The position numbers and the translations under genes were made by a program. Shown piece by piece: positions 1 through 64,000 of a stretch of 64,000 nucleotides of DNA. Source of the stretch: Trichormus sp. ATA11-4-KO1 (GTDB taxonomy: Bacteria > Cyanobacteriota > Cyanobacteriia > Cyanobacteriales > Nostocaceae); the NCBI GenBank assembly GCA_019358915.1, contig JAHHIM010000055.1, positions 224,001 through 288,000 of the forward strand, given 5' to 3'. Every line of letters begins with the position of its first letter. Position 1 is the stretch's first letter. The notes under the pieces were generated by a model. That model saw only the letters and a list, made by a program, of their open reading frames with translations. It made no database searches and was not told the DNA's origin.

Positions 1-230
1 TTCCCCATCGTAGACTTTGATCCTGCTGCTACATCATCACCCATTGTAGTCATGGGTTCCCGCCAGCGTCGATTTTGAGCGGTTGCTTCTGCTGCTGGTT
101 GAGAATTTTCTTCTTGATACAGATTTTGGTAGTTACCAGCATCTGTATCGGCTTCTTCTTCGTAGTACTCGTATTCCACCTGCTCATTGAGACCTACAAA
201 GTCTCGGAGTTTGGTAAATATGTTGTTCAT
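1..230 (-). CDS. sepF: Cell division protein SepF, N-terminal part (runs off window)
   Basis: Manual translation MNNIFTKLRDFVGLNEQVEYEYYEEE...; directly downstream of pipX-pipY, the conserved cyanobacterial order. Confidence 0.9.
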   Translation of the reverse strand, partial: MNNIFTKLRDFVGLNEQVEYEYYEEEADTDAGNYQNLYQEENSQPAAEATAQNRRWREPMTTMGDDVAAGSKSTMG

Positions 231-592
231 TTTTACGCTCCTGGTAAAAGTTACCCTTATTGATTTGGCTAGTAGTTAATGTAGCCTGACTTGATAGCTA
301 CAAGAGCGGACAACTTAGTAATTTTATCGCTGTTTGTAGCCTCTATCACAGCTTGGTTTGATGAACTGACGTTTAGGGAACGCCTGTACATTAACCTAGA
401 GACAATTAATGAGTCAAGATTATAGCCTAAGTATTGTTGGAAATAAAGTTAACTTTACACCATATTTTTTTCATAGCCAGTTGATCGTAGCATCAACTTT
501 AATGTATTAAATTATACTAGTATGGTGCGAATATCTCTGTATTCTATCCCCAGCACTATTGATACTCAAGCCAAAAATTGCCGACTCACACC

Positions 593-1261
593 CTAAGTGC
601 GCTCACCAAATAAGATGGTTCCTAATCTTACCATCGTTGCACCAGCTTGCACAGCCAGTTGGTAGTCGCCTGACATCCCCATTGACAGTTCCTGCATTTT
701 AATGTGAGACCAGTTTTGTTCTTGGATTTCTTCTGCTAATTCATGCGTATTTTTAAATACATTCATAACTTCCGCATTATTTAAACCCACAGGGGGAATT
801 GTCATCAAACCCTGAATTTGTAAATTTTTACACTGATTGAGAGCGGGTAAGTCAGTTAGTAGTTCGGGGACACTCCAACCCGACTTATGAGGATCAGGGA
901 GAATTTTCACTTGGAGGCAAACATGAGGACTAACTTCTAGCTGTTGCGCTAATTGATTTAAGCGCTGTGCCAACTTCAAATTGTCTACAGAATGAATCCA
1001 ATCAAATAATTCAATGGCTTTTTTGGCTTTATTGCTTTGCAAATGTCCAATAAAGTGCCAGGTAATATCCGCTAAGTCTTGCAATTCGGCTTGTTTACTG
1101 GCAGCTTCTTGGATACGATTTTCGCCAAAATCACGAATTCCGGCGTGATATGCCGTCCGAATCACCTCAGACGGAAATGTCTTGCTAACAGCAATCAACC
1201 GTACTGAAGGCGGTAGTGAGGCACAAATAGTGGTAATACGTTCGTTAATCGAACTAGTCAT
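593..1261 (-). CDS. pipY: PLP homeostasis protein YggS/PipY
   Basis: AVSK, FGENRIQE, WHFIGHLQSNK, LSMGMSGD motifs; overlaps pipX stop by 4 nt. Confidence 0.95.
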   Translation of the reverse strand: MTSSINERITTICASLPPSVRLIAVSKTFPSEVIRTAYHAGIRDFGENRIQEAASKQAELQDLADITWHFIGHLQSNKAKKAIELFDWIHSVDNLKLAQRLNQLAQQLEVSPHVCLQVKILPDPHKSGWSVPELLTDLPALNQCKNLQIQGLMTIPPVGLNNAEVMNVFKNTHELAEEIQEQNWSHIKMQELSMGMSGDYQLAVQAGATMVRLGTILFGERT

Positions 1262-1536
1262 TGGAATGTGCGTTGGAAAACACTCTGAAGTAGATCGTAC
1301 TCCTGGGATTGACCACTGCGGCGCAGAGTACGTAAGCGATTTTCCAACAACATTCTAGCTTCAGTACGTCCTATAGACTGAAATTTGATCCCTTTGATGT
1401 CATTTGTGACCAAAAAAAATAACCGTTGGGCATAAAGTGTAGTGAATAGATCCTGGTTCTCGTCAACCATGCAGATCCTATAAAGCAAACCCCAAGTTGG
1501 ATGATTTATGTAAGTTTCTAGGTTTTCTGGGTTCAT
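1258..1536 (-). CDS. pipX: PII/NtcA-interacting protein PipX
   Basis: ETYINHPTWGLLY...LFTTLYAQRLFFLV signature, 92 aa. Confidence 0.95.
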   Translation of the reverse strand: MNPENLETYINHPTWGLLYRICMVDENQDLFTTLYAQRLFFLVTNDIKGIKFQSIGRTEARMLLENRLRTLRRSGQSQEYDLLQSVFQRTFQ

Positions 1537-1920
1537 TTAATAGTCAAGGTAGGAGTATATATCTTTTTTCGCAGTTAAGTACAAATATTCAGACGATAAT
1601 ACACCCCTTTCACCAGGTTATGAAAACCTTGATCTAGTTGCATATAGGCAGATGAAGCTAGCAGTAGCAACGTAGAACGACACAAGATAAGTAATGACGA
1701 TTTGGCCTTGATGACTTATACTCATCTGCCATTGGAAACCAGGAAAATTTCTTACCCTGATGTTTGAAGTTTCCAGTGGCAAAGGGATATACTCTTTGAA
1801 GTGCCCAAAGGCAAAAGCCAACTCTCATAACTTCTGTTTGCTCTGGCTTTTTTCCATATTGCCACAATTATCGCTTTGTGGAGCAAAATGGCTGGGGGAG
1901 AAAAATTCCCACTCAGCACT

Positions 1921-2838
1921 TTAACCTAGAACTAGTCTTGCTCCCCAAAATAAGGTTAAGATCGCGATCGCTAGCCAGTCTTTTGCTTTTAGCCGTAATT
2001 GGTGCCATTTAACTTGATGTTCATTGGGGCTAGTGAAGCCGCGCACCATCATTGCACTAGCCATTTGTTCTGCTCGTAGTAGTAGATTCTCTAATAATCT
2101 CTCTGCGACTATCATCCAAACTTTGACTGCTCCTTTCAATCCCAGTTTTTTCCAATTAATTGCCCTTGTCATTACAGAACGAATTAAATTTTGCACTTCT
2201 TCTAGGACTAGGGGGATAAATCGCAAGGACAAAGTTAAAGTCAGAGTAATTTCAGTTACGGGTATCTTAAACCTTCGCAGAGGCTGCATCAAGCTTTCAA
2301 TAGCGGTAGTGATTTCTTCGGGTGCTGTGGTGAGGAGATATAGGTTGCTGCTGTAAATTACGGTAAATATGATTGTACTCAAGCGTACTGCCAAATCTAG
2401 AGAACGGCGAGTTACTTTGACTGGCCCTTGATGAAACAAAATGTAGCTATAGTCCTTATTACCACCTGCTGACTCTGTAACAACGTTGGCATTATCTGTA
2501 TTTGCTGGCTGAGTCAAGACTTGTTCGCTCGCTGGTAGGCGCGGCTGATAACTGATCCCCAACCCATCTGGACTGATAGATGCAATAATTAATACAAAAA
2601 ATGACAAAGTTAACAGCCAGCCCATTTGCTGCTGCCACACTCTCCGAGGAATTCTGGCTATTAAAGTAAAAATAATTAATAATACTACCAGCAGTATCCG
2701 CCATTCATTATTAGCAAAAGTGTAGCTAGTTAAAAAGCTCATCAACCAGGCAATCTTGACTCGTGGATCGAGTTTGTGTAGCCAAGTTTGCGGCTGTTCT
2801 AGGTAGAGTCCAAGTGGTAGCGATCGCAATAAGTCCAT
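1921..2838 (-). CDS. ECF transporter transmembrane T component (CbiQ family)
   Basis: WLHKLDPRVK, LSLRFIPLVLEE, AMMVRGF motifs. Confidence 0.9.
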   Translation of the reverse strand: MDLLRSLPLGLYLEQPQTWLHKLDPRVKIAWLMSFLTSYTFANNEWRILLVVLLIIFTLIARIPRRVWQQQMGWLLTLSFFVLIIASISPDGLGISYQPRLPASEQVLTQPANTDNANVVTESAGGNKDYSYILFHQGPVKVTRRSLDLAVRLSTIIFTVIYSSNLYLLTTAPEEITTAIESLMQPLRRFKIPVTEITLTLTLSLRFIPLVLEEVQNLIRSVMTRAINWKKLGLKGAVKVWMIVAERLLENLLLRAEQMASAMMVRGFTSPNEHQVKWHQLRLKAKDWLAIAILTLFWGARLVLG

Positions 2839-2966
2839 GTCTGAGTGCTGCGTGGTAGAAAGTCAGGGCTTTGTCTTAACTATTTTACGAATAAAAAGAT
2901 CCCCGACTTCTTAAAGGATGCATCTAGTGCATAGGGGGTCTGACCCCTAATAAGTTGGAGAGGAGG

Positions 2967-3039
2967 AAGTAATACCAATTCAAAATGAAGAAAGCCAGAT
3001 TTTACAAGGGTTTTTAGTTTTGGTGAAATGGTATTACTT
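2967..3039. mobile_element. Small MITE-like element with 16-bp terminal inverted repeats
   Basis: AAGTAATACCAATTCA (2967) ... TGAAATGGTATTACTT (3039), 1 mismatch. Confidence 0.55.
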
Positions 3040-3045
3040 GTGGGG

Positions 3046-3090
3046 TAAGGACTTTAGTGCTGAGAAAAGCAGGACTAAAGTCCTGACTAC
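3046..3090. repeat. Palindromic dispersed repeat (AGGACTTTAGT...ACTAAAGTCCT), possible terminator
   Basis: Related copies at 18657-18682 (GTAGTGAGGACTTTAGTCCTCACTAC) and ~47452-47469; all lie just 3' of genes. Confidence 0.6.
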
Positions 3091-3093
3091 AAG

Positions 3094-4437
3094 CTAGAAG
3101 TTCTTCTCGACTAAACTTTTTGAATACTCCACAATTGTTTCCACTAATTCAAAATTCAATAAGCCTCCCACGTAGAAGGTTTTGCGTTGACCTTGCATGG
3201 CTTCTAGGCGATCGTAAAATCCCGCCTGCATGGCCTCTGAGGTAACGTGAGGAAAGTAAGGCCACTCATCATAGGTGTAGTAACCATCATCTACCTGCGC
3301 TCCCAAATTCTCTACTGTCTTTTGAATCCCTTGAAGAACATCTGTTTTAGTGATTTTTCCCTGGCTGTCTAGGCGAGTGTAGAAAGCAATCAGGTCATTT
3401 TCAGCAAACTGTTGAGCAATAAACCAGGGATTCCCCACCGCATTTACGGGAATGACATTAGTTACTGGGGTTGGCATTTGCAAATCAGGAATTAGATACG
3501 TAATCAAACTGTAGGGATTGAGAATGATTTGCTCAAATAGGTCTTTCTCTGCTGGCGACAAATCGAGAAAGGTGTTGAGGACATCCAGCGTCAATGGACA
3601 AGCTAAAACCAGATAGTCAAATTCTAAAACTTCTTCATGGGTAACAATCTGGTCAAGAATCTGCTCTTGCTCAGTGAACCGCACTCGCGTAATTGCCCCA
3701 CGCTTAATTTCCTTGATGTCAATATTCAAGCGCACATTTAGCCCCCAAGCAACACGCTCCCAGAAGCGTTGGAAACCATCAGTAAATCGTTTAGGCCAAC
3801 CGCAGCGCAGACCTGCACCGTAAGTAACTAAAGTCCCAAAGGTTTCTAGAGTCATGTATTTGAGGGCATAGGCGGTGGGAATTTCATTTAAGTAGCCATA
3901 GCCCATTGTGGTAATGGGAATTTCCAACAGAGTTTCTAGACATGACAAATCTTTCTGTGCTAACCACTGGGAAAAAGGTTGCGTGAGTTCGGGATGTTGA
4001 CTGATACCAGCAAATCCAGGAACAGAAATAATTGGCTCTAGCCAAAGACGCTCCCACCAAAAGCGCCCAACGGCTGCCAAAAATGTTGCTGGGTCAGTTC
4101 CCTCAGTAACAGCATTCATAATTGAGGTGTAGGCAGGTTGTCCCGGTTGAGATTTAAAAGGATTGTAGACTTGGCCTGGCCCTTCGCTGTAAAGTGAAGC
4201 GCCGACTTCTTCGGCCATTTTCAAAACTTCTTTGTAGGCAGGGGTGAGATAATTTGCACCTAAGTCAAAGGAACGGGAATTGTAGGTAATAGAACAGCAC
4301 AATCCCCCTACCCGGCCAGCTTTTTCTAACACAACTACATTGCGGTAGCCTTGCTTTTTCAAAAAGTAAGCCGTAGATAAACCGGCTGCTCCCGCCCCGA
4401 CAATACAAATTCGTGCATCTTGAGGTAGTTTAGTCAT
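3094..4437 (-). CDS. FAD-dependent oxidoreductase, PUFA-isomerase (PAI)-like
   Basis: GAGAAG Rossmann, LEK..VGG, DLGA; GYGYLNEIPTAYALKY and WPYFPHV..GFYDRLEAMQGQRKTFY resemble recalled PAI motifs. Confidence 0.8.
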   Translation of the reverse strand: MTKLPQDARICIVGAGAAGLSTAYFLKKQGYRNVVVLEKAGRVGGLCCSITYNSRSFDLGANYLTPAYKEVLKMAEEVGASLYSEGPGQVYNPFKSQPGQPAYTSIMNAVTEGTDPATFLAAVGRFWWERLWLEPIISVPGFAGISQHPELTQPFSQWLAQKDLSCLETLLEIPITTMGYGYLNEIPTAYALKYMTLETFGTLVTYGAGLRCGWPKRFTDGFQRFWERVAWGLNVRLNIDIKEIKRGAITRVRFTEQEQILDQIVTHEEVLEFDYLVLACPLTLDVLNTFLDLSPAEKDLFEQIILNPYSLITYLIPDLQMPTPVTNVIPVNAVGNPWFIAQQFAENDLIAFYTRLDSQGKITKTDVLQGIQKTVENLGAQVDDGYYTYDEWPYFPHVTSEAMQAGFYDRLEAMQGQRKTFYVGGLLNFELVETIVEYSKSLVEKNF

Positions 4438-4499
4438 ACACTGTTGATTTTTAGATAGTAATGTGGATTGGTTGGAAAGTACTGCGATCGCAACGTCTT

Positions 4500-6521
4500 C
4501 TACTGAAAATGCGGATAAACTGCTTCTGTGAATAATTGCTGAATGGCTGGCTGGTTAAGTAGCAATTCATAGTCTTGTTGGACGGGAATATCGTAACTAG
4601 CAGTGCGAGGAGCGATCGCAGATAACCAAGCAGTATGCATTGTGAAGCCAAAATTTAGTTGTGGATGGCTCAACTTGCATATAGGGCCAGCCCCTAATTG
4701 ATCAGCCTGAAAGATCCAAATTTCGTTGTTATTTCCCCCAAATACCGTACAGACGATATAGCCATCTGTGGAACTACCATTACCGTTTAATCTCGGTACA
4801 AACTGGGGTGAACTGATGAAGTGACCGGGGGGTGCATCATAAAAATCTGCCACTTCCATTTTGGTTGTATCTAACCGGAACAAAGAAGAAGGGCGATTGT
4901 GGAATGCTTCTTGTCGTTGCAGTAATTCTTTTAGTGGTACAGCCCGGTAGGGATAGTCTTGGTATAAGTTGTAAATAAACTCAGTCAGCAGTTCTGGCCA
5001 AAAACCGAGAGATTGCCAATAAATATTATCGATTCGCTTGGGAGGCAATCCAGAGGCCAGCTTTTCCTGGTAAGCATAGAACCCTATACCCCAATGACGG
5101 CGAGCATCATAAATGACTTTGGCATCTAGGACTTGTCCTGTCTCGCCGTCTATTTGATAGCGACCTAGACGACCTACATCCATTTGCCCATTAGCCAGCA
5201 TTCCTCCCAACCACAGAGGCGCAGATTTGGGAGCGTCGAATTTTGAGATGTCATACTTGCGAACCCATTCGGCGATATCTGTGGCGCAGAGATGGGCTGC
5301 GTGCATTGTGATTTGACCGTCGGGGTTTTCGTAATTTGTCAAAAAATGTACTGTTTCTAAAGGAATTAAGGATGGGCGGACTACCACAGTATCTACATCT
5401 GCCTTGAGGTCAGCCCGACGCACGATGTAAATGGGGGAATTGGGTTGCTGCGATCGCGTCAGTAATAGCCGCAGGAGGCGCTCAGTTTCTAAACTATCGG
5501 GAACTGGGTTATTGAGGATTTGTTCTGGGCCAATCTTTAGGGAAGTGTCCATCAACACCACGTAATCTTGGGTAACAGCCAACTGATGGATACTTTGTTC
5601 AATTCGCACCGGGGAACCATCCGGTAGCATTAACTGCCAGCGCTGGAGTTTACCTACACCATCCCACTGCACCAGATAAACAAAATCTGGCATGGCAGTT
5701 CCTAACCAATGCTCAATCCAGCTAATCAACGGTTGCCAGAAACTTTGAGCCAACTTCGAGAACATTTTCAAGGGAATCTGCCAGGGATTGTGCTCTAAAA
5801 GTTGAGCGATCGCCCTTAGCAGTTGCTCTAGTTCCTGGGGCAATTGTTCTAGGTCATAAATGAAACGCGCACTTTCGAGAAAATTACCTAGCGATCGCCC
5901 ATAGTTAACTAAGAACACCTCGTTGGTATAACCATCAAAGGTCGGGTGAGATGTACTCAACACCGGGGGGAAAGGATAGGAAAAAGGTAGAAAGGCTTTC
6001 CACTCGGTGTTGGCTCCTACTGGGGTCACTACCTCTAGGCTATTAGTATCAATTTCGTAGGGACGGCCTGCATCATAGGTAATCATTAATCGCTCTTGGC
6101 TGTTTATAGCCGTATTAAAGGCGAGAAAGGCAATATCTACCTCATCTCGCAAGCCCAAGGAAGGGGAAAAACGCAGTAAACCATGATCACGAAATTGATG
6201 AGAGCGATAAGCAAGATTTTTAAAAGTTGCCTGATCTGCATAGTAGCAAGGTGTACGTGCCAGTTTCGTCTTGACAGTAACCTGTCCGGCTTGCCAGTCC
6301 AAGCGGTAAATCATCCCATCACCGTTAAAAATGTGGGTTCCATTGGGATTGGGTAAGCCCCCAGAAGCGACAGTGCCTACAGGTGCAATGATGAACATAT
6401 GCCCAGACAAATCTGTCGGTACATGCCCATAGACCATATTCAGTGGTAAATTCGATAGTTCCTCACGACTGGCAGTCATTGCTGCCTCTGGAAATCGGGG
6501 TTCGGAAATTTCGCGATTCAT
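4500..6521 (-). CDS. Carotenoid oxygenase (RPE65/CCD) family dioxygenase
   Basis: FNGDGMI, DAGRPYEID and four Fe-His (SHP, SIHQL, TVHFL, TMHTAW); ATG 6521 preferred over GTG 6575. Confidence 0.88.
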   Translation of the reverse strand: MNREISEPRFPEAAMTASREELSNLPLNMVYGHVPTDLSGHMFIIAPVGTVASGGLPNPNGTHIFNGDGMIYRLDWQAGQVTVKTKLARTPCYYADQATFKNLAYRSHQFRDHGLLRFSPSLGLRDEVDIAFLAFNTAINSQERLMITYDAGRPYEIDTNSLEVVTPVGANTEWKAFLPFSYPFPPVLSTSHPTFDGYTNEVFLVNYGRSLGNFLESARFIYDLEQLPQELEQLLRAIAQLLEHNPWQIPLKMFSKLAQSFWQPLISWIEHWLGTAMPDFVYLVQWDGVGKLQRWQLMLPDGSPVRIEQSIHQLAVTQDYVVLMDTSLKIGPEQILNNPVPDSLETERLLRLLLTRSQQPNSPIYIVRRADLKADVDTVVVRPSLIPLETVHFLTNYENPDGQITMHAAHLCATDIAEWVRKYDISKFDAPKSAPLWLGGMLANGQMDVGRLGRYQIDGETGQVLDAKVIYDARRHWGIGFYAYQEKLASGLPPKRIDNIYWQSLGFWPELLTEFIYNLYQDYPYRAVPLKELLQRQEAFHNRPSSLFRLDTTKMEVADFYDAPPGHFISSPQFVPRLNGNGSSTDGYIVCTVFGGNNNEIWIFQADQLGAGPICKLSHPQLNFGFTMHTAWLSAIAPRTASYDIPVQQDYELLLNQPAIQQLFTEAVYPHFQ

Positions 6522-6738
6522 TATTGATACCCTGGCATTGCAAGCTGATTTGATGTTTTGCCTCAGGTATAACACTAGGTTTTAATTGAGAAGTTGATTT
6601 TTTGCCCTCAAATGCCCAAATATCAACTTTTTCAGGATTTTTAACTATGTAATGTATTCTTCTTGGTGTCTTAGTGCCTTAGTGGTAAAAAATAACTTTC
6701 GCACCACAACGGCACAAAGACACAAAGGTGGAAATCCC

Positions 6739-9700
6739 TTACAACTTAACTGTCTCGGTGAAAATTGCTGCTATTTCTTGCCCTGACTGACAACGGTCAA
6801 GATACATCTGCGCGACTTGATCCCACGGGTTTTGCTGCAAGCACTCTTGAAAACACTCGGCTGCGGTGGCGAATTCTTGTTGTTCGTAAAACGCTAATGC
6901 TGATGCAAATAACTCTAAGGTGGCTGTTTTACCTGCAATAATGTGGGGAAGATCGGCTGCAAATACTTCATGAACAGTTACAGCATTCGTCTTACCCTTC
7001 ACCTTCACCTGACCGACTACACGAATACCATAGCGATCGCGATTTTGTAAGCGCTCAAAAGTTTGGTCGGTAATTAGGAGTGGGGTGTTGAATGTTTTAG
7101 TTAATCCTTCGATGCGTGCTGCTAAATTGACCGCATCACTAATCACTGTGCTATCCATGCGATTCAACCCGCCAACTGTTCCTAAAATTAGCGAACCAGT
7201 ATTAATGCCAATGCCAATTTGAATTGGTAAGTAGCCCCTGGCTTGGCGTTCTTCATTGTAGGTTGCTAAGGTTTGCAACATGGCAATTCCCGCTTGTACC
7301 GCATCATCGGCATCTCCGGCAAACAATGCCATGATGGCATCACCAATATATTTGTCGATAAAGCCATTGTTTTCGATAATTATCGGCTCCATGCGACTGA
7401 GATAGGCGTTAATAAATCGGAAGTTTTCGGCGGGGGTCATGCTTTCTGAAAGGGTGGTAAAGGCGCGAATATCGGTAAATAAAACTGACATTTCCCGTTG
7501 CACCTGATCGCCTAATTGCACATCTATAATGCTTTGTTTATTGAGAAATTGCAGAAATTGGCGAGGGACAAAGCGCTCATAAGCTTTGTTAAGTGCGGCT
7601 ACATCTGTGTATAAACGGGCATTTTCAATGGAAATTGCTGCTTGTGCTGAAAGTAGGTTGAGCAACTCCAAGCGATCAGGGGTAAATGCTCCTGTTGTCA
7701 AGTTATTTTCTAAATACAAAATTCCGGCTAACTTTCCTTGGTTAATTAAGGGAGTACACAGAATTGATCGCGGTTGGTATTGGCGAATGTAGGGATCTTT
7801 GATAAATTCCCCAATTCCTACTGCTTCGTGGATGGCATCGTTGAGGACTACATTGGTTTTAGTGCGAATCACATAGTTAATAATCGCTCTCGAAAGGATT
7901 TGGTTATCTTCAATACTGAGTGATTCCAACACCTGAATAGTATTTTCACCAACAGTTCCCTGAGCTTCAATCAGAAATTTACCTTTGGTTGACAACAGCA
8001 AAAATCCCCGTTGCGCCCCGGCATTTTCCATTAAAATTCGCATTAAGTTAGAGAGAAGTTTATCTAGCTGAATTTCTTCGGAAAGGGTCTGAGAAGCTTT
8101 AATGACTGTCACCAAATCTAATGATTCTGAATGACTACTACTCGTGATGCTGGTCTGGTTAGAACTAGTGGTTGATAAAGTTGATTTAACAGCTTTGTCT
8201 GGATTGCGCGTTAAAATTTCGGGATACTTGGCTTCTAAATCTTTAACTTTGGCGATCGCGCCCCACTGTAAATAAAGATAGCGGGCTTCTTGCAGATAAA
8301 CTTGGGCAATCTTGAATTTGTTTTCAGCCAAGTAAAATTTGGCAGTTAATTCATTGGCTAGAGCCGCTTCATTAAGATATTGGTTTTTTTGAGCTAAGGC
8401 AATGGCTTGATCGTAACAGGCGATCGCTTGACTAGATTTTCCCTGTACCCGATGCCATTCTGCTTCTACCAGCGCTAATTTATGGGTATAGTTGACAGGA
8501 GAAAATTTCGCCCATACTTGCAATTTTTTCTGGTTAGCTGCTACTCGCTGGAGTAGTTTTTGCCGTTCTGCTGCACTGACAACTGAGGCTAAAGCTAGTC
8601 GTCCTAAAGAGTCATAAAAGTAGAACCATCCCACAATATATAAAGCCACAACTGCATCTAAATAAGGAATTGCTAAATCAGCATTCTTGACAGCTGTAGC
8701 ATAATCTTCAAACCAATAATTGAGTGTGAGGTAATGAGTATAAACATAAAAAATAGCTGTGCGATAATTACTCTCGATATGCTGGGGTAACATAACGGTG
8801 GCATCATAAAATTCTCCCACCAATTGACAAGGATTAGCATTTTTTCCTTGTAAATTTGCAACTGCTTGGCGATAAAGTTGAATGAGCACAAAAATCGGTT
8901 TTTTCTTAAACTGCTGAATTGCCTCTCCGTAAATAGCTACACATTCATCCAATTCAGCCAGATTTTGACCAGAAAAATAGGAATGCATAGAGCAGACATT
9001 GGCAGCAAATGCAGCATACTCAGTATCGCCTGTATCCCGCCCAACTTGAAATGCTGCTTGCAGTGAAGGAATCGTATTTTGCAGTGGTTCTTGCCAGTGG
9101 CGGACAAAGGAATTAACTACAAATAAAGTTCTCGCTTGCAGGTGTTTGGCATTAAAACGGTCTAGCAGTTTCAAAGCTAATTCACCAAATTTATATCCCC
9201 CTTGCAAATCCCCAACAACGCCACAGAGAATCAAGCCATAAGTAGCGTAGGCAAAGGCTGATTCCGCCGCATTGCCGTATTTAGCGGATAGTTCTACCTG
9301 TTTAAAAACGGTCAAAGGAAAAACATTCGGGGCTGCTAGGTAGGTGGCCGAGGCGATACTAGCCAGGATGCGAATTGCCGCTAATTTCGTGGGATTGCTG
9401 AGTTCTGGCAATTCAACTAAGGTGTGTACCTGCTTACCTACCAAAGCCAGTTTAGTTTTTAACAATCCCAGCATAATTTGTGGTTGACCGGGGTTGTTAG
9501 CTAAGGGAATGCCCAGCAGTTGCATTACTTGCAGACCGAGTTGAGAAGCTGCCAACAGTTGATCGCGGGCGATCGCCGCTTGGATTTTGATGGCATAAAC
9601 CTGCACCTGATCGATTGTGCTGCGGGTCTTTTGCAGTACTTCTTCTGTGAGTGCATCCATGCGCTCAAAGTCTCCACCCAGATAAGCAGCTTCGGCGGCG

Positions 9701-12102
9701 GCGGTGTGCAATGCCAAAGCTAACTCATACTGCTGTTGCCAACAGTTAGCTGTGAGGCAGTTAATCCCCATTGTCAGATAATCTAAGGCTGGCTGATAGG
9801 CTGCTGAGGCTTTGGCTTTGTTACCTGCTGTTAAGTTCAACTGAGCTAGTTCCTGGCGTTGTTGAGGATTTGTAATTAAGTCAATGCCGAAATTCAGTTG
9901 GTTAACAATGTCAAAAATCTTTTCTTCTTGCTTTTGAGGGGTAATGCCTTGTAATAACAGTTGCCCAATCTGCAAGTGTACTGCCTGTTTTTGGTCAGTA
10001 GAAATTAGTGAATAGGCTGCTTGCTGGACGCGATCGTGCAGGAATTTGTAGACTACATCCAAATTTTTTAAGTTCGCAGCTACTTCTTGATCAGCAACTT
10101 GCAAGAGTTGGTAGTCATTGCCTTGGGGTAAAATTAGCCCTGTTTGCACGGCTTCCCAGAGTTGGGCGGCGACATCTGCAAGTGATTTTGAGCTAGCGAT
10201 CGCTAAAGTATGTAAATCAAATAAATTACCAATACAAGCGGCTAATTTTAAGGCTTCCTGGGTGGCTACTGGCAGCTTTTGAATTTTCAGTGCCATCAAC
10301 TCGACTACATTATCAGTAATCTGGGCTGCTTGGATTTTTGCCAGTTGCCACTGCCATTGCCGTTGAGCGAAATTAAACTGTAATAATTCTTCTGTATATA
10401 GCGACTTGAGAAATTCATTCATGAAGAAGGGATTGCCATTGGTCTTCTGCTGAAGCAGTTCAGCTAAAGGAGTAAGCTGTGCTAAATCTTCATTGTTAAG
10501 GGTATCGCTGAGGAGTTGTTGAATTTGGGGCAATGCTAAGGGCTTTAAGGTGATTTCGTGAATAGCCGCCCCTATTTGTTCTAAGGATGCGATCGTTGTC
10601 CTTAGTGGATGGGTTTTATCTACTTCGTGATCACGATAAGCACCAATCAACAACAGATATTGACTGTCTACCTGACTCATTAACAACTCAATTAGCTGGA
10701 GTGATGCACTATCCGCCCATTGCAGGTCATCCAAAAACATCACTAAAGGATGTTCCTTTTGGGTAAAGACCTGAATAAAGTTTTGCAAGACTAAATTAAA
10801 CCGAGTTTGCGCTTCTTTGGGCGATAGTTCTACAACAGGTGGCTGAGTCCCAATAATCAATTCCACCTCTGCAATCACGTCGATGATTACCTGACCATTC
10901 ACACCAAGAGCATTTAATAATTTTTCACGCCAAGTGGTAATTTCTGCTTCACTTGTAGTTAACAGTTGGCGAATTAAAGCTTGAAAGGCTTGGATTAAAG
11001 AACTGTAGGGAATGTTACGTTGAAACTGGTCAAATTTCCCAGAAATAAAATATCCCCGTTGTTGGGTAATTGGTTTATAAATTTCTTGTACCAAGGCTGA
11101 TTTGCCAATGCCAGAATAACCAGCAATCAGCATTACTTCGCTCTGTCCTTGACTGGTTCGCTCAAAGGCTGCGAGTAAGCTTGCTACTTCCGCTTCTCGT
11201 CCGTACAGTTTTTGCGGAATTTGAAATCTACCGGAGTGATCCTGCTGTCCTAGTGCAAATAATGGAATTTGCCCTGTAGTATTGAACATCTCCAGGCATT
11301 TCTGTAAATCTGTCTGCAACCCAAAAGCACTTTGATAACGCGCCTCGGCTGTCTTTTCTAGCAACTTCATCACAATTTGCGAAAGCGCTGGCGGAATTTG
11401 GGGATTAATTTGATCAGGCGGAATCGCTTGTTTGGCAATGTGGCTATGAACCAATTCCACAGGATCATCACTCCTAAAAGGTAACTGCTGGGTCAACAGT
11501 TCGTAGAAAGTGACTCCCAAAGAATAAAAGTCGGTGCGATAATCAAGCGATCGATTCATCCGTCCTGTTTGTTCAGGAGAAATATAAGCGAGAGTTCCTT
11601 CCAAAACATTCAGATTTCGTAAAGTGGGATTTTCCCGCGATAGTAAAGTCGCAATGCCAAAGTCAATTATTTTCGTTTGTTGAGTCGTGGGATTAAGGAG
11701 AATATTGGCAGGATTAATGTCTTTATGAATAATCTGTTGCTGATGAATTTCTGCTAAAGCTGCTGCTACTTGTATAGCCAGTTGCAAAAAATTCTGTAGC
11801 GGTAGAGGCGATTGATTGAGTAATTCACGCAGGGATTGCCCACCAAAATCCTCTAAAATTAACACTAAAGTGTTTTGATATTTTTTCAAGTCGTAGGCTT
11901 GGATAATTCCAGGCGCTTGAAAGCGGCGTGTGAGAGCATATTCAAGTTTAAACCGAGCGATCGCTTCTGGGGGTGGGTATTCTTGCCGCAGGACTTTCAG
12001 TACTACTGGTTGTTGATTTAACTCTCGATATCCTCGATAAACCTGAGAATTGGGGCTGGTGTGCAGTTCTGTCAGGACTTCATACCCTTCCAGTGTAATC
12101 AT
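6739..12102 (-). CDS. Ser/Thr kinase-AAA(STAND)-GAF-class III adenylate cyclase, 1787 aa
   Basis: HKDINPANIL/DFG/SPE kinase; GYSGIGKS and LDDLQWAD ATPase; ILCTPL..ILYLEN GAF; FTDIRAFT, KYIGDAIM, VNLAARIE, VKGK cyclase. Confidence 0.92.
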   Translation of the reverse strand: MITLEGYEVLTELHTSPNSQVYRGYRELNQQPVVLKVLRQEYPPPEAIARFKLEYALTRRFQAPGIIQAYDLKKYQNTLVLILEDFGGQSLRELLNQSPLPLQNFLQLAIQVAAALAEIHQQQIIHKDINPANILLNPTTQQTKIIDFGIATLLSRENPTLRNLNVLEGTLAYISPEQTGRMNRSLDYRTDFYSLGVTFYELLTQQLPFRSDDPVELVHSHIAKQAIPPDQINPQIPPALSQIVMKLLEKTAEARYQSAFGLQTDLQKCLEMFNTTGQIPLFALGQQDHSGRFQIPQKLYGREAEVASLLAAFERTSQGQSEVMLIAGYSGIGKSALVQEIYKPITQQRGYFISGKFDQFQRNIPYSSLIQAFQALIRQLLTTSEAEITTWREKLLNALGVNGQVIIDVIAEVELIIGTQPPVVELSPKEAQTRFNLVLQNFIQVFTQKEHPLVMFLDDLQWADSASLQLIELLMSQVDSQYLLLIGAYRDHEVDKTHPLRTTIASLEQIGAAIHEITLKPLALPQIQQLLSDTLNNEDLAQLTPLAELLQQKTNGNPFFMNEFLKSLYTEELLQFNFAQRQWQWQLAKIQAAQITDNVVELMALKIQKLPVATQEALKLAACIGNLFDLHTLAIASSKSLADVAAQLWEAVQTGLILPQGNDYQLLQVADQEVAANLKNLDVVYKFLHDRVQQAAYSLISTDQKQAVHLQIGQLLLQGITPQKQEEKIFDIVNQLNFGIDLITNPQQRQELAQLNLTAGNKAKASAAYQPALDYLTMGINCLTANCWQQQYELALALHTAAAEAAYLGGDFERMDALTEEVLQKTRSTIDQVQVYAIKIQAAIARDQLLAASQLGLQVMQLLGIPLANNPGQPQIMLGLLKTKLALVGKQVHTLVELPELSNPTKLAAIRILASIASATYLAAPNVFPLTVFKQVELSAKYGNAAESAFAYATYGLILCGVVGDLQGGYKFGELALKLLDRFNAKHLQARTLFVVNSFVRHWQEPLQNTIPSLQAAFQVGRDTGDTEYAAFAANVCSMHSYFSGQNLAELDECVAIYGEAIQQFKKKPIFVLIQLYRQAVANLQGKNANPCQLVGEFYDATVMLPQHIESNYRTAIFYVYTHYLTLNYWFEDYATAVKNADLAIPYLDAVVALYIVGWFYFYDSLGRLALASVVSAAERQKLLQRVAANQKKLQVWAKFSPVNYTHKLALVEAEWHRVQGKSSQAIACYDQAIALAQKNQYLNEAALANELTAKFYLAENKFKIAQVYLQEARYLYLQWGAIAKVKDLEAKYPEILTRNPDKAVKSTLSTTSSNQTSITSSSHSESLDLVTVIKASQTLSEEIQLDKLLSNLMRILMENAGAQRGFLLLSTKGKFLIEAQGTVGENTIQVLESLSIEDNQILSRAIINYVIRTKTNVVLNDAIHEAVGIGEFIKDPYIRQYQPRSILCTPLINQGKLAGILYLENNLTTGAFTPDRLELLNLLSAQAAISIENARLYTDVAALNKAYERFVPRQFLQFLNKQSIIDVQLGDQVQREMSVLFTDIRAFTTLSESMTPAENFRFINAYLSRMEPIIIENNGFIDKYIGDAIMALFAGDADDAVQAGIAMLQTLATYNEERQARGYLPIQIGIGINTGSLILGTVGGLNRMDSTVISDAVNLAARIEGLTKTFNTPLLITDQTFERLQNRDRYGIRVVGQVKVKGKTNAVTVHEVFAADLPHIIAGKTATLELFASALAFYEQQEFATAAECFQECLQQNPWDQVAQMYLDRCQSGQEIAAIFTETVKL

Positions 12103-12547
12103 AGATTATTCAAGCGTTTGCTGTATAGTTAGGGTCTATTCAGTATAAATTGCTTACCTTGCAAGTGAACAGAGATTAGCTAAATTTACTTACGCAAATT
12201 TACTCAACGCTTCTACATAATGCTTGATTTTGTGACTAGGACAGTAAGCTAAAAAAATATTTAGTTTGCATATTTAAATTAGATTAAACTCTTGTGGGCT
12301 AGGCATTTTAACTTATTCACAAAACCAGCAAAATCATCCCGCAAATATACAACACCGTTTTTCTCTATCACTAGAGTGATGGCTGCCTTTACAGACACAA
12401 ACATAATGTATAAAACATTAATAATTTCCACTCTTAATCTCTGCGCCACACCAGTAACTACAACTGTGAGAACCAAAGCAACGCATTGACTTCGTTCGCT
12501 ATCACCTACAGCCACATTGCTGCCTGAGAAGATAACTCGGAGTGTAT

Positions 12548-12871
12548 ATGAGTAATAAAAATAAAACAGTAATTGACGAATTTCACAAAGTCGTAAATAT
12601 GACACCCCAGGAAATAGAGTCTTGGCTAGAGACAGAAGAGTCCCAAGCAGTGGGACAAAAGGATGGAGATGACGAATCAATTGGTCACAAGTCCGGGCGG
12701 CGTATCGTCGAACTTTTGCACAAGCATGATTATACCGATGATGACCTATCGCATATGAAGAAAGTTAATAGTTACGTCCATCGCCACTCAGCACAGCAGC
12801 CAACGGGTGATATTGAACACACCCGTTGGCGTTACTCTTTAATGAATTGGGGACACGACCCGCTTAAATGA
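12548..12871 (+). CDS. DUF3140 family protein
   Basis: VNMT..ESIGHKSGRRIV..WRYSLMNWGHDP. Confidence 0.85.
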   Translation: MSNKNKTVIDEFHKVVNMTPQEIESWLETEESQAVGQKDGDDESIGHKSGRRIVELLHKHDYTDDDLSHMKKVNSYVHRHSAQQPTGDIEHTRWRYSLMNWGHDPLK

Positions 12872-12986
12872 AGAGTGCTGAGTTAAAAGACCGCCCACGA
12901 GAGGCAGGGCATTTACTGAGTGCGAGAGTGCAGAGTACTCTTTTTCTTACTCAGCACTCAGCACTGAGTATGGTATCCCCAAAAGT

Positions 12987-13586
12987 TTATTGCCAAAGAT
13001 AAATCAGGATAAACAAAACAATCCAGATGACATCGACGAAATGCCAAAATAACGAGGTCGCATTCACGCCAAAGTGACCTGATTCGTAGTTACCAGGGAA
13101 GAAAGAACGGACAAAAATAATCAACTGCAACAAAATACCTGTGAGGACGTGTAAACCGTGGAAACCAGTTAATAAATAGAACATTCCACCGTATACCCCG
13201 GAGGTAAAGCCAAAGGTCAGGTTACTCCATTCAATACCTTGTCCTACTAAAAAGTAACTACCCATTGCCATTGTTGCCGCGAGATACACACGAAATCCCA
13301 TCAAGTTGTGGCGTTGTAGGGCGCGTTCTGCTAGGTAAATGACGAAGCTACTGGAAACAAGAATGACTGTGTTGATTGCAGGTTCTTTGATTTCTAGTCC
13401 CGAAACTCCTGCTGGTAGCCAATTAGGTGTTGTTGTTTTGTAGATGATATATCCGGCGAAAAAACTCAGGAAGATGACACTTTCGGAGAGGAGGAAGACG
13501 ATGAAGCCGAACATTTTGTTGCCTTCTTCGTCGTGTTCGTGTTCTCTCGGTAATTGCAATTCAGATGAGTTGATGGAACTGTCCAT
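12987..13586 (-). CDS. coxC: Heme-copper oxidase subunit III (ARTO/cox3-type)
   Basis: FLLSE, TGFHGLHV, FWHFVDVIW. Confidence 0.92.
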   Translation of the reverse strand: MDSSINSSELQLPREHEHDEEGNKMFGFIVFLLSESVIFLSFFAGYIIYKTTTPNWLPAGVSGLEIKEPAINTVILVSSSFVIYLAERALQRHNLMGFRVYLAATMAMGSYFLVGQGIEWSNLTFGFTSGVYGGMFYLLTGFHGLHVLTGILLQLIIFVRSFFPGNYESGHFGVNATSLFWHFVDVIWIVLFILIYLWQ

Positions 13587-13635
13587 TGTGAGAAATTCTC
13601 CTTGTTTAAACGCAGAGGAACGCTGAGGGGGGTAA

Positions 13636-15294
13636 CTAGTCTGCGTTTTCCCGTGGGTTATTGGCTGTTAAGGGTTCTGATTTGCCGTAGCCGTAGGGTT
13701 CAGAGATGATGATGGGGATTTGTTCAAAGTTTTCCACTGGGGGTGGTGAAGAAATCATCCACTCTAGTCCAATGGCGCGCCAGGGATTATCAGGTGCTTT
13801 CTCTCCTTGCAGCCAAGAACTTACCATGTTGAAGATGAAGGGTAAGGTGGACATGCCCAACATGAAGCCGCCCAGGCTAGCAATGATGTTCCAAAATTCG
13901 TACTCTGGGGCGTAGGAGGAAACTCGGCGTAACATTCCTTGTAGTCCCAAGGGGTGCATGGGGAGAAAGTTAAGGTTGGTGCCAATAAATGTTAACCAAA
14001 AGTGTAATTTGCCCCAGCCTTCGTAGTACATCCGTCCGGTCATTTTGGGGAACCAGTGGTAGATGGCAGAATATAAGCCCATCGTGACTGTGCCAAAAAG
14101 AACGTAATGGAAGTGTCCTACTACAAAGTAGGTGTTGTTAACATGAACATCTACAGGTACTGAGGAAAGCATAATGCCTGTGATACCTGCGAAGACAAAC
14201 ATCACCAAAGCACCAAGGGAAAACAGCATTGCTGTGTCCAGTCGCAGTTTACCTCCCCAAATGGTGGCTACCCAAGCAAATACTTTAATGCCTGTGGGTA
14301 CAGAGACAAACATAGTTGTCAGCATGAAAATTAACCGCATCCAGCCGGGTGTACCACTGACGTACATGTGGTGTACCCAGACAATGCCACTGACTACGGC
14401 AATTAACATTGAAGAAATAGCAACTACTTTGTAGCCAAATAACGGTTTGCGCGCATAGACAGGGAATATTTCCGAGAAAATGCCGAAGATAGGCAAAATA
14501 ATCACGTAAACGGCAGGGTGGGAGTAAAACCAGAAGTAATGTTGGAAGAGAACTGGATTACCACCGTGGCTGGGATTGAAAAAGGCCGTCCCTGCTGTCA
14601 GGTCAAGTAACAGCATGACAGCACCTGCTGTGAGTGCAGGTAATCCAAATAATTGGATAATTTGGGCGCTAAATACTGCCCAAACAAATAAAGGCATCCG
14701 AAAGAAGCCCATACCTGGGGTGCGCATTTTCACAATGGTGGTAACAAAGTTAACTGCCCCCATAATTGAGGATACGCCGGATATGGCTACTGCCAGCAAC
14801 CAGATCACTTGACCGTTGATTAAGTTACCTGTAGGGTTTTGCAGACTGACTGGTGGGTAAGACCACCAACCTGCTTGGGCTGGGCCACCAGGGACTAAGA
14901 AACTGCCCATTAGCAGAATTCCCACAACTGGCACCATCCAAAAGGCGACGGCGTTGAGGCGGGGAAATGCCATGTCTCGCGCCCCAATCATTAGAGGTAC
15001 GAGATAGTTAGCAAAACCAACGAGTGAGGGAAATGTCCACAAAAACAACATGACGGTGCCGTGCATGGTGAACATACCGTTATAGACGGTGCGGTCAACT
15101 AAGTCAGATTCGGGTGTAATGAGTTCTCCCCGAATTACCATTGCAAAGATGCCACCGACCAAAAAGAAGATAAATGAAGTCACAAGGTACTGAATACCAA
15201 TGACCTTGTGGTCGGTGCTAAAGCTGAAGTATTGTTTCCAGCCACCTGGTTTCTCATTATGGTGACTGATGTCTACAAGTACGATATTTTTCAC
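13636..15294 (-). CDS. coxA: Heme-copper oxidase subunit I (ARTO/cox3-type)
   Basis: TMHG, YSHPAVY, WVHHM, GHFH ligands. Confidence 0.95.
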   Translation of the reverse strand: MKNIVLVDISHHNEKPGGWKQYFSFSTDHKVIGIQYLVTSFIFFLVGGIFAMVIRGELITPESDLVDRTVYNGMFTMHGTVMLFLWTFPSLVGFANYLVPLMIGARDMAFPRLNAVAFWMVPVVGILLMGSFLVPGGPAQAGWWSYPPVSLQNPTGNLINGQVIWLLAVAISGVSSIMGAVNFVTTIVKMRTPGMGFFRMPLFVWAVFSAQIIQLFGLPALTAGAVMLLLDLTAGTAFFNPSHGGNPVLFQHYFWFYSHPAVYVIILPIFGIFSEIFPVYARKPLFGYKVVAISSMLIAVVSGIVWVHHMYVSGTPGWMRLIFMLTTMFVSVPTGIKVFAWVATIWGGKLRLDTAMLFSLGALVMFVFAGITGIMLSSVPVDVHVNNTYFVVGHFHYVLFGTVTMGLYSAIYHWFPKMTGRMYYEGWGKLHFWLTFIGTNLNFLPMHPLGLQGMLRRVSSYAPEYEFWNIIASLGGFMLGMSTLPFIFNMVSSWLQGEKAPDNPWRAIGLEWMISSPPPVENFEQIPIIISEPYGYGKSEPLTANNPRENAD

Positions 15295-15305
15295 GCGGTT
15301 TCCTT

Positions 15306-16238
15306 TTAACCAGGATAATTGACCAAAGGAGATGCCGCAGGTGCAACTGTCGGCCAGCCAGTTTTGACTGATTGACTAGATGCTTGGGCATATTCAGAGG
15401 CGGCCTGATTGTTAGCTGGGCTTGGTTTCTGGGTGGCAGCTTGGGCTAGCCATTGCTGGTAGTCTTCTGGAGATTCGACGACTACATTAGCTTGCATAGT
15501 GGCAAAATATGTACCACTATATTGAGAATCGGTGAGGCGATATTGACCGACGCGGGTGGGCGTAAATTCAAAGTCAATGGTGTGGTTGGGGATAATATCC
15601 TGCTTGAGGCGAAATGCTGGAATATAGAAGCCATGGAGCACATCTTCTGATTGCAGCGCTAAATGTACCCGGCGATCGCTTGGTAAATGCAGTTCGGTAC
15701 TGGTAACATTTTTTTCAGGGTAATGGAAGACCCATGCCCATTGTTTCGCTACTACTTCAATGTTTTCTGATGGAGAGACAACAGATGTCCCCTTGTTTTC
15801 CATCGGTGCTGCATAAGCCGACTCCATACCTACGGGATTATGCAAATGTACAAGTTCCATCGGCCCTTGAATCCCCATTTGCTCGTAGACTTGGTAGCTA
15901 TAGCCGGCAATCCACAGCACTAACATAATAGGGATGGCTGTCCAGACAACTTCCAAGGTGACATTACCTTCAATGTGAGGGCCGTCGGTCAAGTCGCCTT
16001 CTTTTGCCCGATGAAAAATGATTGAATACATGAGAGTGCTAGTCACACCCAAAAAGATGAACGCTCCCAGTGTTACTAAGAAACTAATCAAATCATCAAT
16101 CAGTTGGGATTCTGCGGCTGCTTGGGGAGGAAGCCAGGTATAAGCTTGTTTACCAATCCAGAGACTGATCACAGTCACTGCGATCGCTCCCGCAAACACG
16201 GTTAAAATGTTGAAAATCTTCTGGACTTTCATACTCAT
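15306..16238 (-). CDS. coxB: Oxidase subunit II lacking CuA cysteines (ARTO)
   Basis: KQWAW, DVLHGF; CuA region reads DSQYSGTYFATM instead of CxExCGxxHxxM; the ORF extension to 16295 is repeat-derived. Confidence 0.9.
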   Translation of the reverse strand: MSMKVQKIFNILTVFAGAIAVTVISLWIGKQAYTWLPPQAAAESQLIDDLISFLVTLGAFIFLGVTSTLMYSIIFHRAKEGDLTDGPHIEGNVTLEVVWTAIPIMLVLWIAGYSYQVYEQMGIQGPMELVHLHNPVGMESAYAAPMENKGTSVVSPSENIEVVAKQWAWVFHYPEKNVTSTELHLPSDRRVHLALQSEDVLHGFYIPAFRLKQDIIPNHTIDFEFTPTRVGQYRLTDSQYSGTYFATMQANVVVESPEDYQQWLAQAATQKPSPANNQAASEYAQASSQSVKTGWPTVAPAASPLVNYPG

Positions 16239-16292
16239 TGGGAATGGGGAATAGGGGATAGGGAATAGGGAACAGAGGAATTCTTCGCTAAA

Positions 16293-16425
16293 CACTCAGC
16301 ACTCAGCACTCCCCTTCGACTTCGCTCAGCACTCAGCACTCAGCACTCAGCACTCAAAAAGGCACTCAGCACTCAGCACTCAAAAAGGCACTCAGCACTC
16401 AGCACTCAAAAAGGCACTCAGCACT
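16293..16425. repeat. STRR (CTCAGCA)n with 26-bp higher-order unit
   Basis: AAAAAGG spacer at 16356, 16382, 16408. Confidence 0.9.
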
Positions 16426-16428
16426 TTG

Positions 16429-17034
16429 CTACTTGAGAACTGTGTTCAGGTCTGCACCCATTCTCAGTAGGGTATCGGCGGTGTTGTGTACACCAAACTC
16501 GGCGGCCATTTGCGCCCCTAATGTGCCGTGGACGTACATGATTAACATCACTGCTACGCCGATGGCTAGATAACTCCACTGCACTTGTTGGTCTGCGTCT
16601 TGACTCCAAACGAAGCGCTGCCATCCTCTCCAAACGGTCATACCCAGAATCAGTGCTAGTAAGAATACACCACCGATGCCATGCCAAATCATCGTTTCCA
16701 TTGCCTGCATTCCCCAGGCACTTTTAACATCAGCTGGTGGTGTAGCTAGCAACATTTCATAAAAGCCTGCGGCTACGGTGAAAAAAGTAATCACCGTGGA
16801 ACCTAGCATGTTGTACCAGCCCACATCAAATAAGTTGGCACGTTCAACGGAAATTGCCAAAAATTTGAACATCCATTTTTGGAAGGGGAAAAGTGTACCA
16901 ACGATATCAAAGGTAATCCCAATGATGAACAGACCCAAAGTCAGGTGGACTAAGTTGGGATGAATGGGAATGGAATAAGGTAAGCCGTTAGCGCCCAGTT
17001 GTACGTTCAATTGGTCAATTAATTCCGAGTTCAT
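16429..17034 (-). CDS. DUF2231 membrane protein of the ARTO operon
   Basis: IHPNLVHL, four TM segments, His-rich; position upstream of coxB. Confidence 0.85.
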   Translation of the reverse strand: MNSELIDQLNVQLGANGLPYSIPIHPNLVHLTLGLFIIGITFDIVGTLFPFQKWMFKFLAISVERANLFDVGWYNMLGSTVITFFTVAAGFYEMLLATPPADVKSAWGMQAMETMIWHGIGGVFLLALILGMTVWRGWQRFVWSQDADQQVQWSYLAIGVAVMLIMYVHGTLGAQMAAEFGVHNTADTLLRMGADLNTVLK

Positions 17035-17531
17035 GGCAAGATACCTTCCTTGACTGCTTCAACAACTGGTACTGTGTGCAGTCCATATACCCAAACAAGT
17101 TCATCACCGAGATATACTTGCATACCCACAATCACAGTTAAAAGTAGCCCCGCTACCATATAATGAATCGGCAATTTGTAAGGGTTGCGGGTACGAATTA
17201 CATAGCGCCAAGCTGTAATTGAGGCGATAATTCCCGACAGCGACCAGCCCACTAGTGTATGCACATTCAGCACTGATTTAGCTAAGTCATAAGGTTGAGC
17301 TAAGCCAGCTTCAAACTGACCAAAAATAATCGCTACGAAGATAGCGATCGTCGCTACACACATATTCCACCAACTCACTTCAAAAAGATGAGTTCTACCA
17401 GTAAAATAACCTAGTACATCACAGAAGAATGCAAACAAAACCATCGCGATTACGAAGTGGACGATGATGGGATGCATCGTATCTGGATACGGCAAATTGT
17501 GGTCGTTCAAAGATGTAAGATACTCAAGCAT
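17031..17531 (-). CDS. DUF2231 membrane protein of the ARTO operon
   Basis: MHPIIVHF, LGDELVWVYG; 4-nt overlap with next gene. Confidence 0.85.
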   Translation of the reverse strand: MLEYLTSLNDHNLPYPDTMHPIIVHFVIAMVLFAFFCDVLGYFTGRTHLFEVSWWNMCVATIAIFVAIIFGQFEAGLAQPYDLAKSVLNVHTLVGWSLSGIIASITAWRYVIRTRNPYKLPIHYMVAGLLLTVIVGMQVYLGDELVWVYGLHTVPVVEAVKEGILP

Positions 17532-17979
17532 TGTGTTCTCCTGGAAATATCCATTGCACCTCAGTCGTCAAGATTTACAGCCACTCACACCACTACAATT
17601 TTTTGCACCTGACCGGAATTTGTTGAATTATGCGCGGCGAAATCCGGTTACTCAAGCGGCAACTTGGTTGTAGCTACATTAGCGAAGTTACTATTTATAG
17701 TGAATGATTGAGTTCAATTCATTTGTTCATGCCGATAATCTACGACAGCGATTTTTAATTTACCTAACAAAATTGCTGTTTTCTGTTTGATTAATTAAAC
17801 CTATCTTTTAGCTTAAATATTTTTTTACTAATTGTCAAAAAAATTAAGAGAAACTTTTAAAATTGCTTTTGTAAAACGAAAGTTTATTTTAGCAATGTAC
17901 TTTATTTTGCTATTTTTAATATATTGCACATACAAAAAACTTTAAATGTACAACTTAAAACATTATCAAGTTATTATTT

Positions 17980-17995
17980 TGTGATATCAATTACA
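17980..17995 (-). promoter_or_regulatory. Putative NtcA site for the cox3-like operon
   Basis: Minus strand TGTA-ATTGATAT-CACA with TAAGTT (-10-like) 23 nt downstream. Confidence 0.4.
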
Positions 17996-18004
17996 AACAA
18001 ACAT

Positions 18005-18137
18005 GACTTACGCGCGGGTTACAGAAAATTGAACCACAGAGGCACAGAGGAGCCATTGCGTTGCGCGGGTTCCCCGCGTTGTAGCAAATGGCGTAACACG
18101 GAGGAATGAGAGTTTGAGTGGTTCTTTTGCGTAAGTC
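18005..18137. mobile_element. MITE (TIR GACTTACGC/GCGTAAGTC) carrying a nested 45-bp SDR
   Basis: 9-bp terminal inverted repeats; nested GAGCCA...GGCGT unit 18050-18094 recurs at 38540-38584. Confidence 0.65.
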
Positions 18138-18328
18138 CTAACAAAGATTTTTTAGATTTTAACTTTAGCCTTTATTTCCCAATATTCTCAAGCTAATAGC
18201 TCAGAAGTACAGCCTGCTTTTGTAGGCTAATTACGCGTATATTCATTTTTCATCCACTACGTTACAAATGCTTCAAGAATAAAAGTAAAATATATGTAGC
18301 TCTAATTGACAAATTACAAGTATAAGGA

Positions 18329-18583
18329 ATGAAGTTACCAGAGATCGATTCTGCAACTATTGATCGCATTATTGAAATGGCTTGGGAAGATAGAACACCT
18401 TTTGATGTAATTGAGGCTCAGTTTGGGCTACAAGAAAAACAGGTAATTGCCTTAATGCGGCGGGAAATGAAGGAATCTAGTTTCCGGATGTGGCGAGAGC
18501 GAGTTACCAAACGCAAAACGAAGCATCTCAAAAAGCGAGAGTTTCTTGCAGGTAGGTTTAAGTCGCAAAATCAAAAAACATGA
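18329..18583 (+). CDS. TIGR03643/DUF2805 family protein
   Basis: RIIEMAWEDRTPF..MWRERV..RKTKH. Confidence 0.85.
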   Translation: MKLPEIDSATIDRIIEMAWEDRTPFDVIEAQFGLQEKQVIALMRREMKESSFRMWRERVTKRKTKHLKKREFLAGRFKSQNQKT

Positions 18584-18695
18584 ATATGAATGTGTGATGA
18601 GTGTAAGTTCTTTAATAAACTATGTGAAGCAATACAAAAAATAGTGAGGTTGGCTCGTAGTGAGGACTTTAGTCCTCACTACAAACTTTTAATTA

Positions 18696-19616
18696 TTATT
18701 TGTTATTTTTGTAGTTATCTACTGCTGTTCTGAGATTACCTTGATGTTCTGCAAGCAATTGTTCACCTGCCTCTTTTTCTAAACCAGTCCAGTGCATCAA
18801 TAACGCCAACTTGACCCACTTCCCACTACGTTCTAATAAGAAACCAGCAGCTTCTCGACTTAAACCTGTGAGGTCTTGCAACATCCGCAAAGCGCGATCG
18901 CGTAACTTAAGATTAGTCACAGCTACATCTACCATGCGATTGCCGTAAACTTTGCCCAGCTTGATCATGACTCCAGTCGAAAGGATATTTAAAGCTAATT
19001 TTGTAGCTGTCCCAGCTTTTAAGCGAGTTGAACCAGCGAGGATTTCTGGCCCAGTTAATAAACGAATGTCAACATCCGCATCAAAGCTAACTTGTTCTAT
19101 CGGTACGCAGGCAATAAAAATAGTACTGGCTCCCCGTTGACGAGCAGCGTTCAGCGCCCCGTGAACAAAAGGTGTTGTCCCGCCAGCAGTAATCCCGACT
19201 ACCACATCTAATTGAGTAATATGTCGTTGAGCGATCGCCATCTCACCATCTTCGCTACGATCTTCTAAATCTTCGGAACTGCGTACTAATGCACCAGCAC
19301 CACCCGCAATAATTCCCTGTACCAACTCCGGGGGAGTACAAAAAGTAGGTGGACATTCAGCAGCGTCTAATACCCCTAACCTACCACTCGTTCCCGCACC
19401 AACATAAAATAAACGTCCTCCCTGGCGCAAACGCTCGGCGGCGCAATCAATCGCTTCAACTAACTGAATTTTAGCCGCCGCCACCGCCGCAACTGCTTTT
19501 TGGTCTTCACTATTAAACAAATCAACCAACTCTACAGAATTAAGCTGGTCTAAATTAAGGCTGTGAGGATTTACCTGCTCAGTTAAAAGATAGCCACGTT
19601 CCTGCAAATTTTGCAT
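18696..19616 (-). CDS. murQ: N-acetylmuramic acid 6-phosphate etherase
   Basis: GAGTSGRLGVLDAAECPPTF, GSTRLKAGTATK. Confidence 0.95.
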   Translation of the reverse strand: MQNLQERGYLLTEQVNPHSLNLDQLNSVELVDLFNSEDQKAVAAVAAAKIQLVEAIDCAAERLRQGGRLFYVGAGTSGRLGVLDAAECPPTFCTPPELVQGIIAGGAGALVRSSEDLEDRSEDGEMAIAQRHITQLDVVVGITAGGTTPFVHGALNAARQRGASTIFIACVPIEQVSFDADVDIRLLTGPEILAGSTRLKAGTATKLALNILSTGVMIKLGKVYGNRMVDVAVTNLKLRDRALRMLQDLTGLSREAAGFLLERSGKWVKLALLMHWTGLEKEAGEQLLAEHQGNLRTAVDNYKNNK

Positions 19617-19697
19617 TGTCTACATCCGTTACATCCATTTAATAAATAACTCTTATGAAAAAAAGCACTGGAAACTGGATTAGGGGCTAGTATTTTT

Positions 19698-19800
19698 ACT
19701 CAGCACTCAGCACTCAGCACTCAGCACTTAGAGAAGCACTCAGCACTCAGCACTTAGAGAAGCACTCAGCACTCAGCACTTAGAGAAGCACTCAGCACTC
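19698..19800. repeat. STRR (CTCAGCA)n with 26-bp higher-order unit
   Basis: TTAGAGAAG spacer at 19728, 19754, 19780. Confidence 0.9.
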
Positions 19801-19801
19801 T

Positions 19802-20242
19802 TTACAATAAGCCTTCCAGTTTACGACGAATGTTTTCTAGTTCAGAATCAGAGATTTCTGGTGCGGCTGGTGGGACTTGATGAGAACGAAAGTCATCCTC
19901 CTCTTCAGCTTCAGCTTGCCAGTCAGTTTCCTCGACATTAACTTCTGGGGGCAGAATTAAATCACTGTTTGCTGGGACGATTTCCCATTCATAACCAGCA
20001 CTTTCGCAAAACCCCTTAACTTCTTCAGCATCAAGCATTTCTACTGTAGGTGTAGGGAAATCCTGAGCTTCCAGCATCAGAGCAAAGCGCAGAGCATCAT
20101 CTTCTGACTCAAACATGAGAATTTTGTTGCGTCCAGCCCCTGGCTGCGCCGCTTCGGCATCGCCCACCCGAATTGAGTGAATTCCCTCGTTTTCTGTGTG
20201 AGCATTGAAAATCAACACAAAAACGCGCATTGGTGTAATCAT
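19802..20242 (-). CDS. DUF3110 family protein
   Basis: EGIHS, MFESEDDA.RFALMLEAQDFP, C-terminal IRRKLEGLL. Confidence 0.85.
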   Translation of the reverse strand: MITPMRVFVLIFNAHTENEGIHSIRVGDAEAAQPGAGRNKILMFESEDDALRFALMLEAQDFPTPTVEMLDAEEVKGFCESAGYEWEIVPANSDLILPPEVNVEETDWQAEAEEEDDFRSHQVPPAAPEISDSELENIRRKLEGLL

Positions 20243-20527
20243 CTGTCCCTTTGTTTTTTAATCTATCTATATTAAAGTTTTAGACTGTGCCTCTGGGAAA
20301 GAGACAGCTACAATTTTCACTTTATGCAGATTTTTAGCCAAGCATCAATAACCTTGAGCTAGCAAACAGGAGAAAATCAAACTTTGCCCAAGTATCCCCA
20401 TCATCATCTAAGTAATCTCTGATCCCAAAATCTCAAATAGGTTTGTATCCTGGAATAAGCATCAAAATAATATTTGCCAGTTATTGCTTAGTAGTATGCC
20501 AGCTACACTAGCGGAAAGAGAAATTAT

Positions 20528-23500
20528 ATGACTAAATCTCCTAAAGAAGAGCAGCACTCCCAGCCCTCCGCCCGCAAACGTCTGTCATTGCTGGTGTTGA
20601 GGCGCGGCGGTATTGCCTTGGGCGGAATTTTGCTAGTGGGAATGGTCGGTGGTGTGTGGCGGTTATGGTCTTTTGTGCAAAATGAATTAACACCGTTAGC
20701 AGAAACCGGGATTACCAACACCCTCAACCGTCCGGTAAACCTAGGACAAGTTATAGGTTTTTCCCTCACAGGAGTCAAGTTTGGGGCTTCAGCTATTCCC
20801 GCAACACCCACAGATCCAGACAGGGCAGTAGTTGATGCTGTAGAAGTGGGTTTTGATCCATTACGATTAATTTTTAACCGCCAATTAAAGCTAGATGTCA
20901 CCTTAGTCAACCCAGATATTTATATTGAACAAGACAATCAAGGAAACTGGATTACTACTAAAATAGCCCCTCCGGGAGAAAGCGGCGCTCTTCAAACTGA
21001 TTTAGATAAAATCCGGTTTCGCAATGGCAAGTTGGTGTTGATACCGCAAAGAAGATATGAGAAAGCAGGGGCAGATCAGGAAGTTATACCCCCCTCATCC
21101 CCAGTAGCATTTTCGCAACTGCATGGATCTGCCCAACTTTTAGAAAAAAATCAGTTAGTTAAGTTTGAAGTGGGGGGACAAGCAGATAGCGGGGGTAATA
21201 TTGCGATTCAGGGAGATGTGCGCCCCAAAACATTAGCATCAAACTTACAACTGCGATCGCAAAATTTATTAGCTTCTAAAATTACCCGCCTGATTAAGTT
21301 ACCCTTTGACTTACAGGCGGGTACAGTTAATGGCGACTTGCAGATTCAACTGGCACCAGAACAGCAAACTTTGTTATTTGGCAGTGCTAACTTGCAAAGT
21401 GTAACGCTGCAAATTCCCAATGTACCCCAAGCTTTGCTCAATACCCAAGGTAATATCCGTTTCCAGGGAACTGAGGTGCAGCTAAATAATGTTGCTAGCA
21501 ATTACGGCAAAATTCCTCTGGTGGCTACGGGAATTATCGACACGGAAGCAGGCTTTAAGTTGGCAGGGCGTGTAAATGCAGTGAGTGTGGCCAATGCTCA
21601 AGAAACTCTCAATATCACCGCACCTGTACCTGTAAACGGGCAATTACAAGCCAACTTGCAGATTCTCGGCCCCATCACCAAACCCGTGCTTTCCGGCTCA
21701 GTTGCCACGATTAAAACTGCCCAAATTGATCAAATTAATTTTAATAATATCAGTAGTAAATTTGCATTTTCTCCCAATGCTAACTTAGTTACCTTGAGCG
21801 ATATTCAAGGCAAAGCCGCAGTTGGTGGAGAAATTACAGGTGCTGGTAAAATCCTCCTGGGGAAAACTCCCCGACTAGATTTAAATTTTGCAGCCAAAAA
21901 TGTTTCCGGGGATGCGGTCGCCAAAATTTACGAAACAACACCCCCGATCCAAATTGGCACTCTCTCAGCAACAGCTCAAGTCACTGGTCCCGCTACCAAT
22001 GTCCAAACTATAGTAAAATGGCAAGCTCCAGGGGCAACTTATCCGGGGACTGGTGAAACCATCATCGCCGCAGATCGTACCCTCACCTTCCGCAATGTGG
22101 CTTTGAATGTCGGCGGTGGTATGGTCAGGGGTGCTGGTAGTTTTGCTAATCGGCGTTGGCAAGCGGTGGCTCAAGCCTCTGGTGTAGGGTTGGCACCTTT
22201 TGTAGACCAAAATCAACTAGAAAATATCTCACTATCCGGGGCAGAATTCAACGGGCGTTTGCTGCTTGCAGGTAGCGCCGAACCATTTCAAATCGCCAGC
22301 ATTCGCACTGAAAATGCAGGAGTTAACATTGGTGGCGGCACTATTGCAGTTTCTAATATCCAGTTGCAAGACAAAAACTTTGCTGCTCAATTAGTGGCTA
22401 ATAATGTCCGCCTAGGGCGCATCTTGAAACAATCTCCTCCAGCTTTGGGTGGGCCGTTGGCAGGTACATTTCAAATAGCAGGTAATACAGAAAATTTTTC
22501 CCTGAACACTTTGCGTGGTACTGGTGAAGCCAGGCTAAATGTCGGTGGTGGGACTGTAACAGCCGCCAATATCCAATTAGCTGATGGTGTATATCAGGCA
22601 CAATTACGCGCCAATAATGTAGCTGTGCAGCAGTTAGCAGCTGTACCACCACAATTTCAAGGGGCGTTAACTGGTCAGTTTAACGTAGCAGGTTCTGTGG
22701 AATCCTTCCAGCCAGCAGCTATCCAAGCTAGTGGTGATGCCCGCGTGAATGTTGCCGGGGGGACAATTACAGCTGCTAATATCCAACTAGCTAATGGTCG
22801 CTATCAAGCCCAAGTCCAGACCAATAATTTACCTGTGCAGCAGTTGGTAACAGTCCCACCACAATTTCAGGGAGGGTTAACTAGTCAATTAAATGTGGCA
22901 GGATCAGTTGAGTCATTCCAACCAGAAACGATCCAAGCTAGTGGTCAAGCCCGGTTAAATGTTGCCGGGGGGACAATTACAGCCTCTAATATCCAAATCG
23001 CGAATGGCCGCTATCAGGCTATGGTTGATGCAGCTGGTGTGGAATTAAACCGGGTCAATCAGCAGTTACAAGGTGAGTTTGGCGGTAATGTGCAGGTGGC
23101 TGGGATCTTGGGATCTGCCAAATTAGCTGATGTGCGTGCGGCTGGACAGGTACAGTTATCCCAAGGTATCCCTGGACTTGAGCGACCCTTGAATGCAGAG
23201 ATCGCCTGGACTGGGGAAAAGCTGGCCATTGAGCAAGCAATAGCCCCAGGATTAAATGTTAGTGGTGATATATTTGCTAACGCTGACATTGCAGGTATCC
23301 CGGAAATTACTCGGTTAAATCTCAACGTCCAAGCGCAGAATTACAATTTGCAACAGTTACCCATCAATCTGCCAAATCAGGTAGCTGTGGCGGGTAATAT
23401 AGATTTTGATGGACAAATCACAGGTAATCTGCCCTTACCCAACGTCACAGGGAAAATCGGTTTACGAGACTTGGTTGTCCAAGACATAGCTTTTGAGCCG

Positions 23501-26203
23501 TTGTTAACTGGAAACATTCAGTCAACACAGGGACAAGGTTTAAATTTAGACATCACAGGTAATCGCGATCGCCTTGCCTTCAATTTAGATGCCCAAAATC
23601 GTCCCCAATCCTTTTTAGTCCAGTGGCAACAAGCCTTAGCCTCAGGTCAAGCTCAAGGAAATGATTGGACAGTAAAAGTTGCCAACTTCCCCCTACAAAT
23701 CTTGAATTTGACACCGCCGCCAAATCTGCGTTTGGGTGCTGGTCGAGTAGCTGGTTTGTTAACTGGAGATTTACAGGTAAATCAGCAGACATTAGCCGCA
23801 ACCGGCAATTTAGCGATCGCATCTCCGGAAATTGGCCGAATTACAGGCGATCGTCTAGCGGCTCAGTTCCGCTACGGTGATGGTAAAGCCACGCTCACCA
23901 GTAGTGAATTTGTCAAAGGTAACAGTAGCTACGCCTTTGCTGGTAATTTTGGTCAGACCCCTCAAGGGCCGCAACTACAAGGTAAACTCAATGTCAACCA
24001 AGGTAATATCCAAGATGTGCTGACAGTAGCGCAGATATTTGAATTACAAGATTTGCAACGCGGTGCAGCCGAACCAACCTACGGTACAGCCGCAGACCTC
24101 ACAACCAAATCCCGTGGGTTACCTAATCAGCCTTTGTTAACTCAACTCAAGCGCTTTTATGAAATTAATGCACTGCTAACAGCACAGGAACAAGAACGGC
24201 GGGACTCTAATCCCATTCCAGATTTAGCCGATTTACAAGGGACTTTTAACGGGGAAGTTGCTGTAAATACTGCTACAGCTAACGGCCTATCAGTGCAATT
24301 TGATTTGAATGGACAAAACTTTACCTGGGGTAAACAGGAAGAACCCAATCGTTTTTATACTGCCAACAATATAATTGCCCAAGGCAGATTTGAAAATGGC
24401 GTTTTACAGTTACTTCCATTACGGATTGAATTAGCAAATAGCCGTCTCGCTTTTAGAGGTAACATTGGCGGCGATGATCAATCTGGTCAGCTGCGAGTCA
24501 ATAATTTTCCTCTAGAGTTACTCAATAATTTTGTTAACTTCCCAGTGGGAATTTCCGGGAATCTCAGTGGTACAGCAGCTTTAGCCGGTAGTGTTGCCAA
24601 TCCCCAAGGTAGAGGGGAGTTGGTAATCGCAGAAGGAAGATTGAATCAGCAACCAGTAGAATCAGCTACAGCTAGTTTCAGTTATGCCGATGGACGGCTG
24701 AACTTTGGCAGTACCGTCTCAGTTGTGGAAACGGAACCAGTGAATATTACTGGTAGTATTCCTTATCAGTTACCTTTTGCATCTGTAGCACCAGATAGCA
24801 ATCAAATTAGTCTGGATGTGAAAGTGAAAAACGAGGGATTAGCAATTTTAAATCTGTTGACTAATCAGGTAGCCTTTGAGCAGGGTGAAGGAGACGTAGA
24901 CATTACAGTCCGAGGTACCAGACAAAAGCCACAGGTCAATGGCATTGCCACTGTTAATAATGCTACTTTTACAGCTCAGGCGTTGCCAGGCAAGCTCAGA
25001 AGTGTTACCGGAAAAATCCAGTTTGATTTTGACCGAATTTTAGTAGAAAATCTGGAGGGTAGGTTTAGCCGAGGTGATGTCAAAGCTGCGGGAGAAATTC
25101 CCATCTTTGACAACGGGCTAGCTAATCTTGACAATCCCCTCACTGTTAACATAGGTGAGCTAGCTTTAAATCTCAAGGGACTTTACCAAGGAGGAGTTAG
25201 TGGCAATCTACAAATTACTGGTTCTGCCCTAAACCCAGAAATTGGCGGTAAAGTGAATTTATTTGATGGTCAGGTACTGCTAGCAGATTCTGCCAACCCA
25301 GATCAACCTGCAAATAACACTCTTGGTTTATCATCCTCTGCAACTAACAAGCAGAGCCAACCTGATGACGGCAATACTTTAGCGAAATTTAATAATTTAG
25401 AGATAGAACTCGGTAAAAACGTCCAAATCAACCGTCCACCTATTCTCAGTTTTCGAGCAATCGGCAACCTCACAGTTAACGGCTCCTTTTCTGAGCCAAT
25501 ACCCGATGGCACCATCAGGTTAGAACAAGGTGGCGTGAATTTGTTTACTACCCAGTTTAACCTGGCTCGTGGGTACAAACATACCGCGACTTTTAGAGCC
25601 AGTCAACCCCGTGACCCCGAATTAGATGTTCGGCTATTTGCTAAGGTACTAGATGTAGTTCAAAGTAGTGATTTTGCCCGGACAAACACCGCCGGGTTAG
25701 CGGCTTTAGAGAGTGTTCGAGTTGAAGCCAATGTTCAAGGTTTTGCCAGTCAAATCAATGAAACTTTGGAACTAACAAGCACTCCGACTCGCTCTGACGC
25801 CGAAATTGTCGCTTTGTTAGGTGGTGGATTTCTCGGTAACCAGGGTGGTGGAGACAGCACCTTGGGTCTGATTAACATTGCCGGCTCAGCTGTATTTAGC
25901 AACTTTCAGGCGGCTTTTAACCAGATTGGTAGCGCCGTTGGGTTAAGTGAACTGCGTGTATTTCCTACTATCATTTCCAATAATCCGGAAGCAGGTAGGA
26001 GCAGTTCTAGTTTGGAATTGGCTGCGGAGGCGGGAGTTGATATTTCTCCAAAAATTTCCGTGTCCAGTATCAAAATTTTGACAGCAAACGACCCCTTCCA
26101 GTGGGGTGTGAATTATCGAATTAATGACGAAATTCGTTTGCGTGCTTCAACTAATTTAGACGATGATAGTCGTGCAGTAGTAGAGTTTCAAAGACGATTC
26201 TAA
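20528..26203 (+). CDS. tamB: Translocation/assembly module TamB (DUF748/DUF490)
   Basis: N-terminal TM anchor, long beta-rich body, C-terminal DUF490-like ending in EFQRRF. Confidence 0.88.
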   Translation: MTKSPKEEQHSQPSARKRLSLLVLRRGGIALGGILLVGMVGGVWRLWSFVQNELTPLAETGITNTLNRPVNLGQVIGFSLTGVKFGASAIPATPTDPDRAVVDAVEVGFDPLRLIFNRQLKLDVTLVNPDIYIEQDNQGNWITTKIAPPGESGALQTDLDKIRFRNGKLVLIPQRRYEKAGADQEVIPPSSPVAFSQLHGSAQLLEKNQLVKFEVGGQADSGGNIAIQGDVRPKTLASNLQLRSQNLLASKITRLIKLPFDLQAGTVNGDLQIQLAPEQQTLLFGSANLQSVTLQIPNVPQALLNTQGNIRFQGTEVQLNNVASNYGKIPLVATGIIDTEAGFKLAGRVNAVSVANAQETLNITAPVPVNGQLQANLQILGPITKPVLSGSVATIKTAQIDQINFNNISSKFAFSPNANLVTLSDIQGKAAVGGEITGAGKILLGKTPRLDLNFAAKNVSGDAVAKIYETTPPIQIGTLSATAQVTGPATNVQTIVKWQAPGATYPGTGETIIAADRTLTFRNVALNVGGGMVRGAGSFANRRWQAVAQASGVGLAPFVDQNQLENISLSGAEFNGRLLLAGSAEPFQIASIRTENAGVNIGGGTIAVSNIQLQDKNFAAQLVANNVRLGRILKQSPPALGGPLAGTFQIAGNTENFSLNTLRGTGEARLNVGGGTVTAANIQLADGVYQAQLRANNVAVQQLAAVPPQFQGALTGQFNVAGSVESFQPAAIQASGDARVNVAGGTITAANIQLANGRYQAQVQTNNLPVQQLVTVPPQFQGGLTSQLNVAGSVESFQPETIQASGQARLNVAGGTITASNIQIANGRYQAMVDAAGVELNRVNQQLQGEFGGNVQVAGILGSAKLADVRAAGQVQLSQGIPGLERPLNAEIAWTGEKLAIEQAIAPGLNVSGDIFANADIAGIPEITRLNLNVQAQNYNLQQLPINLPNQVAVAGNIDFDGQITGNLPLPNVTGKIGLRDLVVQDIAFEPLLTGNIQSTQGQGLNLDITGNRDRLAFNLDAQNRPQSFLVQWQQALASGQAQGNDWTVKVANFPLQILNLTPPPNLRLGAGRVAGLLTGDLQVNQQTLAATGNLAIASPEIGRITGDRLAAQFRYGDGKATLTSSEFVKGNSSYAFAGNFGQTPQGPQLQGKLNVNQGNIQDVLTVAQIFELQDLQRGAAEPTYGTAADLTTKSRGLPNQPLLTQLKRFYEINALLTAQEQERRDSNPIPDLADLQGTFNGEVAVNTATANGLSVQFDLNGQNFTWGKQEEPNRFYTANNIIAQGRFENGVLQLLPLRIELANSRLAFRGNIGGDDQSGQLRVNNFPLELLNNFVNFPVGISGNLSGTAALAGSVANPQGRGELVIAEGRLNQQPVESATASFSYADGRLNFGSTVSVVETEPVNITGSIPYQLPFASVAPDSNQISLDVKVKNEGLAILNLLTNQVAFEQGEGDVDITVRGTRQKPQVNGIATVNNATFTAQALPGKLRSVTGKIQFDFDRILVENLEGRFSRGDVKAAGEIPIFDNGLANLDNPLTVNIGELALNLKGLYQGGVSGNLQITGSALNPEIGGKVNLFDGQVLLADSANPDQPANNTLGLSSSATNKQSQPDDGNTLAKFNNLEIELGKNVQINRPPILSFRAIGNLTVNGSFSEPIPDGTIRLEQGGVNLFTTQFNLARGYKHTATFRASQPRDPELDVRLFAKVLDVVQSSDFARTNTAGLAALESVRVEANVQGFASQINETLELTSTPTRSDAEIVALLGGGFLGNQGGGDSTLGLINIAGSAVFSNFQAAFNQIGSAVGLSELRVFPTIISNNPEAGRSSSSLELAAEAGVDISPKISVSSIKILTANDPFQWGVNYRINDEIRLRASTNLDDDSRAVVEFQRRF

Positions 26204-26287
26204 TTCTACTTGAACTTTTCCCATTGCTGAATAAAAACGCGTCCGAGCACGAGAGAATAAGAAATAGTGATTTAAATAGCAAAACCA

Positions 26288-27496
26288 ATGGATACAAAAG
26301 CTTTTAAACGTACACTCCAACATTCGGAAAATTACAATCGTAAGGGGTTTGGTCACCAAGCAGAAGTCACTACCCAGTTGCAATCTGAGTATCAAAGTAG
26401 CTTGATCCAGGAAATTCGCGATCGCAACTACGTTTTAGAGCGAGGTGATGTTACTATCCGACTAGCACAAGCCTTTGGTTTTTGCTGGGGTGTAGAACGT
26501 GCTGTAGCCATGGCTTATGAAACCCGTCAGCATTTCCCCACAGAACGCATCTGGATTACTAACGAAATTATTCATAATCCCTCAGTGAATCAACGGATGC
26601 AGGAAATGCAAATCGGATTTATTCCTGTGGCAGCTGGTAAAAAAGACTTTTCAGTTGTGGAAACAGGAGATGTAGTCATCCTACCCGCTTTTGGTGCCAG
26701 CGTGCAAGAAATGCAAATTCTGCATGACCAAGGTTGCAAAATTGTCGATACAACTTGTCCTTGGGTATCTAAAGTTTGGAATACGGTGGAAAAGCACAAA
26801 AAAGTTGCTTATACCTCAATTATTCACGGTAAATACAAGCATGAAGAAACCGTTGCGACTAGTTCCTTTGCTGGCAAATATCTCATTGTGCTGAATTTAC
26901 AGGAAGCACAATATGTTGCAGACTACATTCTTCATGGTGGCGATCGCGCAAAATTTTTACAAAAATTCGCTAAAGCTTGTTCGGCAGGATTTGACCCTGA
27001 TCAGGACTTAGAACGAGTGGGGATTGCTAATCAAACTACAATGCTCAAAGGCGAAACCGAGAAAATAGGTAAGTTGTTTGAGCGTACTCTGATGCAGAAG
27101 TATGGCACAACTGAATTAAACCAGCATTTCCAAAGTTTTAACACCATTTGTGATGCTACCCAAGAACGGCAAGATGCCATGTTGGAATTAGTAGAACAAA
27201 ATGTAGATTTAATGGTAGTAATTGGTGGGTTTAATTCATCAAATACGGCTCAATTGCAACAAATCGCTGCTGAAAAGAAAATCCCTTCCTATCACATTGA
27301 TTGTGTAGAGCGCATTAAATCAGCCACCACCATTGAACATCGGCAATTAAATGGAGAAATCGCGATCGCTCAAAACTGGCTACCCAATGGCAAAATTATT
27401 GTAGGAGTGACTTCTGGTGCTTCTACACCAGATAAAGTAGTCGAAGATGTGATTGAAAAGATTTTCGTATTAAAAGCATTGGTACCAGCACTTTAA
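26288..27496 (+). CDS. ispH: 4-hydroxy-3-methylbut-2-enyl diphosphate reductase
   Basis: [30 protein letters not shown]. Confidence 0.96.
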
Positions 27497-27819
27497 ATTA
27501 AAAATTCCCCATCTCTTTACTCTGTGTTCTCCGTGCCTCTGTGGTTATATAAATTATCTTTAAACCGCAGAAGCGCAGAGAAAAAAAGTAAAAGTCTATT
27601 AATTTGTGACTACAAACTTTATTTGCACCGTGCTACTGATGAGGATTCGATTGCTAATTGGCGATCGCGTCAACAACAAGTCAATCCTAGGGAACAAATT
27701 TACCTCAATTTGATTCCCTAACTTAAGTTTTGTTAAGAATGAGTTTTTTTTGTGTACATTTATGCTCATGCCTTCCACAAGCGATCGCCCTGCATCAGAT
27801 AGCTTGCTTTCTCAAGTCA

Positions 27820-27993
27820 TTAAGCTGCATCCATAACACCAGGAATTTCAGCATTAGACTCTTGGGAGTTGATTGCAGGCTGCGATGGCTCAGTACTTTT
27901 GGGTTTGGTAGTTATTATAGATAGCAACTTGGGTAGAGCGATGCAGACAACAGTATTTAACAGCGTCAGCAATAGACCATCCATCAAGGTCAT
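27820..27993 (-). CDS. Small hydrophobic peptide, 57 aa (not in ORF track)
   Basis: MTLMDGLLLTLLNTVVCIALPKLLSIITTK...; AAGGAG RBS upstream; paralog of 28406-28654. Confidence 0.7.
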   Translation of the reverse strand: MTLMDGLLLTLLNTVVCIALPKLLSIITTKPKSTEPSQPAINSQESNAEIPGVMDAA

Positions 27994-28405
27994 ATACAGT
28001 ATCTCCTTTGTGAAAATTGGTATTTATTATCTTTTAGTTTGCAGCATAATTGGATTATCAATTACATAGATAATTTTAATTAACTTTGAGAATAGATAAG
28101 ACAAATAAATATATTAATCTATCTACAATTGCTACTTATACTCAAGGAATACAAATAATGTTACATTATAATGCAATTTATTTAATAATCTAACTAAAGT
28201 AATAAATTTTTTCTCTGGTAATGGTAAATAAGTAATAGGTGACTTTATTATTTGCAGACGGACTGAACTACTGATGGTTGAATATCTGCACAACTTTTAA
28301 TGTACCTAAGAAGCAAGACTATCTGCTGATTTCTGTACTTATTCTGAATGATGGATAAGCACAAAATTGGTACGGATTATGCAGAGATTAGTACCTTCAG
28401 ACAGT

Positions 28406-28654
28406 CTATGAATTTGGAGAACACTGGGAACAGAATTGAGGACTGAACTTACAGAATTGCCTACCTGTCAATACGTAAGTTGTACAATAAGGAAAACTAG
28501 TAGTTTCCATGCTGGCTTTTCCTGATGTTAAACCTTTTGACAACGGTTGAGTAGGTTTAAGCTGACGAGCCAGAATCAAAGAGAGCAATTTGGGCAATGC
28601 TAAGCAGGCAGCAGCATTGAGCAGGGTCAACAATAAGGCATCTAGTAAATTTAT
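28406..28654 (-). CDS. Small hydrophobic peptide with Cys-rich tail
   Basis: (I)NLLDALLLTLLNAAACLALPKLLS...CKFSPQFCSQC; the aligned start codon is ATA. Confidence 0.6.
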   Translation of the reverse strand: MNLLDALLLTLLNAAACLALPKLLSLILARQLKPTQPLSKGLTSGKASMETTSFPYCTTYVLTGRQFCKFSPQFCSQCSPNS

Positions 28655-28906
28655 AGGTAGTCACCCCCGTTGAAAATAGGTGGTCTCTGTTTTTGACGGC
28701 AAACACAACTAAAGCAACAGACTATGCAGTAATCTATTGCTTTTAGTTTATATAAATTAACTTTAACATAAATTTTTATCAATACAACCGTTGAAGCTGT
28801 GAAATGGTTTACGTATTAGGCTACTTAGATATTGAAGAGAAGTACCATAGCGTAATAACAGAATAATCTGTAAAAAAGGCAATTTACTGCACCTAGGTAA
28901 TGAGTT

Positions 28907-30883
28907 ATGACAAACACCCAATCTGCGACTTCTTTATTATCTAATATCACAAAACGAGAAAGCCAAGAAATACAGCGTTTGGTAGATTACACCAACGTAG
29001 TTTCGCTACCAGAAATATGGCCATTGGCAGCAAAGCGATTTGGTGATATTGTTGCCCTTCACAATCCCCACGCGACACCAGAAGTAGTAATTACTTACGC
29101 CCAGCTAGCAGAGCAAATTAAACAATTTGCAGCTGGGTTGCAAGCATTAGGAGTAAAAGCAGGCGATCGCCTTTCTTTAATTGCTGACAACAGTCCTCGG
29201 TGGTTTATTGCCGATCAAGGCATGATGACGGCTGGAGCAGTCAATGCGGTGCGTAGTGCCCAAGCCGAAAGAGAAGAATTGCTGTTTATCATGGCTAATA
29301 GTGGCAGCACGGGGCTAGTAGTCCAAGATTTAAACACACTCAACAAACTCCAAGAGCGGCTGCATGAGCTACCAATTCAACTAATTATCTTACTTTCAGA
29401 TGAAACCCCATCACCAGAAGCCACCCCCAAGATACTGAATTTTTCTCAGTTGTTAGAAATTGGTGCTAATAACACTCTGATGCGGGTTCAGCAACAAGCC
29501 GATACCTTAGCTACTTTAATTTATACATCTGGCACTACGGGTAAACCCAAGGGTGTAATGCTTTCTCATAGCAATTTGCTGCACCAAGTCAAAACCCTGG
29601 GTACAGTAGTGCAACCACAACCAGGAGACATCATTCTCAGCATCCTGCCTTCTTGGCATAGCTACGAACGCAGTGGTGAGTATTTCTTGCTTTCTCAAGG
29701 TTGTACGCAAATTTATACTAACTTGCGTTCCGTTAAACAGGATTTAAAAGAATTTAAACCCCATTACATGATAGCTGTACCCCGCCTGTGGGAATCGATT
29801 TATGAAGGAGTACAAAAGCAGTTTCGCGAACAACCAGCGAAAAAGCAACGCCTGATTAACTTTTTACTGGGGACTAGTGAGAAATATATTAAAGCGCGAC
29901 GCATTGCCCAAGGGTTGAGTTTAGATCATCTTCATGCTTCAGGTATCGAGCGATTCACCGCGAAAATCCTAGAATCCGCCTTATTTCCTTTCCACGCACT
30001 GGGAGAACGCCTAGTTTACGCCAAGGTACGAGAAGCAACAGGAGGACGCATCAAGCAAGTTATTACCGGTGGTGGGGCGCTACCAAGGCACATAGATAAC
30101 TTTTTTGAAATTATTGGTGTAGAACTTTTACAGGGTTATGGTTTAACAGAAACTTCTCCTGTGACTAATGCGCGTCGTCCTTGGCATAATTTGCGTGGTT
30201 CATCTGGTCAGCCAATTCCCGGCACAGAAGTAAAAATTGTTGACCCTGAAACCAGAGTGCCTTTACCACCTGGAAAACGAGGCTTGGTACTATTAAAAGG
30301 TCCACAAATCATGCAAGGCTATTACCAAAATCCGGAAGCGACAGCCAAAGTAATTGATGCTGAAGGATGGTTTAATAGCGGCGATTTGGGTTGGGTAACA
30401 CCACAAAATGATTTGGTACTCACAGGTAGGGCAAAGGATACGATTGTCTTGACAAATGGAGAAAACATCGAGCCGCAGCCAATTGAAGATGCTTGTTTGC
30501 GATCGCCTTACATTGACCAGATTATGCTCGTCGGACAAGACCAGCGCAGCCTTGGTGCTTTGATTGTCCCCAATGTCGAAGCCCTAGAAAAATGGGCAGA
30601 AAGTCAAAATCTGCAACTACATCTATCAGCAGAAAGCCCCTCAGCCCCCAGCAAATCCATCGATCTGGAGAGTAAAATGATCCAGGACTTGTTTCGGCAA
30701 GAATTGAATCGGGAAGTGCAAAATCGTCCAGGTTACCGCCCGGATGACCGTATTGGGCCCTTCAGGCTAATTCTAGAGCCGTTTTCCATAGAAAATGGCT
30801 TGATGACACAAACGCTGAAAATCCGGCGGCACGTGGTCGCGGAACGCTATCGCGATATTATTGACGGAATGTTTACCCGATAA
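28907..30883 (+). CDS. aas: Acyl-ACP synthetase / long-chain fatty acid ligase
   Basis: YTSGTTGKPKG, GYGLTE, GRAKDTIVL; upstream of ylqD as is common in cyanobacteria. Confidence 0.9.
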   Translation: MTNTQSATSLLSNITKRESQEIQRLVDYTNVVSLPEIWPLAAKRFGDIVALHNPHATPEVVITYAQLAEQIKQFAAGLQALGVKAGDRLSLIADNSPRWFIADQGMMTAGAVNAVRSAQAEREELLFIMANSGSTGLVVQDLNTLNKLQERLHELPIQLIILLSDETPSPEATPKILNFSQLLEIGANNTLMRVQQQADTLATLIYTSGTTGKPKGVMLSHSNLLHQVKTLGTVVQPQPGDIILSILPSWHSYERSGEYFLLSQGCTQIYTNLRSVKQDLKEFKPHYMIAVPRLWESIYEGVQKQFREQPAKKQRLINFLLGTSEKYIKARRIAQGLSLDHLHASGIERFTAKILESALFPFHALGERLVYAKVREATGGRIKQVITGGGALPRHIDNFFEIIGVELLQGYGLTETSPVTNARRPWHNLRGSSGQPIPGTEVKIVDPETRVPLPPGKRGLVLLKGPQIMQGYYQNPEATAKVIDAEGWFNSGDLGWVTPQNDLVLTGRAKDTIVLTNGENIEPQPIEDACLRSPYIDQIMLVGQDQRSLGALIVPNVEALEKWAESQNLQLHLSAESPSAPSKSIDLESKMIQDLFRQELNREVQNRPGYRPDDRIGPFRLILEPFSIENGLMTQTLKIRRHVVAERYRDIIDGMFTR

Positions 30884-30923
30884 GCATTCCACCTGCTAAC
30901 TATAGAGTGAACGTGAAACTTTT

Positions 30924-31373
30924 ATGGATGTCTCCAACCCTCAATTGCTTCTGAAGCGCGTCGTTAATGTCAAAGTCATTGTCACTCCCCTCTGGAAAGA
31001 GGAAGTGCAACAGCAACTGCAAGCGCAGATCAATCAAAGTGACCAGCAGCTGCAACAGCTCGATGTCGAAGGACAAAGAGCGATCGCGGCTATTCAAAAG
31101 CAGAGTCTACAACCGCCAGGCCCACAGACCCTGCAACAAATTGACAATATCCAACTCCAAGTTAATCAAAAGAAAAGTGAACTGCTAGAGCAAAAAAATC
31201 AATTGCTGCAAAACCTCCAGCAAGTACAGTTTCTTGAGTTGGATCAAGAAGTTAATCAATTCCAAATGGAAGGCTTTTTCCGAGTTGAAAAGGGTGATAA
31301 CTTGATTAGCAAAATGCAAGTCGAAATCGTGCTGCGTGATGGCGTTGTCGAAGACATTCGCGGCGACGTTTAA
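30924..31373 (+). CDS. YlqD family protein
   Basis: LKRVVNVKVIVTPLWKEE, Gln-rich coil, EIVLRDGVV. Confidence 0.88.
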   Translation: MDVSNPQLLLKRVVNVKVIVTPLWKEEVQQQLQAQINQSDQQLQQLDVEGQRAIAAIQKQSLQPPGPQTLQQIDNIQLQVNQKKSELLEQKNQLLQNLQQVQFLELDQEVNQFQMEGFFRVEKGDNLISKMQVEIVLRDGVVEDIRGDV

Positions 31374-31901
31374 CTACTGACAGCTTTGAGTTAACTGTTT
31401 GTGGGGGCGACTCCCAGTGCGACATTGTATCTGGGAGCCAGCCCAAACAATTTGCCACACCGGAGGTGAGCTAACTAAAAGCGATCGCCCAAAGGTTGTC
31501 ATCTCCACTCGATACTTAATTACATCAACTACACCATCATCCGGTGGGATGTGCGTAATTTTTACTAAAGCTTGATTTTGTTGGGGATAAACTACCTCTA
31601 TTTTAGGCTTTTCTCCTACTGATACTTGATCAGCAAAGGCATTCAAGGCGAGGGTAGCAGGATCGCTACCTTGAAGAGCAGATTTAATACTTTCTAGTGG
31701 TATGGTTTGATATTTCTCACGCTCAGGGTAAGCTGCAATATCTTGAGCATGTTGCACAGTTGAGAATTGTTGCGGTTGCTCATTGCTATTATCTAAAACT
31801 GTTGTAGATGTTTGGTGCTGGGTGATATAAAAACCAGCACCAGCAGTGGCAAAGATGCTCAATACCAAAATTAAAAAAAATTTCCACTTGATCGAAATCA
31901 T
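31374..31901 (-). CDS. Hypothetical exported protein
   Basis: 175 aa, N-terminal hydrophobic segment, WQIVWAG..CR motif. Confidence 0.7.
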   Translation of the reverse strand: MISIKWKFFLILVLSIFATAGAGFYITQHQTSTTVLDNSNEQPQQFSTVQHAQDIAAYPEREKYQTIPLESIKSALQGSDPATLALNAFADQVSVGEKPKIEVVYPQQNQALVKITHIPPDDGVVDVIKYRVEMTTFGRSLLVSSPPVWQIVWAGSQIQCRTGSRPHKQLTQSCQ

Positions 31902-32211
31902 AAAATTAAATAGGTGACAGGTTACAGGTTACAGGTTACAGATATACCTCCTGTACCCTGTCACCTATCCCTTATTCCCTAAGTTTCATGCAATAACGAC
32001 AAACTATTGACAGTTGTCATATATCATAGACTTTTACGTCAGCTTGAGGTTCCTATGGTCATTGGCCAAGCGATGTGGGATTTGTCAACCATCACCGCAT
32101 CCCTCCCGACCCAAAATAGAAATGAGCAATTCTAAAACTCCTCAGCCGAGATACAATTCGATCTGGCAAAAGCTGTTAAAGTCCATAAACCATTGATTCT
32201 GAAACCACCAT

Positions 32212-33498
32212 ATGAGCATTCACGAAGTATTTATGCCGGCGCTTAGTTCCACCATGACCGAAGGCAAAATCGTCTCCTGGGTGAAATCGCCAGGCGACAA
32301 AGTGGAGAAAGGCGAAACCGTGGTGGTTGTCGAGTCAGATAAGGCAGATATGGATGTGGAATCCTTTTATGAAGGATATCTGGCCCACATCATAGTGGAA
32401 GCTGGTGATACGGCACCTGTGGGGTCGGCGATCGCCTACGTAGCAGAAACAGAAGCCGAAATCGCTACCGCCAAGTCTTTGGCTAACTCCGGTGGTGCTG
32501 CGGCTACTCCTACCTCTGCTCCCGAACCAGTAGCAACCGCTTCAGTGGAAATGCCTGCCTTGGCTACTCAAAATGGTTCTAACCACCGCGAAGGCAGACT
32601 TGTCGTTTCACCTCGCGCCCGTAAGTTAGCGAAAGAACTCAAAGTTGATTTAACTACTCTTAAAGGTAGTGGCCCCTATGGTCGCATCGTGGCTGAAGAT
32701 GTAGAAGCTGTGGTCAGTAAAGGCAAGCAACCCGCAGCTACACCAACACCAGCACCTACTACCACCGCAGTTACACCCCTACCACCTGCGACAATAACAC
32801 CAGCACCAGCCATCACAGCTGTTCCTGGTAAAACAGTGCCTTTAACTACCTTCCAAAATGCCGTCGTGCGGAATATGGTAGCTAGTCTATCTGTACCAGT
32901 CTTCCGCGTAGGTTACACAATTACCACCGATGGATTAGATCAACTTTACAAACAAATTAAATCCAAAGGAGTGACGATGACAGCGCTACTGGCGAAAGCC
33001 GTAGCGGTGACGTTACAAAAACATCAATTATTAAATGCCAGTTATTCAGAGTCAGGAATCGTCTATCATTCTGGCATCAACGTTGCTGTAGCCGTAGCTA
33101 TGGATGACGGAGGATTAATTACACCAGTGTTGCAGAATGCAGACATGGTAGATATTTATTCTCTATCCCGCACTTGGAAATCTTTAGTAGAACGCGCGCG
33201 CGCCAAACAACTGCAACCCGAAGAATACAACAGTGGTACTTTTACCTTGTCGAACTTGGGAATGTTTGGTGTAGACAAATTTGATGCCATTTTGCCACCT
33301 GGGCAAGGTTCAATTTTAGCGATTGGTGCATCCCGCCCCCAAGTTGTAGCCACCAGCGACGGTTTATTTGGCGTGCGGCAGCAAATGCAGGTAAATATTA
33401 CTTGTGATCACCGGATTATTTATGGTGCCCATGCTGCGGCATTCTTACAAGATTTAGCAAAATTGATTGAGACTAATCCTCAATCTTTAACAATGTAG
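32212..33498 (+). CDS. pdhC: Pyruvate dehydrogenase E2 dihydrolipoamide acetyltransferase
   Basis: ESDKADM lipoyl, SPRARKLA E3-binding, DHRIIYG catalytic. Confidence 0.96.
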   Translation: MSIHEVFMPALSSTMTEGKIVSWVKSPGDKVEKGETVVVVESDKADMDVESFYEGYLAHIIVEAGDTAPVGSAIAYVAETEAEIATAKSLANSGGAAATPTSAPEPVATASVEMPALATQNGSNHREGRLVVSPRARKLAKELKVDLTTLKGSGPYGRIVAEDVEAVVSKGKQPAATPTPAPTTTAVTPLPPATITPAPAITAVPGKTVPLTTFQNAVVRNMVASLSVPVFRVGYTITTDGLDQLYKQIKSKGVTMTALLAKAVAVTLQKHQLLNASYSESGIVYHSGINVAVAVAMDDGGLITPVLQNADMVDIYSLSRTWKSLVERARAKQLQPEEYNSGTFTLSNLGMFGVDKFDAILPPGQGSILAIGASRPQVVATSDGLFGVRQQMQVNITCDHRIIYGAHAAAFLQDLAKLIETNPQSLTM

Positions 33499-33533
33499 TG
33501 GGAAATGGGGCATGGGGCATTGTTTTCGCGTCC

Positions 33534-33998
33534 CTACTCCCCACTCCCTACTCCCTCGGCTCGTTCCCGTGCCAAACTATCAATAGCATCACCCAAGGCG
33601 GTAGTTAAATTTTGTCGAGTTTGGGCATGATTGTCTTGCTCAGTTTTTAATGCTTGCAACAGGCGATCGCGTTCTTTCATAATTGCAATTAACTTGGCTT
33701 GCAAGTCTTCTATCGATTGGATTTGTTGAATTTCTTCCTGGGCATCTGTTTTGGCTTTGCCGTCAACGAGTATACCTGATTCCAGTCCCTTGAGTTGATG
33801 AATCTCGGCTTTGAGGGATGCGATCGCTTGCTGGGCTAAATGAGCATCTGTACGGCGTTGTTCTGCTTCTGTATTATAGAGTTTACGCCATTTTTCGGCA
33901 CTTTCCCAAGCAGCATCGCGATCGCGCTGCTGTTCTATCAGCTGTTGTTTGAGTGTCTGAATCTCTGCCAACCACTGTTGTGTTAAGTCTTGACTCAT
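33534..33998 (-). CDS. Conserved coiled-coil hypothetical protein
   Basis: 154 aa heptad-rich, WRKLYNTEAEQRR. Confidence 0.75.
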   Translation of the reverse strand: MSQDLTQQWLAEIQTLKQQLIEQQRDRDAAWESAEKWRKLYNTEAEQRRTDAHLAQQAIASLKAEIHQLKGLESGILVDGKAKTDAQEEIQQIQSIEDLQAKLIAIMKERDRLLQALKTEQDNHAQTRQNLTTALGDAIDSLARERAEGVGSGE

Positions 33999-34104
33999 AA
34001 AAAGTTCTTTTGTATCAATTTGACTTACCTGCTCTCAAATTTTATTGTGTATGACATTCGGCAACTTAGTATTTAATCAATTGAGTCGTATTAGCACTTA
34101 ATCT

Positions 34105-35865
34105 ATGTTTAGACACTGGTTTGCTAAAAACTTGGGAGTTGGTCAAGCGCGTAAAGAGCAAGTATATCTGGAAATATGCAGCTCACTCAGCCTTGACGAT
34201 GTTAGCTATTGGATTCAAGTTTTGTTTGCGGCTGGTATTGCTACCCTCGGACTAGTCTTAAATAGTCCAGCTGTGATTATTGGTGCGATGCTCATTTCTC
34301 CCTTGATGGGAGGAATTCTTGCCAACGGATTGGCGCTGGCTGCGGGTGATGTGATCTTAGCGATGCGGGCACTTCTTAATCTTTTTTTAAGTTGCTTTGT
34401 GGCCATTTCTTTTGCTGTGATACTTGTGTCTTTGCTGCCATTTAAGGAAATGACTAGTGAAATTTTAGCCCGGACTCGACCCAATATCCTGGATTTGGTA
34501 GTGGCTCTATTTTCTGGTGCTGTGGGTTCAGTGGCAATTTGTAAAGAACCCAAAGGTGTGGCAACTTCAATTCCTGGTGTAGCGATCGCAGTAGCTTTAA
34601 TGCCGCCATTATGCGTTGTCGGCTACGGTATTGGGGTAGCTATCAGCTTAAATTCTGTGAAAGGGCTACAGGTAGCTAGTGGTGGTGGCTTACTCTTTTT
34701 TACCAACTTGGTGGCGATTACATTCACTGCCATGTTGGTTTTTCTTAGTCTGCATATTGATAATTATCAGGTGAAAGAAAAAGTTAAAGAATGGCGAGCA
34801 ACACATCAAGAAAGTATCTGGATGCAGAAAGTATTAGAGAAACTACCTGCTTACGGCAAACTCAGAAGAATTGGCTCGCTTCCTGGTCGGTTATTATTAA
34901 TTTTTATTACCATTGGGGCAATTATTTTCCCACTCAATCGCTCTTTGAGCCAACTCGGACGAGAAATTTCCCTACAGCAACAAGAAAATCGTATCCGTAG
35001 TTCAGCTACAGATGTGTGGCAGAAAAATTTTGCTACCTTTGCTGATGGTGAACCACGTTCTTACATCAGTAATATCTCGACTTTAGAACAAAATAAGAAG
35101 TTGACAGTTCAACTCCAGGTTTTTACCAGTAGGCAATACACCCCAGAAGAACAGAATAGTTACATTCAACAATTAGCCTCTCGTCTGAGAAGACCGCCTG
35201 AATTATTAGCACTGAAACTGATTGAAATTCCCACCGCGTCCAGTGAACTTTTGCGCCCGGTTCCTGATGAAAAACCTCCTGAACCAGTAATTACAATCGC
35301 GCAGTTGCAATCAAGTTTTCTGCAAGAAGTTCAATCTGTCTTGGGTGATTTGCAACTACCCCAGCCAGCACAGATGATTAATTATGAGTTAATCACTAGT
35401 CCCGTTGCCCCCTTGAGCATCCGTTTGGTTTATTTGAGTGAACGTGACATTGATAGAGATGCCCAAACTTTGCTCGCTGATAACGTTAGGACTAGGCTAG
35501 ATTTTCAGTCTGCTAGAGTCAGTATGCAAAGAATAGCCAGTTCTTTGGGAAATATTACTTTTGATAATGAGGAATCAGTAATTACGCCGGATGGTACGCA
35601 GCTCTTAGATAGTGCTGCTCAGATTTTACGACAACAGCCTAATTTAAGGCTGGAGATGATCGTTAACCAGCAAGAAAACGAGCCAGCAGAGATAATTCAA
35701 GAGCGATCGCAAGCTCTTACAGAATATCTACAATCAAAGTGGCAAATCGGCAGTGACCAAATAGCACTGCAAAGCGGCACAGAGTCTCAACCTAGCGCCA
35801 TACTGCAACTTACAGTCAAGTCCCGTAGCAATCCACCAGTGGCAACTATGCCTGAATCACGGTAA
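34105..35865 (+). CDS. DUF389 membrane protein with C-terminal OmpA-like domain
   Basis: AVIIGAMLISPLM, PGVAIAVALMPPL; C-term ITFD..LLDSAAQILRQQPNL..ERS. Confidence 0.82.
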   Translation: MFRHWFAKNLGVGQARKEQVYLEICSSLSLDDVSYWIQVLFAAGIATLGLVLNSPAVIIGAMLISPLMGGILANGLALAAGDVILAMRALLNLFLSCFVAISFAVILVSLLPFKEMTSEILARTRPNILDLVVALFSGAVGSVAICKEPKGVATSIPGVAIAVALMPPLCVVGYGIGVAISLNSVKGLQVASGGGLLFFTNLVAITFTAMLVFLSLHIDNYQVKEKVKEWRATHQESIWMQKVLEKLPAYGKLRRIGSLPGRLLLIFITIGAIIFPLNRSLSQLGREISLQQQENRIRSSATDVWQKNFATFADGEPRSYISNISTLEQNKKLTVQLQVFTSRQYTPEEQNSYIQQLASRLRRPPELLALKLIEIPTASSELLRPVPDEKPPEPVITIAQLQSSFLQEVQSVLGDLQLPQPAQMINYELITSPVAPLSIRLVYLSERDIDRDAQTLLADNVRTRLDFQSARVSMQRIASSLGNITFDNEESVITPDGTQLLDSAAQILRQQPNLRLEMIVNQQENEPAEIIQERSQALTEYLQSKWQIGSDQIALQSGTESQPSAILQLTVKSRSNPPVATMPESR

Positions 35866-36054
35866 TTTGATACATAGTTAGCACAAATACCTGGCGAACA
35901 GAATAGAGCCTCCGGATGCCGCTAGGCTGTACGCGGCTACATAAACACAGCCTGTATAACCTCTGGGAAGCCAAGGGTCTACTGGTGCGGACTTAGTTTG
36001 TGAGCTCTATTCAGTCTTAGGGCATTTTGCTGGTTCTTTTAACAAACTGCGACT

Positions 36055-36966
36055 ATGATTATGCCGAAGCCTCGTTTTGTCAGATTCTTTCGCCACTTGA
36101 ATGGGCGCGCACTGAAAAAAACTTTTACAAGGACAACCGAAAGGCGACTTTTAGGACTAGCCTCAGAAATTGCTTTTAATGCTATGCTGTCGCTGTTTCC
36201 GGCGATTATTGCTATTCTCACTGCCATCGGTTTATTTGAAGAATCTTTACAAGAAACCTTTAAACAGCTAGCGGCTCAACTTAGTCAAATTGCACCAGAA
36301 GAAGCTTTAATTCTGATTCGTGATTTTGCTGCGGCAGAAATTACCAAATCCAGAAACAGTGGTTTATTTTCTCTCAGTTTTGCGATCGCTATTTGGACGG
36401 CTTCTGGGGCAATCAGTACGGCAATGACTGCTTTTGATCAAATTCATCAAATTTCTTCAGACAAGAAGCGCCCTTTTTGGAAAGCCAAAGCTGTCTCCCT
36501 AGGATTAACCATCGGTACGATCTTACTATTTGTTTTGGCTTCCTTTTTAGTGTTTATCAGCGACTTACTGTTAGCAATGGCGGTAAATGAAAATGGTTCT
36601 TTAATTTTCTTGTTACATCTTTGGCAACTGTTGCGCTGGCCTTTAGCTTTAGGTATTATTGCCACCGCGTTTAGTTTTGTTTATCGCTATGGACCCAGCG
36701 TGTGGAATTCAGGTACGCCGATGTTGCCAGGAGCAATTTTAGCAGCTGTTTCTTGGGCAATTCTCTCAGCCTTATTTCGGACTTATGTAGCGAATTTCGG
36801 CAACTATAATAAAGTCTACGGAGCGGTGGGGACTGTGATAGTTTTGATGCTGTGGCTGTGGATGAGTGCTGCGGTTCTGCTGGTAGGTGACCAATTAAAC
36901 GTGACTGTTGGTGAAGAAATCCGGTCAAAAGCCGATAAAAACCAGCTTAACGAGCAAATAAGTTAA
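36055..36966 (+). CDS. YihY/BrkB family membrane protein
   Basis: LSLFP, YRYGP, YNKVYGAVG. Confidence 0.88.
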   Translation: MIMPKPRFVRFFRHLNGRALKKTFTRTTERRLLGLASEIAFNAMLSLFPAIIAILTAIGLFEESLQETFKQLAAQLSQIAPEEALILIRDFAAAEITKSRNSGLFSLSFAIAIWTASGAISTAMTAFDQIHQISSDKKRPFWKAKAVSLGLTIGTILLFVLASFLVFISDLLLAMAVNENGSLIFLLHLWQLLRWPLALGIIATAFSFVYRYGPSVWNSGTPMLPGAILAAVSWAILSALFRTYVANFGNYNKVYGAVGTVIVLMLWLWMSAAVLLVGDQLNVTVGEEIRSKADKNQLNEQIS

Positions 36967-37031
36967 GTAAATTAATCAATAAATTAGTATAGTGTCTATC
37001 TATAATTTACCTCAAACAAGCGATCGCCTGA

Positions 37032-37421
37032 ATGCCTGATTCTTCACGATTTTCTCGTATTGAGCCTGATGCTCAAGCAATCACATTGAAACGGCTGCGT
37101 CAGATTAGCCGCATCCTGGATAAAATCGTTACTATCCCCGGAACACCAATTCATATTGGTTTAGATCCAATTATCGGATTTATACCTATTGGTGGTGATT
37201 TTTTAGGATTCATGCTTTCTAGCTATATCATCATAGAAGCCGCAAGACTGGGTGTACCTAAAACTATTTTGGGTAGAATGCTTTTGAATGTGATTATCGA
37301 TAGCTTGGTAGGTACAATACCCGCAATAGGAGACTTATTTGATTTTGCTTGGACAGCAAATGAGTATAATATCAAGCTACTAGAAGAAAATTTACACTTT
37401 CCCTGTAGAAAAAAAGTATAG
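37032..37421 (+). CDS. DUF4112 protein
   Basis: IPGT..GLDPIIGFIPIGGD, GDLFD..AN. Confidence 0.85.
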   Translation: MPDSSRFSRIEPDAQAITLKRLRQISRILDKIVTIPGTPIHIGLDPIIGFIPIGGDFLGFMLSSYIIIEAARLGVPKTILGRMLLNVIIDSLVGTIPAIGDLFDFAWTANEYNIKLLEENLHFPCRKKV

Positions 37422-37551
37422 GCGCTTTATTTGTCTAGAAATTTTAGTTAACTTGTTTTCAAATACCATTGTCTTAATAGCATTCCCATGATACTAATTA
37501 GAATGCTATAAAAAGCTTTAACTGGCGTTTAAACGAGTTCTTTACAAAAGA

Positions 37552-38487
37552 ATGAAAGATTGGTGGCAGGCTACTTTCCCTCAAGGAAAGCAAAGTCTTA
37601 TTATTACTGATGCAAATGGATATCCTGTACAAATTGCTTACGGCGAAAAAGGTACAGGTAAGCCGTTAGTTTTATTACATGGCATGGGTAGCTGGAGCTA
37701 CAATTGGCGGCACAGCATTACCCCACTATCTAAATATTTTCGAGTAATTTGTTTTGATGCCAAGGGATACGGTTTTTCGGAAAAACCTTGGTTGCGTCGA
37801 GAACAAAACGGGCATCAAATTATTGAATTTGAACGAATTATTCAGGCATTATGTGATGAACCTGCCGTGGTTGTAGCTGAATCTTTAGGCGGATTAGTTG
37901 CTCTGGCACTTGCTCAAAAGAATCCTCAATTAATCGCGCGGTTAGTAGTTGTCAATACCCCTATTTTTACTGAACGCTTACCCCATTGGGCAATGTTGTT
38001 ACTTGCCCAAATACCTTTAGAAATCATCCAAACAATTGATACCTTGCGCTTGGCATATCTGTTAGCACCTTTAGTGAGAGAAGTGATGGCAATAGAAAGG
38101 CGTGGGGTACTGTTCGATCCATCAATATTGACACAAGAAGATGTGTATTGGCTAACTTACCCATTTATTGAGCTTCCTGGGACACTTGTAAAAGTCGCAG
38201 AAGAGTTACAAATAGCAGCGCGGGAAATTGAAAATTGGCAAGTCAATCAACCAAATATGCTCAGTCAAATTCAAAATAATCTAGGTGCTATTAATTGTCC
38301 CACACTGATTTTATGGGGTGATCAAGATAATTGGTTTCCTGTTAGTCATGGAAAAAAGTTACATCAATATATTCCGAATTCCAGGTTACAAATCTTGGCT
38401 AATTGTTGTCATGATGCCTCAACTGGTTCTTCAGAGGTATTAAATAAAAGTATTCTGGAGTTTTTGCAGGATACCAATTTCTTTTAG
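37552..38487 (+). CDS. Alpha/beta hydrolase
   Basis: LLHG, DAKGYG, AESLGG nucleophile, WGDQD, CCHD. Confidence 0.88.
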   Translation: MKDWWQATFPQGKQSLIITDANGYPVQIAYGEKGTGKPLVLLHGMGSWSYNWRHSITPLSKYFRVICFDAKGYGFSEKPWLRREQNGHQIIEFERIIQALCDEPAVVVAESLGGLVALALAQKNPQLIARLVVVNTPIFTERLPHWAMLLLAQIPLEIIQTIDTLRLAYLLAPLVREVMAIERRGVLFDPSILTQEDVYWLTYPFIELPGTLVKVAEELQIAAREIENWQVNQPNMLSQIQNNLGAINCPTLILWGDQDNWFPVSHGKKLHQYIPNSRLQILANCCHDASTGSSEVLNKSILEFLQDTNFF

Positions 38488-38620
38488 TCTAATAACTAAT
38501 TGTTACATTATTGTTGATTGGCTTCTCCCCTGCAAGGAGGAGCCACTGCGTTGCGCGGGTTCCCCTCATTGTAGCAAGTGGCGTTAGAGGCTTTGAAACG
38601 AAGGCAGGAGGCAGAGGGCA

Positions 38621-38762
38621 GTCCCAATGAAACGAGTTTCACAGCCAAGTATGAAAGAGGGACTAGGGACTGGGGAACTCGGTGCCCCCTCTGGGGATAA
38701 GGGGCAATGGGGACTGGGATTTTTACTCAGCACTCAGCACTTAGCACTCAGCACTTTCAAGT
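38621..38762 (+). mobile_element. Dispersed element copy 1 with 9-bp flanking duplication CAGAGGGCA
   Basis: Same ends as 51110-51214. Confidence 0.65.
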
Positions 38763-38858
38763 CAGAGGGCATTCGGGAAGAATTTGATGGGGGATTCAAA
38801 CCCCCACCAAATAAGTGCCACTGAATCATCTCTCTCTAACAATGCTATTGGTCTTAAT

Positions 38859-39989
38859 TTATTCCCACAACCTTCTACCAGCTTTCCCATTTAATCGTTC
38901 GTGAGTATCATCCAATAAAGCGGGAATATTTAAGTTTTCGGGACATCGAGGTAAACATTCACCGCATTCTGTACAACGGTTAGCTTTCATTCCAGGAAAC
39001 CAGTGACCAGCATTTTCAAACATTCCGTAACGATATTTTCCATAGTCGGTCATATCGTAAGCTACAGCCAGATTTCTTAACCGCAATATTTCTGGAATAT
39101 TGATATTTTCCGGACAAGGTAAACAAGCATAACACTGGCTACATTTATCAGTTTTCAAAGTAATTTCCTGATGTTTTTCTAATCTTTCAAAAGCTAAATT
39201 TTCCTCTAGCATTAACTCACAATTACTATCAGCAACTTGTAACGGTTCTATTAATTCATCTGGGATTGCTGCTCCTATACTCAAGGTAGTAATGCGATGA
39301 TCACTCAGTAAAAATCGATAATTTAACTCTAAGGGTGAAAACGGCTGACACAAGTCTTTCAAGGTTTGGGGCGGCGTGTAGAGGCGTCCTCCCTTATCAG
39401 CCGGGGAAATGATAAAAACGCCCACGTCCTTTTCAGCTGCTAGCTGAATCGCTGGTGCGTTCCGTTGCCAGAAATAGTAATAATGCAGATTGACAAATTC
39501 AAAAAAATCTGTGTTGATTGCCGCCAGAATTATATCTAATGACCCGTGGGTGGAAAAACCAACATGCTGCACGCGACCATCGTCAACAGCTTCCCGAACA
39601 GCCTTCATGCAGCCACTGTTGGCTTGTACCCATCTGAGATGCTCCCAAGTATTTAAGCCATGAATGCCTAAGCAATCTAGATAATCCAGATTTAATCGTT
39701 CTAGGGATTCATCGATATACCGACGCATACTATCAGCATCAGCTGTAGGCGGAATTTTGGTGGTGATGTGAACCTGAGAACGGGGTACAGACAATCCACC
39801 TTTGATAGCCGCACCAAGATACTCCTCACTTTTACCGTAACCTCTGGCTGTTTCTAAATGATTAATTCCTAGCGCTAAGGCCTGAGAAATTGTCTGCTGG
39901 GCATTTTCGGCATCAGCTAGATAGCGCATTGTTCCCAACGAAAAAACCGAGAGGCGTAGGTTTGTTTTGCCAAAGCGTCGGTATTGCAT
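38859..39989 (-). CDS. Aldo/keto reductase with C-terminal 4Fe-4S dicluster
   Basis: ETARGYG, VGFSTH; CSQCYACLPCP and CTECGECLPRCP. Confidence 0.9.
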   Translation of the reverse strand: MQYRRFGKTNLRLSVFSLGTMRYLADAENAQQTISQALALGINHLETARGYGKSEEYLGAAIKGGLSVPRSQVHITTKIPPTADADSMRRYIDESLERLNLDYLDCLGIHGLNTWEHLRWVQANSGCMKAVREAVDDGRVQHVGFSTHGSLDIILAAINTDFFEFVNLHYYYFWQRNAPAIQLAAEKDVGVFIISPADKGGRLYTPPQTLKDLCQPFSPLELNYRFLLSDHRITTLSIGAAIPDELIEPLQVADSNCELMLEENLAFERLEKHQEITLKTDKCSQCYACLPCPENINIPEILRLRNLAVAYDMTDYGKYRYGMFENAGHWFPGMKANRCTECGECLPRCPENLNIPALLDDTHERLNGKAGRRLWE

Positions 39990-40108
39990 AAGTTAAGTGC
40001 TGAGTGCTGAGTAATTTATTTTCCCCATCTCCCTACTCCCATACTCTTCGGAACGCTTCACGAACGGCTGACGCTTACGGCGAAGCCTACCCCCCACTCC
40101 CCACTCAT

Positions 40109-40606
40109 CTAGCTGTCGCCATTACCAAAGCGCTTAATCAAATCCTCTGGGCGAAGATTGGAGATAAATTCCCGGAAGGCTTGTTGTTCTGCTTCATCAG
40201 CGTCGCGATCAACGGGGATTGAAGCATCTGCAACGACTTCTTCCATTACCCAGATGGGAGCATTAGTACGGAGAGCAACAGCGATCGCATCGCTGGGACG
40301 TGCGTCAATTTCTTTTTTGATTTCGCCTTGCTGAACAATTAAGGCTGCATAAAAAGTATCCTTCTGTAAGGAATGAATTATCACCTTTTCTAGAATCATC
40401 GAACATGACTCTAAAAGACTCACAATTAAGTCGTGGGTTAAAGGCCTGGGAGGCTTTTGATTCTCCAGCGCACCCATAATTGCCCTAGCCTGTTCCTGCC
40501 CAATATAAATGGGCAAAGCGCGCCGATCTGAGGCATCTTTCAACAGTACAATCGGGCTGCGGGTTATGGCATCTAATGCTATGCCAGCGACTTTCATTTC
40601 AATCAT
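40109..40606 (-). CDS. Bifunctional nuclease family (DUF151)
   Basis: LPIYIG, PRPLTHDL, IDARPSDAIA. Confidence 0.92.
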   Translation of the reverse strand: MIEMKVAGIALDAITRSPIVLLKDASDRRALPIYIGQEQARAIMGALENQKPPRPLTHDLIVSLLESCSMILEKVIIHSLQKDTFYAALIVQQGEIKKEIDARPSDAIAVALRTNAPIWVMEEVVADASIPVDRDADEAEQQAFREFISNLRPEDLIKRFGNGDS

Positions 40607-40945
40607 TGGCTAAGCCTCTACAATCCTTTGAACGATTGGGCGCTGTGTAACAAATAATACCCTGTGTCGGGTGAGATTGGGGGCGGAAATAAACATAAGC
40701 ATTGTTCTCTATAATTGCTTCTATTAAACTCCGAACTTGTTGTGAACACCAGAGTAAGTCAAAGTGGTCTACCTAGACAATAACCTTCTTAACCAAGTAT
40801 GCCTTGTGAAGGATGCGAATGTGTTAAGAACCTTATAATAAGAACAGTCAGAAATTATACTTAAATGATTCTGCATTATTGTGAGAATTACAGTAGATTT
40901 CTGACAAAATTAGGCAATAAATAGAGTTAGTTTTAGAAAAAAGCC

Positions 40946-41608
40946 GTGTTTACAGGATTAATTCAAGCCTTAGGAACGATAAAACCCTTAGGGGGTGATT
41001 CTTGGCAAATTACTTGTGTAAGTCAGTCGTCTGTTGTCATTATGCAGGATTTGGCTTACGGTGACAGCGTTGCTGTAGATGGAGTTTGCTTAACAGTAGA
41101 AGAAATTTCCCACAATGGGTTCATTGCCACCGCTTCACCGGAGACTTTAAAGCGTACCACCCTAGGAAATGAGCAAACACAACAAAGATACGTCAACTTA
41201 GAAGCTTCGTTGCGGGTAGGTGGCAAAGTCGGCGGTCATTTTGTCATGGGTCATGTAGACGGTATCGGTCAATTAGTAGTTGCCGAACAAACAGCTAGTT
41301 CTTGGGAAATGACTTTTACTGCACCCGAAGCGATCGCGCGGTATATTGTCCCCAAAGGTAGTATTGCTGTGAATGGTATCAGCCTCACAGTAGCCACATA
41401 CGAACCAGAATTATCTCAATTTACGGTAGCAGTAATTCCCTTAACTTATGCCGAAACAAATCTCTGCCATCTTGTCTCTGGCAGTTGGGTAAATTTAGAA
41501 GGGGACATTCTTGGCAAATACGTAGAAAAGTTTCTTGTTCCCGGCAAACAACACCTGAAAACTGATATGGTTACACCTGCTTTTTTGGCAGAACATGGGT
41601 ATCTGTGA
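40946..41608 (+). CDS. ribE: Riboflavin synthase (alpha chain)
   Basis: MFTGLI N-terminus, GVCLTV, GGHFVMGHVDG. Confidence 0.95.
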   Translation: MFTGLIQALGTIKPLGGDSWQITCVSQSSVVIMQDLAYGDSVAVDGVCLTVEEISHNGFIATASPETLKRTTLGNEQTQQRYVNLEASLRVGGKVGGHFVMGHVDGIGQLVVAEQTASSWEMTFTAPEAIARYIVPKGSIAVNGISLTVATYEPELSQFTVAVIPLTYAETNLCHLVSGSWVNLEGDILGKYVEKFLVPGKQHLKTDMVTPAFLAEHGYL

Positions 41609-41610
41609 GT

Positions 41611-41695
41611 GGGGAATGGGGAATGGGGAATGGGGAATGGGGAATATTTTTGCTGTTGTCCCCTTGTCCCCTTGTCCCCTTGTCCCCTTGTCCCC
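41611..41695. repeat. (GGGGAAT)x5 followed by (TTGTCCCC)x5 between convergent genes
   Basis: Directly visible tandem arrays. Confidence 0.9.
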
Positions 41696-41699
41696 CGTC

Positions 41700-43355
41700 C
41701 TAACTACCTGGTTGCTGGGTTACTTGAGCTGTTTGTAAAGCTTCTACCAACTGACTGAGGGCGACCTGTAATTGTACACCTGAGTCAACAGCAACCCAAC
41801 CTTCTGGCTTGAGGTGACGGACTTCAAAGTGCAGGTGAGGCCCTGTAGAGTTACCAGTGCTGCCAACTCGCCCAATGACGGTTCCTTGTTCTACCCATTG
41901 ACCGGGTTGAACAAATAGTTCTGACATGTGACCATAGAGGGTTTGTTGAGCGGAAGCGTGGTTAACAATTACAGTTAAACCATAACCACCTAACCAGTTA
42001 GCAGTGTCTACTTGACCTCTAGCTGCTGCTACTACTGGTGTACCCATGGGTGCGCCTAAATCTGTACCAGAGTGGAAACGGCGATCGCCTGTGATAGGAT
42101 GAGTCCGCCAACCAAATACGGAAGTAATGCGCGCGGGTATAGAAAGCGGGAAGATCATTCCCCCATCGCCACGATAGGCAAGTGTCCCAGTGAAGGGGAT
42201 TTGTGGCAGTACTGATGCTAGTGGAAAGTCGTAAGCTACTGTGCTAGGACGTGGTGCAACATTGCCTGCTGCCATTGGTGGGGGTAGAGTTTCACCACTC
42301 GGCGCGATGGGAGTTGCATTCGTGGTGGTAGCGAAATTGCTGGGGTTAGGAATAAAACGATTAGGGCGAGATGCGCTCTTGGTGGCACTACTAGAAGCAG
42401 TTTGATTAGGACGCCATCCACTATTGTTACTAGTAGTTGCTGCCTGCCGAATTGATCGCACCTGGGGAACGTTTGCTACCTGAGTATTTTGGCTGGTTTT
42501 GAGCCAGTTTGGTGCTGCTTTGCTGTCAGAATTAGCTACTCGCTGATTGCGTTCCTGGGGTGCTTTGGCACAACTACTGCCTGAGACACTTTGCCCAGAT
42601 GGTAAAACGGTTTGACAACCACTAGAGCGTTCTGTCAGCACCACAGAACTGGGCGCTTGATAAGTACCCGCAGTATTGGCATTGTAACGGGTAGGGTCAA
42701 TATAAGCGTTATTATAATCCCTGGTGTTACCTGCCGTTGTACTAGCTGCGCTGTTCGAGTTATTTGATGGTTGGGCAACTTCTGGCAGTTTTTCAGGTAA
42801 GGTGCGAGGAGTAGCGGGTTTAGCTACCTCAACTTTGGGTTTTTCTGTCCTCACAGTTGCTGCTGGCTGGGAAACCTCAACTTTGGGTTTTTCTGTCCTC
42901 ACAGTTGCTGTTGGCTGGGAAACCTCAACTTTGGGTTTTTCTGTCCTCACATTTGCTGTTGGCTGGGAAACCTCAACTTTGGGTTTTTCTGTCCTCACAG
43001 TTGCTGTTGGCTGGGAAACCTTGGGACTGCGTAGTTTCTGTATGAGTTGAGCTTGGCTGTCGTTAACTTCCGGTTTTGGTCGAGACGCTGCCGGAGAGAC
43101 AGTATCTTTTTTTACTGATTTTGTTATGACTGGCGTTGGTGTTGGCTGGGAATTTTCAATAGTGGGAACAATGTTATCTATTGATGTTTCCGTTTGGGCA
43201 AGTGCCAAGCCGCCACTTAAGAAACTCAGGCTACTCAGCACAAAAAAGCTCTGTGCTGGTAGTGTAGATGTATAGATGTGAAACAGCTTTCCGTAAGGAT
43301 AGCGTCTTGATAAATTATGTAAACGGTGATGGGCAGATTTATTGCGCTGCGTCAT
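41700..43355 (-). CDS. M23 family metallopeptidase
   Basis: HSGTD, YGHMS, STGPHLHFE; low-complexity N-terminal region. Confidence 0.9.
   Translation of the reverse strand: MTQRNKSAHHRLHNLSRRYPYGKLFHIYTSTLPAQSFFVLSSLSFLSGGLALAQTETSIDNIVPTIENSQPTPTPVITKSVKKDTVSPAASRPKPEVNDSQAQLIQKLRSPKVSQPTATVRTEKPKVEVSQPTANVRTEKPKVEVSQPTATVRTEKPKVEVSQPAATVRTEKPKVEVAKPATPRTLPEKLPEVAQPSNNSNSAASTTAGNTRDYNNAYIDPTRYNANTAGTYQAPSSVVLTERSSGCQTVLPSGQSVSGSSCAKAPQERNQRVANSDSKAAPNWLKTSQNTQVANVPQVRSIRQAATTSNNSGWRPNQTASSSATKSASRPNRFIPNPSNFATTTNATPIAPSGETLPPPMAAGNVAPRPSTVAYDFPLASVLPQIPFTGTLAYRGDGGMIFPLSIPARITSVFGWRTHPITGDRRFHSGTDLGAPMGTPVVAAARGQVDTANWLGGYGLTVIVNHASAQQTLYGHMSELFVQPGQWVEQGTVIGRVGSTGNSTGPHLHFEVRHLKPEGWVAVDSGVQLQVALSQLVEALQTAQVTQQPGS
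42826..43017. repeat. Four near-perfect 48-bp coding repeats (PKVEVSQPTATVRTEK)
   Basis: Unit starts at 42826, 42874, 42922, 42970. Confidence 0.9.
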
Positions 43356-43438
43356 TTGTTCTCTCAGTTGTTTTAAATTAGCCTAAAGAGATGATGTCAG
43401 TGGTTTGTCTTGCCCAAAGAGCGAAATTTTGAACAAAC

Positions 43439-44257
43439 CTAAGATGAAACAGAGGATTCACGGTAACCCAAACTGATTGTACCGGGTTCAACATAAATTT
43501 CTGGTGTTTTTATGTCATTTGTATCATAGGTTTCCAAAGATACATGGAGATTTCCCTGTGCATTTACGCCCACCACAGTGCCTAAGAGATTATTGATGTA
43601 TACCTGCTCTCCCATATTTGACAACAAGTCTAAATAGCGAGACAAGAGTACACTTACTCCTTCTTGGCAGAGGCACTCCATACCGGATTCTATTCCCAGT
43701 AAAACTGTGGAGGCGAGCATTTCCAGACAAGAGATAGCCTTAATTGGCTGGGAAGCTTGCCAGGATTCTAGATTGATGCCAGTATCGGGTACTGGGTTAG
43801 CCCAGTTAATACCAACGCCAATCACTGCTTGTATGATCTGTCCGTTATGGACTTTTGTTTCCGTCAAGATGCCACCTAGTTTGCGACCATGCAACACTAA
43901 GTCATTAGGCCATTTAATCCCAACACTTACGCCGCACTGACGCAAAAGAGCAGCAATTCCCCAAGCACTAGCTAGGGTGAGCTGATAACTATCGCTAGCT
44001 TCTAGTTTAGGAACAATACCCATCGAAAGATATAGTCCCCCAGTGGGAGAAATCCACTGACGACCCCATTGTCCTCGTCCAGCAGTCTGCTGAGTTGCAA
44101 TAACTACAGAATTTGGTTCAGCCCCTTGTTTGAGCAAGTCCCACAGGGTCTGATTAGTTGAAGGCAGACTTGCAAAAATATGCAGGGAAAATGGTAAATA
44201 AGTATACCTGCGCCCCGATGCCAGGGCAGTTTCTAAGAGTTGCCGATCAAATCCCAC
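43439..44257 (-). CDS. birA: Biotin-[acetyl-CoA carboxylase] ligase
   Basis: QTAGRGQWGR, KWPND, KLGGIL. Confidence 0.93.
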   Translation of the reverse strand: MGFDRQLLETALASGRRYTYLPFSLHIFASLPSTNQTLWDLLKQGAEPNSVVIATQQTAGRGQWGRQWISPTGGLYLSMGIVPKLEASDSYQLTLASAWGIAALLRQCGVSVGIKWPNDLVLHGRKLGGILTETKVHNGQIIQAVIGVGINWANPVPDTGINLESWQASQPIKAISCLEMLASTVLLGIESGMECLCQEGVSVLLSRYLDLLSNMGEQVYINNLLGTVVGVNAQGNLHVSLETYDTNDIKTPEIYVEPGTISLGYRESSVSS

Positions 44258-44332
44258 AGCAGTTAACCGAAATCCCGTTGTTCAAGTTAGCATTAATTGA
44301 TTATTTTGATTTCTGTTTAGGTTTGGTTGAAG

Positions 44333-45130
44333 ATGCACACTTGGCACTGGCACAATTGGCAAGGACTACCCTATCTTACTTGTAGTCTGCTCAAAGATTG
44401 GCATCACGGCTTTTTTACTCACCAGTTTTGGCCGCGATCGCCTCAAGATTTGACAAAAGTGCTGCACCCAGAAGCATCAGCTTATCGCTTGAAACAGGTA
44501 CATGGCAATATCGTTCTGACTCCACAAGAAATCCACAGCAAGTTAAGCACGGGTGGAGATGATATTTCTGGGGAAGACGATGCAGCTTTAGCCTTAGGAG
44601 ATGGTGTAGTGAGCGAACAGCCTTTACAAGCTGTTTGGGTAGCTAGCGCCGACTGTACACCCGTTTTAATTGGCGATGTGAGCACAGGACGAGTAGCAGC
44701 ACTACATGCGGGTTGGCGGGGTACGGCCGCGAAGATTGTTCCCGGTGCGATCGCGCGACTGCGGGAACAAGGTAGCAAACTGGATGATTTACGGATTGCC
44801 ATGGGGCCAGCGATCGCAGGTGAAGTTTATCAAGTTTCTGTGGAGGTGGCGGCGAAAATTGGCGCTAGCATTACACCCCATGAAGAGGAACAAAAGATTT
44901 TGGCTGCTTTGCATGAGTTACCCAATTCACCTTTACTAGAAGACCCCAATCCAGGCAAAGTGAGGTTGGATGTGCGGCGAGTGAATGTTCTACAACTAGA
45001 AAGTTTGGGAATTAGTGGCGAACAAATGGCGATCGCGCCTTACTGTACTTACCAAACTCCCGAACATTTCTTTTCTTACCGTCGGGAGAAAGAAAAAAAG
45101 GTACAGTGGTCAGGGATTGTCAGCGACTAA
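44333..45130 (+). CDS. pgeF: Peptidoglycan editing factor PgeF (YfiH)
   Basis: QVHG, ADCTP, HAGWRG, FSYRR. Confidence 0.92.
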   Translation: MHTWHWHNWQGLPYLTCSLLKDWHHGFFTHQFWPRSPQDLTKVLHPEASAYRLKQVHGNIVLTPQEIHSKLSTGGDDISGEDDAALALGDGVVSEQPLQAVWVASADCTPVLIGDVSTGRVAALHAGWRGTAAKIVPGAIARLREQGSKLDDLRIAMGPAIAGEVYQVSVEVAAKIGASITPHEEEQKILAALHELPNSPLLEDPNPGKVRLDVRRVNVLQLESLGISGEQMAIAPYCTYQTPEHFFSYRREKEKKVQWSGIVSD

Positions 45131-45154
45131 GGATTGTCAATATTAGCATTTATC

Positions 45155-45607
45155 CTAAATCCTCAACACAGGATAGTTAGGATGTTCAGGATTGGGAATA
45201 AGTCGCTGATGCCTACAATCTACCAGTAAATCTAGTGTCTCCAGTACCGTTTGTCCAATCAAGACTGTATCACCTGTAACTAGCGTTGCTTCAGTGGTTT
45301 CTCGTCCTGTCAATTCAATAATTACAGGTTCAGTCACGCCTATAGATTCTTCACTACCGTTGGTGTATTGGGCAACTTGCTGTCCCCGAATTCTCAGACC
45401 AAGTTGCTGCACAATAGGCATAGGTAGTACAGTACGCACTGCACCTGTGTCTATCAGTGCCTCGGTTTCATATACCCGTAGCATATTTGGATTAAGCATT
45501 CCTCGACTAACAAGCGCCTCATCAATGGCATTGGTGAGCTTGACTTTGACTCGCACTGCACCTATAGATTGATTATTGGCGGGATTGGCACGATTTAGGT
45601 TTACCAT
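45155..45607 (-). CDS. Clan AA (retropepsin-like) aspartic protease
   Basis: ALIDTGA, LIGQTVLETLDLLVD. Confidence 0.85.
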   Translation of the reverse strand: MVNLNRANPANNQSIGAVRVKVKLTNAIDEALVSRGMLNPNMLRVYETEALIDTGAVRTVLPMPIVQQLGLRIRGQQVAQYTNGSEESIGVTEPVIIELTGRETTEATLVTGDTVLIGQTVLETLDLLVDCRHQRLIPNPEHPNYPVLRI

Positions 45608-45626
45608 AGAGTTTACCTAGAAATGT

Positions 45627-45721
45627 TTACACCCAGACAGTTTTTATATTTAAAATAAACCCCGGTAAAATATCTTCACCTGATAATTCTGCTGGGGATT
45701 CTAATATTTCTACTGGTTTAC
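45627..45721 (-). pseudogene. Uma2 endonuclease C-terminal fragment
   Basis: KPVEILESPAELSGEDILPGFILNIKTVWV*, a typical Uma2 C-terminus, abutting the IS left end. Confidence 0.8.
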
Positions 45722-45736
45722 CAAAAAGCTGGGTTT

Positions 45737-45890
45737 AACGTGAGTTCGACAAGTGGAAAAAACCCCTCTCCAAACCTCTCCCCTGCCAGGAGAGAGGCTT
45801 TGAAACCTTGATTTTTAGTTCAAAACTAGGGAGATTTTTGCCCCTCTCCGTGTCGGAGAGGGGTGGGGTGAGGTTCATCGAATTCATGTT
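45737..45890. mobile_element. MITE inserted in the IS left end
   Basis: TIR AACGTGAGTTCGA / TCGAATTCATGTT; GGGTTT duplicated at 45731-45736 and 45891-45896. Confidence 0.8.
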
Positions 45891-45910
45891 GGGTTTAAAG
45901 CCTCGCCCTT

Positions 45911-46047
45911 CTAGGGCGACTTTTCTGCCTGTAGTCTATCAATCCAGTCTTCAATCAACTGGTCATCGTCTTGCGCTTCCGTTTAGCAATTCTTCTGAAT
46001 TTTTCCAGCCTTTGAGGGTCAACTCGTATACTCAACCTATCTTTCAT
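45911..46047 (-). pseudogene. Frameshifted ribbon-helix-helix (CopG-like) gene inside the IS
   Basis: MKDRLSIRVDPQRLEKFRRIAKRKRKTMT then frameshift to QLIEDWIDRLQAEKSP*. Confidence 0.65.
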
Positions 46048-46089
46048 TTTGCTATCCAATGGCTACCCATTTATGGGATCATGGGGAAT

Positions 46090-47214
46090 ATGAAAACACT
46101 GAAGTTTAAACTGTACCAGCACAAAAGGAATAGACACCTCAAGCGAATGATTAATGCTTCTGGGGTGATTTATAACCATTGTATTGCTCTGCATCGTCGG
46201 TACTACCGGATGTGGGGCAAACACTTAAACTGTGCAAAACTACAGGCTCATATTGCCAAGCTAAGAAAGCGTAATCCATTCTGGCAATCAGTAGGTTCTC
46301 AAGCAGTGCAAGATATTTGTCAACGCATTGAGAAAGCCTACCAGTTGTTTTTCAAACACAACAAAAAAGGAGTTAGACCACCAGGATTCAAAAAGGTCAA
46401 GAAATACAAATCATTCACCCTTAAGCAAGCAGGTTATAAGTTTTTGGGTGGCAACAGAGTAAAAATTGGTAGCCGAGTTTATCAATTTTGGAAGTCCAGA
46501 GAGATTGAAGGAAAAGTCAAAACCTTAACTATAAAACGCACTCCATTAGGTGAATTGTTTATGGTTGTGGTTGTTGATGATGGTAGTAATCCAGAGGTGG
46601 AAGTTAAGACGGGTAAAATCGCTGGCTTTGATTTTGGGTTGAAAACATTCCTCACTGGCTCTGACGGTACAACTATTGAGTCTCCCCAGTTTTTCAAGCA
46701 ATCTCTAAATTCCATCACAAAAGCCAGTAGACAGCATGCCAAAAAACTAAAAGGCTCATCTAACAGAGAACGAGCCAGGAAGAATCTAGTACGCAAATAT
46801 GAGGATATTTCTCATCGTCGGCGTGACTGGTTTTGGAAGTTAGCGCATGAACTAACTGATAAATTTGATGTACTATGCTTTGAGACTTTAAACCTCAAAG
46901 GAATGCAAAGACTTTGGGGTAGGAAGATATCAGACTTAGCTTTTGGTGAATTTCTACAAATCCTAGAATGGGTTTCTAAAAAGAAGAATAAACTGGTGAT
47001 TTTCATCGACCAGTGGTATCCCAGCAGTAAGACTTGTTCTAGTTGTGGACACGTTTTAGAAAGTCTTGATTTGTCTACTAGAGAATGGCGTTGTCCGTCC
47101 TGTCAATCAGTGAATGGGAGGGATGAAAATGCCAGTAAAAATATTTGTGCAGTCGGGGCATCGACTGTTGGGTTAGGCGATGTCAGACAGGCTGTGCCTG
47201 CAATTGCTGTTTGA
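46090..47214 (+). CDS. tnpB: RNA-guided endonuclease TnpB
   Basis: MKTLKFKLY start; RuvC GFDFGLK / FETLN / RDENA; CSSC..CPSC Zn finger. Confidence 0.93.
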   Translation: MKTLKFKLYQHKRNRHLKRMINASGVIYNHCIALHRRYYRMWGKHLNCAKLQAHIAKLRKRNPFWQSVGSQAVQDICQRIEKAYQLFFKHNKKGVRPPGFKKVKKYKSFTLKQAGYKFLGGNRVKIGSRVYQFWKSREIEGKVKTLTIKRTPLGELFMVVVVDDGSNPEVEVKTGKIAGFDFGLKTFLTGSDGTTIESPQFFKQSLNSITKASRQHAKKLKGSSNRERARKNLVRKYEDISHRRRDWFWKLAHELTDKFDVLCFETLNLKGMQRLWGRKISDLAFGEFLQILEWVSKKKNKLVIFIDQWYPSSKTCSSCGHVLESLDLSTREWRCPSCQSVNGRDENASKNICAVGASTVGLGDVRQAVPAIAV

Positions 47215-47254
47215 GCCTAGAATCCCCATGCCTTTAGGCTGGGGAGTATGTCAA

Positions 47255-47408
47255 GTTTTCCAGTTTCTCCTCCCGTGGGTGACATTATCAGTAGTTCTCC
47301 TTTGGCATTTCGTTCAAATTTAACTTCAGGATTTTCCCGACATAGTTGATAAAATTGGTCGTCGGTAAGTTTGATGATGGGGTTTAAGTTGACGGTAATA
47401 GCTGTCAT
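47255..47408 (-). pseudogene. Uma2 endonuclease N-terminal fragment
   Basis: LTDDQFYQLCRENPE.KFERNAKGELLIMSPTGGETGK, cut at the IS right end. Confidence 0.85.
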
Positions 47409-47473
47409 AGAAATCTTTTTGGGAATGATATCAATTTAGTATTTGAGAAATGACTAAAGTCCTTACTACTAAC

Positions 47474-48523
47474 TTATGTTTTTAAGGCTGCATTCAAAAT
47501 ATCGCGGTGCATGAAAGCACGATCTACTAAAGATTGAATTTGCTCAGACGAAAGTGGATCACCATTGGCGTAATGTTCCATCCAAGTTGTACTAATTACA
47601 TTGGGATCATCTGGTAAATTTACCAAATCCCACCCAGGTATTGCTAATTCTTCCATTAAACGATTTACCTTGGGATCGTAACTCAAAGCAAAACAGCGAC
47701 AACCTTCAGATGCAGCCATAATTAAGCTGTGCAGGCGCATCCCAATTGCCATTTCTACGCCTTGATAAACACCTTTTAAAAGTTGCGGATCTTCTAAAAT
47801 GAGAATTTTGCTGACATCTTTTAATTGGGGTTGAATTGCTTCAGCAATTGCTAAATCTTCACTTTTTTGAAATGGCAGCAGTAATATAAATGCTTGAGTA
47901 GCTTTTTGAAAGTCCACTAAGGCGCGAGTCAAGTTCGCCAAACGTGCTGCTGTGAGTTGGGGATGATTTCTGAAGGTGACAGCCACTCTCGGTGCTGGTA
48001 ACTTCCCAAGTCCTGGTACTGGTTTACTCTCCAACGCCCAAACTGGATCAGGTGCAAGTAGACAAGGAATTTGCCAATCAGCTAATAAAGCCGCACTAGA
48101 GCGATCGCGGACACTAACTTTGGTACAACCAGTAAAATTTTGCCTTGCTAACCAACGAGTTGGCGATCGCTTTAATGGGCCGATACCTTGCGCCCAAGCA
48201 ACAGTTTTTAAACCCATGATTTGGGCTAATGCCATCAGTCCCCCATAATAAAATGGACTTATGGTACTGGTAACATCCTGAATTAAACTCCCACCGCCCC
48301 AAATCAAAGCATCGCTAGAGCGCAAAGCCTGTAATACAGGTAAAATAGCCATGCGATGATAACTTTCCACCCCATAGCGATCGCGGGTTTCCTGGGGATT
48401 GCCAGAAAGCACCACAGGCGTGACATGAGGTGGTAGCATTTGCAAAAGCGTCGCCAATAAAGCCTCGTCACCACCATTACCTTTACCGTAATACCCAGAC
48501 AATAACGCCCGCATCTTCCCCAT
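47474..48523 (-). CDS. csaB: Polysaccharide pyruvyl transferase CsaB
   Basis: GYYGKGNGGDEA, GGGSLIQD, MRLH, SYDPKV. Confidence 0.93.
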   Translation of the reverse strand: MGKMRALLSGYYGKGNGGDEALLATLLQMLPPHVTPVVLSGNPQETRDRYGVESYHRMAILPVLQALRSSDALIWGGGSLIQDVTSTISPFYYGGLMALAQIMGLKTVAWAQGIGPLKRSPTRWLARQNFTGCTKVSVRDRSSAALLADWQIPCLLAPDPVWALESKPVPGLGKLPAPRVAVTFRNHPQLTAARLANLTRALVDFQKATQAFILLLPFQKSEDLAIAEAIQPQLKDVSKILILEDPQLLKGVYQGVEMAIGMRLHSLIMAASEGCRCFALSYDPKVNRLMEELAIPGWDLVNLPDDPNVISTTWMEHYANGDPLSSEQIQSLVDRAFMHRDILNAALKT

Positions 48524-48556
48524 TTTGAATTTTGAATTTTGAATTTTTAATTACTT

Positions 48557-48904
48557 ATGCACGCTCTTTCGATTCCCACCTGGATTATTCACGTTTCTAG
48601 CGTTATTGAGTGGATTGTCGCCATTTGGTTAATCTGGACTTACGGCGAACTCACTGGTAACCGTAGTTGGTGGGGATTATCCCTGGCCATGTTACCAGCT
48701 TTGGTTAGTGCTATGTGTGCCTGTACTTGGCATTATTTCGACAATCCCGAATCTCTCGAATGGCTGGTAACGCTACAAGCTACCATGACATTAGTTGGTA
48801 ATTTTACGCTTTGGGCTGCTGCGGTGTTGATTTGGCGTTCCACTAAGTCTGCCGATCCTGAAACTAATGTTGTTGCAGCCCCATCTATTAAAACAGAGTC
48901 ATGA
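48557..48904 (+). CDS. DUF2499 (Ycf49-like) protein
   Basis: MHALSIPTWIIHVSSVIEW, CACTWH. Confidence 0.88.
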   Translation: MHALSIPTWIIHVSSVIEWIVAIWLIWTYGELTGNRSWWGLSLAMLPALVSAMCACTWHYFDNPESLEWLVTLQATMTLVGNFTLWAAAVLIWRSTKSADPETNVVAAPSIKTES

Positions 48905-49194
48905 TGTCTAAAGAAACCCTATTTGCGCTTTCGTTGTTTCCCTACTTGGGTTTCTTGTGGTTTATTAGCCGCAGTCAGCAAATGCCGCGTTTGGCACTAT
49001 ATGGATTTTATGGCACTCTTGTGTTTGTTGCCGTTACCATCCCGGCGGGAATTTATGCCCAACTACATTATGGCGAGTCTTTGGCTAATGTGGATTGGCT
49101 GCACGGCGGGGCAGAAGTTTTTTTAACGCTTTCTAACATCTTGATTGTGCTGGGTTTTGCACAAGCCGTTAGACAATTAAAAATTAAAAATTAG
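48901..49194 (+). CDS. DUF3593 protein
   Basis: LFALSLFPYL, LANVDWLHGGAE. Confidence 0.88.
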   Translation: MMSKETLFALSLFPYLGFLWFISRSQQMPRLALYGFYGTLVFVAVTIPAGIYAQLHYGESLANVDWLHGGAEVFLTLSNILIVLGFAQAVRQLKIKN

Positions 49195-49304
49195 GCGTTG
49201 CTGATTGAAAATATGAATTTATCTCGCGCAAAGGCGCAAAGGCGCAAAGGTACAAAGAAAAATCAGGGTGATTTTAGCATTTCATATTCTGATTCAGCAA
49301 CGCC
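49194..49304. mobile_element. MITE with 11-bp TIR and 8-bp target duplication
   Basis: GGCGTTGCTGA...TCAGCAACGCC; AAAAATTA at 49186-49193 and 49305-49312. Confidence 0.8.
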
Positions 49305-49344
49305 AAAAATTAAAACCCAAGTATTGAGTATGAGGGACAGGTAA

Positions 49345-50118
49345 ATGGATGTCATTCCAGCGATTGATTTACTAGACGGGCGCTGTGTGCGACTGTATCA
49401 GGGAGATTATCAGCGATCGCAGGTTTTTAGTGAAAATCCGGTTGATGTGGCTAAACAGTGGGTTGACCAGGGTGCGACTAGGTTACATATAGTTGATTTA
49501 GATGGGGCGAAAGCCGGTAAAGTTGTGAATCTGGTGGCAATTGAGGCGATCGCTCAAGCAATATCCATACCAATTGAAATCGGTGGGGGATTGCGCGATC
49601 GCGCTAGTGTGCAACAAGTGTTTAGTTTAGGTGTGCAGTGGGCAATCTTGGGAACCATCGCTGTAGAACAACCCCAGCTAGTCCAAGAACTCTGCCAAAA
49701 TTTTCCTAACAAAATTATTATCGGCATTGATGCCCGCGATGGACTAGTAGCAACTCGTGGTTGGTTAGAAACTTCGCAAGTTTTAGCTACCCAATTGGCA
49801 GTGCAAATGCAAGAATTTGGTGCAGCCGCGATCATCTACACTGATATTCACCGTGATGGGACTCTTACAGGCCCTAATTTAGACGCTTTACGAGAACTCG
49901 CTAGTACTATTTCTATCCCTGTAATTGCTTCTGGCGGAGTTAGTTCTGTTACCGATTTGTTGAGTTTGCTGGCTTTAGAACCGCAAGGCGTCACAGGTGT
50001 AATTGTGGGTCGTGCTTTGTATACTGGCGATATTTCGTTGAGGGAAGCACTGCGAGCGATCGGCCCAGGGCGGATTCAGGATATCCCCCCAAATCTAGAT
50101 TTTTCTACCTTTGCTTAA
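49345..50118 (+). CDS. hisA: ProFAR isomerase
   Basis: [37 protein letters not shown]. Confidence 0.96.
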
Positions 50119-50683
50119 CAGCAATTTGATATAAAAGTTAATATCTAGTACCGACAATCAGCCGACATCTTCTAGCTGTGCATCCTGCTGTTACAGTCCT
50201 TCCAGGAGTCTTCAGGCAGGATGTACTAGGTTAAAAGTCGGTTATTTTTTTTGATTTCCGGAACAGTAATTTATACTGTTGTAGTTTAAGTAGTAGAAAT
50301 TAAGTAATAGTTAAGTATATTTCTATGACTCGTCAAGAACCTCCTAATAATGGCAAGCCTCGTAAAACTGAACCTGGTGCCATCCGCATCAAAAGCCAAA
50401 AAAATATCATTGATAAACAGCAGGACAAAAAACTCGATGGAAAAGAATAGATTCTAGTGTGTTAATTTTTACTAAATTTTAGTAAATTTCTTGAAGAAAA
50501 ATTTAAAAAAGAATGGGTTTCCTCTGGGATAGAGACGTGAACATGATAACCGTCTCTATTTTTTTATGTAAATTTTTGGACTATTTGGACAATACGGTCA
50601 ATTTTTTTTAACGAACCGCACAGGCGCAGAGAACACAGAGAGAAGGAATCAATCCGATCAATATCTTGAACTATTTGTACAAA

Positions 50684-50930
50684 GATCAGATTCAGGTTGG
50701 GGTGACACCTAAAGTAGAGATTTACCGGGAAGACAAGATTGTATTGTACCGTTTCCAGTCGGTTGTGAATTCGTTGAATATCCTATTCTTATCGTTTACG
50801 CTTTAGTCAACCGTCCCTATATTGTAGATTTACAGGAGGGGCGATCGCTAGTTGCTAATTTGCTCAAACTGGGGATGGATGTTTACTTAATTGATTGGGG
50901 ATATCCCAGTCATGATGATTGTTGTTTGAC
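50684..50930 (+). pseudogene. phaC: Remnant of class III PHA synthase PhaC
   Basis: [21 protein letters not shown], 1-nt frameshift, [42 protein letters not shown]. Confidence 0.85.
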
Positions 50931-51062
50931 GAATGAATTCTTTACAAGACTAAAACATGAGACTAGACTTTTAACTCATAATTCTATCTTTTGATTGAGT
51001 GACTCACCTAGATTATGAGTTAAATGAAAAGTATGAACTATGACTAACTAGTTGACTGGAAA

Positions 51063-51307
51063 TAAGTAGGTGGGTGGGAAATTTTATCGCTAGGATAAGG
51101 CAGAAGGCAGTCCCAATGAAACGAGTTTCACAGCCAAGTATGAAAGAGAGACTAGAAGCTAGAGACTAGAATTTTTACTCAGCACTCAGCACTCAGCACT
51201 CAGCACTTTCAAGTCAGAAGGCAGAAGGCAGGAGGCAGAAGGGAAGAGGGTTTTAAGCTGATTCATATTTCTTTACATAGTTGATTTTCTTTGTGCCTAC
51301 CTACTTA
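51063..51307. mobile_element. MITE (TIR TAAGTAGGT) containing nested element 51110-51214
   Basis: TAAGTAGGTGGG ... CCTACCTACTTA; nested copy flanked by CAGAAGGCA duplication. Confidence 0.65.
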
Positions 51308-51404
51308 ATTTATTGCTAATTAATAATTGGCAATTGTGTCATTCAAGATTTAAAACCTTTCCTTTCAAGGAGAAAAAAGAAAATAATTTTTTATTTATCA
51401 ACAG

Positions 51405-51442
51405 TTCGGCTTCGCTCACTGTTAACCCTGAGCGAAGCCGAA
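51405..51442. repeat. Perfect 14-bp inverted repeat (dispersed repeat family)
   Basis: TTCGGCTTCGCTCA-N10-TGAGCGAAGCCGAA; related half at ~16313. Confidence 0.7.
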
Positions 51443-51605
51443 GGGTCAATCCGCTTCCCTTTAAGGGAGAGGTAATTGTCAACTGTCCATTATTAATTTT
51501 CCATTGTTGAAGTTAGTTTAAAAACAACATAGCTTTCATGCTAATTCAGCTAATAGTTAACTAGGATAATTTCAAGATTCACACAAATCAGGAGTACAAA
51601 AGAAT

Positions 51606-52085
51606 ATGGAAAGCATTAACAGGGCAAAAATGACAGAACGTTACTGTGCTTTGATTCTCGGTATCATCTTTCTGTCATTAGGTTTAGCTGGGTTTGTACC
51701 AGCCTTAGTTTCATTACCAGGGACGAACGAATCTTATGTACCCCTGGATATATCTCCTAATGCCTATGCTGCCGGCTTTGGCTATTTATTTGGTGTATTA
51801 CCTACCAACTTCTTACATAATTTTGTACGCTGTGCCGTAGGATTATTGGGTATTGCTTCCTATACCAATGCCAGCAGCGCCCGCCTATTCAATCGTAGTT
51901 TTGCGATCGCTTATACCTTGCTGGCAATCATGGGATTATTACCTTTTGCCAAGACATTTTTTGGCTTAATGCCACTCTTTGGTAATAATGTTTGGCTCAA
52001 TGCCCTATCAGCGATCGCTGCGGCTTACTATGGCATTGTCATACCGTCCAAAGTCATGGGTGTTAATGTATCACAAAATCTTTAA
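51606..52085 (+). CDS. DUF4383 membrane protein
   Basis: AGFVP, LFGVLPTNFLHN, FGNNVWL; AGGAG RBS. Confidence 0.8.
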   Translation: MESINRAKMTERYCALILGIIFLSLGLAGFVPALVSLPGTNESYVPLDISPNAYAAGFGYLFGVLPTNFLHNFVRCAVGLLGIASYTNASSARLFNRSFAIAYTLLAIMGLLPFAKTFFGLMPLFGNNVWLNALSAIAAAYYGIVIPSKVMGVNVSQNL

Positions 52086-52386
52086 TATCTCAAACAAGGC
52101 AACAACAAATAAATTGTTGCACTTGATGTATGACAGTTTTCTTGTGGGATGGGCGTCTCGCCCGTCCACAATTATTATGTCTATCAAACAATTTTAGTCT
52201 TGCCACGCCACTACAGTAATTTCGTTTTTACTTGATAAAGAACCTTTCTATTCAGTCTTATTATTTATGTTGAATAAATTCTTCTACTTGTGATTTTATG
52301 TGGCGTTGTTTTCTTATTTAGCTAATTATGCAAATTGCCAATCAGCTAAACTTTGAACATGCATTTTGCATAGTAAAATAGCTTGT

Positions 52387-52400
52387 GTATCAACAGATAC
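52387..52400. promoter_or_regulatory. Consensus NtcA-type site upstream of sphR
   Basis: GTA-TCAACAGA-TAC (GTATC/GATAC palindrome); no well-spaced -10 found. Confidence 0.4.
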
Positions 52401-52788
52401 TAAACATTGCTGCTACTCAGCATTTAAACAGGCTTAAATCAGAATTTTTATGACAGTGTAAATGCTGTAAATAATAAACACATAACACTTAGTCACGACT
52501 GACTGAGAATAATTTTATTTTTCAGGCTTGGAATTTGTGTATGAAAAAATATGATTAATCGAATTCGTTGTTATCAAGACAGAATCGAATCTATTGAGGA
52601 ATTTAAGAGGCTAGGTTGCTAAAAGTACTTTTGGTAGCTTGCAATTGCAATGATTTATGATGTATTGTCATATATACTACTTTTTGCCAAAGAATTCACT
52701 ACGGTAGAAGCATAGATGCACTGAAGTTAGATAATTAATCTTATCAGCACAATTGATACAAGCACAAACCTAGATTTTTCTGTTATCA

Positions 52789-53541
52789 ATGTATACCAGT
52801 GAATCAATCAAGTACTCTACCAGAGCGGAAATCGGACAGACGAGCCGCATTCTCGTAGTAGAAGATGAAGAATTAATTCAAGAGATGCTAGCTGTAGCAT
52901 TGGAAGAAGAAGGTTTCGGGGTGATAACTGCTGCCGATGGGCGGTCAGCTGTAGAATATCTCAAAAGTTTTGAACTCAACTCAGGTGAGCCTCCTTTTGA
53001 CCTAATTATTCTTGATTTGATGCTACCTCATATTAATGGGTTAGATATCTGCCGCTTGCTACGTCATCAAGGAAACCCAGTACCAATATTAATCCTCAGT
53101 GCTAAAGGTAGTGAAACAGATCGCGTTTTGGGTTTAGAAGTAGGGGCAGATGACTACCTGACTAAACCCTTTAGTATGAGGGAATTAGTAGCTCGTTGTC
53201 GTGCCTTACTCCGTCGCCAACGCTTAAGCACTTTGCCACAACTCCCAGTACTCAAACACAAGGATGTCACTTTGAATCCCCAAGAGTGCCGTGTGCTGGT
53301 TCGTGGTCAAGAAGTGAATCTTTCCCCGAAAGAGTTTCGCCTGCTGGAACTATTTATGAGTTATGCTCGCCGGGTATGGTCACGGGAGCAATTGCTAGAT
53401 CAAGTTTGGGGGCCAGATTTTGTGGGAGATAGTAAAACTGTAGATGTTCATATCCGTTGGTTACGCGAAAAACTAGAGCAAGACCCTAGTCATCCAGAAT
53501 ACATTGTGACTGTCAGAGGTTTTGGCTATCGGTTCGGGTAA
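52789..53541 (+). CDS. sphR: PhoB-type response regulator SphR
   Basis: OmpR family (LDLMLP, KPF, DVHIRWLR, TVRGFGYRF); in operon with kinase and phoU. Confidence 0.88.
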   Translation: MYTSESIKYSTRAEIGQTSRILVVEDEELIQEMLAVALEEEGFGVITAADGRSAVEYLKSFELNSGEPPFDLIILDLMLPHINGLDICRLLRHQGNPVPILILSAKGSETDRVLGLEVGADDYLTKPFSMRELVARCRALLRRQRLSTLPQLPVLKHKDVTLNPQECRVLVRGQEVNLSPKEFRLLELFMSYARRVWSREQLLDQVWGPDFVGDSKTVDVHIRWLREKLEQDPSHPEYIVTVRGFGYRFG

Positions 53542-53600
53542 TCTGTTGAGATAGTTGTTAGTTTTTATTAATTACACAGCAACTAGCAACTCACACACGA

Positions 53601-54932
53601 ATGCTCTTATTGGGATTTTTTCTGGGTTTAGCGGTAGGTCTTGGGTTTTGGATTTGGCAACAGGTTCAACTAAACCATTACTTGGCGCGAGTACTCCAAC
53701 CGTTAACCTCTGGTTCTTCCAAGGTGGCGCTGCCGCTAATTTCTAGTTTGCAGCAGAAAATAGTCAAGGTAAAGCAGGAACGACAAGATTTGCAGCAGTC
53801 GTTGCAAACCTACCAAGACCTGCTAGATTTTGCACCACTGGGATATTTGCAGGTGGATGAAGAAAATCAACTGCTGTGGTGCAATCAGCAAGCGCGAGAG
53901 ATATTGTATCTGCAAAGATGGCAACCCGGACAAGTGCGCTTGCTGCTGGAGTTGGTGAGGTCTTATGAACTTGATCACTTAATTGAGCAAACTCGTGATT
54001 GGCAAAAATCACAGACTGTAGAGTGGTTGTTTCACCCCGCTTGTGATGATGTAGCACAAATGCCAAAGATAAAATCTTTGGCCTTGCGAGCTTCTAGTTT
54101 ACCCTTACCTAACGGACAGGTGGGAGTTTTTCTGGAAAATCGCCAACCACTGCTGGACATGAATCAAGAACGCGATCGCTCATTTTCTGATTTAGCTCAC
54201 GAGTTGAGAACCCCACTGACTTCAATTCGTCTGATTGTCGAAACTTTACAAAACCGCTTAGATCCACCTTTAAATCGCTGGGTTAACCGCCTGATGCAGG
54301 AAGTTGATCGGCTGATTAATTTAGTGCAAAGCTGGTTGGAACTCACCCAAATGGAAGCCAACCCCACCATGCAACTACATCTTGAAGTGGTGGAAGTGCG
54401 ATCGCTGATTACATGTGTTTGGGAAACATTAGAACCATTAACACAAAGGCAGCATCTGTCTTTATCTTATTCTGGCCCAGAAAATCTCTGGATTAAGGCA
54501 GATCCAGCCCGCATTTACCAAGTTTTTCTCAATTTACTGGATAACAGCATCAAATACAGTCCTCCTGGTACCAGCATTCACGTCCAAGCGAATATCTTAT
54601 CCACACAAGATACTCAGGGTAGTGATGGTGCTAGCCCAGTTTTAGAAATAAATCTTATTGATTCTGGAGTAGGTTTTTCAAAAACAGATTTGCCCCATAT
54701 TTTTGAGCGATTTTACCGGGGAGATAAAGCAAGAACTCATTCCCCTCTGCCAGATCATAAGTCTACAGGGGCAATAGTCGGTAATGGTTTGGGTTTGGCG
54801 ATCGTCCGGCAAATCATTGTTGCTCACGGTGGTTCAATCAAAGCCATGAACCATCCAGAAACTGGTGGTGCTTGGATGCAACTTCAACTACCTGAGGTTA
54901 TGGCAAACTCCCAAAGCCAAGATTATAGTTAA
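53601..54932 (+). CDS. sphS: PhoR-type histidine kinase SphS
   Basis: N-terminal TM, HELRTPL, NLLDNSIKY, GLGLAI. Confidence 0.88.
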   Translation: MLLLGFFLGLAVGLGFWIWQQVQLNHYLARVLQPLTSGSSKVALPLISSLQQKIVKVKQERQDLQQSLQTYQDLLDFAPLGYLQVDEENQLLWCNQQAREILYLQRWQPGQVRLLLELVRSYELDHLIEQTRDWQKSQTVEWLFHPACDDVAQMPKIKSLALRASSLPLPNGQVGVFLENRQPLLDMNQERDRSFSDLAHELRTPLTSIRLIVETLQNRLDPPLNRWVNRLMQEVDRLINLVQSWLELTQMEANPTMQLHLEVVEVRSLITCVWETLEPLTQRQHLSLSYSGPENLWIKADPARIYQVFLNLLDNSIKYSPPGTSIHVQANILSTQDTQGSDGASPVLEINLIDSGVGFSKTDLPHIFERFYRGDKARTHSPLPDHKSTGAIVGNGLGLAIVRQIIVAHGGSIKAMNHPETGGAWMQLQLPEVMANSQSQDYS

Positions 54933-54960
54933 GAATATCTTCACGTTTGAGACCACAAGT

Positions 54961-55635
54961 GTGAAAGCTGCCCTTGATGATCCCCATTTCCATCCCAAAA
55001 GTCCCCAGTTGGCACGCGCCATTAGGCGCTTAGAACGGGATGTCTTACGCATGGGAGCTTTGGTGGAACAATCTTTTCGCCTCAGCCACCAAGCGCTATT
55101 TGCCCGTAATTTGACAGCAGCTGAGGAACTTCCCCGATTAGATAAAAAAATTGATCGCTTTTATCGACAAATAGAATCAGACTGTACGGCAATCATGACA
55201 CTGCAAGCACCTACGGCTCAAGATTTGCGCTGCTTGAGTGCTTTTATGCAGTTGGTGCGGGACTTAGAGCGTATTGGAGATTACGCTGAAGATTTAGCGG
55301 AAATTGCTATTAAAATATTTCCTTATCCGCCTCATACTTCTTTACCAGAAATTGAACACATGTCCCACCATGCACAAGCAATGTTAGCGACTAGCTTAAA
55401 AGCTTTGGCAGATTTGGATGAAATTGGTGGGCGAGGTCTAAAGCACCTAGATGATGTTGTAGATAGTGCCTACGATCGCGTTTATCAGACTTTAGCCCAA
55501 CAACGCGATGTCCCTGGGGTAGTTGAACCAATTTTGTTGTTAGCACTAGTAATTCGTTGTCTGGAACGGATGGCAGATCATGCCACTAATATCGGTCAAA
55601 GAGTAGCATACATTGTCACCGGTCAACGTACTTAG
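54961..55635 (+). CDS. phoU: Phosphate signalling protein PhoU
   Basis: DLERIGDY, LERMADHATNI; GTG start at 54961 preferred. Confidence 0.93.
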   Translation: MKAALDDPHFHPKSPQLARAIRRLERDVLRMGALVEQSFRLSHQALFARNLTAAEELPRLDKKIDRFYRQIESDCTAIMTLQAPTAQDLRCLSAFMQLVRDLERIGDYAEDLAEIAIKIFPYPPHTSLPEIEHMSHHAQAMLATSLKALADLDEIGGRGLKHLDDVVDSAYDRVYQTLAQQRDVPGVVEPILLLALVIRCLERMADHATNIGQRVAYIVTGQRT

Positions 55636-55658
55636 TTAACTCTTAAGGATGAGGAATT

Positions 55659-55697
55659 GAGGATTGGTAATTTACCCACTTACCAATCCTCTTTTTT
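55659..55697 (+). terminator. Rho-independent terminator after phoU
   Basis: GAGGATTGGTAA/TTACCAATCCTC stem followed by a T-run. Confidence 0.7.
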
Positions 55698-55874
55698 GTC
55701 TGTTTATTTTTTATATAAAAAAATCTCATTACTTATAGCAATTGCCACATAGCTGAGGACATAAACCAAGCATCAAACCCAGACACTAAAGGATTTCCAG
55801 AACTATCCCCTATCCCCTGCTATCAATATTGTTTGCCAAAATACAAAAATTAAAAATTTGTTAACTAACATACA

Positions 55875-55918
55875 CTTCACTAAATGATTACCTTTTCTTA
55901 AACTTGCACGACTACAGT
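55875..55918 (+). promoter_or_regulatory. Putative Pho box (SphR) and -10 of phoX
   Basis: CTTCACTA-aat-GATTACCT-ttt-CTTAAACT at 11-bp period, then TACAGT at 55913. Confidence 0.5.
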
Positions 55919-55982
55919 AATCACATACAGTATTTATACTGTTTTTTATTTTACAAATGATGATTCTCGTGTAATCAAATTA

Positions 55983-58196
55983 ATGAGTATCGCACGCCGG
56001 GATTTCTTACTGTTGATTGGGGGTAGCACAAGTGCATTAGCACTGGGTTCTCTTACAAGTTGTGAGCAAAATACTACAACGCAGCAAGTAAGTACATCAT
56101 CAATTGCGGAAATAAAATTTTCTTTTCAACCTATTAAAGGGCCAATTCCCTTAGAAACAGCAGGTTTTTTACCAGAACAACAGCAAGCAGAATACAGTAC
56201 CTATGAAGTGGTAGATGATTTGGTACTACCAGCAGGCTTTCAATATCAAGTGATTGCGGCTTGGGGTGATCAAGTAGGTGATGCTCGTTTTGGTTATAAC
56301 AACGATTACTTGTCTTTTGTGCCCACGACAGAGAACAATGCATATCTCTCAGTTAATTTTGAATATATCAGTGCCATCCCCTGGATGCAAACTTATGAGC
56401 AAGTAATGGGGAAATCACTGCCCTTTGCAGCCGTAAAAGCTGCCTTAAAAGCACAATCATCAGGGAAAGCAGAAATAAATGCTTATGCTTTGCCAGATAG
56501 CGACCCTATCAAAGCCCAAATTCGCGAAATTTGTGAACAAGCGCTGTTAGATCAAGGATTGGGTGTAATATCAATTCGCCAAACAGGTAATGGCAAGTGG
56601 GAGCGAACCAATTCCCCAAATGATCGGCGGATTAGTGGTATTTCTGGCTTGGAAGATGGACGGTATTTAAAAGCAACAGGCCCTGCTGTCGCCGTATTTC
56701 GCAAACAGCAGGGACAAGGATATATTGACCAGCTAGGCGATCGCATCATTGGTACTTTTGCTAACTGCGCTGGGGGAACAACACCTTGGGGTACAGTTCT
56801 GAGTGCAGAAGAAAACTTTCAAGCACAAGTCGCAGAACCTGTGTATGCTGATGGTACTTCTTTTGACCCCAGTCACCGGGCGTTTGCTTTGGATGACGAA
56901 GAATTTTATGGACAAGGGAATGTTTTTGGTTTAGCTGGTAATAAATATGGCTGGATTGTGGAAGTTGATCCAGCTAACCCCCAGGACTATGGTACAAAAC
57001 ATACCTGGATGGGACGTTATCGCCACGAAGCCGTAGGTGTGCGGGTAGAAACCGGGAAACCACTAGCATTTTATTCGGGATGCGATCGCCGGGGAGGTCA
57101 TGTCTACAAATTTGTCAGCCGCGATCGGGTAACTGACCCCAAAGACAAAGCTAACTCCCAGCTATTGCAACAGGGGATGCTTTATGCTGCCAAATTTAAC
57201 TCTGATGGTACTGGTCGCTGGATACCACTAAAAGCAGACACACCCATTGATCCAGATATTCCTAGCAATATTGCGGGGAATGTTATCAGGCTACCCATCG
57301 GCCCCAAAGTCCAACCATCAGAACCGATGAACAATGGTTATCTTTCCGTTACCAATGATCAGGAAATTACACAGTTTAAACAAAAATATCAACAGCTCGG
57401 TGAACTTTACATCGGCAATCCCGCAGAAAAACAAGGTGCAATTTTAATTGATGCACACTATGCCGCTAATACTGTTGGCGCCACCTGCACAGCACGTCCA
57501 GAAGACACAGTAATTGCTACTAATGGGGATCTCTACATTGCCTTTACCTCTGGTTTTCCTGATCAAGCAGGAGGCCCTGATCTGCGGGTATTTAAAAGTC
57601 CCCAAGGTGAAGCACCTTATGAGTATGGTTGGATCATGCGCTTAAGCGAAGATAATAATGATCCATCTGCGAGTACTTTTCGTTGGCAAATGCTAGCTAC
57701 AGGAGGTGAACCAGCAGCAGGTGGTATGGGTTTTGCTAACCCAGATAATTTATTGCTAGATGCTCAAGCAAATTTATGGATGGTAACAGATATTTCTACG
57801 ACAAAACTCAACAATTCCGTAAAAAATCGCACTAATGACCAAGGTAAAGCAGTAAATCTATCTGGATTATTTGGTAACAATGCCATTTGGTTTCTTCCCA
57901 CCCGTGGCGCAGATGTAGGTAAAGCTTTTTTGTTTGGTATTGGGCCTATGGAATGTGAAACCACTGGCCCTTACTTGACCCCCGACCAAAAAACAATGTT
58001 TCTGTCGATACAACACCCAGGAGAAACCAATGGTATGAGGAAAAATCAAGCAACAGAAGTTAAAGAATTTTTAGTTACTAACACCTTAGGTGAAGAATTT
58101 TGGCAAATCCGTCAAGTCCCCATTGGTTCTAATTGGCCTAGTAAAACTCCCAATGCTCCACCTAAGCCAGGAGTGGTTGCTGTTATGAAACTTTGA
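55983..58196 (+). CDS. phoX: PhoX family alkaline phosphatase (Tat-exported, probable lipoprotein)
   Basis: ARRDFLL Tat motif, LTSC lipobox, GYNNDY, NCAGG.TPWGT..EEN, GRYRHE, RPE, NPDN, IQHPGE. Confidence 0.93.
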   Translation: MSIARRDFLLLIGGSTSALALGSLTSCEQNTTTQQVSTSSIAEIKFSFQPIKGPIPLETAGFLPEQQQAEYSTYEVVDDLVLPAGFQYQVIAAWGDQVGDARFGYNNDYLSFVPTTENNAYLSVNFEYISAIPWMQTYEQVMGKSLPFAAVKAALKAQSSGKAEINAYALPDSDPIKAQIREICEQALLDQGLGVISIRQTGNGKWERTNSPNDRRISGISGLEDGRYLKATGPAVAVFRKQQGQGYIDQLGDRIIGTFANCAGGTTPWGTVLSAEENFQAQVAEPVYADGTSFDPSHRAFALDDEEFYGQGNVFGLAGNKYGWIVEVDPANPQDYGTKHTWMGRYRHEAVGVRVETGKPLAFYSGCDRRGGHVYKFVSRDRVTDPKDKANSQLLQQGMLYAAKFNSDGTGRWIPLKADTPIDPDIPSNIAGNVIRLPIGPKVQPSEPMNNGYLSVTNDQEITQFKQKYQQLGELYIGNPAEKQGAILIDAHYAANTVGATCTARPEDTVIATNGDLYIAFTSGFPDQAGGPDLRVFKSPQGEAPYEYGWIMRLSEDNNDPSASTFRWQMLATGGEPAAGGMGFANPDNLLLDAQANLWMVTDISTTKLNNSVKNRTNDQGKAVNLSGLFGNNAIWFLPTRGADVGKAFLFGIGPMECETTGPYLTPDQKTMFLSIQHPGETNGMRKNQATEVKEFLVTNTLGEEFWQIRQVPIGSNWPSKTPNAPPKPGVVAVMKL

Positions 58197-58446
58197 TTAA
58201 ATTTAAACCTTAATAGACAAATTGAATATATATTCAAAATATTTTTTAAATGCAAAGTACCAAATTTATGGAAAAATGTATTATGTTGAAAACTATATAT
58301 TATCAAGATAATTATGTAAATTTCTGTACTTAGTAAAGTCAAATTTAATGATTTTTACCTGAAATTTTCCATTGATCAATTAACCATAATTATTTTCGGT
58401 AACATCAAAAGAATCCAGCATTTCAAATCCTACAAACACTTGCATA

Positions 58447-59061
58447 ATGTCTTCTACCAGTCTTACACCAAACTTGCCTGATATATCAAATCACTCCACA
58501 TTGAGTGAACAATTACCTCAACATTTATTTACCCGTAGGGAAGTAATTCCGCTCCATAATGATATACTTTGGCGGATTGAGCGCGGAGCAGTTCGTACCT
58601 TAACCTGGAGTGAAGATGGGACTTTTATTACTCTGGGTTATTGGGGAATTGGTGATCTGATTGGGTATCCCTTATCCAAAGTTAAACCTTACCAAATTGA
58701 ATGTCTTACAAGCGTGGAAGCAAGCATTATACCATCTCATTTATGGTATATAGATATTAATGCCTTTTTGTCTCATATTCAACATTCGGAAGAGCTGTTA
58801 AGCATTGTCCATCTTAAACCAATGTCACTACGTTTGGAGAAATTTTTGCTGTGGTTAAGCGAGAAATTCGGACGTGATGTAGAACAGGGTAAGTTGATTG
58901 ATTTGAACATCACGCACCAGGAAATATCTGAAGTTTTAAATACAACTCGCGTGACAGTAACAAGGCTATTACAGCAATTTGAAGAACAAGGTTCTTTGTT
59001 GCGTTACAAACGTAGGATTATTCTGCGTTCACCAAATAAAATAACCAAAAATCTGGTTTAA
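58447..59061 (+). CDS. Crp/Fnr family regulator (PtrA/CysR-like)
   Basis: GAVRTLTWSEDG..LGYWG.GD; THQEISEVLNTTRVTVTRLL HTH. Confidence 0.85.
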   Translation: MSSTSLTPNLPDISNHSTLSEQLPQHLFTRREVIPLHNDILWRIERGAVRTLTWSEDGTFITLGYWGIGDLIGYPLSKVKPYQIECLTSVEASIIPSHLWYIDINAFLSHIQHSEELLSIVHLKPMSLRLEKFLLWLSEKFGRDVEQGKLIDLNITHQEISEVLNTTRVTVTRLLQQFEEQGSLLRYKRRIILRSPNKITKNLV

Positions 59062-59187
59062 AAAAATGTTCATTGACTTGTGCCAAGCAACATATATCTG
59101 GTATATTCATTACTGAGAATATGAGTAAATTCTCTTAACAAAGTGAGAATTTATCCAATTAGTTGGTGTGAGTGAAAGCAAAAAGTT

Positions 59188-60792
59188 ATGACAAACCTAC
59201 TCTGGAATGTGCTGAAAGTCAGCCCAGTTATTGCTGCAACATTCTTGACTGCTAACAGTGCCTTGGCTGCTGAAGTTAATGAACAAGTGACAAATGAGCC
59301 GGTAACAAACGTTTCTCAGTTGTCTCAAGAAACCAACAACATCGGTCAGGTAACATCTGTTTCTCAATTTTCTGATGTGCAGCCTACAGATTGGGCATTC
59401 CAAGCATTGCAATCTTTAGTTGAGCGTTACGGTTGTGTTGCAGGTTATCCCAACAGCACATATCGTGGTAACCGCGCTTTAACTCGCTATGAATTTGCCG
59501 CAGGTTTGAATGCTTGTTTAGACCGAGTTAATGAACTGATTGCCACAGCAACCGCCGATGTAATTACCAGACAAGACCTGGCTACATTGCAGCGCTTGCA
59601 AGAAGAATTTTCTGCTGAATTAGCAACCCTACGTGGTCGTGTAGATTCCCTAGAAGCTCGGACTGCGGAATTAGAAGCCAATCAATTCTCCACCACCACC
59701 AAGTTGAAGGGTGAGGCTATCTTTGCTCTAGCTAATGCTTTTGGTGATGAAAGAGCAGGCGGTGGCGACCTTGGAGACAACACTATTTTTGCTTACCGAG
59801 CGCGTCTGAATTTTGAAAGCAGCTTTACAGGCAAAGATAAATTGCAGATTCGTTTGCAAGACCGTAACATTACCCAGTTAGACGGCCCTATCACTGGTAC
59901 TAGCATGACCCGGTTGGGCTTCGACGGTAGCAGCAGTAGAGGCGTTGAAGTTAGTAAAGTCAACTACGAATTTAATCTGAGTGACGCGCTCCGAGTTAAG
60001 GTTGATGCTTTTGGTGCTGAGATATGGAATAACACTAATGTGTTTAACCCAAACTTCAGTAGTAGTGGTTCAGGTGCTATCTCTCGCTACGGTCGTTTCA
60101 GCCCAATTTATCGGGCATCATCTCCTGGTGGTGCTGGTTTAACTGTGACATTGAATCCCGGAGGACCTATTAGCTTCACAGGGGCTTATATGGCTCCCAG
60201 AGCTAATAACCCCGAAGATGATAATGGTCTGTTTGATGGCGCCAACGCATTCTTCGGTCAAATAGACTTCAAACCTAGCCAAGCTTTAAACTTAGGTTTT
60301 ACCTACTCTCGCACTTATCAGAACCCTGCCAACGGTGTAAACTTGTTCGGTAGTCAAGGTAGTGCTATTGCCAATAGACCTTTTGGTAACACTGCTACCA
60401 CAGCTAATAATTACAGTATTCAAGCTAACTTCCGACCCAGTCCTAGGATTGGGATTGGCGGTTGGGTAGGTTATACTGACGCTAGCGCGGAAACTGGTGG
60501 TGGCGGAAATGCAGATATTTGGTACTGGGCCGCTAACCTAGGTATTAGAGATTTTGGTAGAGAGGGCAACTTACTAGGTGTAATCTTTGGACAACCACCA
60601 AGAGCAGCAGGTGGTAGTGGACTTGCTGCTGTTGATAGTGACACCTCTTATCACTTAGAAGGACTCTACAGGATGCGCCTAACTGATAATATAGCCATCA
60701 CTCCTGGTTTGTTAGTGATTTTCAACCCTGAACACAACGATAATAACGACACCATCTACGTAGGTACACTACGTACTACTTTCAGTTTCTAA
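59188..60792 (+). CDS. SLH-domain outer-membrane porin (SomA/OprB-like)
   Basis: FSDVQPTDWAFQAL SLH, NQFSTTTKL, terminal RTTFSF. Confidence 0.93.
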   Translation: MTNLLWNVLKVSPVIAATFLTANSALAAEVNEQVTNEPVTNVSQLSQETNNIGQVTSVSQFSDVQPTDWAFQALQSLVERYGCVAGYPNSTYRGNRALTRYEFAAGLNACLDRVNELIATATADVITRQDLATLQRLQEEFSAELATLRGRVDSLEARTAELEANQFSTTTKLKGEAIFALANAFGDERAGGGDLGDNTIFAYRARLNFESSFTGKDKLQIRLQDRNITQLDGPITGTSMTRLGFDGSSSRGVEVSKVNYEFNLSDALRVKVDAFGAEIWNNTNVFNPNFSSSGSGAISRYGRFSPIYRASSPGGAGLTVTLNPGGPISFTGAYMAPRANNPEDDNGLFDGANAFFGQIDFKPSQALNLGFTYSRTYQNPANGVNLFGSQGSAIANRPFGNTATTANNYSIQANFRPSPRIGIGGWVGYTDASAETGGGGNADIWYWAANLGIRDFGREGNLLGVIFGQPPRAAGGSGLAAVDSDTSYHLEGLYRMRLTDNIAITPGLLVIFNPEHNDNNDTIYVGTLRTTFSF

Positions 60793-60822
60793 AACTGGTT
60801 TTGGGTTAGAGGTTAATTAGAT

Positions 60823-60856
60823 AATTAAAAGCCCGCTTAAAAGCGGGCTTTTAATT
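60823..60856. terminator. Bidirectional terminator
   Basis: Perfect 16-bp IR AATTAAAAGCCCGCTT-AA-AAGCGGGCTTTTAATT between convergent genes. Confidence 0.85.
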
Positions 60857-61116
60857 TATGTGGGATGACAATCTCGCTGATTAGGGATATCTGCTGGTGG
60901 ACGATCGCTACTCCACGCCCACCAAACATGACCACACTGACAATTGTAAAATTCCTGCCATTTGCGACGATGGTCTTCTGTAATTACAGGCGATCGCCGA
61001 TTGATCCAAACTTGTAGAGCTTCGAGGCTACTGGCGTGACAACTAGGACAGCAAAACTTATAGGCATGAATTGCCTGATTCGTCCATTTAGGCGGGATGG
61101 GTGCAAAAGCGTCCAT
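60856..61116 (-). CDS. Small CxxC/CxC (Zn-ribbon-like) hypothetical protein
   Basis: FCCPSC ... CQCG.VWW. Confidence 0.75.
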   Translation of the reverse strand: MDAFAPIPPKWTNQAIHAYKFCCPSCHASSLEALQVWINRRSPVITEDHRRKWQEFYNCQCGHVWWAWSSDRPPADIPNQRDCHPT

Positions 61117-61339
61117 GTAATATTAATTCTTAGTTCGTAATTAAGAAGTTAAGGCTAATAACTAATGTTGTTTTATCTACCATCTCATGATAATGGAATA
61201 TACTCAACGCTTGGGAGAAGTTGATTTGTGTTTTGAAACGCAAAGTTGCGCTAAGTCTGAGTACAGAATTTTCGGGATGATTTTATGGTTTTTATAGTTG
61301 ATAACTGTATATTCTAATTACGAATTACGAATTATTCTC

Positions 61340-61942
61340 ATGGAGCCAAGGGTTGAAATTCGCCGTTTGTTAGATATCATGCCTGCTTCTAGTCGCATGA
61401 CAATAAAGATTGTGAGCAAGCCGGAGCAACCACAGGTGATTGACGCGGCTTTTCCTTTGCCTGGGAATCGGGATCGTCCTATATATATTAATTTCGATTT
61501 GTGGTTTCGTCTAACGAAGGCACAACGAGATTTATTATTATTGCAGAAAATCAGTTGGTTGATGGGGGTGAAGTGGTTTAAACCTAATATTTATCAAGGT
61601 GTGGTTTTGGCGGGGCTTTTGGGTGGATTAGTAGAATCAGCACAGTCTGATGTGGTGGGTGTGGCTGTGGCTGGGGGATTAAGTGCGATCGCTTTGGCTC
61701 GGATTTGGCGGACTCACAAATCCCCAGACTCAGAGTTAAATGCCGATGTAGCTGCAATTCGGGTTGCCTTACGACGGGGTTATTCAGAAACTGAAGCTGC
61801 TCAGCATTTATTATCTGCTATTGAGGCAATTACCAATATTGAAGGAAATTCTGTTAATTTTACTGACTTGATTCGTTGCCAAAATTTACGAGCGATCGCG
61901 GGGTTATCATCGGTAGGTGTGCCTCAAAGTTATAACAAGTAA
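61340..61942 (+). CDS. DUF3318 protein
   Basis: EIRRLLDIMPASSRM, RCQNLRAIAG; ATG 61340 preferred. Confidence 0.82.
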   Translation: MEPRVEIRRLLDIMPASSRMTIKIVSKPEQPQVIDAAFPLPGNRDRPIYINFDLWFRLTKAQRDLLLLQKISWLMGVKWFKPNIYQGVVLAGLLGGLVESAQSDVVGVAVAGGLSAIALARIWRTHKSPDSELNADVAAIRVALRRGYSETEAAQHLLSAIEAITNIEGNSVNFTDLIRCQNLRAIAGLSSVGVPQSYNK

Positions 61943-61943
61943 G

Positions 61944-63656
61944 CTACCGACAATGATAAATTTTATACTCATAACCATCCACTGCTGGTAAAGCTTGGGT
62001 ATCAGCAACGCATTTTTTGGCTGCTGCGGCTACAGGGGCATGAAAATTCACCAGCCATAAGTCAAACGGTCGTGGTAAAGACTTTAAGGTATTTTCTAGA
62101 GTCTTCGTGGCAGTATTAGGGTCTTGGTCTTGATGGGCGAGCAGAAACAGAGGAGATGGAGAGGGTAAATTTTGTACTTTAAACTCTCTTGCTACTCCCA
62201 TCATTTCGCCGATATGTACATGAGTTATCTGTGTTGTGGCAATTAGAACCGGAACTGGGGATTTTTGTTGAATTAGTTGTACGAAAAGGTCAGGGCGGTA
62301 GTATTTTTGATAACCGAGATTACAAATAACAGTTACAGCACTGAAAAATGCCATCAGCCAAATGAGGATCACAGCTTTCTTGCCATTAATTCCCCATTTG
62401 CCTATATTGCCACCACGCCAACAAACTGCGAGACTCGCCCCGAATAAAACTATGACTGCGGGAAAATAAACAAAGTTGTAACGAGCGCCCCTTGTCAGGT
62501 CAATACCGAGAAAGTAGGTAAAGATAAAAAATAACGCGATCGCTCCTAAAACAACCCCGGTCAATACTTGAGTCATCAACCGATTCTCTGATTGCTGCAT
62601 CTGCACCTGAAAACCACGAACTAAAATCGGTGCTACCCAAATCAAGAAAGTCAGCATGACTATCCCAGACGCAATCACAATTCCTAGCTGTGGTGCTTCC
62701 ACTGGGAGTAAATAAAGCATGGTTACCCAGGCGGCGATCGCTTGAAAAATTGGGCTGATCCAAGCAAATCCTACTCGTGGTTGTTGAATCCATTCAGTTA
62801 ATTTACTACCATAGCTATTCTGTAAAAATACAGGCAACCAAACTAGTCCAGCGACAAATGTACCAGCAGCAACGACATAGATACGCTGCCAGAGAGGGGA
62901 AAATATGAGAGAAAACTTTTTCCTGGGGTGTTGCTGCCAAGCCAGAAAAATTATCACCAAAGCTTCCGTAAAGAGGGTAAGAGCGAAGAAGTAATGAGTA
63001 GCAATACCCAAAGCATTAATTACTACCCAGGTAATGACTAAGGAAATCGGTAATTGAGTACGATTTTGCAGATGACGCGTGGCAATTACCAAACAAGCCA
63101 AGGAAGCAATCACCCACAAAATAGCCAAAGTGTAATGACGCGCTTCTTGTGCGAGAAAAATACCGAAGGGTGATACTGTCATCATGGCAGCAGCTAAATG
63201 ACTGACCAAGCTTGAGCGAAAGGCCAACCAGGCCAAGGCATAAATAGCAGGGATGGATACCGCACCAAAAATAGCAGCCAGCGATCGCGCTCCCCATAAT
63301 GAAACTAGACCGCCTTGTGTGGGAAATAACTGCACCCACCAGTGAGTGAGGAAAAAGTAAAGCGGGGGATGGTTAGTTTCTTGACTCAGGTGTATCCATA
63401 CGTCTTGGATGTTGGCAGCTGCTTGTGGTTGCAGTGGCTGTAAGAGGATATCAGATGCGATCGCTTGATCTAGAGGTACTGTGAAAAAACTATTACCCAG
63501 GCTAAACACCAAAGTAGAAAACTCATCAGTCCAAGGAGGTTTTTCAGTTAAATTGGCTAAACGCAAGCTGATACCGATGATCAACCAAATCAGCAATAGC
63601 AGAGGATGAAACCAGCGAGCCGAGACGGTAGAATGCCAATTATTATACAAATACAT
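61944..63656 (-). CDS. GT-C fold glycosyltransferase (family 39-like)
   Basis: WTDE, HPPLYF, QEARHY, many TM segments. Confidence 0.85.
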   Translation of the reverse strand: MYLYNNWHSTVSARWFHPLLLLIWLIIGISLRLANLTEKPPWTDEFSTLVFSLGNSFFTVPLDQAIASDILLQPLQPQAAANIQDVWIHLSQETNHPPLYFFLTHWWVQLFPTQGGLVSLWGARSLAAIFGAVSIPAIYALAWLAFRSSLVSHLAAAMMTVSPFGIFLAQEARHYTLAILWVIASLACLVIATRHLQNRTQLPISLVITWVVINALGIATHYFFALTLFTEALVIIFLAWQQHPRKKFSLIFSPLWQRIYVVAAGTFVAGLVWLPVFLQNSYGSKLTEWIQQPRVGFAWISPIFQAIAAWVTMLYLLPVEAPQLGIVIASGIVMLTFLIWVAPILVRGFQVQMQQSENRLMTQVLTGVVLGAIALFFIFTYFLGIDLTRGARYNFVYFPAVIVLFGASLAVCWRGGNIGKWGINGKKAVILIWLMAFFSAVTVICNLGYQKYYRPDLFVQLIQQKSPVPVLIATTQITHVHIGEMMGVAREFKVQNLPSPSPLFLLAHQDQDPNTATKTLENTLKSLPRPFDLWLVNFHAPVAAAAKKCVADTQALPAVDGYEYKIYHCR

Positions 63657-63814
63657 TTTTTATTGGTCAGAGGTGTGGCCTGCTAACAGCACAAAATGGG
63701 TAGCACCTAAGAAAGGCTACTTAGCAGTGCTAGCAACAAGTCAATTTCTATATATTAGACCGCACATTGAGTCTGGAAGTTCGATTTGCTGCTATTCCCT
63801 CGTCTCTTGAAAGG

Positions 63815-64000
63815 CTATTTCACATCAGTTATGCGCCAACTCAGTTTAAAATTAATCCAGAAATTCCAGATGGTAGCAACTGCGATCGCAATCAAGTTAG
63901 CAATGTAACGATTAGGAATAATAAAATTAAATACCAAGTTCAATACCAGGACATTTAATCCTAACCCGGCAAGGCAAATTATATTGAATTTTAACAAGCG
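63815..64000 (-). CDS. C-terminal GtrA domain (probably a GT2-GtrA fusion), partial
   Basis: KFNIICLAGL..IANLIAI..WNFWIN.KLSW. Confidence 0.75.
   Translation of the reverse strand, partial: RLLKFNIICLAGLGLNVLVLNLVFNFIIPNRYIANLIAIAVATIWNFWINFKLSWRITDVK

Follow-up and report, generated by a model that had tools for sequence, protein, structure and literature searches.

The HstK (cbSTKIII) dual kinases (PMC2176072) correspond to the CP1 kinases linked to COG3899 (PMC12599244). SWACOS is a clade of STAND NTPases; the name is used in PMC7159879. The sections of these papers covered here mention neither a ligand nor any connection with RPE65-family dioxygenases (CCOs) or PAI-like flavoproteins, and a kinase–GAF–cyclase form, Tery_2857, is listed in PMC2176072. 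HstK/CP1 kinase–STAND proteins are abundant in filamentous cyanobacteria, where a genome gives between 2 and roughly 30 matches. A related arrangement is the cyanobacterial sesquiterpene cluster, which joins a terpene synthase and a P450 to a ‘hybrid two-component protein’ (Agger et al. 2008, as cited in PMC4558948), with an FAD oxidoreductase in place of the P450 in four genomes. The sections of PMC4558948 covered here treat this cluster as biosynthetic and name no ligand–sensor relation.

Our window, a 64,000-nt stretch of the Trichormus sp. ATA11-4-KO1 genome, contains three minus-strand genes: a sensor (6739..12102, 1787 aa, with the Pfam domains given below), a long-form CCO homologue (4500..6521, 673 aa, PF03055) and a PAI-fold FAD protein (3094..4437, 447 aa) that matches 2b9w, the PAI of Cutibacterium acnes. 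The CCO start is the ATG common to its relatives; the listed GTG at 6575 would give 691 aa. The open reading frames lie 217 and 62 nt apart, in agreement with a preliminary description of this DNA that gave three co-oriented genes with gaps of about 220 and 62 bp in an unrelated context. The flanking genes are indeed of other kinds: Pfam identifies a CbiQ-type transporter together with an Ala_racemase_N protein on the downstream side and DUF3140 upstream, followed further upstream by presumably cytochrome-oxidase-like frames. As in the sesquiterpene cluster, probable enzymes for a lipophilic small molecule are encoded beside a kinase–STAND–GAF sensor, but that cluster has other enzymes, convergent genes and a histidine-kinase output, whereas the trio is co-oriented with a cyclase output. 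Sesquiterpene-type clusters occur on paralogues of the window sensor at L312 and L316, and in the copy of this genome the position of the P450 is taken by a PAI-like gene.

The sensor comprises Pkinase (residues 18–257), AAA_16 (298–486), GAF (1346–1492) and Guanylate_cyc (1535–1709) domains, with a helical, TPR-like region between the STAND NTPase (AAA_16) and GAF; all four domains of the kinase–STAND–GAF–cyclase architecture proposed for this giant protein are matched in Pfam. Motifs are intact in the kinase (VVLKVL 33, HKDINPANILL 126, DFG 147), the STAND NTPase (GYSGIGKS 328, LVMFLDDLQW 453, GNPFF 556) and the cyclase (VLFTDIR 1540, IDKYIGDAIM 1582, DSTVISDAVNLAARIEG 1650). Class IIIb adenylyl cyclases have two metal-binding Asp residues, a Lys and a Thr that specify ATP, and an Asn/Arg transition-state pair. 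In an alignment with the closest structure to the cyclase domain, CyaB (3r5g, E = 8.3e-26), D1544, K1584, D1588, T1653 and the Asn/Arg residues all agree, and this retention of predicted class IIIb catalytic residues supports the earlier adenylate cyclase call at the level of sequence.

Kinase, AAA_16 STAND NTPase and GAF in one chain place the sensor with HstK/CP1, which shares its N-terminal Ser/Thr kinase, predicted ATPase and GAF, and with what we take to be the SWACOS type. In a STAND tree, it nests among HstK-type paralogues, to which it is 44–54% identical over residues 1–1300. It is not an HstK (cbSTKIII) in the strict sense, as it ends in a class III cyclase, whereas HstK ends in a histidine kinase. 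Membership in an anti-phage system of the PADLOC set is rejected: its models gave generic kinase and cyclase domain matches only and nothing for the CCO, and no system-specific protein model was matched. Sensors of the trio form one clade, which includes two unlinked paralogues. CCO-linked sensors overall branch at five or more separate points of the STAND tree, which rules out a single monophyletic clade and argues against one conserved ligand pocket; their output domains are cyclase, GGDEF, SpoIIE, histidine kinase or AAA_35.

The CCO match to PF03055 (E = 5.9e-36, 125 bits against a cut-off of 27) upholds the assignment to the CCD/RPE65 family, and 30 of 30 ESM Atlas matches are RPE65. Like ACO (2biw), NOV/LSD (5j53), CCD1 (9luz) and RPE65, all in PF03055, the protein has four His residues and the GDG and FVPR motifs. 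The His residues (H192, H312, H392 and H629) are invariant in 111 close homologues and kept in 134–135 of 136 diverse ones; H192, H312 and H629 align with those of solved CCOs, and H392 was placed by motif. Unlike solved CCOs, long CCOs are STAND-linked and carry about 200 extra residues (about 670–800 aa versus 470–550). The canonical superfamily has three second-shell Glu residues, whereas the corresponding positions here are likely, from the alignment, to be D150, D448 and S571, so catalysis by the long CCO is not assured. Its best PDB profile match reaches just E = 2.5e-12, and it scores well under the NCBIfam thresholds for LSD/NOV2 (52 bits versus 650) and 8'-apo-carotenoid 13,14-dioxygenase (21–52 bits versus 650–800 across these models). 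The subfamily comprises 404 clusters at 50% identity (E up to 1e-30), with tandem and doubled copies common. Three canonical CCOs and two lipoxygenase-like genes are encoded elsewhere in this genome, on contigs without a STAND match.

The flavoprotein matches 2b9w over its full length (E = 8.8e-39), other PDB matches being limited to the N-terminal FAD motif, and 2b9w comes first in the sequence, Foldseek and VIA comparisons, ahead of CpaO by 11 Z units. The protein has an amine-oxidase-family FAD fold with a PAI-type substrate domain. The earlier label of PUFA-isomerase-like flavoprotein therefore holds for the fold, but the protein sits in its own clade at 25–27% identity (27% to 2b9w) and is not an orthologue of the C. 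acnes enzyme; the true PAI type is found at L220 (2b9w, E = 2e-139), in another clade. We take Arg88 of PAI to be its carboxylate clamp, located with Phe193 at the substrate entrance. Arg88 appears not to be kept: in a poorly aligned region it faces N92/Y91 or no Arg, and a Tyr lies near Phe193; R130, R217 or R355 might take over its role. Unlike PAI, the subfamily has its own conserved Arg/Gln/Tyr set (R130, R217, Q343, Y353 and R355), along with GANY and WPKRF, and is encoded in signalling cassettes. This genome has a second PAI-like gene, which follows a terpene synthase in the slot elsewhere filled by a P450, so the PAI fold is not restricted to fatty acids. Four giant proteins carry more remote PAI-like domains joined to AMP-binding and acyl-carrier domains; a search for PAI-containing proteins of 1050–2995 aa yielded these four acyl-ligase giants and no CCO fusion.

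Co-occurrence of the trio is far above chance. Its synteny, the absence of which had been named beforehand as evidence against a module, is kept in 13 of 76 long-CCO loci at 59–97% identity, and the CCOs of the trios group in a single clade (support 1.0). A kinase–STAND gene lies within 2.5 kb of the long CCO in 59 of the 76 loci, and a STAND gene of any class in 63 of them; in an evenly drawn phylum sample, the latter holds for 17 of 23 loci. This linkage of 74–83% compares with a background of 1.8% in this genome (40 of its 2164 genes). The idea of a three-gene module stands in that linkage is conserved across distant lineages, but the stable core is the long CCO with its STAND sensor, and a PAI-like gene directly follows the CCO in 19 of 76 loci. 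With 57 of 76 loci having no PAI-like neighbour, and PAI-like genes in only 2 of 400 sampled genomes compared with long CCOs in 22 (10 of them from one genus), most long CCOs work without a PAI-like partner. Close relatives also carry incomplete trios, with CCO and PAI-like genes without the sensor in L074, L075 and L085, and sensor and CCO without the PAI-like gene in L077 and L079.

In other bacteria, PAI-like genes are paired with CCOs, and across all loci the partner comes from three clades: long in the window, CCD1-like in L156 and NdCCD/BCO-like in L167. The L167 locus is a single-frame PAI–CCO fusion, with a longer junction and loss of the ATG, and its exact sequence was absent from the protein collection searched. 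It is the sole fusion, as the candidates at L165/L166 and L170 proved to be separate genes, those of L166 and L170 overlapping by ATGA. L156 encodes a CCO, a patatin, a PAI-like protein and a kinase–STAND–GAF–cyclase; L166 encodes PAI-like, CCO, PAI-like, cyclase–STAND and patatin proteins; and in L218 a lipoxygenase fills the place of the CCO beside PAI-like and kinase–STAND–GAF–histidine kinase genes. Among 38 metagenomic PAI-like groups flanked by 3 kb or more of sequence, the enzyme neighbours, as raw counts, were CCO (6), cyclopropane fatty-acid synthase (5), patatin (3), and lipoxygenase, haem peroxidase and LCAT-like (1 each). A STAND, cyclase or kinase neighbour was present in 14 groups, and 16 had neither lipid nor STAND, cyclase or kinase neighbours. 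We found no description of a CCO and PAI-like pairing in the literature searched, which took in few subscription journals.

We propose that the PAI-fold flavoprotein would isomerise a polyunsaturated fatty acid so that its double bonds become conjugated, that the four-histidine dioxygenase would use O2 to cut the conjugated molecule, yielding an aldehyde and an oxo-acid, and that the STAND sensor, on binding the product, would respond with phosphorylation and cAMP synthesis. That the three genes, inherited together, are a functional cassette is very likely. Gene coupling and the one fusion suggest that the enzymes act in sequence, and it is reasonably probable that both act on the same lipophilic alkene; the PAI fold and its neighbours tilt the balance, a little less firmly, towards a fatty acid rather than an isoprenoid. 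Varied outputs behind a kept enzyme, and enzyme cassettes adjoining paralogous sensors, point to a sensor that reads the product, but the whole chain from isomerase through dioxygenase to sensor falls somewhat short of an even chance.

If the substrate were instead an isoprenoid, the dioxygenase would cut a carotenoid or apocarotenoid, the flavoprotein would isomerise or oxidise double bonds and the sensor would read the apocarotenoid. The named substrates of all PDB relatives of the CCO are carotenoids or stilbenes, a canonical CCO lies directly behind the long one in L307, and the genome's other PAI-like gene sits in a terpene synthase–kinase cluster like that of PMC4558948. We nevertheless consider this route unlikely, given the recurring patatin, lipoxygenase, cyclopropane synthase and haem peroxidase neighbours of the PAI-like subfamily, the great distance of the long CCO from carotenoid-cleaving structures and the three canonical CCOs that the genome already has. 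A reversed direction, with the sensor answering another cue (damage, infection or nutrient state) and the enzymes serving as effectors or signal destroyers, has a minor but real claim. Long CCOs also adjoin NB-ARC–WD40, nSTAND1, AAA_35, cyclase–STAND and TPS secretion genes, and such unrelated sensor parts make one shared ligand pocket unlikely. The HstK kinases Pkn44 and Pkn30 reportedly act on heterocyst glycolipid synthesis, according to the title of Shi 2007 as cited in PMC4365693. However, the sensor already has its own kinase and cyclase outputs, neither enzyme is matched over its length by any PADLOC model, and outputs vary freely behind the kept enzyme neighbour, as expected if the enzyme serves the input.

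The extra length of the long CCO, its putative D150, D448 and S571 second shell and its frequent tandem and doubled copies would also suit a protein that cleaves nothing and partners STAND proteins by binding iron/O2 or a lipid, with the flavoprotein optional. This is improbable, as the four His residues are kept almost throughout the diverse members and in other bacteria it is CCOs of ordinary length that occupy this position next to PAI-like genes. Chance neighbourhood on a mobile block would account for the patchy spread, for flanks that differ between genomes and for the close kinship of many loci, but it is already largely refuted, and scarcely credible, in view of the excess STAND linkage, the re-formation of the pairing with different CCO clades and STAND classes, and the fusion and start/stop overlaps of PAI-like and CCO genes.

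Under the proposed fatty-acid route, the cassette offers candidate ligand-making enzymes and a built-in cAMP readout, making the ligand question for HstK/CP1 proteins directly testable. With this route, the long CCO and PAI-fold subfamilies, both orphan groups of enzymes, would gain a function. We know of no CCO shown to cleave a fatty acid, and such cleavage would be new chemistry for the superfamily. The lipoxygenase/hydroperoxide-lyase oxylipin route turns lipase-released fatty acids into an aldehyde and an oxo-acid; the proposed one would be a second route to the same kind of product, but with no hydroperoxide step and from other enzyme families. More speculatively, patatin would free the fatty acid, the flavoenzyme conjugate it and the CCO cut it, with the aldehyde or oxo-acid as ligand of an NLR-like STAND receptor, in a lipoxygenase-independent bacterial oxylipin pathway; more widely, each HstK/CP1 paralogue might be a receptor beside its own ligand-making enzymes (terpene synthase and P450, flavin monooxygenases, or CCO and isomerase), a LuxI/LuxR-like design on STAND NTPases in multicellular cyanobacteria. 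We regard this wider picture as tentative.

The MITE/palindrome cluster described at the 3' border is present, but does not mark the module. A palindromic repeat directly after the flavoprotein stop codon (3040..3092) occurs at 31 places in the genome, a short repeat (2890..2916) at 14 and a hairpin-forming repeat within the sensor–CCO gap (6648..6738) at 51, and these genome-wide copies rule the repeats out as module components. The first could serve, without being module-specific, as a terminator; a terminator-like match lies at 3085–3070 on the minus strand, in a promoter and terminator scan whose sites were overall no commoner than in shuffled sequence. In L127 and L122, the sensor–CCO gap is just 56–59 nt.

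The sensor, dioxygenase and flavoprotein genes constitute a real, conserved signalling cassette that is apparently undescribed so far. Three minus-strand ORFs occupy window positions 3094–12102, and domain searches identify them as a kinase–AAA_16–GAF–cyclase sensor of 1787 amino acids (aa; 6739–12102), an RPE65-family dioxygenase (4500–6521; hereafter long CCO, for carotenoid cleavage oxygenase) and an amine-oxidase-family flavoprotein (3094–4437). The dioxygenase starts at the ATG at 6521, as in its homologues, giving 673 aa and intergenic gaps of 217 and 62 nt, so the short-gapped, co-oriented arrangement of the preliminary description was found as claimed. The 3′-border palindromes, which it had noted beside the genes, do not belong to the module, and neither does the first-gap repeat; each has 14–51 matching places across the genome. 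The hairpin-forming dispersed repeats lie at 3040–3092 (3′ border, 31 places), 6648–6738 (between sensor and CCO, 51 places) and 12103–12540 (20 places). Further upstream, cytochrome-oxidase-like genes, with two membrane-protein genes upstream of them, occupy 12987–17531; the oxidase genes are also present in a same-genus genome, and the flanks differ at other trio loci.

A genome scan for the long CCO yielded 76 loci from the best 80 of 371 stretches, a choice that biases the set to close kin; it holds many Nostoc and Microcoleus records. A kinase–STAND gene lies within 2.5 kb of the long CCO in 59 of the 76 loci (17 upstream, 42 downstream; L117 and L144 show the kinase alone and L140 the STAND part alone). 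A gene related to the Cutibacterium acnes PUFA isomerase (PAI-like) directly follows the CCO in 19, and the complete trio is present in 13, at 59–97% identity and with gaps as short as 56 and 18 nt. The proposed neighbourhood search thus finds the trio syntenic in cyanobacteria: seven Nostoc/Nostocales records, two Leptolyngbyaceae, Stenomitos, Halomicronema and two unclassified cyanobacteria. The trio CCOs form one clade (support 1.0); among their close kin, the sensor is missing from L074, L075 and L085 and the flavoprotein from L077 and L079. In the STAND tree the trio sensors are monophyletic, but two unlinked paralogues fall inside, and the sensor of metagenome locus L156 is their sister (support 0.97, long branch).

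Sequence inspection finds all catalytic motifs of the sensor intact. The best alignment of its cyclase is to CyaB, with both Asp, the Lys/Thr pair and Asn/Arg, the catalytic residues of such cyclases, retained. The sensor belongs to the HstK-like/CP1 kinase–STAND group (PMC2176072 and PMC12599244); other papers treat Pkn44/Pkn30 of that kinase group (PMC4365693) and use the name SWACOS (PMC7159879, PMC13581612). The dioxygenase is far from all solved CCOs (best profile E 2.5e-12) and falls under the cut-offs of the named NCBIfam CCO families in profile searches; by sequence, it is a CCO superfamily member outside the named subfamilies, with D150, D448 and S571 likely at the second-shell places. 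Relatives of 660–800 aa are numerous and cyanobacterial wherever named. Some loci carry a doubled long CCO, with two units per 1460–1480-aa frame (L068, 843–5231; L134, 7640–12088), or tandem pairs (L063, L093, L103, L116, L123, L291). In L140, a Polyangia record, a long CCO placed beside the trio clade with weak support is convergent with a STAND gene.

Across 400 genomes drawn evenly from the phylum, the long CCO occurs in 22, a single genus supplying 10 of them (2 candidates were scored per genome), and a PAI-like gene occurs in 2 (4 candidates scored). Of these 22 genomes, 19 supplied 23 loci for inspection; in the other three (G028, G040, G275) the sensor adjoins the long CCO, in G040 across a contig break. 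A STAND gene lies within 2.5 kb in 17 of these 23 loci and 63 of the 76, judged with four STAND-class profiles built from these same, partly related and hence non-independent loci; the background is 40 of 2164 long ORFs in the window's genome. The partners comprise kinase–STAND–GAF, cyclase–STAND (L291), AAA_35, NB-ARC–WD40 (L306, L308, L309) and nSTAND1 (L084) proteins. The CCO-linked sensors occupy at least five places in the STAND tree and have outputs including AAA_35, GGDEF, SpoIIE, histidine kinase and cyclase. A TPS secretion gene adjoins the long CCO in three of the six loci, among the 23, that lack a STAND gene within 2.5 kb; in L301, L302 and L310 a TPS-secretion-domain gene is divergent from it. 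A separate long-CCO clade (L306, L308, L309, L071, L307) sits behind NB-ARC–WD40 STAND genes or WD40 fragments, and in L307 a canonical CCO directly follows the long one. In L091, L093, L094, L101, L104 and L120 the C-terminal output of the kinase–STAND–GAF sensor is a second STAND-like AAA_35 domain, and a further, stand-alone AAA_35 gene lies next to the CCO or sensor in several of these loci.

The flavoprotein shares the fold of PAI, yet is not classed as PAI, and CpaO, a cyclising oxidase, is likewise a structural neighbour of PAI (PMC13003489; the PAI product is covered in PMC13365329). A metagenome scan for PAI-like genes kept 80 of 98 confirmed stretches as 77 loci; once L149 (the L122 trio repeated) and L151 (the window itself) are left out, the remaining 75 cluster into 67 groups at 90% identity, of which 38 carry 3 kb or more of flank. 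Neighbours were labelled manually on the basis of profile and Pfam searches, with 104 of 147 remaining candidate ORFs scanned and ORF calling rough in GC-rich contigs. In raw counts without a background rate, the 38 groups have as neighbours CCO (6), cyclopropane synthase (5), patatin (3), and lipoxygenase, haem peroxidase and LCAT-like proteins (1 each), with any of these in 14; STAND (9), cyclase (9) and kinase (6) genes, with any in 14; both kinds in 6 and neither in 16, the last including L209 and L210, which nearly duplicate each other, and some groups with histidine-kinase or TIR genes nearby.

CCOs near the metagenome PAI-like genes are not of the long type, being CCD1-like in L156 and NdCCD/BCO-like in L167. 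The stop and start of the enzyme pair overlap as ATGA in L166 and L170; in L167, known from a single contig, both enzymes share one open frame, with a longer junction and no ATG for the CCO, a difference that a single-base error would not produce. The trio, L156, L166, L167 and L170 form one PAI-like subclade (0.91), and retention of the pairing despite CCO exchange points to functional coupling of the two enzymes. All three parts of the window's cassette reappear in L156 and L166, together with a patatin, and in L218 a lipoxygenase takes the CCO's place. A more distant PAI-like domain is fused with AMP-binding and acyl-carrier (/catalase) domains in four giant proteins (P0241–P0244) from Rhizophagus, two Asteraceae and a metagenome. 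Elsewhere, a cyclopropane fatty-acid synthase is paired with the PAI-like gene (L182, L200–L203, L206, L207), a STAND gene adjoining the pair in L200–L202, and an uncharacterised protein of roughly 340 aa that matches no Pfam family recurs with PAI-like and tandem-cyclase–STAND genes (L158, L162, L185, L186, L187).

The genes of the cassette are linked, and that they are mere hitchhikers is very improbable. As a whole chain, a ligand-making cassette with its own receptor is the most likely reading, tentatively held: the flavoprotein would conjugate a presumed substrate, the CCO would cleave the product oxidatively, in that presumed order, and the STAND protein would be activated, with kinase and cAMP output, if the signal runs in this direction. 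The enzymes may instead act as effectors or remove the signal, which we consider rather unlikely. An isoprenoid substrate, favoured by a PAI-fold gene beside a terpene synthase in the window's genome, is unlikely as well. A non-catalytic CCO is quite doubtful; H192, H312, H392 and H629 are invariant across 111 close homologues and kept in 134–135 of 136 diverse ones. Within a partial coverage of the literature, no paper was found on a CCO–PAI or CCO–STAND pairing.

The cassette is assembled from known families, and its design has one partial precedent, the terpene cluster described in PMC4558948, in which an FAD oxidoreductase replaces the P450 in four genomes. The window's genome has six kinase–STAND–GAF genes and two PAI-like genes, the second (23% identity) being flanked by a terpene synthase and by a convergent kinase–STAND–GAF–histidine kinase (L061, 5545–14017, contig C4); a PAI-fold protein can thus also serve an isoprenoid pathway. 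Among seven other loci from that part of the STAND tree, a terpene synthase and P450 are arranged in the same way in two, and Pyr_redox_3-type flavoproteins occur in three, of which one belongs to the window's genome (L314 judged by N-terminal sequence only). In L318 (2611–12366, contig C30 of the window's genome) a kinase–STAND–GAF gene is convergent with a conserved uncharacterised gene, a Pyr_redox_3 flavoprotein and a flavin monooxygenase; L314 and L317 pair a paralogue with the same uncharacterised gene and flavoprotein, making this arrangement a further candidate ligand-making cassette. Together, the terpene and Pyr_redox_3 cassettes argue that enzyme cassettes beside these sensors are a recurring design. 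The L061 layout is that of the sesquiterpene cluster, a PAI-fold protein taking the place of the P450, and its counterpart in genome G001 (L311) has neither the terpene synthase nor the PAI-like gene.
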